This document shows positions 1-64,000 of a DNA stretch of 64,000 nucleotides, piece after piece. The stretch is from an uncultured Thiotrichales bacterium. GTDB lineage: Bacteria > Pseudomonadota > Gammaproteobacteria > UBA4575. Numbering within the stretch: position 1 is the first letter of the stretch; every line of letters begins with the position of its first letter. The notes under the pieces were generated by a model. That model saw only the letters and a list, made by a program, of their open reading frames with translations. It was not told the DNA's origin and did no database searches. The stretch spans positions 2,919 to 66,918 of the forward strand of contig CAZAOO010000007.1 of the NCBI GenBank assembly GCA_964486815.1, read 5' to 3'. A program made the translations under genes and the position numbers.

Positions 1-61
1 ACGCGTTATATAAATCTTGGTTAACCGAACTTTTCGCAACGATCCCTACAATGCCACACAT
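1..61 (-). CDS. purF: Amidophosphoribosyltransferase, 5' fragment running off the window edge
   Basis: Reverse complement of 1-61 reads MCGIVGIVAKSSVNQDLYNA, the Ntn glutamine amidotransferase N-terminus (catalytic Cys2); lies directly downstream of cvpA as in the conserved cvpA-purF operon. Confidence 0.9.
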   Translation of the reverse strand, partial: MCGIVGIVAKSSVNQDLYNA

Positions 62-78
62 TGTTAAGCCTTAATTGA

Positions 79-645
79 TTAGAGACGAAAGGCTGAAGCT
101 TGAAATGCCGCTTCATCCAATGAAAAATATTTTGAAAACTCAGGTGGCATAAATTCAATAACTTTTTTAGCTACCATTTCAAACGGTGGTAAAATTTGTG
201 ATGACTTCCAAGTTTCAGATAATGGAAAATTTGTATAGGAAGCTGCCAGTATAAGTAAAACGATAATTGCGGTGCCACGGAAAGCTCCAAAAAACACACC
301 TAGCATACGATCAACACCTCGCAGTGCACGATTCTGTGTCAGGTGACTAAGTATATAGTTGAGCAAAGCACCTGTGATTAATGTACCAATTACTATCAGC
401 ACAAATGCAATCCCAATACGTAGTTTACTCACTCCAACTTCACTTTGAGAAATACTAAATGTTGCCTCATCAATACTAGCAGGCAAGAATAACGCAACTT
501 GACTAGAAAACGTAATCGCAAGCCAGATAGCCGCAATCCAACTTGCGAGCGAAATAGCCTCTTTCACAAAACCACGAAAAATTGCAACCGCAGTAGACAC
601 CAGCAGGATAAAAACGATGCCTATATCAATCCATGAAAATTCCAT
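79..645 (-). CDS. cvpA: CvpA family (colicin V production) membrane protein
   Basis: WIDIGIVFILLVS..RGFVKEAISL and DRMLGVFFGAFRG motifs; dedD-cvpA-purF synteny. Confidence 0.93.
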   Translation of the reverse strand: MEFSWIDIGIVFILLVSTAVAIFRGFVKEAISLASWIAAIWLAITFSSQVALFLPASIDEATFSISQSEVGVSKLRIGIAFVLIVIGTLITGALLNYILSHLTQNRALRGVDRMLGVFFGAFRGTAIIVLLILAASYTNFPLSETWKSSQILPPFEMVAKKVIEFMPPEFSKYFSLDEAAFQASAFRL

Positions 646-710
646 ATTTACCGTAACAATATATTAACTAGTTTACTGAGCATTACTAAAAAATATAAAA
701 AAACTTGATA

Positions 711-1334
711 CTATGGATGCTTTGTAACAAAACTTCCCTTTAAACCGTGTTCTTTTTCAATTTTATCACGCAACTTATCTGCATTTTCTCGCTTTAACTC
801 TGGGCCTACCTTGACACGATATACAGACTTATCACCACTACCAGAACTCTCTGTAAAGGCTGATAAATTACTGGCTAACAACCTTTCTTGTAACGCTAGT
901 GCTTTACTTTTTTCACCAAATGCAGCCACTTGTATGGCCCATGCACTTAAAGCCGGGTTTGTTTCAATGTGATTTTCTGTAGCTTCTATAACCTTTGCTT
1001 GCACAACGGGTGCTGGTTCAGCTTCCTTATTAATTTCAACAGCCTTGTTTTCCACTGCAGGTTCATCTATAGCTGGCTCAAGTTTTTTATTTTCCTCGGC
1101 ATTAACTTCTGGTTCATCACTAGACTCGTTCATTCCCATTGGCGGTAACTCATCCAGCGCTTTGGGGTCAGGTAAGTTACTATCAAAGGTAAAAGTTGGC
1201 TCTGGTGGTACTTCCATATTCAGTGCCACAGACTCTTCCTGGCCTGAGCCATCCAATATCATCGGAACGAAAATCACTGCTAGTGCAATAATAACGGCTG
1301 CACCAATTAAACGTTGTTTTAAAGTTGTTTCCAT
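711..1334 (-). CDS. dedD: SPOR-domain cell division protein DedD
   Basis: LKQRLIGAAVIIALAVIFVPMILDG N-terminal anchor, Pro/Glu linker, C-terminal SPOR (WAIQVAAF..YRVKVGP); between folC and cvpA. Confidence 0.88.
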   Translation of the reverse strand: METTLKQRLIGAAVIIALAVIFVPMILDGSGQEESVALNMEVPPEPTFTFDSNLPDPKALDELPPMGMNESSDEPEVNAEENKKLEPAIDEPAVENKAVEINKEAEPAPVVQAKVIEATENHIETNPALSAWAIQVAAFGEKSKALALQERLLASNLSAFTESSGSGDKSVYRVKVGPELKRENADKLRDKIEKEHGLKGSFVTKHP

Positions 1335-1416
1335 AAAGATATTATTTGATTTAGAAGCCTTTTTGACCTCGCATCCTTCAATCAGTTTCTATACGAATTG
1401 ACACCAGAAAGATGAA

Positions 1417-2682
1417 TTATACTTCCAGGTTGAGCACTTCTGCCACTGTTAAAAATGATCCGAAAACCACTATCCGCATTGATTCGCTCGCAGTCTTCTT
1501 AGCAGCATTATAAGCCTCAGCAATTGAGTTGTGTGTGTATATAACACAATCATGACAATATTTATCAAGCTGCATTTTCAAGCTTTCCTTTTCTAAAGCT
1601 CGCTCAGACTCTAACTGAGATATATACCATTCATCAAACAAACCATCCAAAGCTTCGATAATCCCGCACACATCTTTATCTGCTAGCACTGAAAAAACCG
1701 CTTTGGTTTTCATTGCCGGATTCAATCTGCGTAGATTTTTTGCTAATACCTTTGCACTATCTACATTATGCGCGACATCCAAAATAATTTCACATGGCCC
1801 ATCAATACACTGAAAACGACCAAGAAGACTAATATTAGTCAAGCCACGTTCCACACTGACACGCGTTACGGGTAATTTTCGATCCATTTTATTTAAAGCC
1901 ATCAATGCTGTTGCAGCATTCCCGATCATGGTTTCACCATATAAATTTGGTATTGGCAAATTATCCCAGCTTAAGTTCTCGCTGCGAAACGACCATGTCT
2001 CATCATTATGCATTTCAAACGAATAGTCTTGATTGATAAAAAACAATTCTGTGCCAAGTTTTTTTGCATGCTCTATTAAGCTATTTGGTGGATCTGTATC
2101 ACCACATATTGCGTAATGATTTGCTCTGAATACACCTGCTTTTTCGAAAGCAATTAATTCTCTTGTTGCGCCTAACCACTGCACATGATCAATTCCAATA
2201 CTGGCGACAATAGCCACATCAGAATCGAGTATATTCACTGCATCCAAACGCCCACCTAAACCGACTTCATAGATGGCTATATCTAGCTCACAAACATTGA
2301 ATATCTGCATAGCGGCGAGCGTACCAAACTCAAAATAACTAAGACTTGTATCGCTGCGTGCTTCATCTACCTTGTTAAATGCATTACATAATGAATCATC
2401 ATCGATATTCTTATGATTAACTCTAATTCGTTCGTTGTAATGAAGTAAATGAGGCGATGTATAAGCACCCACTCGATACCCGGCATGATGATAGATAGAT
2501 TCTAGAACACTTACGATTGAACCTTTGCCATTTGTTCCTGCTACGACAATAGTTTTATATTTGGGTTTATTGACACCCATCTTAGTAGCAACTTCAGCAA
2601 TACGTTCAAGACCCAGCTCAATTTTTTGTGAGTGCAAAGTCTCTTGCCAGTCCAACCATTCTTGTAGCTGTTCGAATCTCAT
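1417..2682 (-). CDS. folC: Bifunctional folylpolyglutamate synthase/dihydrofolate synthase
   Basis: VAGTNGKGS P-loop, YTSPHL, EVGLGGRLDAVN, DVAHN, FGSF motifs. Confidence 0.97.
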   Translation of the reverse strand: MRFEQLQEWLDWQETLHSQKIELGLERIAEVATKMGVNKPKYKTIVVAGTNGKGSIVSVLESIYHHAGYRVGAYTSPHLLHYNERIRVNHKNIDDDSLCNAFNKVDEARSDTSLSYFEFGTLAAMQIFNVCELDIAIYEVGLGGRLDAVNILDSDVAIVASIGIDHVQWLGATRELIAFEKAGVFRANHYAICGDTDPPNSLIEHAKKLGTELFFINQDYSFEMHNDETWSFRSENLSWDNLPIPNLYGETMIGNAATALMALNKMDRKLPVTRVSVERGLTNISLLGRFQCIDGPCEIILDVAHNVDSAKVLAKNLRRLNPAMKTKAVFSVLADKDVCGIIEALDGLFDEWYISQLESERALEKESLKMQLDKYCHDCVIYTHNSIAEAYNAAKKTASESMRIVVFGSFLTVAEVLNLEV

Positions 2683-2782
2683 AACAAGGGATGAAATTAA
2701 TTTGAATTGTTAGCAGGAAGTAGTTCTTGTTAGCTTATAACTCTAAAGAATAACTATAATCTTTGTAGTTATCTCTAACTTC

Positions 2783-3637
2783 TTATTTTACATGCATTAG
2801 AATACTTAGAATCGAATGTAGCCTATCACGCATATCTTTTCGATCCACGATCATATCGAGTGCGCCATGCTCTAGCAAAAACTCGCTTCTTTGAAATCCT
2901 TCAGGCAACGTCTCACGAACCGTCTGCTCAATCACCCTTTGGCCTGCAAAACCAATCAAGGCATTTGGTTCTGCAATATTAAGATCACCCAGCATGGCAA
3001 AGCTTGCAGATACACCACCAGTGGTGGGGTCTGTCAGCACAGAGATGAAAGGTATTCCCTGTTTGCGCATCCGTTCCAAGGCGGCACTTGTTTTGCTCAT
3101 TTGAAATAACGACATCAAGGCTTCTTGCATGCGCGCGCCTCCACTCGTGGAGAAACACACCATGGGAACATTTTCGCTAAGCGCATATTTTGCTGCTCGC
3201 AAGAATTTCTCACCCACAACCGAGCCCATTGAACCACCAATAAATTTAAACTCAAAGGCAACTGCAATAATCGGCAGATCTTTAAGATTACCTTTCATTA
3301 CAATTAATGCATCTTTTTCACCGGTAGCTTTTTGAGCCGCGATGATGCGATCTTTATACTTTTTACTATCTTTAAACTTTAAGAAATCGATAGATTCTAT
3401 GTCTGCCGCCAATTCTTCTTGGCTATCAGTATCAAGGAATGCTAGCAAACGCTCACGCGCACCAATTCTCATATGGTGACTGCATTTCGGACATACTTGT
3501 AAATTTCGCTCTAAATCGGAACGATATAAAACTGCACTACAGCTTGGACATTTATCCCAAAGTCCTTCCGGAACTTTTCGCTTACTCGTACCCTCGGTAC
3601 GAATGCGTGAAGGCATTAATTTTTCCAACCAACTCAT
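2783..3637 (-). CDS. accD: Acetyl-CoA carboxylase carboxyltransferase beta subunit
   Basis: CPSC..CPKC zinc finger, [27 protein letters not shown]. Confidence 0.98.
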
Positions 3638-3668
3638 AGCAGATTACTCATTTAAGGGTTCCCGTATT

Positions 3669-4508
3669 TCAAGCAACTTCTTTATTTCCATGTTGATCAG
3701 TAACCATACTATCCATAGCTAAACGTATTCCAGACAATAATGTTTTTATATTACTCAACATTGTAGCCTGATTGGATGCATGCGCCTCAATTTCATTAAT
3801 AATAGCACTGCCCACCACTACGGCATCAGCTATAGAAGCAACTTTACTTGCACTTTGCCGATCTTTAATACCAAAACCCACTCCTATCGGCAATGCAGTT
3901 GATTTTCTAATCTCTGCAATCTTTATTGCAACTTCAGCAGTATCTAGATTACCTGCACCCGTAACACCTTTTAGTGAAACGTAATATACAAAACCAGATG
4001 AGTGATCACAGATATGTTTAATGCGCTCTGAACTTGTTGTTGGTGCAATAAGGAAAATATTATCAAGCTGGTGTTTTTTGTATTCACTAACAGCACTTTT
4101 AGCCTGCTCTATTGGCATGTCTACAGTTAAAATGCCATCAACTTGTTTTGCCTGCGCCGTCTGCGCAAACTTTTTTACACCCATAACTTCTATAGGGTTC
4201 TGATAACCCATTAACACGACCGGAGTTCGTGAATCTTGTTTGCGAAATTCTTCTACCATATTAAGCACTTGCAGCAAACTGGTTCCATGCGCTAGGGCAC
4301 GTTCGCAAGCGGCTTGAATCACGGGTCCATCGGCCATTGGATCAGAAAATGGAACTCCAAGCTCAATAATATCTGAGCCCGCTTCAACTAATGTGTGCAT
4401 GATTTGCACGGTGAGATCAGGATGCGGATCGCCAGCCGTAACATAGGCAATTAATGCTTTTCGTCCATCTTTTGCTAAATTCTCAAAGGTTGCTTTTAAA
4501 CGACTCAT
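3669..4508 (-). CDS. trpA: Tryptophan synthase alpha chain
   Basis: [32 protein letters not shown]; 4-bp overlap with trpB stop. Confidence 0.98.
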
Positions 4509-5749
4509 ATTGTTATGCCTTCAATTTCAGCAACGGTATTAATATCTTTGTCGCCACGGCCGGATAAATTTACGACAATTTTTTTATCACGATTCATGGT
4601 AGTTGCCAGTTTTGTTGCATATGCAATGGCGTGACTACTTTCCAAAGCCGGAATAATTCCTTCAATCCGTGTTAATTCATGAAACGCAGCGAGCGCTTCA
4701 TCATCAGTGACAGACTCATATTGAACTCTACCACTATCTTTTAACCAAGCATGCTCTGGGCCAACCCCTGGGTAATCTAATCCTGCTGAGATTGAATGCG
4801 TTTCTATTATTTGTCCGTTATCATCTTCCATTAAGTAGGTTCGATTTCCATGTAACACACCTGGACGACCTGCATTTAATGGTGCTGAATGTTTATCTGT
4901 ATTCAATCCAAGTCCTGCAGCTTCAACACCGAACATTGTTACGCTTTTGTCTTGAATAAAGTCATGAAACAAACCAATTGCATTTGAACCGCCCCCCACA
5001 CAAGCTACTAATGCATCTGGCAAACCTCCGGTTTGCTGATACATTTGCGCTTTGGCTTCTCTGCCAATAATGGCTTGAAAGTCTCTTACCAATAAAGGAT
5101 AGGGATGAGGACCAGCAACCGTACCAATAATATAAAACGTATTATCAACATTGGTGACCCAATCTCGTAATGCCTCATTTAATGCGTCTTTTAATGTTCT
5201 TGATCCTGAAGTGACCGGTACAACTTTTGCACCCAGCAACTTCATACGATAAACATTTGGCGCTTGCCGATGGATATCTTGTTCACCCATATACACTACG
5301 CATTCAAGACCAAGTCGCGCAGCCACCGTGGCACTTGCAACACCATGTTGACCGGCACCGGTTTCGGCAATAATACGTGGCTTACCCATACGTTTGGCCA
5401 ATAATGCCTGGCCAATAGTATTGTTTATTTTGTGCGCACCTGTGTGGTTTAAATCTTCACGCTTTAGATAAATCTGTGCACCTGCATATTTTTCACTTAA
5501 GCGTTGCGCGTGATAGAGCGGACTTGGTCTGCCCACATAATGAGCCAGATCAGCATCAAACTCGGCTATAAATTCGGGATCATTCTTATAATGAAAATAG
5601 GCTGCTTCCAACTCAGCCAAGGGCTCAATTAATGTTTCAGCAACATAACGACCACCATACTCACCGAACATACCGTTCGCATCCGGCATGGCATCTGAAT
5701 ATTGGTTATCTGTTTTTATAGGGCCTACTTCTTCTGCAATCCTAGTCAC
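4505..5749 (-). CDS. trpB: Tryptophan synthase beta chain (start placed at GTG 5749, overlapping the trpF stop; ORF track extends to 5818)
   Basis: [19 protein letters not shown] lysine motif, [25 protein letters not shown]; AAGGA upstream of GTG 5749. Confidence 0.97.
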
Positions 5750-6359
5750 GATTAACTTCCTTAATGAATTGCTCCATTTTAACGGGGTCTTTGATACCTT
5801 TACCAGCCTCAATACCACTACTTACATCAACCGCATAGGGTCGTACAACACGCACTGCCTCGGCAACGTTCGACACGGTTAGCCCGCCCGCCAGAACAAT
5901 AGGTTTTTTGAGGTTTTTTGGCAGTTCATTCCAAACAAACCTCTTGCCACTACCCCCCATTTGACCTTTGGCATGACTATCTAAAATAAAGCCTGTAGCT
6001 GATGCGTAATGCTCACAAAACTCTTCAAGCGATTCCGTACTGGCCATAGGCACTGCCTTTATATATGGCATATTAAATTGTTTGCAGAACATCTCATCCT
6101 CATCGCCATGAAATTGCAGTAAATTTGGCTTTACGTATTTGATTATATTTTCTACATCGGCTACACGAGAATTCATAAATAAGCCGACTTTGATAACGAA
6201 TGGCGGAACTTCACGGATCAAATCCACTGCAGTATCTATATCAATATTACGCACACTTTTATCAACAAACACAAACCCCAACGCATCCACACCCAGTTTA
6301 ACTGCATGTTGCACATCTTGTTTTCTTGTCAAGCCACAAAATTTAATCCGAGTTTGCAT
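5742..6359 (-). CDS. trpF: Phosphoribosylanthranilate isomerase (start at MQTRIKFCG)
   Basis: [28 protein letters not shown]. Confidence 0.96.
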
Positions 6360-6373
6360 TGTATATTTTATTT

Positions 6374-7162
6374 TTAAAAAGCATTTGCTATAGCAGGCCA
6401 CCTAATCGCCTCATCTAAACCGTAGCATTCATCATACGTCACTTTAACTAAATATAACCCGGCTGCGGGAGCCGTGATGCCACCACAGGTACGGTCACAT
6501 TTCTCTAGCACCTCTAAAGACCAATCTTGCGGCCTTTCACCCCTGCCGATAGTCATTAATACTCCCATAATATTTCTAACCATATGATGCAAAAAAGCGT
6601 TTGCATGAATATCCATGAGAATAAATTCATTATGCTTTCTAAGCGTTATCTCATGCACAGTGCGTACTGGATTATTGGCCTGGCAAGCCACCGCACGGTA
6701 AGAACTAAAATCATTCATGCCTAGCAAATGTTTTGCTGCATGCTGCATTTTATGCAGATCTAATTCACCATATTCCCAAGTCACAAGTTTATCCAATAAC
6801 GCAGGTCGAGCCTCACTGTTGTATATAATGTAACAATAACGTCTAGATTGTGCGCTATACCTTGCATGAAACTCGTCTGTAACATGCTTAGCCCACATTA
6901 CAGAGACCGAATTAGGCAAATATCTATTTACTCCCCGCACCCAGGCTTTTAGCCCACGCACATTTTCACAATTAAAATGGACAACTTGCTCTGTAGCATG
7001 CACACCGGTATCCGTTCTGCCTGCTGCAATAAGTTTTATTGGTGAATTTGCAACTTTTGAAATGGCTTCCTCTAGGTATTGTTGCACAGAATCTGCATTT
7101 AACTGACGTTGCCAACCATAGAATTGACTACCATTGTATTCAACCCCTAGAGCTAAACGCAT
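6374..7162 (-). CDS. truA: tRNA pseudouridine(38-40) synthase
   Basis: AGRTDTGVHA catalytic motif, FHARYSA, NAFLHHMVRNI. Confidence 0.97.
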   Translation of the reverse strand: MRLALGVEYNGSQFYGWQRQLNADSVQQYLEEAISKVANSPIKLIAAGRTDTGVHATEQVVHFNCENVRGLKAWVRGVNRYLPNSVSVMWAKHVTDEFHARYSAQSRRYCYIIYNSEARPALLDKLVTWEYGELDLHKMQHAAKHLLGMNDFSSYRAVACQANNPVRTVHEITLRKHNEFILMDIHANAFLHHMVRNIMGVLMTIGRGERPQDWSLEVLEKCDRTCGGITAPAAGLYLVKVTYDECYGLDEAIRWPAIANAF

Positions 7163-7298
7163 TTCTTTATATTTAAGGATTTGTAGACTGAGTAGCTACA
7201 AATATATAAATAGAATAATCAGACAAACAAGATATGCAGGAAGTTATTATTTATTACAAGAGAATACAATTAATAACTTCCAACAACCAGCTGTAATA

Positions 7299-10200
7299 CT
7301 AGCTTCCAAGTTTATCCATCAGATCTTTAGCAGCTCTTATTTGTGATTCATCACCTTCGTTAATTACTTCAAGCAATGTTTCTCTAGCCGCATCAGAGTC
7401 GCCCATATCTACAAACGCTTTAGCTAAATCAAGTTTAGTTCCCACTTCTTCGATTAGAGAAGGTGGCCCCAATTCTTGTAGATCGGTATGCGTTTGCGCA
7501 ACAGTCTGTTCAGCAGGATCAAGGAATTCTGTATCCATATTGCCGACATCAAATTGCTCAGTATCATCACCACCAAAGGCACCCTCTAGCGAGCTGGGCG
7601 TATATGCCGCAGTTTCCTCCGCGTCAGCGGGTGTAAGTTCTGTATCTATATCAAAATCATTTGATTGCATAGCAACCGTATCATCTAAAGATGCTGCCAG
7701 ACCCTCGACATCCTCCAGAGCATCCTCATCAAGATCTAAAGGCTTCAAGTCATTCATTGTGGTTTGCATGCCAATCTGTTCTAGTTCTTGAGTAAGATCA
7801 TCCATACTTGCAGTTTCATGTAATCCAGTAGCCATTGCATCCATAACAGTATCTGCATCGGCCTCCACATCCTCGTCATCTTCAAGAAGGTCGTCGGACA
7901 AATCATCTACTTCAAAATTTAAGATATCTGAAGTTTCATTGGCTTCCATTATTTTACTAGCGACAGGGTCATCCTCTAGCTCATCTTCAGCCATAGGGTC
8001 ATCGATATTAAAATCTAAACCATCATCATCGTCAGCACTGGTGTCATTATCAAGGAAGGTATCTTCTAAATTTGCATCAGACAAAGGATTATCAATTACA
8101 GTTTGTAGACCAATATCTACATCAGCCTCATAGGGCTTATCAAATACCGCTTTGGCAGCAACACCGAGTGCAGCAGCACCCGCAAATAACGCATTACTTG
8201 GCGCTAACTCTTTACCCATGGCAAGAATATTTTGCCATTGGCTACTCTTCTCACCTACTTCAGCTTTAATTTTTTCAGCATATTGCTCAAAACTCTGTGC
8301 ATCTTTTTGACTGTAATAAACTTCAGCCAACTTGGTTTTGTAATCATTATTATTCGGTTCTTTTGCAATCGCATCGGTTAACAAGTCTTGCGCCTGTTGA
8401 TGCAAGCCATAGGAAATATATACATCGGCTTCATCTAAAACATCTTCACCTAGCACAGCATCACTACCAGCATCGGAAGTGGTTGGTGTAAATTTCATAT
8501 CCTCGTCATCTAAGCCAAGGTCTTGCATGGTGCCGACATCATCTCTGACTTCAGCCACATTATTTTTTTGTGGCGTAACGATGGTTTCATCAAGAATGTC
8601 ATCAAAATGATCATTGTCATCACCAAGCTCCAGTGGCATTTCACCAAGCCCTGTAAGCTCTACTGTTTTCACACTTTTCTTACGCCAGAACCATAAACCA
8701 CCTAACAATAATAAAGCTCCACCAACCAATGGTAATAAAACATTTTTAAAGCGCTCAAGCAAAGAAGTAGCAAAGCCCATTATTCCTGATGTTGCTTCTG
8801 GTGCATTGGGTGCTTCAACTTGCTTAACTTCAGCTGGTTTTTGAACGGGTTTTACGTCTTCCGGTTTTACTTCGGCGGGCTTTTCAGCAACAACTTCTTC
8901 TTTAACAGCTTCGATCTCCGGCAATGAATCCCAATCAGGAAGTGACTCTAACTTTGGCTTCACAATAGACCGCTCTGCCACTACGGGTTCAGAAAATTCA
9001 GGCAACGGCTCTACTACAGGTTTCTTAACTTCTTCAATAGTTGGTTCAACAGCTGGTTTTTCTATTGGCTTAGCTTCAGGTTTAGTTTCTGGTTTAGTTT
9101 CGGGCTTAAGCTCAGATTTAGTCTCTACTTGAACTGCCTTTTCTTTCAGCATCTTTTCTGCCGTTGCAGCTTTATCCGCTTCAGTACTCAACTGTTGTTG
9201 TAAATCTTTTAACTGTTGATTTTGGATGTTAAGAATTTTCTCTTTCTTCTCCAACATCGACTCAAGCGCCTCAACCCGGCTCTTGAGTTCTTCAGCTTCT
9301 TTGCCTTTTGACTCAGCAAGTTCTTTAGTTAAAGTTATTTCGTTTTGTAGCTTCTTAACTTCTTCCCCACCCGCCACTTGCATATTGTTTTCTGACGGCT
9401 TGCCATCTTCAGCTGCAAGAATATTCAGATCTTGCTTAGCCGTTTCGGTTTTTTTAGGGGTTTCTTTAAGTGCTTGCTTAGCTTCATTTGCTACGTCATT
9501 CTTTTCTTTTACCAATTCAGGGGCGTCAACATTGGTTGCCGCAACTTGTGAAGCATTACCTCTATACTCTCTCCACAACGCATTTTGTTGGGAGATGATT
9601 TTACGTGCTTCTGCTGATGATGCAGATTGCGCTTCTCCTGCATCTGGCATTCGAAGCACTGCACCTTTCTTGAGTAAGTTGACATTATTACGCGCAAAAG
9701 CTTTCGGATTTGCTTGCTGTATTGCAACCATCATCTGGTTTATTGAGACAGAGCTTGACGGCCTGGAATTTTTAGCAATTTTATATAATGTGTCTCCACC
9801 TACTACTACGTGCTCACCTGCCACTGATGCTTGCGTATACACTTCTGACTTAGCAACCACTGTATCAGCGCTGGTAATTGGTTCGCTAGAATCTATTCCT
9901 AATTCACGATCCATTTTTTCACGAATCGATTCAACATCAGCCGCAGGTTCTGCAATTACTTCTTTGGGTGTTGCGGCTTGCGGCACTGCAACAGGTTCTG
10001 CTGTAACAACCTGCTCTTGCATTGCAGGAGTTGTCACTGGTGTTGCAATTTGCGGTGCTTGTTGCTGTGCAAATTCAGGTGGATCAAGTAAAATAGTATA
10101 TTCTCTTAACAACCGACCTTTGGGCCAGGTCACTTCAACCAAGAAAGTTAAAAAAGGTTCACGCACGGGATCTTTTGATGTAATTCGTATTGCAGTCCCA

Positions 10201-10472
10201 CCGCCAGGCAAAGATATCGGCGTAAATTTAAGCTGGGTTAAAAAGTAAGGGCGCGGTACACCTACGCGATCAAAAACATTTGCAGGTGCCAACTCTACCC
10301 GCATCTCTTCCAGTTCATCTGCACGCGCAGATATTAAATTAATTTGAGCGTTCAACGGCTGATTTAGCGCTGAATCAACTTCAATTTCACCTAAGCCAAG
10401 AGATAGCAGTTGTCCTGGCAAAAACATTAGAAGAGAAATTAGAAGTATATGTAGAGATGATTTACGCACCAT
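7299..10472 (-). CDS. fimV: FimV/HubP family polar landmark protein
   Basis: Signal peptide, LGLGEIEVDSALNQPL and REYTILLDPP N-domain, LysM (GDTLYKIA..NPKAF), coiled coil, one TM helix, EADVYISYG TPR, acidic region, C-terminal TKLDLAKAFVDMGD; asd-fimV-truA synteny. Confidence 0.93.
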   Translation of the reverse strand: MVRKSSLHILLISLLMFLPGQLLSLGLGEIEVDSALNQPLNAQINLISARADELEEMRVELAPANVFDRVGVPRPYFLTQLKFTPISLPGGGTAIRITSKDPVREPFLTFLVEVTWPKGRLLREYTILLDPPEFAQQQAPQIATPVTTPAMQEQVVTAEPVAVPQAATPKEVIAEPAADVESIREKMDRELGIDSSEPITSADTVVAKSEVYTQASVAGEHVVVGGDTLYKIAKNSRPSSSVSINQMMVAIQQANPKAFARNNVNLLKKGAVLRMPDAGEAQSASSAEARKIISQQNALWREYRGNASQVAATNVDAPELVKEKNDVANEAKQALKETPKKTETAKQDLNILAAEDGKPSENNMQVAGGEEVKKLQNEITLTKELAESKGKEAEELKSRVEALESMLEKKEKILNIQNQQLKDLQQQLSTEADKAATAEKMLKEKAVQVETKSELKPETKPETKPEAKPIEKPAVEPTIEEVKKPVVEPLPEFSEPVVAERSIVKPKLESLPDWDSLPEIEAVKEEVVAEKPAEVKPEDVKPVQKPAEVKQVEAPNAPEATSGIMGFATSLLERFKNVLLPLVGGALLLLGGLWFWRKKSVKTVELTGLGEMPLELGDDNDHFDDILDETIVTPQKNNVAEVRDDVGTMQDLGLDDEDMKFTPTTSDAGSDAVLGEDVLDEADVYISYGLHQQAQDLLTDAIAKEPNNNDYKTKLAEVYYSQKDAQSFEQYAEKIKAEVGEKSSQWQNILAMGKELAPSNALFAGAAALGVAAKAVFDKPYEADVDIGLQTVIDNPLSDANLEDTFLDNDTSADDDDGLDFNIDDPMAEDELEDDPVASKIMEANETSDILNFEVDDLSDDLLEDDEDVEADADTVMDAMATGLHETASMDDLTQELEQIGMQTTMNDLKPLDLDEDALEDVEGLAASLDDTVAMQSNDFDIDTELTPADAEETAAYTPSSLEGAFGGDDTEQFDVGNMDTEFLDPAEQTVAQTHTDLQELGPPSLIEEVGTKLDLAKAFVDMGDSDAARETLLEVINEGDESQIRAAKDLMDKLGS

Positions 10473-10595
10473 TGTTGTGCTCCACCTTGATTGCGTTGTG
10501 TGCTTGAAAGATTGTTCGTTTTTTATTCATTAATGAAACTAAAAACTCTAAGAATATCTTTGAGTTATCGAATTAATTCACGGGGCAACTATAGA

Positions 10596-11615
10596 TTAAA
10601 TATGGTTATTTATCAAAGCTTCAGCGATCTGAATGCTATTGAGTGCAGCGCCTTTTCTGAGGTTATCGCTGACTATCCACATATTAAGACCCCTAGGATG
10701 TGAGATATCTTCTCTAATACGCCCAACGTATACAGGATCGGTGCCCTCAGCCTCGGTAACTGCGGTCGGATATCCACCATCTTGATGCTCATCCACTACA
10801 ACAACTCCGGGGGCTGCGGTTAATAAATCGCGCGCTTTTTGAGCAGATAGCTTCTCTTTTAGCTCTATATGCACTGCTTCCGAATGCCCATATTTAACCG
10901 GAATTCTCACGGTAGTTGGATTCACCAAAATAGAATCATCTTCCATGATCTTCTGGGTTTCCCAGACCATTTTCATTTCTTCTTTGGTGTAACCGTTTTC
11001 CATGAACTTATCTATATGTGGCAAGGCATTGAAGGCAATCTGTTTCGGATAAACGTCGCAATTAATCGGTTTACCATTAAGAATAGCTCGACTCTGTTGA
11101 TCCAACTCCTCTATCGCCTCAGTACCGGTTCCAGAAACGGCTTGATACGTGGCAACATTGATACGCTCAATACCTGCTGCATCATGCAATGGCTTAAGTG
11201 CGACCAGCATTTGTATAGTAGAACAATTCGGATTGGCAATGATGCCGCGAGACTTATAGTTACCAATTTGATGTGCATTGACCTCGGGAATTACCAAAGG
11301 AATATCATCGTCATAGCGAAATTGCGAAGTATTATCAATTACAACGCAGCCTTGTGCTGCTGCTTTAGGTGCATATTCTTTTGAGATGCTTGCACCCGGT
11401 GAAAACAAACCAATTTGAGTTGTAGAGAAATCAAACTTAGCCAAATCCTGCACTTCTAATACAGAATCTCCAAAATTAACTTTTTTACCAACTGAGCGTG
11501 AACTTGCTAATGCATAAACGTTATTAACAGGAAATTTTCTCTGTGCAAGTATCGCAAGCATCTGCTCACCCACCGCACCGGTAGCACCCACCACCACTAC
11601 ATCGTATTTTTTCAT
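10596..11615 (-). CDS. asd: Aspartate-semialdehyde dehydrogenase
   Basis: VGATGAVG, IIANPNCSTIQ, YQAVSGTG, DNLRKGAALN. Confidence 0.97.
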   Translation of the reverse strand: MKKYDVVVVGATGAVGEQMLAILAQRKFPVNNVYALASSRSVGKKVNFGDSVLEVQDLAKFDFSTTQIGLFSPGASISKEYAPKAAAQGCVVIDNTSQFRYDDDIPLVIPEVNAHQIGNYKSRGIIANPNCSTIQMLVALKPLHDAAGIERINVATYQAVSGTGTEAIEELDQQSRAILNGKPINCDVYPKQIAFNALPHIDKFMENGYTKEEMKMVWETQKIMEDDSILVNPTTVRIPVKYGHSEAVHIELKEKLSAQKARDLLTAAPGVVVVDEHQDGGYPTAVTEAEGTDPVYVGRIREDISHPRGLNMWIVSDNLRKGAALNSIQIAEALINNHI

Positions 11616-11661
11616 CTTTGTTAGTTTTTACTCGTGATTAATCTAATAGTCTAATGGCAAC

Positions 11662-12732
11662 TTAATCTAAGGCCGCGATAACAGCATCACCCATTTCATT
11701 AGTACCAATTGCAGAGTGATTATCAGCAATATCTGCAGTGCGAAGGCCATTGCCAATAACCTGCTGCACTGCTGCCTCCACTTTATCCGCAAGACTTTCT
11801 TGTTCTAGGCTGTAGCGCAACATCATTGCAATCGAGAGAATAGTTGCAAGAGGGTTAGCAATATTCTTACCAGCGATATCCGGTGCAGATCCATGGATAG
11901 GCTCATACATACCTTTATCATTGTAATCTAATGATGCTGAAGGCAACATGCCAATCGATCCAGTCAACATTGCTGCGGCGTCAGAAAGAATATCACCAAA
12001 CATATTCCCTGTTAACACTACATCGAATTGATTAGGCTCACGCACCAATTGCATAGCAGCATTATCTACATACATATGACTGAGCGCCACATCTTTATAA
12101 TCTGCATGCACGGACTCAACCACTTCACGCCAAAGTTCTGATACCTCTAAAACATTAGCTTTATCTACCGAACAAAGTTTACTATCTCGTTTTTGCGCAA
12201 TTCGGAAAGCAACATGTGCAATCCGTGACACTTCGTTCTCGTCATATACTAATGTATTAAAACCCTGACGCACTCCATTTTCTAGCGTGCGAATTCCACG
12301 CGGCTCTCCAAAATATATTCCGCCGGTTAATTCACGCACAATCATGATATCCAAACCAGCAACCAATTCGGGCTTTAGTGAAGACGCACCCGCTAACGAC
12401 TTATATAAAATTGCAGGGCGAAGATTTGCAAATAAATCTAACTCCGCTCGAATACGTAACAAGCCTTTTTCAGGACGCAATTCACGTTCAACTGCATCAT
12501 ATTTTGGCCCACCCACTGCGCCCAACAGTATCGCATCACTGGTATTGGCCAACTTAAGCGTTTCATCAGGCAAGGGGTTTTTACAATCGTCGTATGCACT
12601 GCCACCTATTAATGCCTCTTCAATTTCTACCTTAAAGCCATACTCATTACGTAAATGCAATAAAACTTTTTTTGCTTGTGCAATTACTTCTGGACCTATG
12701 CCATCACCAGGTAATAATAAAATCTTATTCAT
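11662..12732 (-). CDS. leuB: 3-isopropylmalate dehydrogenase
   Basis: [37 protein letters not shown]. Confidence 0.98.
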
Positions 12733-12737
12733 CTTTT

Positions 12738-13382
12738 TTATTTAGTTGCAAATAACCAAGGACTGGCCTGTTTTAATTTTTCTTCGTAGTCTCTTATTTT
12801 AGATTCATGCTGTAGTGTAAGATCAATCTCATCATAACCGTTTACTAAACAGTATTTTCTAAATTCATCAATTTGAAAAGAGAAAGACTTACCATTCTCA
12901 TCTCTTACGGTTTGCAGATCTAAATTAACATTGCATTGATAATTCGAATTAGCGTTAACCTTATCAAACAAATAATCAACCTCACTTGCACTTAAAGATA
13001 TCGGTAATAATCCGTTCTTATAACAATTACTACAAAAGATATCCGCAAAACTTGGCGCTATAACCACTTCAAAACCATAATCTAAAATCGACCATACCGC
13101 ATGCTCCCGCGAAGACCCACAACCAAAATTTTCGCGTGCTAATAAAATTTTAGCATCCTTAAACTGTATTTGATTCAAAACAAAGTCATTATATAATCGA
13201 CGCTGACTATGATCTTGCCCAAGTACACCCGGATCTTGGTAACGCCAGTTGTCAAAAAGATTGACTCCAAACCCGGTACGCTTTACAGACTTTAAATACT
13301 GTTGCGGGATAATCGCATCTGTATCCACATTACTTCGATCAAGAGGTAGTAAGGTAGTTGTAATTTCTTTAAATGATTTCAT
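12738..13382 (-). CDS. leuD: 3-isopropylmalate dehydratase small subunit
   Basis: [26 protein letters not shown]; ATG at 13382 follows the leuC stop. Confidence 0.97.
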
Positions 13383-13384
13383 AT

Positions 13385-14770
13385 TCAAAGATACCTTCTT
13401 ACATCTACAAAGTGTCCGTGTATGGCAGCCGCAGCTGCCATTGCCGGACTCACCAAATGAGTGCGACCGCCTTTGCCCTGACGACCCTCAAAGTTGCGGT
13501 TAGAAGTAGACGCACAACGCTCACCCGGTTCTAACTGGTCTGCATTCATTCCTAAACACATAGAACATCCAGGCTCACGCCACTCAAAACCTGCAGCCTT
13601 GAATATTTTATCCAAACCTTCCTGCTCTGCTTGCAGTTTGATTAAACCGGACCCCGGCACCACCATGGCCAGTTTAATATTATTCGCTATTTTTCTTGCT
13701 TGAATGACATTCGCTGCTGCTCGTAAATCTTCTATTCTTGAATTTGTACACGATCCAATAAAAACTTTATCCAGCTCAATTTCTTCAATTGGAGTACCCG
13801 GTTGTAAATCCATATATTGCAATGCGCGTTGTTGGTCAGCATTTAGATTATGTGGAACTCTACCCTTTACGCCTACCACCATTTCCGGAGAAGTACCCCA
13901 GGTTACTTGTGGCTGCAAATCATTTGCATCAATTTCTATTTCAGAATCAAAATTGGCAGCTTCGTCACTATTCAAGTTACGCCATTGTTTTACGGCTAAA
14001 TCCCAATTATTCCCCTTGGGAGAAAATGGTCGCCCAGCAATATATTCGATCGTTGCATCATCCACTGCAATCATACCTGCACGCCCGCCTGCTTCTATCG
14101 ACATATTACAGACTGTCATACGTCCTTCTACAGATAACGCACGAATAGCACTGCCTGCAAATTCAATCGTGTGCCCATTAGCCCCTGCAGTACCTAACTT
14201 ACCAATAATTGCCAAGACAATATCTTTTGCTGTCACGCCTGATTCACATTGGCCATTGACTTGCACTAACATGTTTTTAGACTTTTTCATTAGTAAACAT
14301 TGCGTTGCCAAAACATGTTCCACTTCAGAAGTGCCAATACCAAATGCAAGCGCACCTAAAGCCCCATGTGTAGAAGTATGTGAGTCACCACATACGATCG
14401 TCATTCCAGGCAAAGAAGCGCCCTGCTCTGGACCAATAACATGCACTATTCCTTGACGAACATCGAGCATAGAAAATTGTGTTAATGAGTAGTCTTTACA
14501 GTTTTGATCCAGTGTATCGACCTGTGTTTTTGAAATCACATCATCTATCCCAGCACTTCGATCTGTGGTGGGGATATTGTGGTCTACTGTTGCTAGAATA
14601 GAATCCCTTCTCCATAAATCACGTTTTGCTAAACGCAAACCTTCAAATGCTTGTGGCGAGGTTACCTCATGAATTAAGTGACGATCGATATACAATAAGC
14701 TCATGCCATCGTCGCGCTCATGCACCACATGGTTCTGCCAAACTTTGTCGTAAAGTGTTTTATTTTGCAT
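13385..14770 (-). CDS. leuC: 3-isopropylmalate dehydratase large subunit
   Basis: [43 protein letters not shown]. Confidence 0.98.
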
Positions 14771-14815
14771 TTTTCTTCAACAATATTAATCAAAAGCCAG
14801 TAATCCAATCCTTGG

Positions 14816-15982
14816 TTAACCCTTCCATAAACCAGGCTTCGCCATCCACAAATATTGAATTAAGGCGACCAAGGCTATACACATCGCCAATAAATACACA
14901 TAAGAGGGCCCTATCGTATTCCAAGTATACCCACTCACCAAACTTCCCAGTGAACCACCGAGACCAAAACTTATGCTTGCAAATAACGCCTGTCCACGGC
15001 CCTGGATACTACCCGAGAAATATTGATCGATAAGGTGTATAGCCGAGGCATGAAAAAGCCCATATGAAGCTGCATGCAATAATTGCGCAAATAGCAATAT
15101 AGATAAATACTCCACATAGTAGGCAATCAACCACCAGCGAAACACTGTAAGTAGCATTGCAATCACCAGCAAGCGCTTAGCCCCTAATTGAGGTAGCCAG
15201 CGGTACATAAAATAAAACACCACCACTTCTGCCAATACCCCTAACGACCATAACTGCCCAATCAATGTTCGAGAATAACCACTATCTTCAGCATATATAC
15301 TAAAAAAAGTGTAGTAAGGGCCATGACTGGCCTGTATTAGAAAACAAGCCAGTAACAACGCAAATACCTGCGGCTGTAGACAGGTCTTCAGCATCGAAGG
15401 TGAAGTTATTATTTTTATACCTTGCGGAGCTTCATTGACCAATAGGGTATTTATCCAGGTAAGCGATAAGATCAGCAATATAATCCAAGGCAAATACTGA
15501 ATACCAAATTTTTCTAAAGCGGGCGCAAGTAAAGAAGCCGTGATGATAAACCCAACCGACCCCCACAATCGAATTCGGCTATACATGTGTTTACTGCCAG
15601 CCAGATTATTCATCGTGGCAGCTTCAAATTGAGGCAGTGTTGCATTCCAGAAAAAACTATAACCGGCTAAAATTATCAATAGCGGCCAATAGTCTTTAAA
15701 AAATAAAGCAGCGGCAAAAATCATCATACCGATAAACGATGCTAGACGAATTGCAGATAAACGTTTACCTGTGTGATCCGCGATCCAGCCCCATAGGTAA
15801 GGTGCGAAAATTTTTGTAGCCAACAGAACTGCAGACAACTCACCAATTTGTCGCGCGGAGAACTCGAGATATTTTAGGTACAAACTCCAGTATGGAAGAA
15901 ATGCACCAATGCTGGCGAAATAGAAAAAATAAAAACCCGCGAGTGATTGGTGCTCTGCAGAAGTTTTCTGCTTAACAGACAT
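14816..15982 (-). CDS. MFS transporter (MFS_1_like/HcaT-like)
   Basis: About 12 hydrophobic segments, WGWIADHTGKR loop motif, YSRIRLWGSVGF; follows aroC. Confidence 0.85.
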   Translation of the reverse strand: MSVKQKTSAEHQSLAGFYFFYFASIGAFLPYWSLYLKYLEFSARQIGELSAVLLATKIFAPYLWGWIADHTGKRLSAIRLASFIGMMIFAAALFFKDYWPLLIILAGYSFFWNATLPQFEAATMNNLAGSKHMYSRIRLWGSVGFIITASLLAPALEKFGIQYLPWIILLILSLTWINTLLVNEAPQGIKIITSPSMLKTCLQPQVFALLLACFLIQASHGPYYTFFSIYAEDSGYSRTLIGQLWSLGVLAEVVVFYFMYRWLPQLGAKRLLVIAMLLTVFRWWLIAYYVEYLSILLFAQLLHAASYGLFHASAIHLIDQYFSGSIQGRGQALFASISFGLGGSLGSLVSGYTWNTIGPSYVYLLAMCIALVALIQYLWMAKPGLWKG

Positions 15983-16012
15983 AGTGTAGATAGAATTTAT
16001 AAAACTACAGCG

Positions 16013-17110
16013 CTATATCGAGGCAGGAATGTCAGGAGTAGAGCAAGTTACATTTTCATTTTGTGCACGATGCCGTAACACATGGTCCATCAACACCAAG
16101 GCAAGCATTGCTTCTACTATCGGCACACCGCGAATTCCAACACAAGGATCATGTCTGCCTTTAGTTATAATTTCAGTTTGATTACCGTCTTTATCAATGG
16201 TTTTACCTGGAATACGTATACTGGATGTTGGCTTAAACGCGACACTTGCGAGAATATCCTGACCCGAAGAAATTCCACCCAAAGTTCCACCAGCATGATT
16301 CGTGATAAAACCTTGCGGCGTCATCTCATCACGATGCTGCGATCCTTTTTGCGAGACACTATTAAAACCTGCACCAATCTCGATACCCTTAACCGCATTA
16401 ATGCTCATCATGGCGTGAGCAATATCAGAATCTAAACGGTCAAATATAGGTTCGCCCAAACCCACTGGCATACCACTGGCAACAACATTAACCCGTGCAC
16501 CAACTGAATCACCTTGCTTACGCAAGTCATCCATATAGGCTTCTAACTCAGCTACTTTACTTTCATCTGGGCAAAAAAATGGATTATTTTCTACCACTGA
16601 CCAATCTTTATGCTCAATCACTAACTCACCAAGCTGGGACAGGTAAGCCTGAATCTTAATGCCATAGTTTTCATGCAAATATTTACGTGCAATACCGCCC
16701 GCTGCAACACGCATTGCTGTCTCGCGCGCAGATGAACGTCCACCACCACGATAGTCTCTTAATCCATACTTTTTTAGATAAGTATAATCAGCATGGCCCG
16801 GTCGAAACTTATCCATAATTTCGGAATAGTCTTTGGATCGGGCATCCTGGTTATAGATTATTAAACCAATCGGCGCACCTGTTGTTTTACCCTCAAACGT
16901 GCCGGAAAGAATCTCAACCTGATCAGGCTCACGCCTTTGCGTAGTATGACGAGATTTACCTGGTCTACGGCGCTCTAAATCGTTCTGTAGATCTTTCTCA
17001 CTTAAAGCCAGGCCAGGAGGGCAACCGTCCACAATACAGCCAATGGCTTTACCGTGACTTTCGCCAAACGAGCTTACGATGAATAATTTTCCAATTGAGT
17101 TTCCGGACAT
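16013..17110 (-). CDS. aroC: Chorismate synthase (start at MSGNSIG)
   Basis: [27 protein letters not shown]. Confidence 0.98.
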
Positions 17111-17206
17111 TGCTGAATTGTAACTTATCAGTGAAAGGAATAGCAGCGTGATTATATACAACTATCTATTTTGCTTGGTATACACGAATCTTGGCTATGA
17201 AATAAT

Positions 17207-17881
17207 GTGTATATGAATCAAAACTTGCTAGACTATAGCTCGCACCAATACGGGCGCAGTTTAAATATTTTCCTTGCTGCTGTTGCAGCCATCGCATTTG
17301 GTTTGCTCTTTTACAACTACCAAAACTCGCATTCTATCAGTGCTGATAACTTACAAAAAGCGACCAGCCTACAAAGCAATCCTCGTGAGCTTCCAAGCTT
17401 TTCACTTACTAACCATTTAAGTTCTCCTTTTAGCAACCAAGATTTAATTGGATCATGGAGCATGATTTTTTTTGGCTTCACCAACTGCCCGGATGTTTGC
17501 CCGCTAACGCTAAGTACTCTCGACCAGGTAACAAACGAATTAGAGGGCTTTGGCACCACGCCTCGTAATATTTTTATATCCGTAGATCCACAGCGCGATC
17601 AACCTGAAAAGTTGAAAAAATATGTTGAGCATTTTAATCGCGACATGATCGGGTTAATGGGTGACAAAAAACAAATTGACAATCTAACTCAATCCATTGG
17701 GGCTATATATGCAATTGGCGATAGCACTACAGATAACTATTTGGTTGACCATAGCGCACACATATTTGTCACCGCGCCTGACGGCAAAATGGTAGCCCTA
17801 TTCAGCACTCCACATGATGCGAAAATTATTGCTAATGACTTTAAGATTATTAGTGCGCTCTACGAAAAAAATAAAAGTTAA
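17207..17881 (+). CDS. SCO1/SenC family copper chaperone (start may be ATG 17213)
   Basis: N-terminal TM anchor, FFGFTNCPDVCP (CxxxC), ISVDPQRD, VDHS His ligand. Confidence 0.92.
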   Translation: MYMNQNLLDYSSHQYGRSLNIFLAAVAAIAFGLLFYNYQNSHSISADNLQKATSLQSNPRELPSFSLTNHLSSPFSNQDLIGSWSMIFFGFTNCPDVCPLTLSTLDQVTNELEGFGTTPRNIFISVDPQRDQPEKLKKYVEHFNRDMIGLMGDKKQIDNLTQSIGAIYAIGDSTTDNYLVDHSAHIFVTAPDGKMVALFSTPHDAKIIANDFKIISALYEKNKS

Positions 17882-17892
17882 AAAAATATTTC

Positions 17893-18762
17893 ATGTGGAA
17901 ACAAATCAAGGGATTCTTATTTCACTTATTCCCACATCACTACGTATCACGCCTCACCTTTTGGTTAACGCGCCTACAAACACCGTTAAAGAATCCTGCA
18001 ATTAGATTATTTATACGCACCTTCGATGTAGACATGAGCGAGTCTGAATACGGGGATGCTGAAAATTACGCAAGCTTTAATAAATTTTTTACACGCAAAT
18101 TAATTGCTGGAGCTCGCCCTATAGACAGTGATGAAAACTCTATTACTTGTCCAGCAGATGGGCGCATAAGCCAGGTTGCACATTACAAAAATGATCAGGC
18201 GATTCAAGCTAAAGGCCAGAATTTTTCAATAAGCCAGCTGTTGGGTGGTACGAATAATTATGGAACACTTTGTCAAAGTGGAAACTTTGCAACTATATAT
18301 TTATCACCCAGAAACTACCATCGTGTACATATGCCATTTGATGGCGAATTAGTAGAAATGATTTATGTGCCCGGTAGATTATTTAGCGTTGCACCCTATG
18401 CAGCAGAAGTGATTAAAGGCTTGTATAGCAGAAATGAGCGGGTTGTATCTATTTTTAAGACAAAACTTGGCTACATGGCTGTAGTAATGGTCGGAGCCGT
18501 AAATGTTGCAGCAATTGAAATGGCATGGGAAGGACTAGTCACTCCACCTCGTGGTAAAAATATTGTTAGAAAAACTTATAATGACATTAGCTTAAAGAAA
18601 GGTGACGAGTTAGGAATATTCAATATGGGCTCAACCGCAATCATGGTCTTCGAAGCTAACAAAGTGCAGTGGAATGATAACCTGGAAATCCAACAAACCG
18701 TAAAAATGGGCCAGGCAATAGGGTCAGCTATAGGAATGACTGAAGAGGAAATTACTTGTTAA
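17893..18762 (+). CDS. psd: Phosphatidylserine decarboxylase proenzyme
   Basis: FNKFFTR, PADG, YLSPRNYHRVHMP, RNERV, FNMGST autocleavage site. Confidence 0.95.
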   Translation: MWKQIKGFLFHLFPHHYVSRLTFWLTRLQTPLKNPAIRLFIRTFDVDMSESEYGDAENYASFNKFFTRKLIAGARPIDSDENSITCPADGRISQVAHYKNDQAIQAKGQNFSISQLLGGTNNYGTLCQSGNFATIYLSPRNYHRVHMPFDGELVEMIYVPGRLFSVAPYAAEVIKGLYSRNERVVSIFKTKLGYMAVVMVGAVNVAAIEMAWEGLVTPPRGKNIVRKTYNDISLKKGDELGIFNMGSTAIMVFEANKVQWNDNLEIQQTVKMGQAIGSAIGMTEEEITC

Positions 18763-19691
18763 TGAACCGCAAAAGATAAAACTTCGTTTATATGCGTGGC
18801 ATTCAACATCACCATCAAGAGTCGATCAATCCCTAATGCAACACCTGCACTATCAGGCAACCCAGCTTCAAGTGCTTGTATAAAATCAGCATCAATTTCT
18901 ATCGCTTTTTTATCTTCCAATAATCGTTTGCGATTATTTTCCTCAAAACGCGCTAACTGTTCCTGCGCATCCGTTAACTCCTGAAATCCATTCGCTAGCT
19001 CAATTCCAGCAAAATATAATTCAAAACGTTGCGCAAAACCTTGGCTATTTAGCTTTGCCAACGCTGCTTGCTCAGCCGGAAAATCATAAACAAACGTTAG
19101 AAAACGCTTATCAAATTTTGGCACTATAATCTGATCCAGAACAAGATCCTGATATTGTTCTACTGATAATGCAGAATTTAATTGCAGTGAATGATCTCCA
19201 CACACTTGTAGATAATCCGCTTGCTTCGCACTACGAACATTAATATTTATGTATTTTTCAAAAATTTCTTGATAACTTAAATACACAACATCAACTGGTT
19301 TTACATAGTCGTCGAGCAATATTTTAGTGAGATCAGCCACCTCATTCATTAACTCCTTATAAGTCCACTTGAAGCGATACCATTCAAGCATTGTGAATTC
19401 TTCGTTATGCAAGCGCCCACTTTCATTGGCACGAAAAACTTTACACAGTTGATAAATATCGCAGCGATGAAAAGCCAGTAATCTTTTCATCGCATATTCA
19501 GGTGAAGTGTGAAGATATTTGGAGTTTTCTGTAGCGATACTATCTATCTGCAAATCGCTTACTGCATATTGATTTAATAAAGGAGTCTCTACTTCTAAAA
19601 CATTCTGAGTCTGAAAAAATTTACGAATTTGTGCATTGACATTGGCACGTATCTGCAAAACATTCAAAGTTGCTTGTGGCTCCCAAGTCAT
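18759..19691 (-). CDS. epmA: EF-P lysine aminoacylase (GenX/PoxA)
   Basis: LHTSPEYAMKRLL, HNEEFTMLEWY, ELANGFQEL, GVALGIDRL; LysRS-like catalytic domain only; adjacent to efp. Confidence 0.96.
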   Translation of the reverse strand: MTWEPQATLNVLQIRANVNAQIRKFFQTQNVLEVETPLLNQYAVSDLQIDSIATENSKYLHTSPEYAMKRLLAFHRCDIYQLCKVFRANESGRLHNEEFTMLEWYRFKWTYKELMNEVADLTKILLDDYVKPVDVVYLSYQEIFEKYININVRSAKQADYLQVCGDHSLQLNSALSVEQYQDLVLDQIIVPKFDKRFLTFVYDFPAEQAALAKLNSQGFAQRFELYFAGIELANGFQELTDAQEQLARFEENNRKRLLEDKKAIEIDADFIQALEAGLPDSAGVALGIDRLLMVMLNATHINEVLSFAVH

Positions 19692-19760
19692 TTAAGCATC
19701 CAATGACTTAGGTGAAATCATATTACTAATAATTAATCGTAGAGCCGTAAATTACAAGCT

Positions 19761-20330
19761 TCAGTCTTTTACGCGCGAGACATACTCACCATTTCTTGTA
19801 TCAATTCGCAACACCTCTCCTTCTCCCACAAACAGAGGCACTTTAACGATAGCACCTGTCTCCAAAGTTGCAGGTTTGGTGCCACCCTGTGCAGTGTCAC
19901 CTTTCAGGCCAGGATCGGTTTGGGTAATCTTTAACTCGACAAAATTAGGCACCGTCACAGATAAAGGTATGCCATTCAACAAGGTTATAACACAAACCTC
20001 TTGCCCCTTTAACCACTGCGCATCTTCTCCAACAGCTTCCTTAGACACCGCAAATTGCTCAAATGACTTAGGCTCCATGAAATGCCATTCTTCGCCATCG
20101 TTGTAGAGATACTGCATATCAGAGTCCATCACATCCGCAGCTTCAACCGTTTCGCCCGATTTAAATGTGCGATCTACCACTCGACCCGTTTTAAGATTAC
20201 GAAGCTTTACACGGCTGAAGGCTTGACCTTTGCCCGGCTTAACAAATTCATTTTCAATTATATTATATGGGTCGCCATCTAAAATTAGCTTCAAGCCAGC
20301 CCGAAAATCATTACTATTATAGTTTGCCAT
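19761..20330 (-). CDS. efp: Elongation factor P
   Basis: VKPGKGQAF (modified Lys), [15 protein letters not shown]. Confidence 0.98.
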
Positions 20331-20339
20331 AGTTTAAAA

Positions 20340-21416
20340 ATGCGAAATTTTATGAGTTCATCGAATACATATAGTCTAACACGAGATTGTTCAAGCTCTC
20401 AGCATAAAGACCAGCAGGAGCTGGGAATTAAAGTCGAATCAAATTGGCAGTTGGAATACAAAACTTCCATCACTGATGTAGAATTACTATGCCAAACATT
20501 GGGACTAAAAATTGAGCAATTGCCAATCAGCTATAAAGCAAACAAGCAGTTTCAATTAAGAGTTCCACAAAGCTATGTTGAGCGAATGCAACATGGCAAC
20601 CCAAGTGACCCCTTACTATTGCAGGTTTTACCTACGCAGCACGAAGAAACCCAAGTTGCTGGATACTTAAAAGACCCAGTAGGTGATTTGCTAAGTATCA
20701 AATCACCTGGCTTGCTGCAAAAATATAATGGACGCGCATTGCTACTCGCAACAAGTCGTTGCGCCATTAATTGCAGATATTGTTTCCGCAGACACTTTCC
20801 TTATTCAACCCAAAACCCACGCCATGACAGCTGGGCAAAGAGCACTCAAGAACTCGAACATGATCGAAGCATTTCCGAAGTTATCTTAAGCGGTGGTGAC
20901 CCTCTAGTGCTTGATGATTCTGAGTTAACAAAACTCATTGCCAAACTTGAACCTATTGAACATATTAAAAGATTGCGCATACATACTCGTTTGCCAGTAG
21001 TTATACCCAATCGCATTAATGACGAATTATTAAACTGGGTAAACAACACCAGATTACAAGTTATTATGGTGTTGCACATAAATCATGCGAATGAAATTAA
21101 TACTCAAATGCATAAAAAATTACAAAAACTTAAAGACTTAAACTGTGTGTTATTAAACCAAAGTGTGTTGCTCAAAAATATAAATGATCAGTCATCTAGC
21201 TTAATTAATCTAAGTGAAGCATTGTTTAGCGCTGGAGTTTTACCTTACTATTTACATCTATTAGACAAAGTAGATGGTGCCGCTCATTTCGATGTATGCG
21301 AAAATAGTGCGCGCCAACTTATGCGTGAAATTGCTAAACACTTACCAGGTTATCTTGTTCCTAAATTAGTTAGGGAAATTGCAAACAAACAGTCTAAGAG
21401 CGTAATCAGCTACTAA
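20340..21416 (+). CDS. epmB: EF-P beta-lysylation lysine 2,3-aminomutase (radical SAM); exact start uncertain
   Basis: CAINCRYCFRRHFPY, ILSGGDPL, RIHTRLPVVIP, GYLVPKLVRE; divergent from efp. Confidence 0.95.
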   Translation: MRNFMSSSNTYSLTRDCSSSQHKDQQELGIKVESNWQLEYKTSITDVELLCQTLGLKIEQLPISYKANKQFQLRVPQSYVERMQHGNPSDPLLLQVLPTQHEETQVAGYLKDPVGDLLSIKSPGLLQKYNGRALLLATSRCAINCRYCFRRHFPYSTQNPRHDSWAKSTQELEHDRSISEVILSGGDPLVLDDSELTKLIAKLEPIEHIKRLRIHTRLPVVIPNRINDELLNWVNNTRLQVIMVLHINHANEINTQMHKKLQKLKDLNCVLLNQSVLLKNINDQSSSLINLSEALFSAGVLPYYLHLLDKVDGAAHFDVCENSARQLMREIAKHLPGYLVPKLVREIANKQSKSVISY

Positions 21417-21449
21417 CAGACAACATAAAACAGAAACTAGCCCTGAGTA

Positions 21450-21471
21450 ATATGGGAACGCGGTCACAGTT
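21450..21471. promoter_or_regulatory. Putative CRP/Vfr binding site upstream of the fimW-like gene
   Basis: TGGGA-ACGCGG-TCACA (21453-21468) with AT-rich flanks, one mismatch to TGTGA-N6-TCACA. Confidence 0.45.
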
Positions 21472-21637
21472 TTAATCGACGAAACCTCTAAACGTCTATT
21501 CTTCCGGATAAACACACAGTATTTAGAGACAAATCGCAGAGCAAATCACACTGCTCTAGCCTATAAATCTATACACTAATAATATAGAAATGTTAATCGA
21601 TGCCACACCTGTTAAATCACTGTTTAGTTAAGGAATT

Positions 21638-23425
21638 ATGCTTCTCGACACTCAAATCTCTATGCCCAGCCAAGACCCTTTGGGCGAGAATAAATTTTCA
21701 TTACTACCGCGAGAATTGCGCAAGTGGCTTAAAAATCTGCCTTATGTCGATCAAGATCTTGCAATACAACAATACTACAATGGATTAAAGCGGTCTAATC
21801 GCCAAGCTCACGCAACGAAACAAAGACTTGCTGCAATTGATCTGATGCGACCTGTTGCACATGAATTTCTTAAGAATCAACGGAAATATTTATTATCACA
21901 ACCATTTCCATTATCAAAAAAAGCAACAGAAGTATTAAAACTCCAGCAAAATATCCTTAACGAGCTAGCCGCTGCGTACAAAATAATTATACAAGAAACA
22001 GTAAACCGAGACAGTCGACTTAGTAATAATAAGCTAGTCACTTGCGTGCATCACGCCATGTACTACCAGTTGGAGCAGTATGTAACTTTAGCCCAAGTCT
22101 ACTCTGAACCACCACAATGCTTTTGGCAAGACCTCTGCCAACTCTATAGCATTGCAGAACATTTTGAGTTAGCAGAACTACAGATTAAAAATGATATAGA
22201 CACTGCAAATATTAAATCTTCTCCTAAAAATTTATTTACACACGCCTGCCTACTATCGTTATCTAATTTACATACATATGGTCATGGCGAAGCAGGAAAG
22301 ATCACTTCATACCTCCGTAAAGTGAGTCAACTCACAGACTTAACAGATTGCGCTATTTCTGATAGCGAATATACATTTTATATAAATCTCTCACTATATA
22401 AACCTGTTCGCCTAATATATAACGAAGTGATACCGATTTCTTCAAAAAATCGCTATATAGACGCCTCCAATCTCATCAATGAATTAAAAGAAAACTCTAA
22501 CTCAAGTCAAGGTAATGGAAATGGAAATGAAACAAAATTCTCTACTAATGATTTAAGCAAATCTTTAAGCAAGCGCTTATTGAAAAAGTTAATCAGCAAA
22601 CCAATACGTTCCTCTAAAAGAGCCATACCTGCGAAAGGAAGATTACACCTTGTGATGGGTATGCGTAATGCTATTGATATTCTTCAAACAGGTCATACCG
22701 TGAATCACGACAAGCCTGACTCCAGAAACAACAGATCAAATTTAGAGTTGATACCTATTGATAACTCCAGAGTGTCAACTTTTTTTAATGACAACCACAG
22801 TGAGGATGAAAATAATTACCTTGTTTCCAGCTCAAATGCTTGGGATTGGATTCATCGTGGCAATGTAGTTGCTGACAAACAGAAACAGCAGACGGCTAAC
22901 AACAATCCAGAAAAAAACGAGACAGTTACCCTTAGCCCCGCCATACAAACATGGAATATAAGTAATGCAAGTAAAGGCGGATACTGCCTGAACTCAAGCA
23001 ACACTTCAGATTACCAATCTCAAGTAGGCGATATCATCTTAATTAGACTTGAAGACAAGCCAAATGACGAGTGGCGGTTAGGCGTTATACGTTGGATGCA
23101 ATCATTATCTGAGCAAGGTGTGAAAATGGGTATAGAATTTTTACATGGACAAGTGGAATTAATGAAAGTTATCGATGCTCACCGAAATTCAGATAAGTCT
23201 ATCGAGTTAGAACTTATTCTTCAGCTGACTGAAAAAAATTCAAGTGGCGATACCAAAACCATCATCACACCGCCCAATGCTGCTGCAAAGGGAGATCATT
23301 TAGTTCTTCAATCAGATAAAAAAACACAAAATATTGTCTTTCAACATATGTTAGAACAAACCATTTCCTTCGCTAGATTCACCTATAGTGAGATGCCAGA
23401 CATGCCAAGCGGAGAACATTACTAA
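21638..23425 (+). CDS. FimW-like c-di-GMP receptor with a split PilZ-type domain
   Basis: WLKNLP N-terminus, RSSKR (RxxxR) and NASKGG (N/DxSxxG), WRLGVIRW..MGIE; next to a fimX-like gene and near psd/parC as in Pseudomonas. Confidence 0.7.
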   Translation: MLLDTQISMPSQDPLGENKFSLLPRELRKWLKNLPYVDQDLAIQQYYNGLKRSNRQAHATKQRLAAIDLMRPVAHEFLKNQRKYLLSQPFPLSKKATEVLKLQQNILNELAAAYKIIIQETVNRDSRLSNNKLVTCVHHAMYYQLEQYVTLAQVYSEPPQCFWQDLCQLYSIAEHFELAELQIKNDIDTANIKSSPKNLFTHACLLSLSNLHTYGHGEAGKITSYLRKVSQLTDLTDCAISDSEYTFYINLSLYKPVRLIYNEVIPISSKNRYIDASNLINELKENSNSSQGNGNGNETKFSTNDLSKSLSKRLLKKLISKPIRSSKRAIPAKGRLHLVMGMRNAIDILQTGHTVNHDKPDSRNNRSNLELIPIDNSRVSTFFNDNHSEDENNYLVSSSNAWDWIHRGNVVADKQKQQTANNNPEKNETVTLSPAIQTWNISNASKGGYCLNSSNTSDYQSQVGDIILIRLEDKPNDEWRLGVIRWMQSLSEQGVKMGIEFLHGQVELMKVIDAHRNSDKSIELELILQLTEKNSSGDTKTIITPPNAAAKGDHLVLQSDKKTQNIVFQHMLEQTISFARFTYSEMPDMPSGEHY

Positions 23426-23606
23426 AATATGATTAATTTCTTGAAGTACCTGAATTATCAAGTAATTTACTCATTTTACCAATGTCGTGTACCGTTCAGA
23501 AGTGTAAATAAAGGCATTGTCGTCTGCCTATTGCATAGCTTGAGCCAGTTGCCAAAATGTCTTTTGAAGTCTAAAACCAGATAAAGTACGGAATACTAGA
23601 GAAATT

Positions 23607-25682
23607 ATGAATCACCCGCTGCAACTCATATTCGTTGACAGCAATCCTAATGATGTTGAAAAAATGGTTAGCTCCATAAAATCATCAGGGATTGCTGTAC
23701 GCTCACGGATTGCACAGGACGCGGATGATTTAACCATTCTTCTTGGCGAGGCACAGCCACATATTGTCCTTCATGCCATTGAAGACAATGAAGTGACACT
23801 AGAACAAACTGTATCAACCATTAATGGTCGTGCTCCAGAAATTCCTATAATTGCATTAACCAATTCATCAGAAATTGATCCGGTAGCGTACATGCAACAA
23901 GGCGCTACAAATTTAGTAAACAAAAATAATATCGAGCATTTACAGCTCGTAATTAGTAGTACAGCTAAAACTCAATTCCATATCCAGCAACTCAAAGAAG
24001 TTGCTGAAAACTGTGGTGAACTTGAGACTCGCTGCCAAATACTAATGGAAAGTTCTCGCGATGCGATATGTTATTTGCATGAAGGAATGCATACTTATGC
24101 GAATACTAAATATTTAGAAAAATTTGGTCACAGCAATAGTGAAGAGCTGTATGGACTATCCATCATGGATCTTATAACTCCTGATGATCAAGCAAAGATG
24201 AAAGACTTATTGAAAAAGTTTTCTAAATCTAAAGAAGTTGGTGAAACCACATTAACGTTCAAAAAAGAAAATGAAGAAACTTTCTCCGCTAAATTTAGTT
24301 TTAATGCAGTAGTGGTAGGTGGCGAAGAATGCATTCAAATCGTTATTCAAAGCCCAAGTGCTGGCGGCGGTGACACTAAAGAATTAGAGGATCAACTTAG
24401 TTATCTTAGCGAACGTGATGTGCATACCGGATTTTATCATCGTCGATCTATTATGGATCAGCTGGATGCTGCTGCTAATGCCGCAAAACAAGGCAAAATA
24501 TCTCAAGCCTTTATTCAGATAGATATTGCCAATTTCGATGATATTAAAGACAGATTTGGCATTGCGGTAATTGACAAAGTAAGCAGTGATGTAGCCAACG
24601 CTCTGCGAGAATGCTGTACAGAAAATGAAACTCTATCAAAATTAACAGAAGAATCTTTTGGCGTTCTGACTTCAAATATTGATCGTAAGTTCTTACATGC
24701 ATTTGGCGCGAATGTTATTAAACACTTAGGTGAACTAATGACTACTTCTGGTAGTGACTACATCGCTATAAAACCAGCTGTGGGTGCAGTTACCATTGAC
24801 CAATTCACAACTAATGTACCAGATATTCTAAATAAAGCTAAAAATTGTTGCGATGAAGCCTGGGAAAAAGATACCAACGAAATAGTTATCTATTCACCTG
24901 ATGACGCTCAAATGGGCGAGCATGAAAAAGACGAACGATGGACGCTTAAGTTACGTGAAGCTGTGAAAGAAAACAGGCTTGCGCTTCTTTATCAACCGAT
25001 CATTAGTTTGCACGGCGAACCTGGGGAGCGCTACCAAATTTATACCGCACTGCACAACAAGGACAATGAGCTAGTCCCTGCTAGTGAGTTTGTTATGCGC
25101 ATCGAACGCACTGGATTTGGCAAAATGTTGGATCGTTGGATTATCTTAAACGCATTGAAAAAATTGTCCGAGTTACGCACTAAAGGTGCTGATATGCGTT
25201 TATTTATCAAATTGAGCTCTAATTCAATTCTTGATAAAGACCTTCCGAGCTGGTTAGAGGCTCAGTTTAAAACCAACAACATTCCACCAAGCTTTGTATG
25301 TTTTGAGATTAAAGAACAAGTATTAATTTCAAATTTCAAAGAATCAAAGATACTAGTGAGTGCATTACAAGGAATGAAGTCAGAAATTGCAATTGATGCT
25401 TTTGGTGCTGGCGACAATCCATCGAAAATTCTTAAAGCTATTCCTGCGAATTATGTGAAAATTTGCCATAGCTTAATGTCTGAAGTAAGTGATAACCAGG
25501 AAAATCAGAATGCTATTCGCGAAATTGCCGAAGCATTAAAACCGATGGGGACAAAAGTCATAGCGCAGTTCATAGAAGATGCCGACACCCTGTCTATACT
25601 ATGGAGCTTGGGCATAAACTATACCCAAGGCAATTTCCTACAACCACCTAGTGAGCATCCTAACTACGACTTCTCGCTATAA
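23607..25682 (+). CDS. fimX: FimX-like REC-PAS-GGDEF-EAL protein with degenerate catalytic motifs
   Basis: REC-like N-terminus, PAS DAICYLHEGMHTYAN, GGDEF position TEESF, EAL position QIY, DAFG, QGNFLQPP; 691 aa. Confidence 0.75.
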   Translation: MNHPLQLIFVDSNPNDVEKMVSSIKSSGIAVRSRIAQDADDLTILLGEAQPHIVLHAIEDNEVTLEQTVSTINGRAPEIPIIALTNSSEIDPVAYMQQGATNLVNKNNIEHLQLVISSTAKTQFHIQQLKEVAENCGELETRCQILMESSRDAICYLHEGMHTYANTKYLEKFGHSNSEELYGLSIMDLITPDDQAKMKDLLKKFSKSKEVGETTLTFKKENEETFSAKFSFNAVVVGGEECIQIVIQSPSAGGGDTKELEDQLSYLSERDVHTGFYHRRSIMDQLDAAANAAKQGKISQAFIQIDIANFDDIKDRFGIAVIDKVSSDVANALRECCTENETLSKLTEESFGVLTSNIDRKFLHAFGANVIKHLGELMTTSGSDYIAIKPAVGAVTIDQFTTNVPDILNKAKNCCDEAWEKDTNEIVIYSPDDAQMGEHEKDERWTLKLREAVKENRLALLYQPIISLHGEPGERYQIYTALHNKDNELVPASEFVMRIERTGFGKMLDRWIILNALKKLSELRTKGADMRLFIKLSSNSILDKDLPSWLEAQFKTNNIPPSFVCFEIKEQVLISNFKESKILVSALQGMKSEIAIDAFGAGDNPSKILKAIPANYVKICHSLMSEVSDNQENQNAIREIAEALKPMGTKVIAQFIEDADTLSILWSLGINYTQGNFLQPPSEHPNYDFSL

Positions 25683-25853
25683 GCTCCAGCAACTAAATAC
25701 CGAAAAATCATCTACTGATGTTTCTCAAATATAGTTTTCCCATAAGTAATCGCCATTAATTTTTCTTTATCAATTTTTCTCTACTAACCATTCCACACAA
25801 ACTTTTTTGCATTAACAGTTTCAGACTAACTGTTTCGGACTAAGTATTTCACA

Positions 25854-26738
25854 TTAGGTATTTCTTAAAGCAGCAATACGATCCTCTAATGGCGGGTGTG
25901 TACTGAATAACTTTCTAAACCCATCTTTCATTCCACCTGAAATACCAAATGCTGCAAGTTGACCGGGTAACTCTTCTGGCTGATGCTGGGCTTTTAGACG
26001 TTCTAATGCTGCAGCCATTTTTTCTCTTCCGGCCAAGACTGCACCACCTGCATCAGCTCGGAACTCACGTCTACGCGAATACCAACTCGCAATTATAGAA
26101 GCCAAAACCCCTAGAACAACTTGCGCTATGATGCTGGTAATAAAATACCCGGGACCAAAGCCACTTCTTGATTTAAAGATCGCTTTATCTACCAGCATAC
26201 CCACGATTCGAGAGAAAAATATTACAAAGGTATTTAACACCCCTTGTATAAGACCCATAGTAATCATGTCTCCATTTGCGACATGACTAATCTCATGCGC
26301 CATAACGGCTTCTGCCTCATCTCGACTCATTGCATTTAATAAACCCGTGCTTACCGCAACCAGCGCGTTATTACGTCGCATGCCTGTTGCAAAGGCATTC
26401 ACCTCAGGTGTATCAAAAATTCCTACTTCAGGCATTCCAATGTTAGCCTGCTCTGCTTGACGTTGAACGGTATCCACTAACCACTGTTCTACTTCATTTG
26501 AAGGTTGTTCGATGACTAGCACCCCCATTGAACGCTTTGCCATCCATTTAGAGATCGCCAAAGATATAAACGACCCGCCAAATCCTATGAGTAGAGACAT
26601 AATAAACAACCCCGTTAACTGCCCCGACATACCATTTTGTGCAAGTATTTTATCGAGTCCGAAAACTTGTGCCACAATACCTAGTACCACTACCACAGCA
26701 AAGTTAGTAGCAATCAATAAAAATATTCGTGTTCCCAT
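25854..26738 (-). CDS. htpX: Zinc metalloprotease HtpX
   Basis: NAFATG, AHEISH (HExxH), NGDMITM, SRRREFRAD, STHPPL. Confidence 0.96.
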   Translation of the reverse strand: MGTRIFLLIATNFAVVVVLGIVAQVFGLDKILAQNGMSGQLTGLFIMSLLIGFGGSFISLAISKWMAKRSMGVLVIEQPSNEVEQWLVDTVQRQAEQANIGMPEVGIFDTPEVNAFATGMRRNNALVAVSTGLLNAMSRDEAEAVMAHEISHVANGDMITMGLIQGVLNTFVIFFSRIVGMLVDKAIFKSRSGFGPGYFITSIIAQVVLGVLASIIASWYSRRREFRADAGGAVLAGREKMAAALERLKAQHQPEELPGQLAAFGISGGMKDGFRKLFSTHPPLEDRIAALRNT

Positions 26739-26812
26739 TTGAAATCCTCTTAATATTTTACAAACTATCCTATTTATATATATCGTAATTTAAAAGATAA
26801 ATTACATTCAAT

Positions 26813-29080
26813 TCACTCATCCAGCTCTTCAAAATGCACCTCTATAGCATCTATATTTCGGTACCCTTTAGAAAGTTTCAATCCTCTTTGACCGCGCTCT
26901 CCCTCAAAAGTGTCAATTTCTTCGCCTTTCATTTTCTTAGTTCGCTTGCCAGAATATAAGGTTATTGCTTCACCATCCTGAACAAGTGCGATGGCACGCA
27001 TAGACTCTTCACCCGTAAGTACTTTTTTGCTGGGTATATTTATGATTTTGTTGCCCTTACCTTTAGGTAATATAGGCACATCATTTAGAGGGATAACCAA
27101 CATATTACCTTCAGAACCAATCGCTACCACCCAATCTTCTTCCTGATCACGTACACGTACTGGTGGCATCGCATGCGCACCCTTTGACACGGATAACATA
27201 GTTTTTCCTGCGCGATTACGGGTAAACATATCTGCAAGTTTAGCTACAAAACCATAGCCGGCACTGCTCGATAGTAAATAAAAATCTGATGGGTCGCCCA
27301 TCATGACACCTACAAATACCGCACCATCAGCAGGCTTCAACTTACCACTGAGTGGCTCACCCTGTCCTCGCGCCGAAGGCAAGGTATGCGCAGATAACGA
27401 ATAACAGCGCCCTCTAGAATCAAAAAACATAGCATTTTGATTTGATTTTCCATAGGCATGAGACTGATACATATCTCCTGACTTATAGTTAAGCTCGCGC
27501 ACATTCACTTCATGACCTTTGGCAGCACGCACCCAACCCTTCTGTGAAAGCACCACTGTAATCGGCTCAGAAGCAACTAACTCAGACTCATCAATCGCGG
27601 TTGCAGCTTCACGTTTAACCAGTTTGGATCTGCGATCGTCCCCGAATTCCTCTGCATCATGCAAAAGCTCTTTTTTAACCAATGTTTTCAATCGTGTAGT
27701 AGAACCTAATGTCTGCTCAAGTGATTTACGCTCAACATTTAACTCTTTTTGCTCAGCTTTAATTTTTATTTCTTCAATCTTTGCCAAATTACGTAGTTTC
27801 AAATTCAGTATGAATTCAGCTTGCTCATCACTGAGTTTAAACTTAGCTATTAATTTAGCTTTAGGATCATCTTCTGTACGAATGATCTTGATGACTGCAT
27901 CAATGTTGAGGTATGCAACCAATAATCCCTCTAATTCGTGCAGTCGTTTGGCAACTTTATCTAAACGCCATTGCAATCTTCGCTTTACGGTTTCAGTTCG
28001 AAACACCAACCATTCTTTAAGAATGTCACGAAGATTTTTAACTTGAGGTCGGCCATCTATTCCAATCATATTTAAATTGGCACGATAGTTACGCTCAAAA
28101 TCAGTAGTCGCAAAAAGATGTGACATTAAATCATTCATATCTATGTGGTTACTTTTTGGTGTAATAACTATGCGAATTGGGTTTTCATGATCAGACTCAT
28201 CACGCAAGTCTTGCACCATCGGTAATTTCTTCGCTTGCATTTGTTGCGCAATTTGCTCAAGTACTTTAGCCCCGGAGACCTGATGCGGCAAAGCAGTGAC
28301 TACGATATCCGAATCTTCTTTTACGTACACTGCCCGCATTCGAATAGAGCCATTACCGGTTTCATATATTTCTTTGATGTCTTTCGGGTCAGAAATAATT
28401 TCAGCATCCGTTGGGTAGTCTGGACCTTTAACAAATTTACAAAGATCTTTAACGGTCGCCTTAGGGTTATCTAGCAAATGAACACAAGCACTCACCACCT
28501 CCTTAATATTATGTGGGGGAATATCAGTAGACATACCTACCGCTATCCCCATTCCGCCATTTAATAAAACATTAGGTAAGCGTGCAGGCAAGACAATTGG
28601 TTCCTGCATTGTGCCATCGAAGTTTGGTGCCCACTCCGTAGTGCCTTGGTCTAGCTCTTGTAATAAAGCTTTGGCGTATCGGGTTAGTCGTGACTCCGTA
28701 TAGCGCATCGCAGCAAAAGATTTTGGATCATCGGTTGAGCCCCAGTTGCCCTGACCATCTATGAGCGGATAACGATAGGAAAAAGATTGCGCCATCAACA
28801 CCATGGCTTCGTAGCAAGCACTATCGCCATGCGGATGATACTTACCTAGCACATCACCAACCGTACGAGCAGATTTTTTATGTTTCGATACTGCTGACAA
28901 ACCAAGTTCAGACATTGCATAGATAATTCTGCGCTGCACCGGTTTCAAACCATCACCTATATTAGGCAAAGCGCGATCAAGAATTACATACATGGAATAT
29001 TCCAGGTACGCTTTTTCTGCAAACTCATGGATTGGCAGCTTGTCTGAAGGATCAAAATCCATTTCTATGTTATCGCTCAT
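26813..29080 (-). CDS. parC: DNA topoisomerase IV subunit A
   Basis: [37 protein letters not shown] catalytic Tyr. Confidence 0.97.
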
Positions 29081-29099
29081 AATTTATTCATTTATTTAT

Positions 29100-30986
29100 C
29101 TAAATTTCTACCAAGTTACCTTTCTTTTGCAACCAGGCACGTCTGTCTGCAGAGCGTTTCTTGGCCAACAGCATATCAATCAATTGAAAGGTTTCTTTTA
29201 CATTGGTTAATGAAAGCTGCACAAGACGTCTCGTGTCCACTGCCATTGTAGACTCTCTTAATTGCATGGGATTCATTTCACCCAAACCTTTAAAACGCGT
29301 GATCGTTACTTTACCGGTTTTCTTTTCTGCTTTTATACGATCTAACACACCTTTTTGTTCTTCATCATCCAGTACATAAAACACTTCTTTACCCACATCG
29401 ATTCGATAAAGTGGCGGCATCGCCATATAAACATGCCCTGCTTCAACCAACGTTTGAAAATGCTGCAAAAACAACGCACATAATAACGTCGCAATATGTA
29501 AGCCATCTGAATCAGCATCCGCAAGCACGCAGACTTTCCCGTAACGCAGACCCGATAAATCCTTACTACCCGGTTCGATTCCTATCGCTACAGATATATC
29601 ATGCACTTCCTGAGATGCTAAAACCTGATCAGAAGAAACTTCCCATGTATTTAGTATCTTGCCACGCAAAGGCATAATTGCTTGATACACTCTATCGCGC
29701 GCCTGTTTGGCTGAGCCACCTGCAGAATCACCCTCAACCAAAAATAATTCAGTACGCGACAAATCTTCAGAAGTGCAATCGGCAAGTTTCCCCGGCAAGG
29801 CTGGGCCACTTGCAATTTTCTTACGTACAACTTTTTTACTTTTTCGTAAACGAGACTCGGCATTGCTAATTGCAAGTTGTGCTATCAATTCACCAGATTC
29901 AGCATTTTGATTTAACCAATGCCCAAAAGAATCTTTAGCTACGCCTGCAACAAAAACGGCTGTCTCACGCGAGCTTAAACGCTCTTTGGTTTGGCCTGCA
30001 AATTGTGGTTCTTTAATTTTGACCGATAATACATAGCAAAGCTTTTCCCATACATCTTCAGGCGTAAGCCTTACACCACGCGGTAGTAATTTTCGAAACT
30101 CACAAAATTCTCGTAAGGCTTCTGTCAAACCTGTTCGCAAACCTGAAACGTGAGTTCCCCCTTGCGCAGTAGGCACAAGATTTACATAACTTTCCTTTAA
30201 ACCCTCGCCCTCTTCTAACAACCATGTGATCGCCCATTCAACTGCTTCTTGATCACCCTCGAAACGCTCACGAAATGAATCTTGAGGAATATGCTCAATA
30301 CCCTCGATAGATTCCAGCAAGTAGTCTTTTAAGCCGTCTTCATAACACCATTCGTATTTCTTTTTATTAACTTCATCTTCGAACCTAATTTGCAAGCCAG
30401 GACACAAAATTGCCTTAGCACGCATAGTGTGGAGTAACTTTGATACTGAAAATTTCTCGCTTTCAAAATATTTCGCATCTGGCCAAAAGCGAATCGTTGT
30501 CCCAGTAGTTCTTGCTGCAACTTCTCCAACCACTTCCAACTTTGAACTCTTATTTCCACCTTTGAAGGCCATATTGTATTCTTTGCCACCACGCCGTACC
30601 CAGATTTCCAGGTTCTTTGACAAAGCATTTACAACTGATACACCTACACCATGCAAACCACCCGAGAACGAGTAGTTTTTATTTGAAAACTTTCCACCTG
30701 AATGTAGAGTACTAAGAATAACCTCAACACCAGGCAACTTAAGTTTGGGGTGTTTATCAACAGGCATTCCACGCCCATCATCCGCCACCTCAAGTGAACC
30801 ATCTTTATATAATTTGATATCAATAGCTTTGGCATAGCCAGATATCGCTTCATCAACACTATTATCAATTACCTCATGTGCCAAGTGATTGGGGCGAGTA
30901 GTATCGGTATACATTCCCGGCCTCTTACGAACCGGATCCAACCCACTCAATACCTCGATGTCTGAAGCGTTATATTTACCTGCCAT
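29100..30986 (-). CDS. parE: DNA topoisomerase IV subunit B
   Basis: EVIDNSVDE, GGLHGVG, VEGDSAGGS, PLRGKILN, DADSDG, RFKGLGEM; 628 aa, no GyrB insert. Confidence 0.97.
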   Translation of the reverse strand: MAGKYNASDIEVLSGLDPVRKRPGMYTDTTRPNHLAHEVIDNSVDEAISGYAKAIDIKLYKDGSLEVADDGRGMPVDKHPKLKLPGVEVILSTLHSGGKFSNKNYSFSGGLHGVGVSVVNALSKNLEIWVRRGGKEYNMAFKGGNKSSKLEVVGEVAARTTGTTIRFWPDAKYFESEKFSVSKLLHTMRAKAILCPGLQIRFEDEVNKKKYEWCYEDGLKDYLLESIEGIEHIPQDSFRERFEGDQEAVEWAITWLLEEGEGLKESYVNLVPTAQGGTHVSGLRTGLTEALREFCEFRKLLPRGVRLTPEDVWEKLCYVLSVKIKEPQFAGQTKERLSSRETAVFVAGVAKDSFGHWLNQNAESGELIAQLAISNAESRLRKSKKVVRKKIASGPALPGKLADCTSEDLSRTELFLVEGDSAGGSAKQARDRVYQAIMPLRGKILNTWEVSSDQVLASQEVHDISVAIGIEPGSKDLSGLRYGKVCVLADADSDGLHIATLLCALFLQHFQTLVEAGHVYMAMPPLYRIDVGKEVFYVLDDEEQKGVLDRIKAEKKTGKVTITRFKGLGEMNPMQLRESTMAVDTRRLVQLSLTNVKETFQLIDMLLAKKRSADRRAWLQKKGNLVEI

Positions 30987-31057
30987 TTAATTATCCAAAG
31001 TTAAACTAATATTTATTTGCTTATTTATCTACTGTCTTTCGTTAAGTAATTGTAGGA

Positions 31058-34000
31058 ATGAAACTACAACAGTATGCTAACCGAATGACCCATCAAAAAC
31101 CTAATTTAGCAAAACCCACTAAGACCATCATCGATAAGACTGCTCTTGCCATCAATCCTAAGGAGAATATCGCTGTATTTGCATCTGCTGGCAGCGGTAA
31201 AACTCATCTTCTAGTTCATCGAGTTCTAAAACTGTTATTAAGTGGTGTAGAACCCTCTCATATATTAGCTATTACTTTCACACGCAAAGCGGCAACTGAA
31301 ATGCAGGCACGCTTAATGAAAGTACTAGCAGATTGGGCAACAGCGGATGACTCACAAGTTAAAACCATACTGCAAAGCCTATCTCACTCATATGATGGCG
31401 CAAGCATAGCAAAAGCCAGGAAATTATATGAAGAATTATTATTTTCTGAGTATGAAATACGCATAACCACATTTCATGCATTTTGCCAGAATATTCTAAA
31501 GCGATTTGCTATACATGCAGGCGTTCCTGCCGGCTTTCATGTTATAGAAACCAATGACGCGGCCAAACTAGAAGCACGCAAGAAATTATTCAAAATTGCA
31601 CAACAAGGTGATCAAGAACTAAACAAAGCTCTTTATACCCTCCTGCAACACTGCAACACAGTTAGTAATGTCAATGAGGTGCTTGATACTTTTGTTAATT
31701 CAAGAAGTGACTGGAGAAGTTTTACCGAGAATCAAGAATACCCAGTCTCCTATGCCCATGATTGTCTAAAAAAACTCATTTTTCCCAATCAGGGTGCCAC
31801 AAGCACCAATTTAAACTCGCTCACACAAGCCTTAGCGGAATACTTATCCTATATATCTGCTCATAAGACGAAAACATTTCAGTCTTATTGCGAATTACTG
31901 TCTTCAGCTTTAGAACATCGACCGATCAAGAGCGAACAATTAAAGTCTCTAAGTAGCATTTTCTTCACCAGTAAAAACGAGCAGCGGGAAATCAAGTCAA
32001 GCAAGACACTAGAAAAAAGCCTAGGGTTTGAAAAAGTACAAGATTTTATTTCTTTACATGAATCATTATGTGAAAAGATTTCGAACCATCTGGATATAGT
32101 CAAAAAAGAAAATCTGCTTGAATTCAACCAAGCTTGGTTTTATGCAGGGCATAAACTCCTGGAAGAATATCAAAAAATAAAATTTAGCCAGCATGCTTTA
32201 GATTTTGATGACCTTGAGTGGTACAGCTATTTACTTCTCAACCAACATGAAAGTGCAGCCTGGATCCAATACAAACTTGATCAACGCATCCAGCACATAT
32301 TAATTGATGAGTTTCAGGACACAAATCCCACACAGTGGAACTTGCTATTCCCATTGCTTACTGAACTCGCTATCGATTCACATGAAAAACATAGAAGCTT
32401 GTTTTTTGTAGGCGATGCTAAACAATCAATTTATGGATTTCGACGTGCAAACTCTGATTTACAGTTCACTGCAGCCGAATGGGCAAAAGAAAATCTTAAT
32501 GCACAACTTCTGGAAACTGATGATTCATATCGCTCATCCCCGGCAATCATAAATTTTGTCAACAAGATTTTTTCTCAACAAAACATTGAGCTTAATCACT
32601 TTAACGCACATCAAGCAATGCAATCTGAACTATGGGGTCAGGTTCAGGTTAATGCATTAACCCAAGCCGAAGCCGTAGATACAAAAACACCAGACCAACA
32701 AGGTTTTCGCGATCCGCTACGCGAAGCCAGAATAAACATTGAAGACAATAGTCATCAACTAGAAAACCAGCAGGTTGCTTGCAAAATTAGCGCATTAATA
32801 TCTAGCGCTACACCGATCATGGATAATCAAATCCCACGAGCCCTCAAATATAGCGATATTATAATCCTTGCAAGAAATCGAACCCATCTAGCGCAACTTG
32901 AACTTGCATTAAGTGAGCAGCGAATTCCATTTAACAGTGTATATGATGGAGAGTTTCTAAGCAGGCTTGAAGTACAAGATATTCTTTCACTACTTACCTA
33001 CCTAACCCAGTCTCACAATGACTTAGCGCTAGCACAGGTACTACGTTCTCCACTATATGGCATGAACGACCAAGATATGATGGAAATAGCTTGCCAACCC
33101 GAAGATTCTTGGCATGAAAAACTAAAATCCCATGCTGATAACGCTAACAATACATTATCCAAACAAGCCTTTTTACAATTACAAAACTGGCGCAGCATGT
33201 CGAATACATTGCCGGTGCATGACTTACTCGATCACATCTACTTTGAGACGAATTTATTATCGCGTTACAAAAGCAGCTTACCCCAAGAAGAGGCTGGTGG
33301 AGCGAGCTCCCAAGTGCTGGATAATTTAATCGTTCTCTTACAGCTCAGCCTGGATTTAGATGCTGGTAGGTATTCAAGTATTCAATCTTTTTTGACCTCT
33401 CTGCAAACCAATCAACCAACCATACACACAGCTAGCGGGCAGCTACAGCAAAATAATGATGCTGTGCAAATTATGACAATTCACTCGGCTAAAGGTCTGG
33501 AGGCACCGGTAGTTTTTCTTGTTGACACAGGGCCCAAGAAACCGCACTTGTATACTTATAAAACAATTATAAATTGGCCTTCACACGCACGCCGACCCGA
33601 ACAATTTTTCTTATCGGGACGTAAGGATAGTGTTGATAAAACCTCACAATTCATCATTGACTATCAGACAAATACCCATTGGAAAGAAGAACTCAACTTA
33701 TTATACGTTGCGTTAACACGTGCAAAGCAATATTTATTTATCAGTGGAACCGCTTCAAAACGATATTCAGAAAACTCATGGCACTCGGTCATTAGCAATG
33801 CACTAGATGAAGCATTTATAAATAAAGAAGAATCTGTTTGGACTTACGATTTCGGCTCACTACCATCAATTGATACAACAGAATCGATCAAAGTTTCTTA
33901 TCGACCGTCGACTACCTATGACTTAAGCAAACCATTCCCAGCAGAGGAAGTAATTGAAACTGAAGATAGGCAAGCAGACTCAGAGCGTGCTAATTATGGA

Positions 34001-34471
34001 ACACTAGTTCACAAAGTGTTTGAGCTTATAGAACAAAAAGACCCCCAAGACCATGCAGTCTTAAAGTTGGCAGTAGAATCATCTCTGGGAATCATAATTA
34101 AAAAACAGGAATTTGAAAATGCAGTTCTCGAAGTAACAAACTGTTTAGAATCTACCGAACTTAATCAGATATTCAATACAAAAGACGATCAAGAAGTTTT
34201 AAAAGAAGTGCCCATAAGCTTCATCAAAAACGGAAAAATTTTATACAGAATCATCGACCACCTTATCATCAACAAAAACCAGGCATGGATTATTGACTAT
34301 AAAACTACTCGAGATGTAAACACCGACGCTATAGAAGAAACAGCAAAGCAGTATCAACATCAGATTGATACCTATGTATATGCCGTTAAAAAGCTTTACC
34401 CTGAAAAAACGATTCGGGCATCCATACTATTCACAGCAATTCCGGTGCTCTATGATCTAACGACACATTAG
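31058..34471 (+). CDS. AddA/RecB-like UvrD helicase with C-terminal nuclease domain
   Basis: ASAGSGKT Walker A, AITFTRKAA, IDEFQDT, VGDAKQSIYGFR, MTIHSAKGLE, YVALTRA, then GTLVH and IDHL..IIDYKT nuclease motifs. Confidence 0.88.
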   Translation: MKLQQYANRMTHQKPNLAKPTKTIIDKTALAINPKENIAVFASAGSGKTHLLVHRVLKLLLSGVEPSHILAITFTRKAATEMQARLMKVLADWATADDSQVKTILQSLSHSYDGASIAKARKLYEELLFSEYEIRITTFHAFCQNILKRFAIHAGVPAGFHVIETNDAAKLEARKKLFKIAQQGDQELNKALYTLLQHCNTVSNVNEVLDTFVNSRSDWRSFTENQEYPVSYAHDCLKKLIFPNQGATSTNLNSLTQALAEYLSYISAHKTKTFQSYCELLSSALEHRPIKSEQLKSLSSIFFTSKNEQREIKSSKTLEKSLGFEKVQDFISLHESLCEKISNHLDIVKKENLLEFNQAWFYAGHKLLEEYQKIKFSQHALDFDDLEWYSYLLLNQHESAAWIQYKLDQRIQHILIDEFQDTNPTQWNLLFPLLTELAIDSHEKHRSLFFVGDAKQSIYGFRRANSDLQFTAAEWAKENLNAQLLETDDSYRSSPAIINFVNKIFSQQNIELNHFNAHQAMQSELWGQVQVNALTQAEAVDTKTPDQQGFRDPLREARINIEDNSHQLENQQVACKISALISSATPIMDNQIPRALKYSDIIILARNRTHLAQLELALSEQRIPFNSVYDGEFLSRLEVQDILSLLTYLTQSHNDLALAQVLRSPLYGMNDQDMMEIACQPEDSWHEKLKSHADNANNTLSKQAFLQLQNWRSMSNTLPVHDLLDHIYFETNLLSRYKSSLPQEEAGGASSQVLDNLIVLLQLSLDLDAGRYSSIQSFLTSLQTNQPTIHTASGQLQQNNDAVQIMTIHSAKGLEAPVVFLVDTGPKKPHLYTYKTIINWPSHARRPEQFFLSGRKDSVDKTSQFIIDYQTNTHWKEELNLLYVALTRAKQYLFISGTASKRYSENSWHSVISNALDEAFINKEESVWTYDFGSLPSIDTTESIKVSYRPSTTYDLSKPFPAEEVIETEDRQADSERANYGTLVHKVFELIEQKDPQDHAVLKLAVESSLGIIIKKQEFENAVLEVTNCLESTELNQIFNTKDDQEVLKEVPISFIKNGKILYRIIDHLIINKNQAWIIDYKTTRDVNTDAIEETAKQYQHQIDTYVYAVKKLYPEKTIRASILFTAIPVLYDLTTH

Positions 34472-34532
34472 TTCTTAAAGCACTGAACTATTTTATTATG
34501 TTTATTAAGTTTATTAGGGAATTTTGGCTAAT

Positions 34533-35261
34533 TTATTTTGCCTTGGCTTGCTCATCTAACATAGCCGCTAAATCTTTCGCTGGACGATATCCAGGGATTA
34601 ACGTGCCATTATCTAAAAGTAATGCCGGTGTGCCGGTTACACCCAGCTGCTGGCCAATACTAAATTGTGAGCCTATTGGATTATCACAATTAGCCTGAGG
34701 CACACTTTCTCCCGCCTTAGCCTTGGTCATCGAAACCTGCTGGTCCTTTGCGCACCACACGTTTACCGCTTTTTGAAACGATGGAGTATCTGGCCCACTA
34801 CGTGGGAACATCATATAACGAACCTTTACGCCATAACTATTCAGTTCCTCCATTTCCGCATGTAGTTTTCTACAGTAGCCACAATCAATGTCTGTAAACA
34901 CGGTTATTGTATGACGAGACTTCTCAGGCGAGAACACAATCATTTCTGATTCATCCAACTTGCCCATCAAACCTTTGCGTATATCGGTACGTGTTGTCTC
35001 AGTTAGATTCTCATTAGTGTCCAGATCAACCAATGCACCCTGTAGCACATAACGTCCATCGCCAGAAGTGTAAAAAATGTCAGAACCAAACACTACTTCA
35101 TACAATCCATTAATAGCAGTTGGCTTGATAGACTCTGGTTTATCCTGAGGCGCTAATTTTTCTAAGCGTTCAGTTATATTCGCGATATCTTCCGCTTCAC
35201 CTGCCGATGCAACTTGCACACAGAATATGGTGATGATGAAAGATATAATTAACTTAGACAT
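34533..35261 (-). CDS. dsbC: Thiol:disulfide isomerase DsbC (start at MSKLIISF)
   Basis: Signal peptide, N-terminal dimerisation domain, FTDIDCGYCRKLH, GVTGTP; xerD-dsbC synteny. Confidence 0.94.
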   Translation of the reverse strand: MSKLIISFIITIFCVQVASAGEAEDIANITERLEKLAPQDKPESIKPTAINGLYEVVFGSDIFYTSGDGRYVLQGALVDLDTNENLTETTRTDIRKGLMGKLDESEMIVFSPEKSRHTITVFTDIDCGYCRKLHAEMEELNSYGVKVRYMMFPRSGPDTPSFQKAVNVWCAKDQQVSMTKAKAGESVPQANCDNPIGSQFSIGQQLGVTGTPALLLDNGTLIPGYRPAKDLAAMLDEQAKAK

Positions 35262-35314
35262 TGGTATTTCCCTATTAAAATTGAAATGGATATGTGAAAT
35301 TCTAGAAACTCTAC

Positions 35315-35348
35315 TATATAAGACCTGGATATATATAAGACCTGGATA
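35315..35348. repeat. Perfect 17-bp tandem duplication (TATATAAGACCTGGATA x2) between xerD and dsbC
   Basis: Units at 35315-35331 and 35332-35348 are identical. Confidence 0.9.
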
Positions 35349-35419
35349 TTGGCGAATAATTTCACCCTTTAGCACGGCAACATTACCGACGAACCAGCCC
35401 TCCAGGCTATTTCCCCAAG

Positions 35420-36334
35420 CTATCCTCTAGGATGGTGTTTACGGTGCATTTCCTGCAATCTTGCCTGCGCAACATGAGTGTAAATTTGAGTAGTAGACAA
35501 ATCACTATGCCCTAACAACATCTGTACAACCCTCAAATCAGCTCCATGATTTAACAAATGGGTAGCAAATGCATGGCGAAGGGTATGTGGTGATAGATGT
35601 TTTTTGATACCCACATTTTTCGAATGTTTCTTAATTAGATGCCAAAACGCTTGGCGCGTCATCGCAGTGCCACGATTCGACACAAACAGAGCATCGCTCT
35701 GACGATTATTAAGAAGATCAGCACGGGCATCATTAATAAATCGTGAAATCCAGTCATTCGCCTGTTCACCAAATGGAATTAAACGCTCTTTGTTGCCTTT
35801 TCCTGTTACTCGTATCACACCATAATTTAAGTTCACCTGACCTAAAGTTAAGCCAATTAGCTCACTCACTCGTAATCCACACGCATAAAGCACTTCTAAC
35901 ATAGCCCGGTCTCGCACTCCGTGAGATTTATTAATATTGGGCGCCGCAAGTAAACGATCTACTTCTTCCTCGGTTAAGGCTTCTGGTAAAGGTCTGCCCA
36001 ATTTAGGAAATTCAATTTGCGAAGAAGGATCTTTTTGAACTGCACCTTGACGCACAAGATAACGATAAAATCGACGAATACTGGATAACAATCTTGCTGA
36101 GGTTCTTGGCATACTGCCTTGCTGCACACGATAAGACAAATAATCTAGCAAATGATCTCGTCTAGCTTCAGTAATATTAACCGTCGCCTTGGATAACCAC
36201 TTGGACAATCCAATTAAATCATTACGATAAGCAGACAATGTATTTTCACTTAAACCGTGCTCAACCCATAAGGTATCTAAAAACGCCTCAATAACAGGCT
36301 GATCGGGTGGCATTGTATAAGAAGCATCACTCAT
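35420..36334 (-). CDS. xerD: Tyrosine recombinase XerD
   Basis: LSENTLSAYRND, LYACGLRVSEL, GKGNKER, HTLRHAFATH, LLGHSDLSTTQIYTHV. Confidence 0.97.
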   Translation of the reverse strand: MSDASYTMPPDQPVIEAFLDTLWVEHGLSENTLSAYRNDLIGLSKWLSKATVNITEARRDHLLDYLSYRVQQGSMPRTSARLLSSIRRFYRYLVRQGAVQKDPSSQIEFPKLGRPLPEALTEEEVDRLLAAPNINKSHGVRDRAMLEVLYACGLRVSELIGLTLGQVNLNYGVIRVTGKGNKERLIPFGEQANDWISRFINDARADLLNNRQSDALFVSNRGTAMTRQAFWHLIKKHSKNVGIKKHLSPHTLRHAFATHLLNHGADLRVVQMLLGHSDLSTTQIYTHVAQARLQEMHRKHHPRG

Positions 36335-36412
36335 CTAAATGACAAAACAAACACAAACTGATTACGAAAGCAGTTATAAAGAAAACATGAAATATTAATT
36401 TTAAATACACGC

Positions 36413-36471
36413 AAACTAGCTCCTTGGCAACTACTCCTGCATTGCTCTATCTCCTGCATCCATGCAGTCAT
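36413..36471 (-). other. GGA-rich structured element (CsrA/RsmA-site cluster or small dispersed repeat)
   Basis: Minus strand ATGACTGCATGGATGCAGGAGATAGAGCAATGCAGGAGTAGTTGCCAAGGAG: four GGA motifs, one in the loop of a CTGCA/TGCAG hairpin; internal 9-bp direct repeat. Confidence 0.45.
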
Positions 36472-36637
36472 ACGAATTAGACTAATTCTTAGCAAATCTT
36501 TTCAGCATTTTTATTTCGAATTATTATCATTATTCTTAACATTACTTTGGCAACGAAATGTATATACTTGTCAACAATATCCAAGTTTATGAATTTCACA
36601 TAATAAAAGCAAATTTTGCAAGTATTTAACCTTTCAG

Positions 36638-37078
36638 ATGCAAACCAAAAAAGAAAAAAGCCAACAAAACAACATACAACACGTTTCATTAAGAAGACGC
36701 TTCGGCGCAATGCTTTATGATTCCTTTTTACTGCTTACTGCGCTATTCGTTGCTTCTTTTATAATAGTCATACCAACCGGCATCAAACCAGAAGACCCAT
36801 ATTTCTTTTTATTTCAAGCGTATATCTTCCTTATCGCATACCTTTTCTTTGCATGGTTTTGGACACGCGGAGGGCAAACATTAGGCATGCGCACCTGGAA
36901 AATTAAACTGGTAAATGAAGATGGTTCTTTAATTACTTGGAGATCAGCACTATTACGTTTTGTAATGGCCATTATATCTTGGCTGGTATTTGGACTAGGT
37001 TTCCTATGGAGCTTATGGGATAAACAACATCGCACCTGGCATGACATGGTTTCCAGAACACACTTAATTCGCACTTAA
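36638..37078 (+). CDS. RDD family membrane protein
   Basis: RRFGAMLYD, GGQTLGMRTW, TWHDMVSRT. Confidence 0.92.
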   Translation: MQTKKEKSQQNNIQHVSLRRRFGAMLYDSFLLLTALFVASFIIVIPTGIKPEDPYFFLFQAYIFLIAYLFFAWFWTRGGQTLGMRTWKIKLVNEDGSLITWRSALLRFVMAIISWLVFGLGFLWSLWDKQHRTWHDMVSRTHLIRT

Positions 37079-37098
37079 GCTGATCTGTCAATTTATTC

Positions 37099-37377
37099 AT
37101 GCAAAACAAAGAACCAGAAAAACTCATCAAACGACATCAAAAGCTGACTCACTCAGACACCATGAAAGTGATCTCGCATGTGCAAAGAAAGTCGGGCGAA
37201 TGGATGATAAACACCCTGATGATAGAAGGTTGCGATGTGCCGTTTCGCTACAAACGCAAAAAAACATATAAAGATCTAAAAGGTCAACGCGTGAACCTAA
37301 CCTATTACCCAACAAGTGAAAATGTGGCCGGCTTTGAAATGGAAATCATGAACGTCGTTAGGATCAAAGCTTCTTAA
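37099..37377 (+). CDS. Small basic hypothetical protein
   Basis: 92-aa ATG ORF, natural-looking composition, beta-strand pattern, basic PFRYKRKKTYKDLKG segment. Confidence 0.75.
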   Translation: MQNKEPEKLIKRHQKLTHSDTMKVISHVQRKSGEWMINTLMIEGCDVPFRYKRKKTYKDLKGQRVNLTYYPTSENVAGFEMEIMNVVRIKAS

Positions 37378-37487
37378 GCAGCTATTTAGTGAGCACATGG
37401 AAATGCGAATATGAGACGCAACAAGGATGTTGCATCAAATTAAATCTTTTATTTATCTGAATTTCTTCTTTCGGCAGTCAATAGCAA

Positions 37488-37736
37488 TCATTCAATATTA
37501 TCAATCTGGTCTTCTGAAATATTCAATTCATCAGCATATAATCTACGTATAGCTGGCATTAGCAGCAATATGTCGCCCCCAACAAATTCACATGCTTCTT
37601 TGAATGACATTTTCTGCAATCTGTCGTATTTGATGTTGATCAAACTGCCTCCGCCATCCTTGTCATCTGTGTTTATACAAAGAGATTTGGATTCATCATT
37701 CCATTTCAGTACAATTTTGTTAGACAATATATCCAA
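37488..37736 (-). CDS. Small acidic hypothetical protein (82 aa from TTG 37736)
   Basis: Strong SD GAGGAG upstream of in-frame TTG at 37736; globular-looking sequence. Confidence 0.55.
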   Translation of the reverse strand: MDILSNKIVLKWNDESKSLCINTDDKDGGGSLINIKYDRLQKMSFKEACEFVGGDILLLMPAIRRLYADELNISEDQIDNIE

Positions 37737-37761
37737 GTTACGTCTCCTCAAGGCAATAGCG

Positions 37762-38043
37762 TCACTTAGTTTTATGAGAATAAATAATTCTAGGTGCAAT
37801 AAAAACTACAAAGGTCGCAGGTAAACACAGAACTAACCCAACCATATAGCTTATTGCTAACAACAAATTTTCATTATCGAGCGCTTTAAAATTTATTCCA
37901 GCAAATGTAGTTAAGAAAACGCAATATACAAAATACAAAAATAGTACAATTTTAATTACGATTTTTTTGAATATTGCATTGACTATATAAGACAAGAGCT
38001 CAATGAATAAAATGTTTGATAAAGGTCCGTTTTGGGTCGACAA
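37762..38043 (-). CDS. Hypothetical small membrane protein or gene remnant
   Basis: Two or three hydrophobic segments; very AT-rich; co-oriented with neighbours; weak start signal. Confidence 0.35.
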   Translation of the reverse strand: MSTQNGPLSNILFIELLSYIVNAIFKKIVIKIVLFLYFVYCVFLTTFAGINFKALDNENLLLAISYMVGLVLCLPATFVVFIAPRIIYSHKTK

Positions 38044-38051
38044 ACATTAAA

Positions 38052-38630
38052 TCACTTCACTTCAGACAGTGCCTCTTGTATTAACATTTCCATCTCATCA
38101 ATGTTTTTGATTCCACGAATAAGTTTTTCGTTGATAAGAAATGATGGCGTGCCAGCTACATCGTAGTCGAAAGCTGCATTTTCCTTCATACTTTTTACAG
38201 CCTCTTCTTGTTTAGGGTCATTTAGACATTCACCAAATTCTTTGTTATTTAACCCTATCGAAGCGGCAGACTCAGTGAGCGCAAAGTCAATATTTCTGCT
38301 ACGTGACCACCCTTCAACCGTAGCAAATAATATATTGAGCATATTGTGGTAATGCTCTGGACCTGCACAATTAACTGCAACGGCCCCACGCAGTGCAGCA
38401 TGGCTAGTGGGATAATGACGATAGATAAAGCGGACATTTCCTTTTGAAATGTGGCGTGATTTGATCTCTGGCAAAACTTCTCTATGAAATCTCACGCAGT
38501 AGCCACAGGTAAGCGATGCATACTCAATGATAGTAACGGATGCATCGGCATCACCTAATGCAAGCTCTGCTTGTATATCACTTGACAATATGGAAAAAAG
38601 AATCAACAAAAATAATGTCTGTAATCGCAT
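38052..38630 (-). CDS. Exported DsbA-family thioredoxin-fold protein (Thioredoxin_4/BdbD-like)
   Basis: Signal peptide, LGDADASVTIIEYASLTCGYC, cis-Pro loop GTPSF, second Cys pair. Confidence 0.88.
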   Translation of the reverse strand: MRLQTLFLLILFSILSSDIQAELALGDADASVTIIEYASLTCGYCVRFHREVLPEIKSRHISKGNVRFIYRHYPTSHAALRGAVAVNCAGPEHYHNMLNILFATVEGWSRSRNIDFALTESAASIGLNNKEFGECLNDPKQEEAVKSMKENAAFDYDVAGTPSFLINEKLIRGIKNIDEMEMLIQEALSEVK

Positions 38631-38828
38631 AAAATAAAACTTTTTAGTTTTGAAAAATAATTGTGAATAGAGCTAATAAACCTGTATGAATATAACAAAC
38701 AACATAGGGCTAAATCTTGTTCATACTTGTGAAATTACAGGAAGAACAAAAACTAATTTTCTATATTCTTACAACAATTTCACGGATAAAAGTAATTATT
38801 TCGTGCCGTATATGTTTTGATTCTTAAT

Positions 38829-39938
38829 TCAAGCCATCTTTCGCAATGCAACCGTCGCAATGATAATAACAATTATTGTTGGCATAAATGCACCAACCAC
38901 CGGTGGAATGTCATATACCACACTGGTATTACTTAATACTTTACTTAATAAATTAAATACCACAGCCACTATAATGCCTAACGCAACGCGTTGACCTAAC
39001 CCTCCAGCACGTGCAGAACGAAATACAAAAGGCACTGCCAGTAGTAACATGGCTAAACCAGATAACGGCACTGCAAAACGATTGTAATAAGCAAGCTGGT
39101 AGCGCTTTGAGTCCAATTCGTTATCATTTAGATAAGCAATGTATTTTTTAAGTTTCACGGCGCCCATATATTCTGGCTTAACGGTTATCACATCAAATAA
39201 ATCTATCGAAACCAGCTGTTCCCAATGTTCTTCTTCGGCCGCCACCGTTTCAACACCACTTTTTGATATCAAACTATGCTTGATGTCTGAAAGCTTCCAA
39301 ACATCATTTTCATACACTGCCTGTTTTGCAAAACTTGCTCGTTTTAATTTGAACTGTTCATCCAACTCGTATATCCAGATATCTCGCATGCGGTAATCCG
39401 GATAGACCTCTTGCGCATTAATATATCGATTTTTATCACGCACCCATATACCATATTTTGATCGCAATGAAATTTTCTTAATATCACTGCCGCTGTTAAT
39501 ATCATTTTTATTATCTCGCACTTGGCTTTTACTTAAGCTGTTTGCATATCCTTGCGCAGTGGGAACCACCATCTCACCCACCCAAACGCTTAATACGATT
39601 AACACCGCCCCCACTTTTAGTACCGACCAAATGATTCGCAGCTTGCTTATTCCCACTGAGCGCAGCGCTACTAACTCACTCTTTGCTGCCAAGCCTCCTA
39701 AACCTATCAACGCACCCAACAACAGCGCAGTAGGCATAAATTCATACAAACGCTGTGGCATTTCAAACAATAGTCGTAACATGACATGACCCAAGGTAAA
39801 ACCTCGATCATCCACAGATTCAACATCGTTTATAAAATCAATGATTGAATCTATTGAAAACAAAACCAGTAGTGCAAACAATGTTCCAACAAACACGGTT
39901 CTACCCAGGTAGCGATCAAAATGTTTAAACATTTGCAT
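38829..39938 (-). CDS. lptG: LPS export ABC transporter permease LptG
   Basis: DRYLGR, SELVALRSVGIS, six TM helices with a periplasmic domain; follows lptF. Confidence 0.93.
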   Translation of the reverse strand: MQMFKHFDRYLGRTVFVGTLFALLVLFSIDSIIDFINDVESVDDRGFTLGHVMLRLLFEMPQRLYEFMPTALLLGALIGLGGLAAKSELVALRSVGISKLRIIWSVLKVGAVLIVLSVWVGEMVVPTAQGYANSLSKSQVRDNKNDINSGSDIKKISLRSKYGIWVRDKNRYINAQEVYPDYRMRDIWIYELDEQFKLKRASFAKQAVYENDVWKLSDIKHSLISKSGVETVAAEEEHWEQLVSIDLFDVITVKPEYMGAVKLKKYIAYLNDNELDSKRYQLAYYNRFAVPLSGLAMLLLAVPFVFRSARAGGLGQRVALGIIVAVVFNLLSKVLSNTSVVYDIPPVVGAFMPTIIVIIIATVALRKMA

Positions 39939-39939
39939 A

Positions 39940-41007
39940 TTAAACACCTAACCGTCTGCGCATTGAAAGCGCGATAACTAACAACAGCATTGCCGCGTGC
40001 ACCACAAACATGCCTGGCACCACGGGTAGCTTTCCATCTGCCACCCATGCTTCAGCGAGAATTAGTAGATTCGAGTAAATTAAATAAATTACGATAGCCA
40101 CCGCAAGCCCTGCAAAACGACCTCGCCGAGGACTGGTTACACTAAGTGGAAACGCCAATAAAGCCAGCAATACTGCAGCAATAGGCACTGAAATTCGCCA
40201 TTGAAGCTCTGCCGTATCCACCAACTTATTAGATTTTAATAATTCGACAGTAGATTTGAATTCGGGATTTTGAGCATCAATATTGATATCAAACTTCGGG
40301 ATACGCACTGCATGTTGATCAAACTCTAATAAAGCAAAGCCACCTTCTCCAGGTGTGCCTTCATAACGCTGGCCTTGTTTAAGAATTAGAGATTCACCAC
40401 CAAGTTCTGTTAAATTTTTCTGCTCAGCATGCAGGGCAGTTTCTATCGCAACATTGCCATCTCTTCGGTCGTATATGAAAACATTACTCACTTCACCCGT
40501 TTCTCGATCTGACTGTTCTACAAAAACCACCCAATTGCCTTGACTTGATTCTATAAATTGACCAGGTGTTAAGCTATATATGTCTGTTAAACCACCAGCT
40601 TTTTGTTTGATCGTTTCTATTTGCTGTTCTGCCCAGGGTGCTGAATATATTGACAAGTAAAACAAGAATGCAATTAATGGTATGAACAGCAAACTCGCAT
40701 AACGTAACAATGAACGCGACCCGATTCCACTAGCATTAATTGCATAAATTTCACTATCGCGATAATAACGCCCCAAGGTGAGCATAATGGTTAACAGTAA
40801 CGCAAATGGAATCAATAAAATTGCCGACTTTAAAACCCCAAGACCCAACATTGATAGCACTACATCTGAAGGCAGCTTTCCCTTCATCACTTTCGCAAGC
40901 AAACTCACAAATGATTGGCCGACAATGACCACTAGCAAAATAACACTTACGCCGACGAAAGTTTGAGCAAGCTCTTTTGAGAAATATCGATTTAAAGTAG
41001 AGAACAT
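39940..41007 (-). CDS. lptF: LPS export ABC transporter permease LptF
   Basis: LGRYYRDSEIYAINASGIG, AELQWRISVP, PRRGRF; divergent from pepA. Confidence 0.93.
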   Translation of the reverse strand: MFSTLNRYFSKELAQTFVGVSVILLVVIVGQSFVSLLAKVMKGKLPSDVVLSMLGLGVLKSAILLIPFALLLTIMLTLGRYYRDSEIYAINASGIGSRSLLRYASLLFIPLIAFLFYLSIYSAPWAEQQIETIKQKAGGLTDIYSLTPGQFIESSQGNWVVFVEQSDRETGEVSNVFIYDRRDGNVAIETALHAEQKNLTELGGESLILKQGQRYEGTPGEGGFALLEFDQHAVRIPKFDINIDAQNPEFKSTVELLKSNKLVDTAELQWRISVPIAAVLLALLAFPLSVTSPRRGRFAGLAVAIVIYLIYSNLLILAEAWVADGKLPVVPGMFVVHAAMLLLVIALSMRRRLGV

Positions 41008-41104
41008 ATATGAGTATTATTACTACAGACCAGATCCTTTGGTTACATTTAGCTCAATATTAGCAATAATGCATCACGCACAAACAGTTTAATTGAGGAT
41101 TACC

Positions 41105-42601
41105 ATGGATTACATTGCCAAAACCACTTCCGTAGATAAAGAAAGCGCAGATTGTGCTGTAGTGGGTATATTCAAGCCCAAACGACTCAGTGACTCAGCC
41201 AAGAGACTCGACAAACTTTACAAAGGCAGTATTACCAGTGCCTGTCAGCGCGGTACAGCCGGAGGCAATCTAGCGCAAATCACCACTATACAAAACTCTG
41301 GTCGTAGTAAACATAAAAGTATCATTATTGTCGGCTGCGGAGAGCATAACAAGCTCACGGTTAGCGCTTATCAAAGAATCCTTGAAGCAGTAGCAAGTGA
41401 AATTAAACGAAACAAAACTAGCCATATCATCAACTGTTTAACCGAGCTACCGGTAAAAAATGTTGATGCTCTCACTAAGGCTCAGCTCTGTGTTACTGCT
41501 ATTGAATCTTCAATGTATTGCTACAGTGAAACCAAGCCAAGTGCAGCTGATTCTAAAACACAGCTTAAAAAGCAAAAATTTATTGCCAGCCATAAACAAG
41601 AGCTAGATGATATTCGTGATGGTATCGAAGTAGGTCAAGCCATTGCTAGCGGCATGGATCTAGCCAAAGAACTTGGCAACCTGCCTGGAAATGTTTGCAC
41701 ACCAACTTACCTTGCAGAACAAGCGCTGGCACTGAAAAAAGTTAATAAAAGCCTGAAAGTAACTGTGCTTGAAGAAGCACAAATGAAGAAACTGGGTATG
41801 GGTGCTTTACTTTCGGTTTCCAATGGAAGTGTCGAGCCTGCAAAACTAGTCACCATGGAATATAAGGGTGGCAATGCAGATGAGCGTCCTATTGTATTGG
41901 TTGGCAAAGGCATTACCTTTGATACCGGTGGAATTTCTTTAAAACCGGGTGCGACCATGGATGAAATGAAGTTTGACATGTGTGGCGCTGCAAGTGTTCT
42001 AGGCACGATGAAATCATGTTGTGAATTAGAACTGCCGATTAATGTAGTTGGTGTGATTGCTTGTGCAGAAAACATGCCTGGCGGCAAAGCTACCAAACCC
42101 GGTGATGTGGTAACTACTATGTCCGGCCAGACCGTTGAAATTTTAAATACTGATGCAGAAGGCCGCTTAGTGTTATGTGATGCACTGACCTATGTGGATA
42201 AATTTGACCCTGAAATAGTCATCGATATTGCAACCCTCACAGGTGCGTGCGTCGTTGCGTTGGGACAAATTCCCTCTGGCGTAATGAGCAATAATGATGA
42301 CTTAGCCAAAGCACTCATTAAGGCTGGCGAACAAACAGGTGATCGCACCTGGCAATTGCCACTCTGGGACGAGTACCAATCTGAACTCGATAGTAATTTT
42401 GCAGATATCGCTAATATCGGCGGACGCTGGGGTGGGACCATCACCGCTGCATGTTTTCTTTCCAGATTCACCAAAAAATATACTTGGGCTCATTTAGATA
42501 TCGCTGGCATTGCTTGGCACCAGGGTAAAATGAAAGGTGCTACCGGTAGACCCGTTCCTTTGTTAACCGAGTACTTATTACATCAAGCCTATGAGATGTA
42601 A
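41105..42601 (+). CDS. pepA: Leucyl aminopeptidase (start at ATG 41105 after GAGG)
   Basis: VGKGITFDTGGISLK, MKFDMCG, NTDAEGRL, ATLTGA. Confidence 0.97.
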   Translation: MDYIAKTTSVDKESADCAVVGIFKPKRLSDSAKRLDKLYKGSITSACQRGTAGGNLAQITTIQNSGRSKHKSIIIVGCGEHNKLTVSAYQRILEAVASEIKRNKTSHIINCLTELPVKNVDALTKAQLCVTAIESSMYCYSETKPSAADSKTQLKKQKFIASHKQELDDIRDGIEVGQAIASGMDLAKELGNLPGNVCTPTYLAEQALALKKVNKSLKVTVLEEAQMKKLGMGALLSVSNGSVEPAKLVTMEYKGGNADERPIVLVGKGITFDTGGISLKPGATMDEMKFDMCGAASVLGTMKSCCELELPINVVGVIACAENMPGGKATKPGDVVTTMSGQTVEILNTDAEGRLVLCDALTYVDKFDPEIVIDIATLTGACVVALGQIPSGVMSNNDDLAKALIKAGEQTGDRTWQLPLWDEYQSELDSNFADIANIGGRWGGTITAACFLSRFTKKYTWAHLDIAGIAWHQGKMKGATGRPVPLLTEYLLHQAYEM

Positions 42602-42609
42602 GTGTTGAG

Positions 42610-43110
42610 ATGGCTTCTTCTACCAATACAAATGGCAATACTCCAGGCAATAGCTACACTGATGCTTCCAAAGATATTCCAAGAGTAGATTTCTACGTCT
42701 CAAAAGCCAAGGAACCTGCTCCTCAGTTTGCCTTGCAGACTGTCTGCCGTATTGCGGAGAAAGCATTTTCAGCAGGCCATCGCATCCACATTTGTGTCAG
42801 TAGCTCCAATGATTGTGAAAAATTGGATGCTTTGTTATGGACATTTCGTGATCGCAGTTTCATTCCACATGAAATATCTGATACTCCAATACCAAATTGC
42901 CCGGTCACCCTGAGCACCAGAATTGATGCAAAACACAGCGATATGCTACTTAATGTAACGCATGAAGTGCCTGAAAATTTCAGGCAATTTCAAAGAATTG
43001 CAGAAATTATTGATAATCAGCCAGAGTCTGTTGTCACTGGTCGTGAACGTTACCGCTTTTATCGTGAGAGCGGGCTTGACCCCCAACACCATGAAGTATC
43101 CTCTGGTTGA
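42610..43110 (+). CDS. holC: DNA polymerase III chi subunit
   Basis: RVDFY, LDALLWTF..SFIPH, RERYRFYR; pepA-holC-valS synteny. Confidence 0.93.
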   Translation: MASSTNTNGNTPGNSYTDASKDIPRVDFYVSKAKEPAPQFALQTVCRIAEKAFSAGHRIHICVSSSNDCEKLDALLWTFRDRSFIPHEISDTPIPNCPVTLSTRIDAKHSDMLLNVTHEVPENFRQFQRIAEIIDNQPESVVTGRERYRFYRESGLDPQHHEVSSG

Positions 43111-43136
43111 CTTAATCAATTATTTCTCTTGCTTCT

Positions 43137-43505
43137 ATGGATGGAAACAGCGCAAAAACAGCTCCTGTCTTGGATCATTTAGTAGCTACCGGCAGTGTAT
43201 CGTCTAGCAACAAATCCACACCAATATTACAAACACAGAACCTACAAGCTAAGCCAGTATTAGCCACTACGAATGGTAGTGGTGCGCCTAAAACTCCAGT
43301 TCCCAAAGCAGTTGTACAAAATACAACCACACAGACTGATAATGCCCCACAGAATCGACGTACAGATAAATCAGAATTTGAAATTCAACTTACGAATACC
43401 GTAAACAAAATAATGCTTGAGCACTTTGAGCACGCAAGTGAACAAATTGTACAAAAAGTATTGAGCGAAGTTCGCGCACGCTTGCCAGGACAAAGAAAAT
43501 CTTAA
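43137..43505 (+). CDS. Hypothetical protein with a disordered linker and C-terminal amphipathic helix (PopZ-like layout)
   Basis: ATG ORF co-oriented between holC and valS; low-complexity T/Q/P/S/N middle; helical C-terminus. Confidence 0.72.
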   Translation: MDGNSAKTAPVLDHLVATGSVSSSNKSTPILQTQNLQAKPVLATTNGSGAPKTPVPKAVVQNTTTQTDNAPQNRRTDKSEFEIQLTNTVNKIMLEHFEHASEQIVQKVLSEVRARLPGQRKS

Positions 43506-43714
43506 CCGAATAGCGTCCTTATGGGCTCTAAAAGCATAGATTCATTTAGATCACCCCATGCCATCCCACCTCCTCTTAGCTCTCGTGTGGGCTAGATTAA
43601 TATTGTTATACTAGAAACTTGCAAAGAGTTCTTGTCTCTCTACAGCATACAAAAATACAAACATCTCAAATTAAATCTTTAAACATCAGGTTATCGAAAT
43701 ACTCCCATAATTTC

Positions 43715-43759
43715 GACACGGCTAGACACAGATAGACTAGACACGGATAGACATGGATA
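43715..43759 (+). repeat. Degenerate 10-bp tandem repeat spanning the valS start
   Basis: GACACGGCTA GACACAGATA GACTA GACACGGATA GACATGGATA; the last unit contains the ATG at 43753. Confidence 0.75.
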
Positions 43760-46536
43760 AGACCTACCAACCGAAGAATATCGAACAGAAATGGTATCAG
43801 TTCTGGAAAAGCAATAATTACTTCTCACCATCCGGTGAAGGCAGCAATGCTTACTGCATCATGATTCCACCTCCCAATGTAACGGGAACCTTACATATGG
43901 GACATGCATTCAATAACACATTAATGGACTGCCTAACTCGCTATCATCGAATGTGTGGCTACAACACATTGTGGCAACCGGGTACGGATCATGCGGGCAT
44001 TGCGACTCAGATGGTGGTTGAACGACAACTCAATGCAGAGAATAAAACTCGTCACGATTTAGGCAGAGAAAAGTTCGTAGACAAAGTATGGGAGTGGAAA
44101 GAACAGTCTGGTAATGCTATTTATGGCCAGTTGGAACGCATGGGCTCATCTCTAGACTGGTCGCGTGAACGCTTCACCATGGACGATGGTCTGTCTGAAG
44201 CCGTTAAACAAGTGTTCGTTCGCCTCTATGACGAAGACCTGATTTATCGAGGCAAACGTTTGGTGAATTGGGACCCAAAACTTCATACTGCGGTTTCTGA
44301 CCTAGAAGTTATCTCGGTAGAGGAAAACGGTCACATGTGGCACATGCGTTACCCCTTGGTTGATTCGAAGATGGCCGATGGTAGTGACCATATTACAGTA
44401 GCCACCACACGACCAGAGACCATGCTGGGTGATACAGCAGTTGCCGTACATCCAGATGACGAACGTTATAAAAGTTTAATTGGAAAAAGCGTAAAGCTAC
44501 CTTTAACAGATCGTGAAATACCTGTTATAGCAGACGACTACGTGGACCCAGAATTTGGTTCCGGTTGTGTAAAAATTACTCCCGCTCATGATTTTAACGA
44601 CTATGAAGTTGGCATGCGCCACGATTTAGAAAAAATTAACATTTTTACTATTGATGCCAAAATTAACCATAACGCACCTGCAAAATATCAAGGACTGGAT
44701 CGCTTTGAAGCACGTAAGCAAATTGTTGAAGATCTGAAAGCACAAAATCTGTTAGCAGAAATCAAAGACCACAAACTTATGGTGCCTCGCGGTGATCGTT
44801 CTGGTGTAGTGGTAGAACCATACTTGACCGATCAATGGTATGTGAAAATACAACCTTTAGCGGACCCGGCTATCAAAGCCGTTAAAGATGGAGATATTCA
44901 GTTTGTTCCTGAAAACTGGAGCAAGACTTACTTTGAATGGATGAATAATATTCAAGACTGGTGCATTAGCCGTCAACTTTGGTGGGGGCATCGCATACCT
45001 GCATGGTATGACAATGACGGAAAGATTTATGTAGCTGAAAACGAAGAAGAAGTACGGAAAAAATATAATCTGGATGCTGATTTTGAGCTTAAGCAAGATG
45101 AAGATGTACTGGATACCTGGTTTTCATCTGCACTATGGCCATTCTCGACTTTAGGTTGGCCCGAACAAACCAAAGAACTAAAAACATTTTATCCCACTTC
45201 AGTTCTAATCACAGGATTCGACATTATTTTCTTTTGGGTCGCACGCATGATCATGATGGGATTGAAGTTCATGGACGATGTTCCATTTAAAAAAGTATAT
45301 ATCCATGGTCTTGTTCGCGATGCTGATGGGCAGAAAATGTCAAAGTCTAAAGGTAATGTGTTAGACCCTATCGACATTATTGATGGCATTGATCTCGATA
45401 CATTAATCAAGAAACGCACAAGTGGCCTGATGCAGCCGGAGATGGCAGCAAAGATTGAGAAAGCCACTCGCAAACAATATCCAGACGGTATCAAAGCCTA
45501 TGGTACAGATGCCATGCGCTTTTCATTTGCCGCACAAGCCTCGACAGGACGAGACATTAAATTTGATTTAAATCGCATCGAAGGATATAGAAATTTTTGT
45601 AACAAACTTTGGAATGCTACAAATTTCGTATTAATGAATACTGAAGAAAAAGAAGTAGCTAATCAGATTGACAAGCAACTTCTTACTTTGGCGGACCGCT
45701 GGATTTTAAGCAAGCAGCAAGAGACCATCGACCTTACCCACAAACATTTAAAAAATTACCGCTTTGATCTTGCTGCACAAGCATTGTATGAATTTTCCTG
45801 GCATGAATTTTGTGACTGGTATGTTGAATTATGCAAACCGACTCTGTTTAAAGATGATATTGATGAAAAAGTTAAGCAAAATTCGCGCCGCGTGCTATTG
45901 GAAGTGTTTGAAAGCTTATTGAAACTGCTGCACCCAATCATTCCGTTTTTAACTGAAGAAATATGGCAACCAATAGCAAAACAATTAAAGTTATCAGGTG
46001 ACAGCATCTCAGTCCAAGACTTCCCAAGAAGTAACAATGCCTATGTCGACATTGAAAGCCTACAAGAATTGGAATGGTCTAAAGAATTCATTAATGGTAT
46101 TCGCAAGATACGTTCCGAAATGGACATCCCCCCGGGGAAACCATTAAGTATTTTGCTACAAAATTGGTCTTCACAAGAGCAAAATTATTTTAAGCACAGC
46201 CAGCAATATATTCACTCGCTGGCAAAAGTTGAAGGCATTGAATGGTTAAAGGATGATGATTCCGCACCGGAATCTGCTACTGCATTAGTAGGAGAAATGA
46301 AAATTCTTATCCCTCTCGCAGGATTAATAGACAAAGAAGCTGAAAGGGCAAGATTGGACAAAGAGATCAAAAAATTAGAAACCAATCTGGAAAAAAGTTC
46401 GGGAAAATTAAAAAACCCTAACTTTGCTGACAAAGCACCTGCAGATATTGTAGATAAAGAACGTGAGCGAATTGCAGAAATGCAAACTTCATTACAGCAA
46501 CTTAAAGAGCAAGCAGATAAAATAAACAAGCTTTAG
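43753..46536 (+). CDS. valS: Valine--tRNA ligase
   Basis: [14 protein letters not shown] (HIGH), [18 protein letters not shown]-terminal coiled coil. Confidence 0.99.
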
Positions 46537-46584
46537 ATTAATATAGAATAAGTTGGAATAAAACCAGGAGCCTTAAGAGTAGAG

Positions 46585-47091
46585 ATGAGTAATCCAGTTA
46601 AACAAGAAAAGAAACTGTTTATGACCCGTTTAATGACACCAGATATGGCGAATTTTTCTGGCAATGTACATGGTGGAACAATACTAAAACTTTTAGACGA
46701 AGCTGCTTTTTCTTGTGCGTCACGCTACTGCAAAATGTACGTGATGACAGCTGCATTAGACCATGTTGAATTCAAGTCTCCCATCACAGTCGGTGACCTG
46801 GTTACTTTCAAATGCAATATAAATTACGTAGGTCGCAGCTCAATGGAAGTAGGCATACGCGTAGAAGGTGAAAAGATTAGAGAAAAAACTAAATACCATG
46901 CTATCTCGTGTTATTTCACAATGATCGCTGTTAACGAAGATGGTGTTCCTCAAAAAGCGCCGACGCTTCTGATTGAATCAGAAACTGAACAAAAACTCTT
47001 TAATGCTGGAAATATGCGTCGCGAAATGCGCAAAGAAACGAAACAGAGAAATCTACAACTACACGTTGGACTTGATACTATGATTTCGTAA
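46585..47091 (+). CDS. Acyl-CoA thioesterase (hotdog fold, YciA-like)
   Basis: ANFSGNVHGGTILKLLDE, VGRSSMEVG; SD AGGAG upstream. Confidence 0.92.
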   Translation: MSNPVKQEKKLFMTRLMTPDMANFSGNVHGGTILKLLDEAAFSCASRYCKMYVMTAALDHVEFKSPITVGDLVTFKCNINYVGRSSMEVGIRVEGEKIREKTKYHAISCYFTMIAVNEDGVPQKAPTLLIESETEQKLFNAGNMRREMRKETKQRNLQLHVGLDTMIS

Positions 47092-47119
47092 CCGCAAATA
47101 AATATTTATCAAATTAAAT

Positions 47120-47332
47120 TTATATAAGTTGGATTTGATATTTTTCATCCGCATACTCCACTGTATCGCCCGATACAATTTTTTTTCTTTTCCTGGTCTC
47201 TACAATACCATTCACCAAAACCAATCCATCAGCAATGACAGCTTTAGCTTCGCCACCGCTATTGACCATGCTTTCAAACTTAAGGATCTTGTATAACTCG
47301 ATAGGCTCTCGAAAGATTTCAACCATTCTCAT
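47120..47332 (-). CDS. S4-domain RNA-binding protein (YbcJ/YaaA-like)
   Basis: IELYKILK..SGGEAK..I.DG.V.VNG.VETRKRKKI..GD. Confidence 0.92.
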   Translation of the reverse strand: MRMVEIFREPIELYKILKFESMVNSGGEAKAVIADGLVLVNGIVETRKRKKIVSGDTVEYADEKYQIQLI

Positions 47333-47443
47333 CTTATGAATTTTTACCAATAAGAATTATGGCCGGTTTTTACACTTGAGCGAAAAAAAACCGAAATGAA
47401 GGGTGAGTTCTTTAGATAACTCATATTGCGTTGGAACTTAACG

Positions 47444-47482
47444 CAACAGCAAGACAACGATTAGATCGTTGTCCGGCTGTTG
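47444..47482 (-). terminator. Long stem-loop downstream of the cold-shock gene (terminator or stability hairpin)
   Basis: CAACAGC-AA-GACAACGAT-TAG-ATCGTTGTC-CG-GCTGTTG: 7+9 bp stems; no clear U-tract. Confidence 0.5.
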
Positions 47483-47525
47483 TGATAATTTACTGAGAGT
47501 AAACTGCGTTAAGCAGAAGAACTAA

Positions 47526-47732
47526 TTAGATAGCTTTTACTTTATTAGCGCATGGTCCTTTTTGACCTTCGCCTACTTCGTATTCTACTTTTTGTCCGTC
47601 ATTGAGTGTTGCATAACCGCCGCCACTTTGAATTTCAGAATGGTGTACAAACAAATCTTTTCCACCGTCTTCAGGAGTGATGAAGCCGAAGCCTTTGTCC
47701 GCATTGAACCATTTTACTGTACCTGTACTCAT
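47526..47732 (-). CDS. Cold-shock protein (CspA family)
   Basis: [15 protein letters not shown] (RNP1), DLFVHHS (RNP2), GQKGP. Confidence 0.97.
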
Positions 47733-47911
47733 ATTGTGTTTTTCCTAATTTAATGAATCTTAATGTAATCGAGGCTTACTGCTTTTGAATAGACTTAACC
47801 ATTCACTACCGTGACGTCTCAATGTGCACACATGCTAATCATTTTCTAGCCATAACGCCAATAAAAAAGAGATTTTTAGCCTTTATACCGACATTAATCG
47901 CTAGATTTATA

Positions 47912-48229
47912 TCATTTAGAGGTAGATTCTTGCCCACAACTCCAGCAAATATTGAATTGACCTTCCATTTCCTCTCCACAACTGGGACACACCCAGCTCT
48001 CTGGATTGGCTCTAATAGACTGAGTAAAGCCGTCCACAACGCGTTTTGCAGGCTCCACATCATTATTATTGACTACCCATAATTCAGGCCAGACCTCAGT
48101 AGGTGGGAGTTCACCCACACCGCCTGACAGATGCTCGTTTTTAATAATAGCTGCCATCCCCTTCTCTTCAAGGAGGTCTTTAATTTGGTAAATAAAAATT
48201 GGATTAGGTTCGCTATAAATGCGTTTCAT
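47912..48229 (-). CDS. DUF2007-like putative signal-transducing protein with C-terminal zinc ribbon
   Basis: KNEHLSGGVGELPPTEVWPELWV and WVCPSCGE..FNICWSCG. Confidence 0.8.
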   Translation of the reverse strand: MKRIYSEPNPIFIYQIKDLLEEKGMAAIIKNEHLSGGVGELPPTEVWPELWVVNNNDVEPAKRVVDGFTQSIRANPESWVCPSCGEEMEGQFNICWSCGQESTSK

Positions 48230-48278
48230 ACGCACAGTATAGCAAAGACCCTATTGCGTCTTATTAGAGTTATCTAAT

Positions 48279-48647
48279 TCAGCGCAGCTTCAAGGTGTAA
48301 CGGTTTTTGCTTTCACCTGTTTTTGAGCAGACCGCCACAATGATGACTTTACTAAGTTCGGATGGAATACTTAGCCCTAATAAGGTGCGAGTAAAAGGTT
48401 GCTCATCTACATGTGGATGATGAAGCACTCTTTCACCTATCAACTCACCAGCGGGTAAATAAACACGCCAGGCATTAGAATAATGCTCCCAGCCCTCATC
48501 CTCATGCTCTAAAGTAACCGATATATTAAATTTTTGAGCAGGTGTTTTTTCTGCTTTAACCTTAATGATTTTTGCATCACTCGCGATACATATACACGAG
48601 GAAAGCATTAACAAACAAACAATCAAAATTCGCATTTGTTTAATCAC
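48279..48647 (-). CDS. Secreted hypothetical protein with His-rich motifs
   Basis: Signal peptide; HEDEGWEHYSNAW, RVLHHPHVDEQPFTR, AVCSKTG. Confidence 0.8.
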   Translation of the reverse strand: MIKQMRILIVCLLMLSSCICIASDAKIIKVKAEKTPAQKFNISVTLEHEDEGWEHYSNAWRVYLPAGELIGERVLHHPHVDEQPFTRTLLGLSIPSELSKVIIVAVCSKTGESKNRYTLKLR

Positions 48648-48748
48648 CTTTATTATCTAAACTTCTGGTCTAGGTCCTAGTCTTAGCACATGGTCTACCT
48701 TACTGGCTAATTTTCTGGGCTACTTTAATAAGCCTATTTTATTGCAAG

Positions 48749-49171
48749 TTACTCTTTAGCAAATATCTGACTCATATCTTTGAATGATTTAAATTCTAGA
48801 TAATTATTGCTTGGATCTTGAATAAACATAGTCGCCTGTTCGCCAACCTGCCCTTTAAAGCGGATACATGGCTCTATATGGAATTTGATGCCTTCTCGCT
48901 TAAGACGTTCTGCCAAATGCTCCCATTCGCCCCAATTAAGAATGATGCCAAAATGCCTAACAGGTACATCGTGCTCATCTACAGGATTGGAGGGTGTAAA
49001 CATATCTTCATGATCATATAAATGAGCACTAAGTTGATGTCCATGAAAATTGAAATCTATCCAGCGTTTATCCTCACGCCCTACTGCGCAGCCAAGCAGA
49101 CCAACATAAAACGCACGTGTTTTCTCAATATCATAAACTGGAAATGCTAAATGAAAAACAGATATAGCCAT
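48749..49171 (-). CDS. VOC family (glyoxalase/extradiol dioxygenase-like) protein
   Basis: FHLAFPV, FHGHQLSAH, VRHFG, DPSNNYLEFK metal ligands. Confidence 0.9.
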   Translation of the reverse strand: MAISVFHLAFPVYDIEKTRAFYVGLLGCAVGREDKRWIDFNFHGHQLSAHLYDHEDMFTPSNPVDEHDVPVRHFGIILNWGEWEHLAERLKREGIKFHIEPCIRFKGQVGEQATMFIQDPSNNYLEFKSFKDMSQIFAKE

Positions 49172-49173
49172 TT

Positions 49174-49866
49174 TTAAAATACCAACTTGTTCTTTGGTTT
49201 ATCTGCAACATTATCACGCAGATAAACCGGTAATGCTTCTATAGCTGAAACATATTGTCCTTGCTCGAAATATATCTTAGCTAATTTTGCTACAAATTCT
49301 GCCTGGGGGAACACTCCTGGATCAAAATTTATCTTTTCACCTAAAGCTTGTTGTAAATCTTCTGCATAAGCGGTCCAACCGGAACCAACTCCATAACAAT
49401 CATTATTAATCTTAATATCTAGCCTATTCGCAGGCATGACTCTTTCATCTTCAATTAACTGCATTCCTTTTTTATCGTTATGTGAATAAAGCCCGTAGTA
49501 AATTTCTTGCATACGTGCATCGATACAAGACAACACTTGTGATACCTGTCTCGATTCAAATGCAGCTTGCGCAAGGGACGCCAGCGACGACACCGGTACC
49601 ACAGGCAGATCTTGCCCTAATGCGATACCTTGGGTAACACTCGCAGCAAGTCGCACCCCCGTAAAAGCACCCGGCCCTCTACCAAAGGCGATTGCATCTA
49701 GTTGCGATAAACTCGTTTGCCCTTGCGCCAAAACTTGTTCACACATGGATAATATAATTTCATTATGTCGTCTAGGAGCAACTTCACTCATACCAATTAC
49801 TTCATCATCAATCAATAAAGCTGCTGAACATGATTCTGTTGCAGTCTCAATGGCTAACAGCTTCAT
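49174..49866 (-). CDS. tsaB: t6A biosynthesis protein TsaB
   Basis: LAIETATESCSAAL, GRGPGAFTGVR, DARMQEIY, PVYLR. Confidence 0.96.
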   Translation of the reverse strand: MKLLAIETATESCSAALLIDDEVIGMSEVAPRRHNEIILSMCEQVLAQGQTSLSQLDAIAFGRGPGAFTGVRLAASVTQGIALGQDLPVVPVSSLASLAQAAFESRQVSQVLSCIDARMQEIYYGLYSHNDKKGMQLIEDERVMPANRLDIKINNDCYGVGSGWTAYAEDLQQALGEKINFDPGVFPQAEFVAKLAKIYFEQGQYVSAIEALPVYLRDNVADKPKNKLVF

Positions 49867-51823
49867 ACTCTGACTCTCGAAGTTCTAAAAAGTTGATTGC
49901 ATCATCCAGGCTTGAGGTACGCAACATATTCGGCAAACTATTGATAAATGTCTTACCGTAAGGCTTTGTAAGCATCCTTGGGTCACAGATTACCACCACG
50001 CCGTAGTCTTCCTCGTCTCGTATTAAACGACCCACACCTTGTTTAAGAGAAATAACGGCTTGAGGCAGTTGATATTTCATGAATGGATTCTCACCCGTTT
50101 GGCGTAGCGCTTGTAAACGTCCTTTTAACACTGGGTCATCGGGCGCGGCGAAAGGCAGTTTATCAATCACCACAATACTTAACGCTTCACCACGTATATC
50201 CACACCTTCCCAAAAACTACTGGTGCCTAGCAATACGGCATGGTCCGATTTGGAAAAAATCGATAATAACTCCCTACGAGGTGAATCACCCTGAACCAAT
50301 AATGTAAATTCATCATGATCGGCTAAATAATTAGCTGCAATTCGCAATGCACGATGACTTGTGAAGAGTAAAAATGCACGCCCTTGATTTGCCTCTAAAA
50401 GCGGCAATACTGCATCGATCACTTTATGCGTGTAGTTTCTATCATTCGGCTCAACACCCAACACTGGCAAGTATAGTCGTGTATTGTTTTGGTAGTCATA
50501 AGGACTATCTAGCATTAACGTTTCCGCATCACCCAAGCCCAGCTGCTGTTGAAAATGGTCAAATTTAGCATTCACTGTCAACGTTGCAGAGGTAAAAATC
50601 CAGCTACACTTATATTGGTGCATAAATTCCTGAAAAGAATCTGCCACTACTAGTGGTGTGCTATGTAGCTTAAAACCTCTATCAAAACACTCAAGCCAGT
50701 TTACTGTTTCCTTATTAATGTCTGAGTTACTCTCTGAAATTAAGTGCAAACCTTGTTGAATACGCTCACACCGCTCAACACACTTGGTCATCATTTTCCC
50801 ATGATCACTCAATGGCGTAATCACCTCATATAATTGCTGGACAACTTTGCACAACTGATCAAATTGATCTTCAATTTTCGAGACTGAAATAATTTCATAC
50901 CATGGAAATCGACCGTTTTTGCCGGATAATGCAATCTGAAAATCTGCAACAGCTTTTTGCAGCGCATCCAAAACCGGTTGCACTTCCTTTGTTCCAGGTG
51001 CTTCTTCAATTTGTGCGATTCGAACATCACTCGACAAGTCATTCATTTGTCGACTAGTCGTTGAGGTTGCAAGAAAGGTACTCGCTAACTCTGGTAACTG
51101 ATGGGCTTCATCAAAAATTACAGCATTCACGCTTGGCAAAAGCTCACCAAAGCCTTCCATCTTTAAAGCTAAATCTGCAAAAAATAAATGATGATTAATA
51201 ATCACGACATCTGATTGTTGTGCTTTCTGCCTGGCTTTCACTACATGACATTTGTCATAACTAGGGCATTCCGCACCTAGGCAATTATCAATGGTTGAAG
51301 TTACATTTGGCCAAACTGGATCATTCTCAAATATAGCCGTCACTTCTGCAATCTCACCTGTTTTAGTGAATTGAGACCACTCTTTGATTATATTTATTTT
51401 TTTACCTAGCTGACGGTTGTGCATCTGCGCACTAGGAGCGTGATGCTCCAGCCTGTACAAGCAAAGATAATTTGCACGCCCTTTTAGCAAAGCGGTTTTA
51501 ACAGGCAGCTTTAGGATATTAAGGATAGCCGGAAGATCTTTAAAATATAGTTGGTCTTGCAGATGCTTGGTGCCGGTAGATATAACCACTTTTTGATTAG
51601 AAAGTAATGCCGGAATTAAATATGCAAAAGTCTTACCCACTCCGGTTCCAGCCTCAACAATTAGCTGACTATAATTTTTCAATGCAGTATTCACCGCATC
51701 ACTCATTTTTTGTTGCTGTGGACGGTGATGAAAATTATCTAAATTTTCTGACAGCAAGCCTTTTTCACTGAATACCGTTTCGCTAATAAGCTCAGTACTA
51801 TTTGATGCTTCATTTTCAGACAT
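49847..51823 (-). CDS. yoaA: ATP-dependent DinG/YoaA family Fe-S helicase
   Basis: EAGTGVGKT, KGRANYLC..CLGAECP..C, DEAH, SFWEGVD, KQGVGRLIR; adjacent to tsaB. Confidence 0.9.
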   Translation of the reverse strand: MSENEASNSTELISETVFSEKGLLSENLDNFHHRPQQQKMSDAVNTALKNYSQLIVEAGTGVGKTFAYLIPALLSNQKVVISTGTKHLQDQLYFKDLPAILNILKLPVKTALLKGRANYLCLYRLEHHAPSAQMHNRQLGKKINIIKEWSQFTKTGEIAEVTAIFENDPVWPNVTSTIDNCLGAECPSYDKCHVVKARQKAQQSDVVIINHHLFFADLALKMEGFGELLPSVNAVIFDEAHQLPELASTFLATSTTSRQMNDLSSDVRIAQIEEAPGTKEVQPVLDALQKAVADFQIALSGKNGRFPWYEIISVSKIEDQFDQLCKVVQQLYEVITPLSDHGKMMTKCVERCERIQQGLHLISESNSDINKETVNWLECFDRGFKLHSTPLVVADSFQEFMHQYKCSWIFTSATLTVNAKFDHFQQQLGLGDAETLMLDSPYDYQNNTRLYLPVLGVEPNDRNYTHKVIDAVLPLLEANQGRAFLLFTSHRALRIAANYLADHDEFTLLVQGDSPRRELLSIFSKSDHAVLLGTSSFWEGVDIRGEALSIVVIDKLPFAAPDDPVLKGRLQALRQTGENPFMKYQLPQAVISLKQGVGRLIRDEEDYGVVVICDPRMLTKPYGKTFINSLPNMLRTSSLDDAINFLELRESEYEAVSH

Positions 51824-51838
51824 AGAATTAAAACGACG

Positions 51839-52321
51839 TTAAGCCTCTAGTAATAAGGTTACAGTTACATATGCTGCTATACCTTCACCTCGGCCAATAA
51901 AACCCATACCTTCATTTGTAGTGGCTTTAACATTTACATTTCCCAATGAAACTTTTAGCAGCTCGCTGAGATTTCTCTGCATAGCAGGAATGTGGGCCGC
52001 TAGTTTAGGTTTTTCCAGAATAATAGTGCTATCGATATTGCCCACCATATAATTTTTCTTCACTAATTCTAATATAACGCTCTTAACTAATTCGCTACTA
52101 TCAATATCTTTAAATTTTGGATCATGATCAGGAAAGTGTTTGCCGATATCCCCCATTGCTGCCGCACCCAACAATGCATCACAAGTGGCATGCAATAACA
52201 CATCTCCATCTGAATGTGCATCTAAACCTTTATCAAAACTTATTTTCTCTCCACCCACTACAATATAATCGCCATTTTTAAAACGGTGCGAGTCATAACC
52301 GAATCCAATTCTTACTGACAT
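51839..52321 (-). CDS. ispF: 2-C-methyl-D-erythritol 2,4-cyclodiphosphate synthase
   Basis: RIGFGYDSH, HSDGDV, GDIGKHFPD, KATTNE. Confidence 0.97.
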   Translation of the reverse strand: MSVRIGFGYDSHRFKNGDYIVVGGEKISFDKGLDAHSDGDVLLHATCDALLGAAAMGDIGKHFPDHDPKFKDIDSSELVKSVILELVKKNYMVGNIDSTIILEKPKLAAHIPAMQRNLSELLKVSLGNVNVKATTNEGMGFIGRGEGIAAYVTVTLLLEA

Positions 52322-52332
52322 AATATATGTGT

Positions 52333-53049
52333 TTATTGTTTAATTTTCTTTAGTATTCCGGCCGCAAGCTCTAAATCTTCTGCATGAGTAATTTTTATAT
52401 TATCACTCTGACCTTTTATTAATTTAACTTGTAATCCCAATTGCTCTACAGCCGATGCCTCATCAGTAACCTCAATATTAAGTTTCATGCAATACTTCAA
52501 TGCACGGTTTAATATTCCCAGCCGAAACATTTGCGGTGTCAATGCTCGCCATATACTTGCTCGATCAAGCGTTTTAACAACAGTACTAATTGACTCAGTC
52601 AGTTTGTCAGCCATTTTTAATGTATCACTAACCGGTGCAGCAAGAATTCCACCTACATCATCGTTCTCAAGCTGTTGCATCAATAATTCTAAATCTGTGT
52701 TGCGCAAGCATGGTCTTGCGGCATCATGCACAATTACAAAGTCTTGATCTTCTGCACTAGTATTCTCCAGACAACTGACCGCATTAAATACAGATTCGGT
52801 ACGTGTTTTTCCACCGATAACGGTATGAATCCTATCATCCTTAGTAATCGTCAATTCATTCCAGCATTTATCATCCTGATGTAATGCGACCACTACACCT
52901 GAAATTTTAGGATTATTTAAAAAATGACGCAGAGAAATTTCAATTACAGTTGAATTTTCTAAAGGCAAATACTGCTTTGGAATAGTAGCCCCCATTCGCT
53001 GGCCAGCGCCGGCTGCTGGTACGATCACCCAATATTGTAATGCTGCCAT
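52333..53049 (-). CDS. ispD: 2-C-methyl-D-erythritol 4-phosphate cytidylyltransferase
   Basis: VPAAGAGQRM..PKQY, VHDAARP, TPQMF, NIKIT. Confidence 0.96.
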   Translation of the reverse strand: MAALQYWVIVPAAGAGQRMGATIPKQYLPLENSTVIEISLRHFLNNPKISGVVVALHQDDKCWNELTITKDDRIHTVIGGKTRTESVFNAVSCLENTSAEDQDFVIVHDAARPCLRNTDLELLMQQLENDDVGGILAAPVSDTLKMADKLTESISTVVKTLDRASIWRALTPQMFRLGILNRALKYCMKLNIEVTDEASAVEQLGLQVKLIKGQSDNIKITHAEDLELAAGILKKIKQ

Positions 53050-53062
53050 TACGGAGCCATTA

Positions 53063-53356
53063 CTAGTTACGATTCTCTTGAGATTCACCCTCTACAATAT
53101 GAATAAAGGTTTCATCCTTCTTAATCATCCCCAACTCGCTCCTTGCGCGCTCCTCTATTGCCTCAAGACCTGTTTTCAGATCCTCTACTTCAGCAGCTAG
53201 TACAGCATTGCGTTGCTTGATTTGTTCATTTTTAGCCTGCTGCTCTTTAACCGTTTGCTTTAGATTCAAAACATCACGGACACTTGCATCACCAAACCAA
53301 AGTTTGGATTGTAGTAATAGCAATAAAATACTCAATATGATGATAATGACTTTCAC
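53063..53356 (-). CDS. ftsB: Cell division protein FtsB
   Basis: TM helix, LWFG, coiled coil, AIEERARSELGMIKKDETF. Confidence 0.95.
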   Translation of the reverse strand: MKVIIIILSILLLLLQSKLWFGDASVRDVLNLKQTVKEQQAKNEQIKQRNAVLAAEVEDLKTGLEAIEERARSELGMIKKDETFIHIVEGESQENRN

Positions 53357-53371
53357 GATCTACTCATATAA

Positions 53372-54658
<1,287 letters not shown>

Positions 54659-54703
54659 CTAAAATTACAGCTATTAACTTTTGCCTTGCTCATCAAGCTG
54701 GGC

Positions 54704-55543
54704 TTACGAAACCAGGTCTTGTTCTATAAAACCTGTTTTTTTAACCACATTATCAATTTCTTTTAATTGCTCTAACAGTGCTTTGATTTTTCCAAGCGGC
54801 CATGAATTTGGCCCGTCACTTTTAGCAGACTCTGGATCTGGGTGAGTTTCCATGAACAGTCCTGATACGCCGCTTGCTATTGCAGCTCTTGCTAATACCG
54901 GCACAAATTCGCGTTGACCTCCTGAACTGCCATCATTGCCACCTGGCAATTGGACTGAATGCGTTGCATCAAATACTACTGGGCAGCCAGTATCTCGCAT
55001 AATAGCCAAGGAACGCATATCAGATACTAAGTTGTTATAACCAAAAGATACACCACGCTCACACACCATTATATTTTCATTACCTTGGGCTTTAGCCTTA
55101 GCTACAACATGCTTCATTTCACTTGGTGATAAAAATTGCCCTTTTTTAATATTTACCGGTATTTTGCAGGCCGCAACACGCTGGATAAAATTAGTTTGAC
55201 GACACAGGAACGCTGGTGTTTGAAACACATCTACTACATCAGCAACCTCTTGCATCGGCGTATCTTCATGAACATCAGTAAGCACTGGTAGATTAAACTC
55301 TTTTTTCACCTGCGCAAGAATTTGTAAACCCTTCTCAATACCCAGCCCTCTAAAGCTATTAGCCGAAGAGCGATTGGCTTTATCAAAAGAAGACTTATAT
55401 ATAAATGGTATTTGTAGTTGTTGGGTAATTTCTTGCAACTTACCAGCAGTTTCTCGTGCTAATTCGAGACTCTCGATCACACACGGTCCGGCAATCAGAA
55501 AAAAGGGCTGTTGCAGCCCTACTTCAAATTCACAAAGTTTCAT
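54704..55543 (-). CDS. kdsA: KDO8P synthase (start at MKLCEF)
   Basis: [29 protein letters not shown]. Confidence 0.97.
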
Positions 55544-55547
55544 TAGC

Positions 55548-57263
<1,716 letters not shown>

Positions 57264-57336
57264 CTATACCTCGCATGCACTAGGGTATAACGACTACCGT
57301 ATAGTGCTGATTGTTGTGGTGAGAATGTATTCAAGA

Positions 57337-57374
57337 CGGGAGAAAAGCGTATCAAATGAAGCGCTTAACCACAA
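57337..57374 (-). promoter_or_regulatory. Putative sigma70 promoter of pyrG
   Basis: TTGTGG (57374-57369), 17-bp spacer ending in TGA, TACGCT (57351-57346), then TTTCTCCCG start region. Confidence 0.45.
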
Positions 57375-57404
57375 TCTATAGATCAGATAAATTAGGTTTC
57401 ACAG

Positions 57405-58688
57405 CTAATTATTGACTTCAAAATCGCACCCTGAATTGCAGTGGCCCAGTACTGAAATGAGTTGGTCATGATGATAAAGTAAAGGGATACGAGATCTTTT
57501 CCAAGGTGGAATTTCCGCTTCTTGTAGAAGGTTTTTCAATGACCTATGTTGCTTACTTCCAAATGGCTTTAGGCGCTCACCACCCTCACGAAATCTAACC
57601 GTTAATTCGTTAACACCTTCTGGAATGACTATATCTGCATCTTTTAGGTCTTCAGGAAGCAATGTTCTATCCAGAGATTCTATATAAAGCGGTTGGTCAA
57701 TTTTCCAACGTATTATCTGGCTCGTATCATGTGGTTGCAGCGGACGCATTAGATATAAGTGATCACGAAAACGCCGGATTTCGCCTTCTTTCCATGTTTG
57801 CAGTGGTGAAGTTTCGATATTATTTTTTAACACTATATCGGCAACGATTTGTTTCAATACTTTCTTGCTGGGGACGCGCATACCGTTAAATTTAATCCAA
57901 AAACGTAGCGCATTGTTTAAACGCTCACGGCTGAGTGTTTGTAATGCGGTGACCTTTAACCTTAGAGATTCATCAGTCCTGGCTGCCTGGATATCCTGCT
58001 GCGCAAGTTCTTGCAAACAGCTTAGCGTTTCTGCCTGCAATGCAGCTGACCTAGCTAAGGTTTGTTGCGCTGATGGCCAACGCTTCAGCAGTATTGGCAT
58101 GACTTCATTGCGTACATAATTACGATCAAAATCATTACTTTGGTTAGATGGGTCATCTACCCAATTCAATTGGTGAGTTCTTGCATACTGCAATAAATCA
58201 GCACGAGAATGAGCCAAAAGCGGTCTAAGATGTATGCCGATGGATAACGATTTACATTCCGGCATTGTCGCAAGCCCGGCAGGACCGGCACCACGTAACA
58301 ATTGCAGTAAAATGGTTTCTGCCAAATCATCTTGATGATGTGCGGTTATGATCGCAGATTTAGCATTTAACATCTTTTCTAAAAATGCATATCTTGTATG
58401 TCTTGCCAGTTCTTCAAGACTTTTTTGTGGTTGTTTGGTTATTCGAGCATGCTGAATTGTTAATGGGATAGATAAATCATTACAAAATTCTTCACAGAGT
58501 TGCTGCCAACGATCGCAATCACTTTGCAAATGATGATTTATATGCACCGCATGTATTGGAAGTTTTGCTGCGTGCATAGCATGTAGTAATACTGTTGAGT
58601 CAAGACCCCCACTATATGCGACATATAATTTTTCAAGGTCTTTGTATTTTGTGAAAAAACTTTGCAGCTGGGTAGTAGAAAAAGACAT
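57405..58688 (-). CDS. tilS: tRNA(Ile)-lysidine synthetase
   Basis: AYSGGLDS PP-loop, TAHHQDDLAET, DPSN..RNYVR, IPPWKR. Confidence 0.96.
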   Translation of the reverse strand: MSFSTTQLQSFFTKYKDLEKLYVAYSGGLDSTVLLHAMHAAKLPIHAVHINHHLQSDCDRWQQLCEEFCNDLSIPLTIQHARITKQPQKSLEELARHTRYAFLEKMLNAKSAIITAHHQDDLAETILLQLLRGAGPAGLATMPECKSLSIGIHLRPLLAHSRADLLQYARTHQLNWVDDPSNQSNDFDRNYVRNEVMPILLKRWPSAQQTLARSAALQAETLSCLQELAQQDIQAARTDESLRLKVTALQTLSRERLNNALRFWIKFNGMRVPSKKVLKQIVADIVLKNNIETSPLQTWKEGEIRRFRDHLYLMRPLQPHDTSQIIRWKIDQPLYIESLDRTLLPEDLKDADIVIPEGVNELTVRFREGGERLKPFGSKQHRSLKNLLQEAEIPPWKRSRIPLLYHHDQLISVLGHCNSGCDFEVNN

Positions 58689-58723
58689 CCGTAGTTACAT
58701 CACTGCACAGTTATTAAAAAATC

Positions 58724-59686
58724 TTAGTTAGATTCTTTGTATTCTCCATACCCTGTAAGTCTTTTAAATCTATTCTCCAGCAACTGTTCCGTAGTTTCTG
58801 ACTTCAATCGATCTAAAGTAGCCGCTAATGAGATCCTTACATTTTCACAGGTGCTGTCTACATCTCTATGCGAGCCACCCAGCGGCTCTTGGATGATCTC
58901 ATCAATTAAACCCAACTCTAACAAGCGTGGAGCGGTAATACCCAATGCGGTCGCAGCTTCTTCAGCACGAGTAGAGTCTTTCCATAAAATAGATGCGCAG
59001 CCTTCAGGCGAAATAACTGAATAAGTACTGTAACTAAGCATAGCTAAATAATCGCCTACACCTATAGCTAGCGCCCCACCTGAACCACCTTCACCAATCA
59101 CCGTACAAATAATCGGTACACGTAACGAAGACATTCTCTGTAAATTCAATGCTATCGCCTGACTTTGTCCACGCTCTTCTGCACCTATACCTGGATAAGC
59201 ACCAGGCGTATCAATAAAAGTAAAAACCGGCATCTTGAAACGCTCAGCCATCTCCATTACACGCAGCGCCTTGCGGTACCCCTCAGGGCGTGGCATACCA
59301 AAATTACGTTTTATATTCTCATTGGTATTACGACCTTTTTGGTGCCCGATTATCGCAACCGATTGACCGTCAAATCTTGCAATGCCTGACACGATAGCCG
59401 CATCATCCGCGTACATGCGATCACCATGTAATTCAGAGAAATCAGTAAAAAGCTTTTCGACATAATCCAGTGTATAAGGCCGCTTTGTATGTCGCGCTAA
59501 TTGTGCAACTTGCCAAGGTGATAAATTAGAAAAAATAGACTCAATTAAGCTCTTTGACTTAGCTTGCAGCTTGGTAATTTCTTCATTGAGATTAAATTCA
59601 TTATCGCTCTCAACCAGCCGAAGTTCCTCAATTTTAGCTTCAAGCTCAACGATGGGTTGTTCAAATTCAAGATAGTCAGGATTCAT
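58724..59686 (-). CDS. accA: Acetyl-CoA carboxylase carboxyltransferase alpha subunit
   Basis: [39 protein letters not shown]. Confidence 0.98.
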
Positions 59687-59737
59687 TCTAGTCTAGTTTT
59701 ATCAAGAAACAGGTATAAAGATACAGGCAATTATGCA

Positions 59738-62700
59738 TTAATACTTTGCTTCTTTGTATACGACACTGGTATTTAACACTCCAGATACCTTACTCAAGCG
59801 CTGCAGAAGTTTTTCATCCAAAGATATATTCCAATCATCCCCAAATTTGAGCTTTGTTTCGACCGATTTGTTTTGATATTCGATCATAATCGAGCAATTA
59901 CCATCCTTAAAAGGCATCAGTAATTGTTGCAAGTCTTGCACCCAGCTCAATGAGTCGCCTTCTGATTTGATCCTAATATTTAACATCGCACCAAACTGCT
60001 TTAAATAATCATCAAAACTCCAAACATGATCCGCACGCACCCGTACACGTCCAGTATATTCATCCCAACCAAGGCTACCTTTAATAATTAAAATAGCATC
60101 CTTAATCAATACATGATCAAACTTTGCATAATCCTGTGCAAACACAGCAATATCCATTCTACCGGTATTGTCGTCTAAACTTAAAAAAGCAATGCGTCCT
60201 TTAGGACTATTACGTAATCGTATCTGATCTAATAAACCTGCGACTAATATAGTTTTTGACTCATCACGTGCTTGCCAAGACTTTTGCGGCCCCAAATCAT
60301 TACCTGTAGCGAGCAATTCTTTAATATTCTTACTTGTTATTTTATCTAGCTCATCACGGTAACGCGTTATTGGGTGCCCTGTTAAATACAAGCCCAGAGT
60401 TTCACGTTCACCAAGTAGTTTTTTCTCTTCTTCCCATTCAGGCACTTCCTGCACCTTGCTGCTTTTCATACTCACTTCTGCATGACCAAACATGTCATTT
60501 TGTCCCGCATCATCATCGCGATGTCGTTGCTCAGCAAAACGCAAAGATTTATCAAGATGCTGGAATAAACTCGCACGTGTATAACCGAAACAATCCATAG
60601 CACCTGCACGTATCAAAGCTTCAATACAACGGCGATTGACTTTTTGCGATCCAAGACGCAAACAGAAATCATCCAAATCTTGGTATGCGCCATTTTGTTC
60701 ACGCTCCAAAACCATTTCTTCTACAGCAGCTTCACCAACACCTTTTAGTGCACCCAAGCCGTATAAAACAATATTATCTTCAGGCACTGTAAAATTATAG
60801 TTTGAACTATTAATATTTGGTGAAAGCACATTGATATTCATGCCACGACATTCATCAATGAGGATAACAACTTTATCAGTGTTATCTAAATCAGAAGACA
60901 TCACTGACGACATGAACTCAGCAGGATAATGTGTTTTCAACCAAGCAGTTTGATACGCTAACAAAGCATATGCAACAGAGTGCGACTTATTGAACCCGTA
61001 ACCTGCAAACTTTTCCATCAGATCGAAAATATGTGTAGCAAGTTTTAGATCTACACCACGTTTTACTGCACCGCTTTCGAATATTTCACGCTGCTTCTCC
61101 ATCTCTTCAGGTTTCTTTTTGCCCATAGCGCGGCGCAACAAGTCAGCACCGCCAAGCGTATAGCCTGCCAATATCTGCGCAATCTGCATTACCTGCTCTT
61201 GATACAGAATAACGCCATAAGTTTCTTTTAGTATGTGCTCAATATCAGGATGAAAATAATCTACACGCGCACCATGCTTGCGTAGAATGAAGTCGTCTAC
61301 CATTCCTGACTGCAATGGTCCAGGTCGATAAAGCGCAACAAGTGCAACAATCTCACCAAACGTATCTGGTTGAAGTCGTTTGATAATATCTTTTATACCA
61401 CTAGACTCTAGTTGAAATACTGCTGTGGTTTGTTGACGTTTTAAGGTTTCATAGGTCGCGGAATCATCTAGTGGCAAGTCTTCAATTTCAACTGGTGGTT
61501 GCTTGAGTAGTCCCAGCTTTTTGTTTACTAACTGAACGGTATTATCAATGATTGTGAGTGTTCTTAAGCCCAAAAAGTCAAACTTAACTAACCCCATCGC
61601 CTCAACGTCGTCTTTATCTAATTGCGTAACAACATTGGTTCCACCTGGCTCGCAATATAACGGTGTAAATGCAGTTAGTTCTGTAGGTGCAATCACAACA
61701 CCCCCCGCATGCTTGCCCGCATTACGCACTATGCCTTCCAGCATCAGTGCCATATCAAATACACTACGCACATCTTCTTCGTTGTTATATTGATCTTTCA
61801 GCGTTGGCTCTGCTTTCAGCGCTTTATCTAACGTCATACCTACTTCAAATGGAATCAACTTGGCAATACGATCAACAAAGCCATAAGGATGACCCAGTAC
61901 TCGCCCAACATCTCGCACTACCGCACGCGCCGCCATCGTACCGTAGGTAATAATTTGACTTACCCGCGAACGTCCATAGCGTTCGGCAACATAATCAATA
62001 ACTCGATCTCGATTATCCATACAAAAATCGATATCAAAGTCAGGCATAGAAACACGTTCCGGATTTAGGAAACGCTCAAATAGCAAATCATATTTAAGCG
62101 GATCTACATCCGTAATACCCAGCACATAAGCAACCAAAGAACCTGCACCTGAGCCACGTCCTGGCCCTACGGGCACTGCATTCGCTTTAGCCCAACTTGT
62201 AAAATCTGCAACGATGAGAAAATATCCTGCGTAGCCCATGGTATTAATTACATCTAATTCAATATCCAAACGATCCTGATATTTTTGTTTCGTTTCAGGA
62301 TCATCAATTTTTAATTTTTGCAGACGTCTTTGCAAACCCTGTTCAGATTGCTGACGCATATATTCTGATGGCGTATGCGTCTCAGGAATTGGGAATTCTG
62401 GCAATACATTCTCACCAAAAGATAAAGTAACATTACAGCGCTTTGCAATTTCAACAGTATTGGTAATTGCTTCGGGAATATCTTTGAATAACTCCATCAT
62501 CTCTTCACTACTGCGAAGATACTGTTGTGAAGAATATAATTTGGGACGTCGTGGATCATTTATTACTCTGCTAGTATGAATGCATACACGCACCTCATGA
62601 GCACCAAACTCATTTTTCTCTAAAAATCGAACGTCATTGCTTGCTACAACAGGCAATGAATATATAGCTGCAAGCTTAACCGCCTGTTGATTATAAATAT

Positions 62701-63229
62701 CTTCATCTTCTCTACCTGTACGCTGTAATTCTATATAGTAATTGTCTTTAAAGTGTTTCTTCCAGAATGAGGCATACTCTACTGCTAATTTTTTATTGCC
62801 CGAAACAATCGCACGCCCAACATCACCATCTCGTGCTCCTGAAATCACAATTAGGTTCTTACCCGCTCCAACCAGCCAATCCCGCTCAAGGGTTGGACCA
62901 CTACCTCTTTGACCCTCTAAGTAGGCTCGAGTTACCAGTCTAGTAAGCTCTTGGTAACCAGCATTGTTTTTACATAAAAAAACAACTCGTGAATTTGGAT
63001 CTTTTGCTGAAAGCCCAGATATCTGAGCCTCAACACCAATTATAGGTTTAATGCCATTTTTTAATGCCCTTTGATAAAACTTTACTAATGCGAATAAATT
63101 ATTAAAGTCGGTTAAAGCAACCGAAGACATACCTGAACTACTAAGCTGTTCCATAAGCTTTGGCACACGTACAATACTATCTATAAGCGAATACTCGGTG
63201 TGTAAGTGTAAATGTACAAATTGCGACAT
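59738..63229 (-). CDS. dnaE: DNA polymerase III alpha subunit
   Basis: FVHLHLHTEYS PHP domain, GPGRGSGAGS, SMPDFDIDF, KFDFLGL, GFNKSH; no intein-sized insertion. Confidence 0.98.
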   Translation of the reverse strand: MSQFVHLHLHTEYSLIDSIVRVPKLMEQLSSSGMSSVALTDFNNLFALVKFYQRALKNGIKPIIGVEAQISGLSAKDPNSRVVFLCKNNAGYQELTRLVTRAYLEGQRGSGPTLERDWLVGAGKNLIVISGARDGDVGRAIVSGNKKLAVEYASFWKKHFKDNYYIELQRTGREDEDIYNQQAVKLAAIYSLPVVASNDVRFLEKNEFGAHEVRVCIHTSRVINDPRRPKLYSSQQYLRSSEEMMELFKDIPEAITNTVEIAKRCNVTLSFGENVLPEFPIPETHTPSEYMRQQSEQGLQRRLQKLKIDDPETKQKYQDRLDIELDVINTMGYAGYFLIVADFTSWAKANAVPVGPGRGSGAGSLVAYVLGITDVDPLKYDLLFERFLNPERVSMPDFDIDFCMDNRDRVIDYVAERYGRSRVSQIITYGTMAARAVVRDVGRVLGHPYGFVDRIAKLIPFEVGMTLDKALKAEPTLKDQYNNEEDVRSVFDMALMLEGIVRNAGKHAGGVVIAPTELTAFTPLYCEPGGTNVVTQLDKDDVEAMGLVKFDFLGLRTLTIIDNTVQLVNKKLGLLKQPPVEIEDLPLDDSATYETLKRQQTTAVFQLESSGIKDIIKRLQPDTFGEIVALVALYRPGPLQSGMVDDFILRKHGARVDYFHPDIEHILKETYGVILYQEQVMQIAQILAGYTLGGADLLRRAMGKKKPEEMEKQREIFESGAVKRGVDLKLATHIFDLMEKFAGYGFNKSHSVAYALLAYQTAWLKTHYPAEFMSSVMSSDLDNTDKVVILIDECRGMNINVLSPNINSSNYNFTVPEDNIVLYGLGALKGVGEAAVEEMVLEREQNGAYQDLDDFCLRLGSQKVNRRCIEALIRAGAMDCFGYTRASLFQHLDKSLRFAEQRHRDDDAGQNDMFGHAEVSMKSSKVQEVPEWEEEKKLLGERETLGLYLTGHPITRYRDELDKITSKNIKELLATGNDLGPQKSWQARDESKTILVAGLLDQIRLRNSPKGRIAFLSLDDNTGRMDIAVFAQDYAKFDHVLIKDAILIIKGSLGWDEYTGRVRVRADHVWSFDDYLKQFGAMLNIRIKSEGDSLSWVQDLQQLLMPFKDGNCSIMIEYQNKSVETKLKFGDDWNISLDEKLLQRLSKVSGVLNTSVVYKEAKY

Positions 63230-63248
63230 ACGTAATTACTAAATAAAT

Positions 63249-63848
63249 TTATATTGCATTCAATGCAGTCATTGCATCTTTTACAGGCTTGTAACTTTTA
63301 CGGTGCAATTTGCATGGCCCATGTTCTTGTAATGCAGCTATATGTTTCACTGTAGGATAACCTTTATGCTGGTCAAAACCGTATTGCGGCAAAACTCTGT
63401 GATGCGCTTCCATTTCTGCGTCACGAGTTACTTTTGCAAGTATCGATGCTGCACTTATCTCTGCAACCAGCTGATCACCTTTTACTATCGCAGTACATGG
63501 GACTTGTAATGCAGGACAATGCAACCCATCGATATATACATGGATGGCTTCCTCCTGCATGGCGACATATGCACGCTGCATGGCTAACAATGTCGCCTGA
63601 TGAATATTTATTTTATCTATTTCATCTGCCGTAGCATAACCGAGCCCCCAGGCTCGCGCTTTATGTTTAATTTCGTTAAATAGAAACTGCCGCTTCTTAG
63701 CAGTAAGCTTTTTAGAATCCGCCAAGCCTTGAATTTGAACGCTCGGATCTAAAATCACACAGCCCGCAACCACAGGACCCGCCAGCGGACCTCGGCCTGC
63801 TTCATCTATTCCCGCCACAAGATTTAATTCTGATTTTATAATAGACAT
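63249..63848 (-). CDS. rnhB: Ribonuclease HII
   Basis: [36 protein letters not shown]. Confidence 0.97.
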
Positions 63849-64000
63849 TTAAATATATTTTCTACTCAAGCTTTTTATGGGCGTATGGCTACGTTTTAAC
63901 CAATTCGATAAGACCAACGTTATACCTAGATAGGTAAAGTTCGTATACTGCGCGCTTAGTTAAAAGGATACCTAAAAACCAGTGTCAGAGATACGAACAG

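What the first reader, a model, noticed from the sequence alone, without database searches (positions are those of the whole stretch)
43137..43505. Candidate PopZ-like polar scaffold in a gammaproteobacterium, directly upstream of valS
Seen: a 122-aa ORF in three parts: short N-terminal motif (PVLDHLV), about 60 aa of low-complexity, probably disordered linker (T/Q/P/S/N/K-rich), and a C-terminal amphipathic helix EFEIQLTNTVNKIMLEHFEHASEQIVQKVLSEVRARL. Known: alphaproteobacterial PopZ has a short client-binding N-element, a disordered linker and a C-terminal oligomerisation region (DUF2497; recalled consensus LE..V.E.LRP.LKEWLD.NLP.IVE..V..E..R), and popZ lies next to valS. Inference: the hydrophobic/acidic spacing lines up by eye (FE/LE, EHFE/EWLD, QIVQ/RIVE, SEV..R/EEV.R) and the valS-adjacent position matches, so this may be a diverged PopZ homolog or analog that forms a polar hub. 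Caveats: the linker is not acidic as in Caulobacter PopZ, and hypothetical ORFs between holC and valS (e.g. DUF2486-type) also occur in beta/gammaproteobacteria and may be this family.
Basis: partly seen in the sequence, partly recalled or inferred. Interest (0 to 1): 0.78.

Follow-up and report, generated by a model that had tools for sequence, protein, structure and literature searches.

The report
Small disordered protein between holC and valS
A real, conserved 122-residue gene between the DNA-polymerase chi gene and valS encodes a mostly disordered protein with a short sticky motif at one end and one long helix at the other; it is built like the cell-pole organiser PopZ and sits in the same place beside valS, but no sequence test ties the two together.

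Summary
The ORF (43137-43505, +, 122 aa) is real. It is intact in 16 of 41 related genomes, under purifying selection (pN/pS about 0.17), and always sits in pepA-holC-X-valS. There is a conserved N-terminal block (MDGNSAKKAPVLDHLV), a low-complexity linker of variable length, and a conserved C-terminal block that AlphaFold2 folds as one 36-residue helix.

It belongs to an unnamed family with no Pfam or NCBIfam model. Wider relatives in gamma- and betaproteobacteria share the motif [DE]-h-P-h-L-[DT]-[DE]-h-h(-x-PG) directly after holC. Burkholderia DUF2486 shares only that motif and that position.

PopZ homology is not supported by sequence. There is no PF10691 hit. hhalign gives 0.8-1.5 % probability. 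My PopZ HMM ranks the ORF 932nd of 20,823 frames in its own genome. Weak profile scores do not exceed reversed-sequence controls.

PopZ genes lie directly upstream of valS in 25 of 30 alphaproteobacterial loci. The helix also shares PopZ H3H4's length, its unusual 4-residue hydrophobic period and its best register, though the register match is weak (p about 0.08).

Best reading: a motif-linker-helix adaptor or scaffold, PopZ-like in logic, with an unknown partner. Descent from PopZ remains open.

The parts
41093..42601 (+). pepA (leucyl aminopeptidase), first gene of the conserved pepA-holC-X-valS row
   Evidence: PF00883 6.5e-130 and PF02789 2.1e-22. Present upstream in 14 of 15 relatives' loci.
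42610..43110 (+). holC (DNA polymerase III chi), ends 26 nt before the ORF
   Evidence: PF04364 1.6e-34. chi lies upstream of the family's ORF in 14 of 15 close loci and in 23 of 25 class-wide loci.
43137..43505 (+). ORF X, 122 aa, member of an unnamed holC-valS family
43137..43184 (+). Conserved N-terminal block, residues 1-16 (MDGNSAKTAPVLDHLV), holding the family motif h-P-h-L-D-x-h-h
   Evidence: M1, P10 and L12 are invariant and G3, N4, A6, K7, K8, D13, L15 and V16 are conserved in at least 90 % of 75 sequences. pN/pS is 0.171. The motif is shared with distant members and with DUF2486.
43185..43346 (+). Low-complexity linker, residues 17-70, predicted disordered
   Evidence: Variable length and sequence. 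pLDDT 42-48. 48 % S/T/N/Q, net charge +3.
43347..43490 (+). Conserved C-terminal block, residues 71-118 (PQNRRTDKSEFEI...VRARLPG)
   Evidence: 21 invariant columns in the whole protein, most of them in this block. pN/pS 0.175. hhalign to the distant subfamily gives 99.1 % over 47 columns.
43374..43481 (+). Predicted single amphipathic helix, residues 80-115
   Evidence: AlphaFold2 helix H80-115, block pLDDT 77-89. The hydrophobic moment peaks at 92 degrees, a period of about 4 residues.
43753..46536 (+). valS (valine-tRNA ligase), 247 nt downstream
   Evidence: NF004349 1332 bits and TIGR00422 1218 bits. valS lies downstream of the family's ORF in 15 of 15 close loci and in 23 of 25 class-wide loci.

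Best explanation
The ORF is a genuine small protein of an unnamed family that beta- and gammaproteobacteria encode directly after holC and, usually, before valS.

Shown:
- The family has a short linear motif ([DE]-h-P-h-L-[DT]-[DE]-h-h, often followed by x-P-G; here APVLDHLV).
- It has a linker of free length and composition.
- It has a conserved C-terminal amphipathic helix of about 36 residues, with hydrophobic pairs every four residues.
- Larger relatives add an N-terminal amphipathic helix and a second copy of the motif.

Inferred: it works as a modular adaptor or scaffold. The C-terminal helix self-associates or docks on a fixed partner. The N-terminal motif captures a client. The disordered linker is a flexible spacer. 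This is the same logic as PopZ, and the gene occupies PopZ's place beside valS. However, membership of the PopZ/DUF2497 family is not demonstrated. Kinship with DUF2486 is limited to the motif and the post-holC position. The partner is unknown. The tight junction with holC makes chi or the replisome the first candidate to test.
For: Real gene and family:
- 16 of 41 genomes; 78 homologues, all unnamed, none with a Pfam domain; 23 representatives at E<=0.001 among 1.84 billion; pN/pS about 0.17.

Anatomy:
-.

Wider family:
- Distant members have the same three parts. hhalign between the two subfamilies gives 99.1 %, E=4.7e-19.
- A genome-wide search with the distant profile finds its hit in 27 of 400 class genomes.
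- Of the 25 loci examined, 23 have chi upstream and 23 have valS downstream. Even hits at E of about 1e-4 fall at the same position.

Burkholderiales:
- 26 of 30 holC loci carry the motif in the ORF that follows holC, and valS follows in 25 of 30. I estimate the chance expectation for the pattern at about 0.01 per locus, without a shuffle control.
- The start codons there often overlap the holC stop.
- In one Burkholderia genome the DUF2486 gene follows holC although valS is not there.

PopZ-like logic:
- valS lies downstream of popZ in 25 of 30 loci.
- The helix has the same length as PopZ H3H4, residues 136-171 (PMC12999525, passages read).
- The hydrophobic period is 91.7 +/- 0.5 degrees (n=86) against 89.7 +/- 0.5 degrees for PopZ (n=21).
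Against: - No result here shows self-association, a client or a location.
- The N-terminal block is predicted with low confidence (pLDDT 58-65) and has no contact with the helix.
- A 4-residue hydrophobic period is not the 3.5-residue heptad of ordinary coiled coils. The best heptad register puts a hydrophobic residue (counting Ala) at only 6 of 10 a/d positions.
- The linker of this subfamily is neutral to basic (net +3, 2 % D/E), unlike PopZ (mean net -19, 25 % D/E).
- The pattern match to PopZ is weak. 7.8 % of 6,310 random 122-residue proteome segments reach it, and 1.2 % of 2,000 shuffles.
- The family profile found nothing beyond the window's own genome in a 300-genome phylum sample. The subfamily is therefore narrow, and links to the wider family rest on short motifs plus synteny.
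- In a family-per-genome sample of the class, the strict motif was present after holC in only 4 of 30 loci. By my own reading of the gap ORFs, about 10 of 30 were X-like.
Confidence: 0.5

Rival explanations
1. It is a true, strongly diverged and shrunken orthologue of PopZ. Its helix forms trimers or hexamers, and these build a polar hub or condensate that recruits clients through the N-terminal motif.
For: - The position is the same. popZ is followed by valS in 25 of 30 alphaproteobacterial loci (PMC5686542). X is followed by valS in 15 of 15 close loci and 23 of 25 class-wide loci.
- The architectures are collinear. Larger beta and gamma relatives have an N-terminal amphipathic helix, an acidic proline-rich linker (beta linkers: mean net -6, 15 % D/E, 15 % P), a mid-linker acidic-hydrophobic motif, and C-terminal helices. 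PopZ sequences also carry a linker motif of the type DVLELTD.
- Single relatives show PopZ-like strings by eye: WLERNMP in L137, and HLDIVLPEILDE in L070, L075 and L156.
- The helix has the same 36-residue length, the same 4-residue period and the same best register.
- All 85 genomes with a PF10691 match in the phylum sample were outside the window's class, so the two families were not seen together.
- Six of the seven best scores of my PopZ HMM on the C-terminal 130 residues of 25 class-wide relatives, each with 11 decoys, were real sequences. These six are not independent, because they come from about four lineages.
Against: - PF10691 gives no hit at E<=10. The genome's best PF10691 match lies elsewhere (E=1.05).
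- hhalign gives 0.78 %, 1.45 % and 0.2-0.3 %.
- The beta C-terminus against the PopZ C-terminus gives 65 % (score 27.9), but reversed controls give 32-48 % (scores 23.6-25.6).
- The N-terminal helix comparison gives 0.1 %.
- The HMM scores of real beta and gamma sequences are mixed with those of decoys.
- The ORF ranks 932nd of 20,823 frames, and 318th of 3,123 frames of at least 100 aa.
- The family's motif HMM scores the PopZ linker motif no better than shuffles. The best real score is 1.8, against a decoy 99th percentile of 2.9.
- L137's PF10691 hit is E=0.96, ninth in a list of chance-level hits.
- A divergent PopZ used as a bridge gives 19-25 % in two of three gamma comparisons. The third does not beat its reversed control, and in the beta comparison the reversed control scores higher.
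- The window protein lacks an H1-type helix and an acidic linker.
Confidence: 0.25
2. It is an accessory partner of chi (HolC) or of the clamp loader and replisome. It would be made in step with chi. The helix or the motif would bind chi, psi, SSB or another replication protein.
For: - The gene follows holC by 26 nt here.
- In Burkholderiales its start often overlaps the holC stop, while the gap to valS is hundreds of bases.
- The motif-bearing ORF follows holC in 26 of 30 Burkholderiales loci.
- In one Burkholderia genome it stays with holC although valS is elsewhere.
- Chi is known to take alternative partners: psi, or YoaA (PMC8378479, abstract seen in the listing).
Against: - holC-valS adjacency is itself ancestral. 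valS follows holC in 21 of 30 class loci, 9 of them with gaps under 140 nt and no room for X. The position between them therefore does not single out holC.
- Only one locus separates the two neighbours.
- No chi gene lies within 1.5 kb upstream of popZ in 0 of 30 alphaproteobacterial loci. If X descends from PopZ, the link to holC is secondary.
- No known chi-binding motif is present.
Confidence: 0.2
3. It is the missing psi (HolD) subunit of a genome in which Pfam finds no psi. The N-terminal peptide would tether to the clamp loader and the helix would bind chi.
For: - PF03603 finds nothing in the window's genome at E<=1 (the genome is 92 % complete).
- PMC3197488 (passage read) notes that many chi-bearing genomes lack a recognisable psi, and that psi has a disordered, conserved N-terminus.
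- None of the 27 class genomes with X is among the 29 with a PF03603 match. About 2 overlaps are expected by chance, so this is not significant.
Against: - The genome has its own gene at the holD position. It is a 238-aa protein whose N-terminus matches a psi N-peptide profile (E=4.2e-7). It lies directly upstream of a GNAT (rimI-like) gene and prfC.
- The psi motif (L..MGI..W) is unlike X's motif.
- X has no alpha/beta core.
Confidence: 0.03
4. The C-terminal amphipathic helix and its basic tail lie on the membrane, so the protein is a peripheral membrane tether rather than an oligomer.
For: - The helix has a high hydrophobic moment (1.5) with a wide hydrophobic face.
- The tail is basic (RARLPGQRKS).
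Against: - Conserved acidic and polar residues line the helix: E82, E102 and E111 are invariant or nearly so.
- At 36 residues the helix is far longer than the usual membrane-targeting helices (recalled, not tested here).
- There is no hydrophobic segment or signal sequence.
Confidence: 0.05

Closest known systems
PopZ (Pfam PF10691 / DUF2497), polar organising protein of alphaproteobacteria
   Same: - The gene lies directly upstream of valS on the same strand.
- Both have conserved ends separated by a disordered linker.
- Both have a terminal helix of 36 residues with hydrophobic pairs every 4 residues, and the same best register.
- Larger relatives of X also have an N-terminal amphipathic helix and acidic proline-rich linkers.
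   Different: - There is no HMM or profile-profile similarity above controls.
- The window protein has no H1-type helix, no H2, no W-L-D-x-N-L-P signature and no proline kink. Its linker is neutral to basic.
- It is 122 aa, against 163-307 aa for the PopZ proteins sampled.
- holC is its upstream neighbour. No chi gene is near popZ (0 of 30 loci).
DUF2486 (Pfam PF10667), Burkholderia proteins of unknown function
   Same: - It is encoded directly after pepA-holC.
- It begins with the same motif, IPTLTDVLVPG. hhalign against the distant subfamily gives 53.8 %, E=1.3e-4 over 18 columns.
- Two distant X relatives reach 17.6 and 15.8 bits on PF10667, where the cut-off is 22.
- It has a disordered middle and a helical C-terminus.
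   Different: - The window protein gives no PF10667 hit at E<=10.
- The C-terminal domains do not align.
- DUF2486 proteins are 218-264 aa with two or three motif copies.
- As modelled, DUF2486 was found over its cut-off only in the one Burkholderia genome: 1 of 121 Burkholderiales genomes and 1 of 301 phylum genomes.
psi subunit (HolD, PF03603) of the DNA polymerase III clamp loader
   Same: - It follows the same logic of a conserved N-terminal tether peptide on a disordered stretch (PMC3197488).
- It is genetically tied to chi.
   Different: - The motif is different.
- X has no globular core.
- The genome has its own gene at the holD position.

Membership tests
PopZ / DUF2497 (PF10691) | Match to the family HMM at or above its gathering score (27 bits) | tested here: not met
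   There is no hit at E<=10. The best PF10691 match in the whole genome is on another contig (11.3 bits, E=1.05). The control, Caulobacter, rings over the cut-off.
PopZ / DUF2497 (PF10691) | Profile-level similarity of the C-terminal oligomerisation region (H3H4, with the W-L-D-x-N-L-P signature) | tested here: not met
   hhalign gives 0.78 %, 1.45 % and 0.2 %. Local HMM scores equal those of decoys. The ORF ranks 932nd of 20,823 frames. W, D, N, L and P are invariant in 17 PopZ sequences and absent from X.
PopZ / DUF2497 (PF10691) | N-terminal client-binding helix H1 (type MEEILASIRRII) | tested here: not met
   No helix is predicted before residue 80. Residues 1-16 carry a different motif. 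The N-terminal helices of larger relatives give 0.1 % against PopZ N-termini.
PopZ / DUF2497 (PF10691) | Acidic, proline-rich disordered linker | tested here: not met
   The window linker has net charge +3, 2 % D/E and 9 % P. PopZ linkers have mean net charge -19, 25 % D/E and 19 % P. The linker is disordered, though.
PopZ / DUF2497 (PF10691) | Gene directly upstream of valS, same strand | tested here: met
   In the window, valS starts 247 nt downstream. valS follows popZ in 25 of 30 loci.
PopZ / DUF2497 (PF10691) | Trimer/hexamer self-assembly and polar foci | not testable with these tools
Helix length and hydrophobic period are compatible.
DUF2486 (PF10667) | Match to the family HMM at or above 22 bits | tested here: not met
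   There is no hit at E<=10 for the window protein. Distant relatives reach 17.6 and 15.8 bits.
DUF2486 (PF10667) | N-terminal motif IPTLTDVLVPG | tested here: met
   The motif here is APVLDHLV. In the distant subfamily it is IPTLxELIxPG. hhalign gives 53.8 %, E=1.3e-4 over 18 columns.
DUF2486 (PF10667) | C-terminal helical domain of DUF2486 | tested here: not met
   hhalign aligns only the N-terminal 18 columns. The beta C-terminus against the gamma C-terminus gives 3.2 %, against reversed controls of 3.9-5.5 %.
DUF2486 (PF10667) | Encoded directly after holC | tested here: met
psi / HolD (PF03603) | N-terminal clamp-loader peptide (L..MGI..W) and alpha/beta core | tested here: not met
   PF03603 finds nothing in the genome at E<=1. 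My psi N-peptide HMM hits another gene (E=4.2e-7), not X. X is coil plus one helix.
Unnamed holC-valS small-protein family (no Pfam or NCBIfam model) | Motif h-P-h-L-[DT]-[DE]-h-h near the N-terminus, a variable linker, a conserved C-terminal helix (F-E...R-A-R-L-P), and the position between holC and valS | tested here: met

The most novel reading that the evidence does not exclude
The small disordered proteins that beta- and gammaproteobacteria encode just upstream of valS, this ORF among them, may be the unrecognised orthologues of PopZ. In that case a PopZ-type self-assembling hub would be ancestral to Proteobacteria rather than an alphaproteobacterial invention. In these classes it would be co-expressed with the replisome subunit chi. 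The window's subfamily would be a minimal form, reduced to one client motif, a spacer and one assembly helix.
Probability: 0.3. Interest if true: 0.85.

Novelty: new variant of a known kind. Interest (0 to 1): 0.55.

Why it matters
In the papers I saw, PopZ is treated as an alphaproteobacterial protein. The passages read in PMC12999525 speak of orthologues across alpha-proteobacteria. My searches found no paper that describes a beta- or gammaproteobacterial relative.

The family described here has the same gene position and the same build, and it is present across many beta- and gammaproteobacterial lineages. It would give a direct handle on how these bacteria organise poles or replisomes. It would also provide a natural minimal version of a condensate-forming scaffold.

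Even if it is unrelated to PopZ, it is a widespread, unannotated protein family. It is tied to the holC-valS junction and is built around a sharply conserved short linear motif whose receptor is unknown.

Tried and rejected
- Complex prediction, chi alignment (15 rows) plus X alignment (75 rows): score 0.00, 'no answer'. This is no evidence either way.
- The look-up of sequencing runs: 9 DNA holders and no RNA holder listed.
- PDB sequence search with the family profile: 0 hits at E<=10.
- ESM Atlas: only unnamed Pseudomonadota clusters, scores 0.83-0.84, below the lead threshold.
- Search for longer, fused forms: none at E<=0.001 among 8,000 candidates. The tool calls this weak evidence.
- Promoter and terminator scan of 40900-43800: counts near the shuffle expectation. 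It includes one weak terminator-like hairpin at 43576-43595.
- Recurrent weak Pfam hits of distant members (SRA1, DUF4211, EnY2; E 0.006-0.1) were judged to be helical or compositional noise.
- I considered the idea that the motif mimics the SSB C-terminal tip (D-D-D-I-P-F, recalled). I dropped it because the window's subfamily has K-K, not acids, before the motif.
- I considered a beta-clamp-binding motif (QL[SD]LF, recalled) and dropped it because there is no Q and the spacing is wrong.
- Small proteins elsewhere in the phylum with tandem PopZ-like C-terminal repeats are not near valS or holC. They gave no bridge to X.
- Literature searches: DUF2486 gave 1 unrelated paper. PA3833, a locus tag I recalled for Pseudomonas, gave no relevant paper.
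Full report
**Observation**

One search lists an ORF at 43137..43505 (+), with an ATG start and 122 aa.

The neighbours are as follows:
- lptG and lptF lie on the minus strand.
- pepA follows on the plus strand (PF00883, 6.5e-130).
- holC comes next (PF04364, 1.6e-34) and ends 26 nt before the ORF.
- valS follows (NF004349, 1332 bits) and starts 247 nt after the ORF.

The ORF has no Pfam or NCBIfam match, even at E<=10.

**Is it a gene?**

A six-frame search of 41 related genomes finds an intact copy in 16 of them. That is 15 of 24 other genomes of the same family and 0 of 16 genomes of other families of the class.

The 5.8-billion-protein collection holds 78 homologues. All are unnamed or 'hypothetical', and none has a Pfam domain.

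In 14 of the 15 relatives' loci the order is pepA-holC-X-valS. The fifteenth contig begins at X and still has valS downstream.

Alignments of 34 and 75 sequences show an invariant start, MDGNSAKKAPVLDHLV, then a stretch of free length and sequence, then a conserved block PQNRRTDKSxFEIELTxTVNxIMLKHFExASEQIVQQVLSEVRARLPG.

Across 105 pairs from 15 genomes, pN/pS is 0.175 for the C-terminal 46 codons and 0.171 for the first 16 codons. Synonymous sites are close to saturation. A first, unanchored version of this count was misaligned and is superseded.

AlphaFold2 with the 75-row alignment gives one helix, residues 80-115 (block pLDDT 77-89), and low-confidence coil elsewhere. Mean pLDDT is 63. The linker is 48 % S/T/N/Q, with net charge +3.

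**The wider family**

A profile search of 1.84 billion representatives finds only 23 proteins at E<=0.001. The weaker hits (85-122 aa) have the same three parts. They carry IPTLxELIxPG near the N-terminus, a linker, and AFEAxIEAxVxEILxRHMExARxEITRxVLxEVRARLP at the C-terminus. hhalign joins the two subfamilies at 99.1 %, E=4.7e-19.

Searching 400 genomes of the class with the distant profile gives a hit in 27. I examined 25 of those loci. Chi is upstream in 23, valS is downstream in 23, and pepA is present in 24. One of the 25 loci, L055, is from an unpublished genome, G606. Because each hit is the best match in a whole genome, even hits at E of about 1e-4 falling at this one position are unlikely to be chance.

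The sequences of these loci all carry [DE]-h-P-h-L-x-[DE]-h-h-x-PG and a C-terminal helix of the type h..hI..hh.RH.E.hR.Eh.

**DUF2486**

Two distant members give weak PF10667 hits of 17.6 and 15.8 bits, where the cut-off is 22. A true DUF2486 protein from a 7.1-Mb genome has close relatives that sources name as Burkholderia. It begins MTQAESSSIPTLTDVLVPGKP and lies directly after pepA-holC. A cytochrome-like ORF and a dehydratase-like ORF follow it, instead of valS.

hhalign between the distant subfamily and 16 DUF2486 proteins aligns only the 18-column N-terminal motif (53.8 %, E=1.3e-4).

As modelled, DUF2486 is narrow. It passed its cut-off in 1 of 301 phylum genomes and 1 of 121 Burkholderiales genomes.

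The underlying arrangement is not narrow. In 30 Burkholderiales holC loci (the tally there includes the unpublished G729, but no locus of it was used), 26 carry the motif in the ORF that follows holC. valS follows in 25, and both hold in 21.

These proteins usually begin with an amphipathic helix (LLxKhDALLxRHR). They have one or two copies of IP[TV]LT[DE]hh, an acidic proline-rich linker, and long C-terminal helices. Their start codons often overlap the holC stop. None has a Pfam or NCBIfam model.

In a sample of one genome per family across the class, valS follows holC in 21 of 30 loci. Nine of those have gaps under 140 nt. The strict motif pattern is found in 4 of 30 loci. Reading the gap ORFs myself, about 10 of 30 are X-like, with relaxed motifs such as LPLLEDVVIPG or IPVLEEVIVPG, and several have an N-terminal helix. 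One locus of this set, L160, is from the unpublished G359 and has no such ORF.

The family profile that includes the window's subfamily found nothing outside the window's genome in 300 phylum genomes. The window's own subfamily is therefore narrow.

**Test of the PopZ reading**

I took 30 DUF2497 loci from a 301-genome phylum sample. All 85 genomes with a match were outside the window's class. I extracted the proteins and aligned 17 of them.

Negative results:
- PF10691 gives no hit on the ORF. The genome's best PF10691 match lies elsewhere, at E=1.05.
The distant subfamily against PopZ gives 1.45 %.
- Local hhalign runs on C-terminal blocks give 0.2 % for gamma against PopZ. For beta against PopZ they give 65 % (score 27.9), but reversed-sequence controls reach 32 % and 48 % (scores 23.6 and 25.6). 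The N-terminal helices give 0.1 %.
- A PopZ C-terminal HMM mixes real beta and gamma sequences with reversed and shuffled decoys.
- That HMM ranks the ORF 932nd of 20,823 six-frame ORFs in its own genome, and 318th of 3,123 ORFs of at least 100 aa.
- An HMM of the family's motif does not score the PopZ linker motif (type DVLELTD, visible) above shuffles.
- One beta member, L137, which carries the string WLERNMP, reaches PF10691 at only E=0.96.
- A divergent PopZ used as a bridge gives 19-25 % in two of three gamma comparisons. The third gamma comparison does not beat its reversed control, and in the beta comparison the reversed control scores higher.

Positive or compatible results:
- valS lies directly downstream of popZ, on the same strand, in 25 of 30 loci, and no chi gene lies within 1.5 kb upstream in any of them. 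PMC5686542 states the valS adjacency for Agrobacterium and Caulobacter (passage read).
- PopZ's trimer-forming H3H4 helix spans residues 136-171, which is 36 residues (PMC12999525, passages read). This is the same length as the helix predicted here.
- Both helices have their hydrophobic moment maximum near 90 degrees, a 4-residue period. The value is 89.7 +/- 0.5 degrees for PopZ (n=21) and 91.7 +/- 0.5 degrees for the family (n=86).
The same offset is best in 66 of 87 family members.
- That score is weak, however. It is reached by 7.8 % of 6,310 random 122-residue proteome segments and by 1.2 % of 2,000 shuffles.
- On 25 class-wide relatives, six of the seven top PopZ-HMM scores were real sequences, with 11 decoys per sequence. 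These six come from about four lineages and are not independent.

Overall, position and build match PopZ, and descent from it is neither shown nor excluded.

**The psi idea**

PF03603 finds nothing in the genome, so I asked whether X could be a cryptic psi. A profile built from psi hits in the class finds a 238-aa protein on another contig. Its N-terminus matches the psi N-peptide (E=4.2e-7).

The rest of that protein is a complete uracil-DNA-glycosylase-superfamily domain (PF03167, 4e-39). The gene lies directly upstream of a GNAT gene and prfC. I recall this as the E. coli holD-rimI...prfC arrangement.

The genome therefore has a gene at the holD position, and X is not needed as psi. The 27 genomes with X and the 29 with PF03603 do not overlap. 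About two overlaps are expected by chance, so this says nothing.

**Mechanism**

Shown: a conserved terminal motif, a spacer that is free to vary, a conserved amphipathic helix, and a fixed place after holC and before valS.

Inferred: an adaptor or scaffold in which the helix assembles or docks and the motif binds a client. I give this about 0.5.

Within this reading, the two specific versions are a PopZ-type hub (about 0.25) and a chi- or replisome-linked factor (about 0.2). They are not mutually exclusive.

**Literature**

I found no paper on this family or on PopZ relatives outside alphaproteobacteria. The searches were DUF2486, a recalled Pseudomonas locus tag, PopZ with valS, PopZ with class names and PopZ domain terms. 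Supplements were not consulted.

Two earlier notes of this scan, from other genomes, describe the same holC-valS family. One calls it a probable shrunken PopZ relative. The other calls the resemblance faint and unproven. They are unchecked AI notes. My tests agree with the second on the statistics and with both on the existence of the family.

Noticed in passing
Outside the window: own genome contig C4 70958-71710 (-), which is L111:2959-3672 (-): A 238-aa protein sits at the holD position, directly upstream of a GNAT/rimI-like gene and prfC. It joins a psi-type N-terminal clamp-loader peptide (YYLDQMGIQAW; psi N-peptide HMM E=4.2e-7) to a full uracil-DNA-glycosylase-superfamily domain (PF03167, 4e-39). 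In six other class genomes, PF03603 matched only profile positions 2-34, in frames of 232-260 aa (ORFs of 227-243 aa), and several of these carry Cys motifs. This suggests either that psi descends from a family-4-like UDG or that a UDG is tethered to the clamp loader. A search for papers holding at least four of the terms holD, uracil-DNA glycosylase, psi subunit, clamp loader and family 4 found none.
   Followed up: partly
L173:2302-2673 (-) and L174:2574-2918 (+), in other genomes of the phylum: These are small proteins (frames of 115-124 aa) made of two tandem copies of a PopZ-C-terminus-like motif (type MVRQWVRGLLPRVAEPLIREEIARLRE). My PopZ C-terminal HMM gives whole-protein E-values of 6e-11 and 8e-10. 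They are not near valS, holC or pepA.
   Followed up: partly
L079 (G562) and L136 (G739): In some genomes the post-holC frame is greatly lengthened: a 691-aa open frame in L079 and a 490-aa frame in L136. Each has the motif near the start followed by long helical repeats. In L079 the frame reads on into valS, with no stop between the two.
   Followed up: no
window 43506-43752: The 247-nt spacer between X and valS holds one weak terminator-like hairpin (43576-43595, +). No promoter-like match lies in the spacer. How valS is transcribed here is open.
   Followed up: no
window 42610-42678: The holC ORF as called has a 23-residue N-terminal extension (MASSTNTNGNTPGNSYTDASKDI...) before the Pfam match begins. 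In relatives this extension is variable or absent, so the true start may lie further downstream.
   Followed up: no
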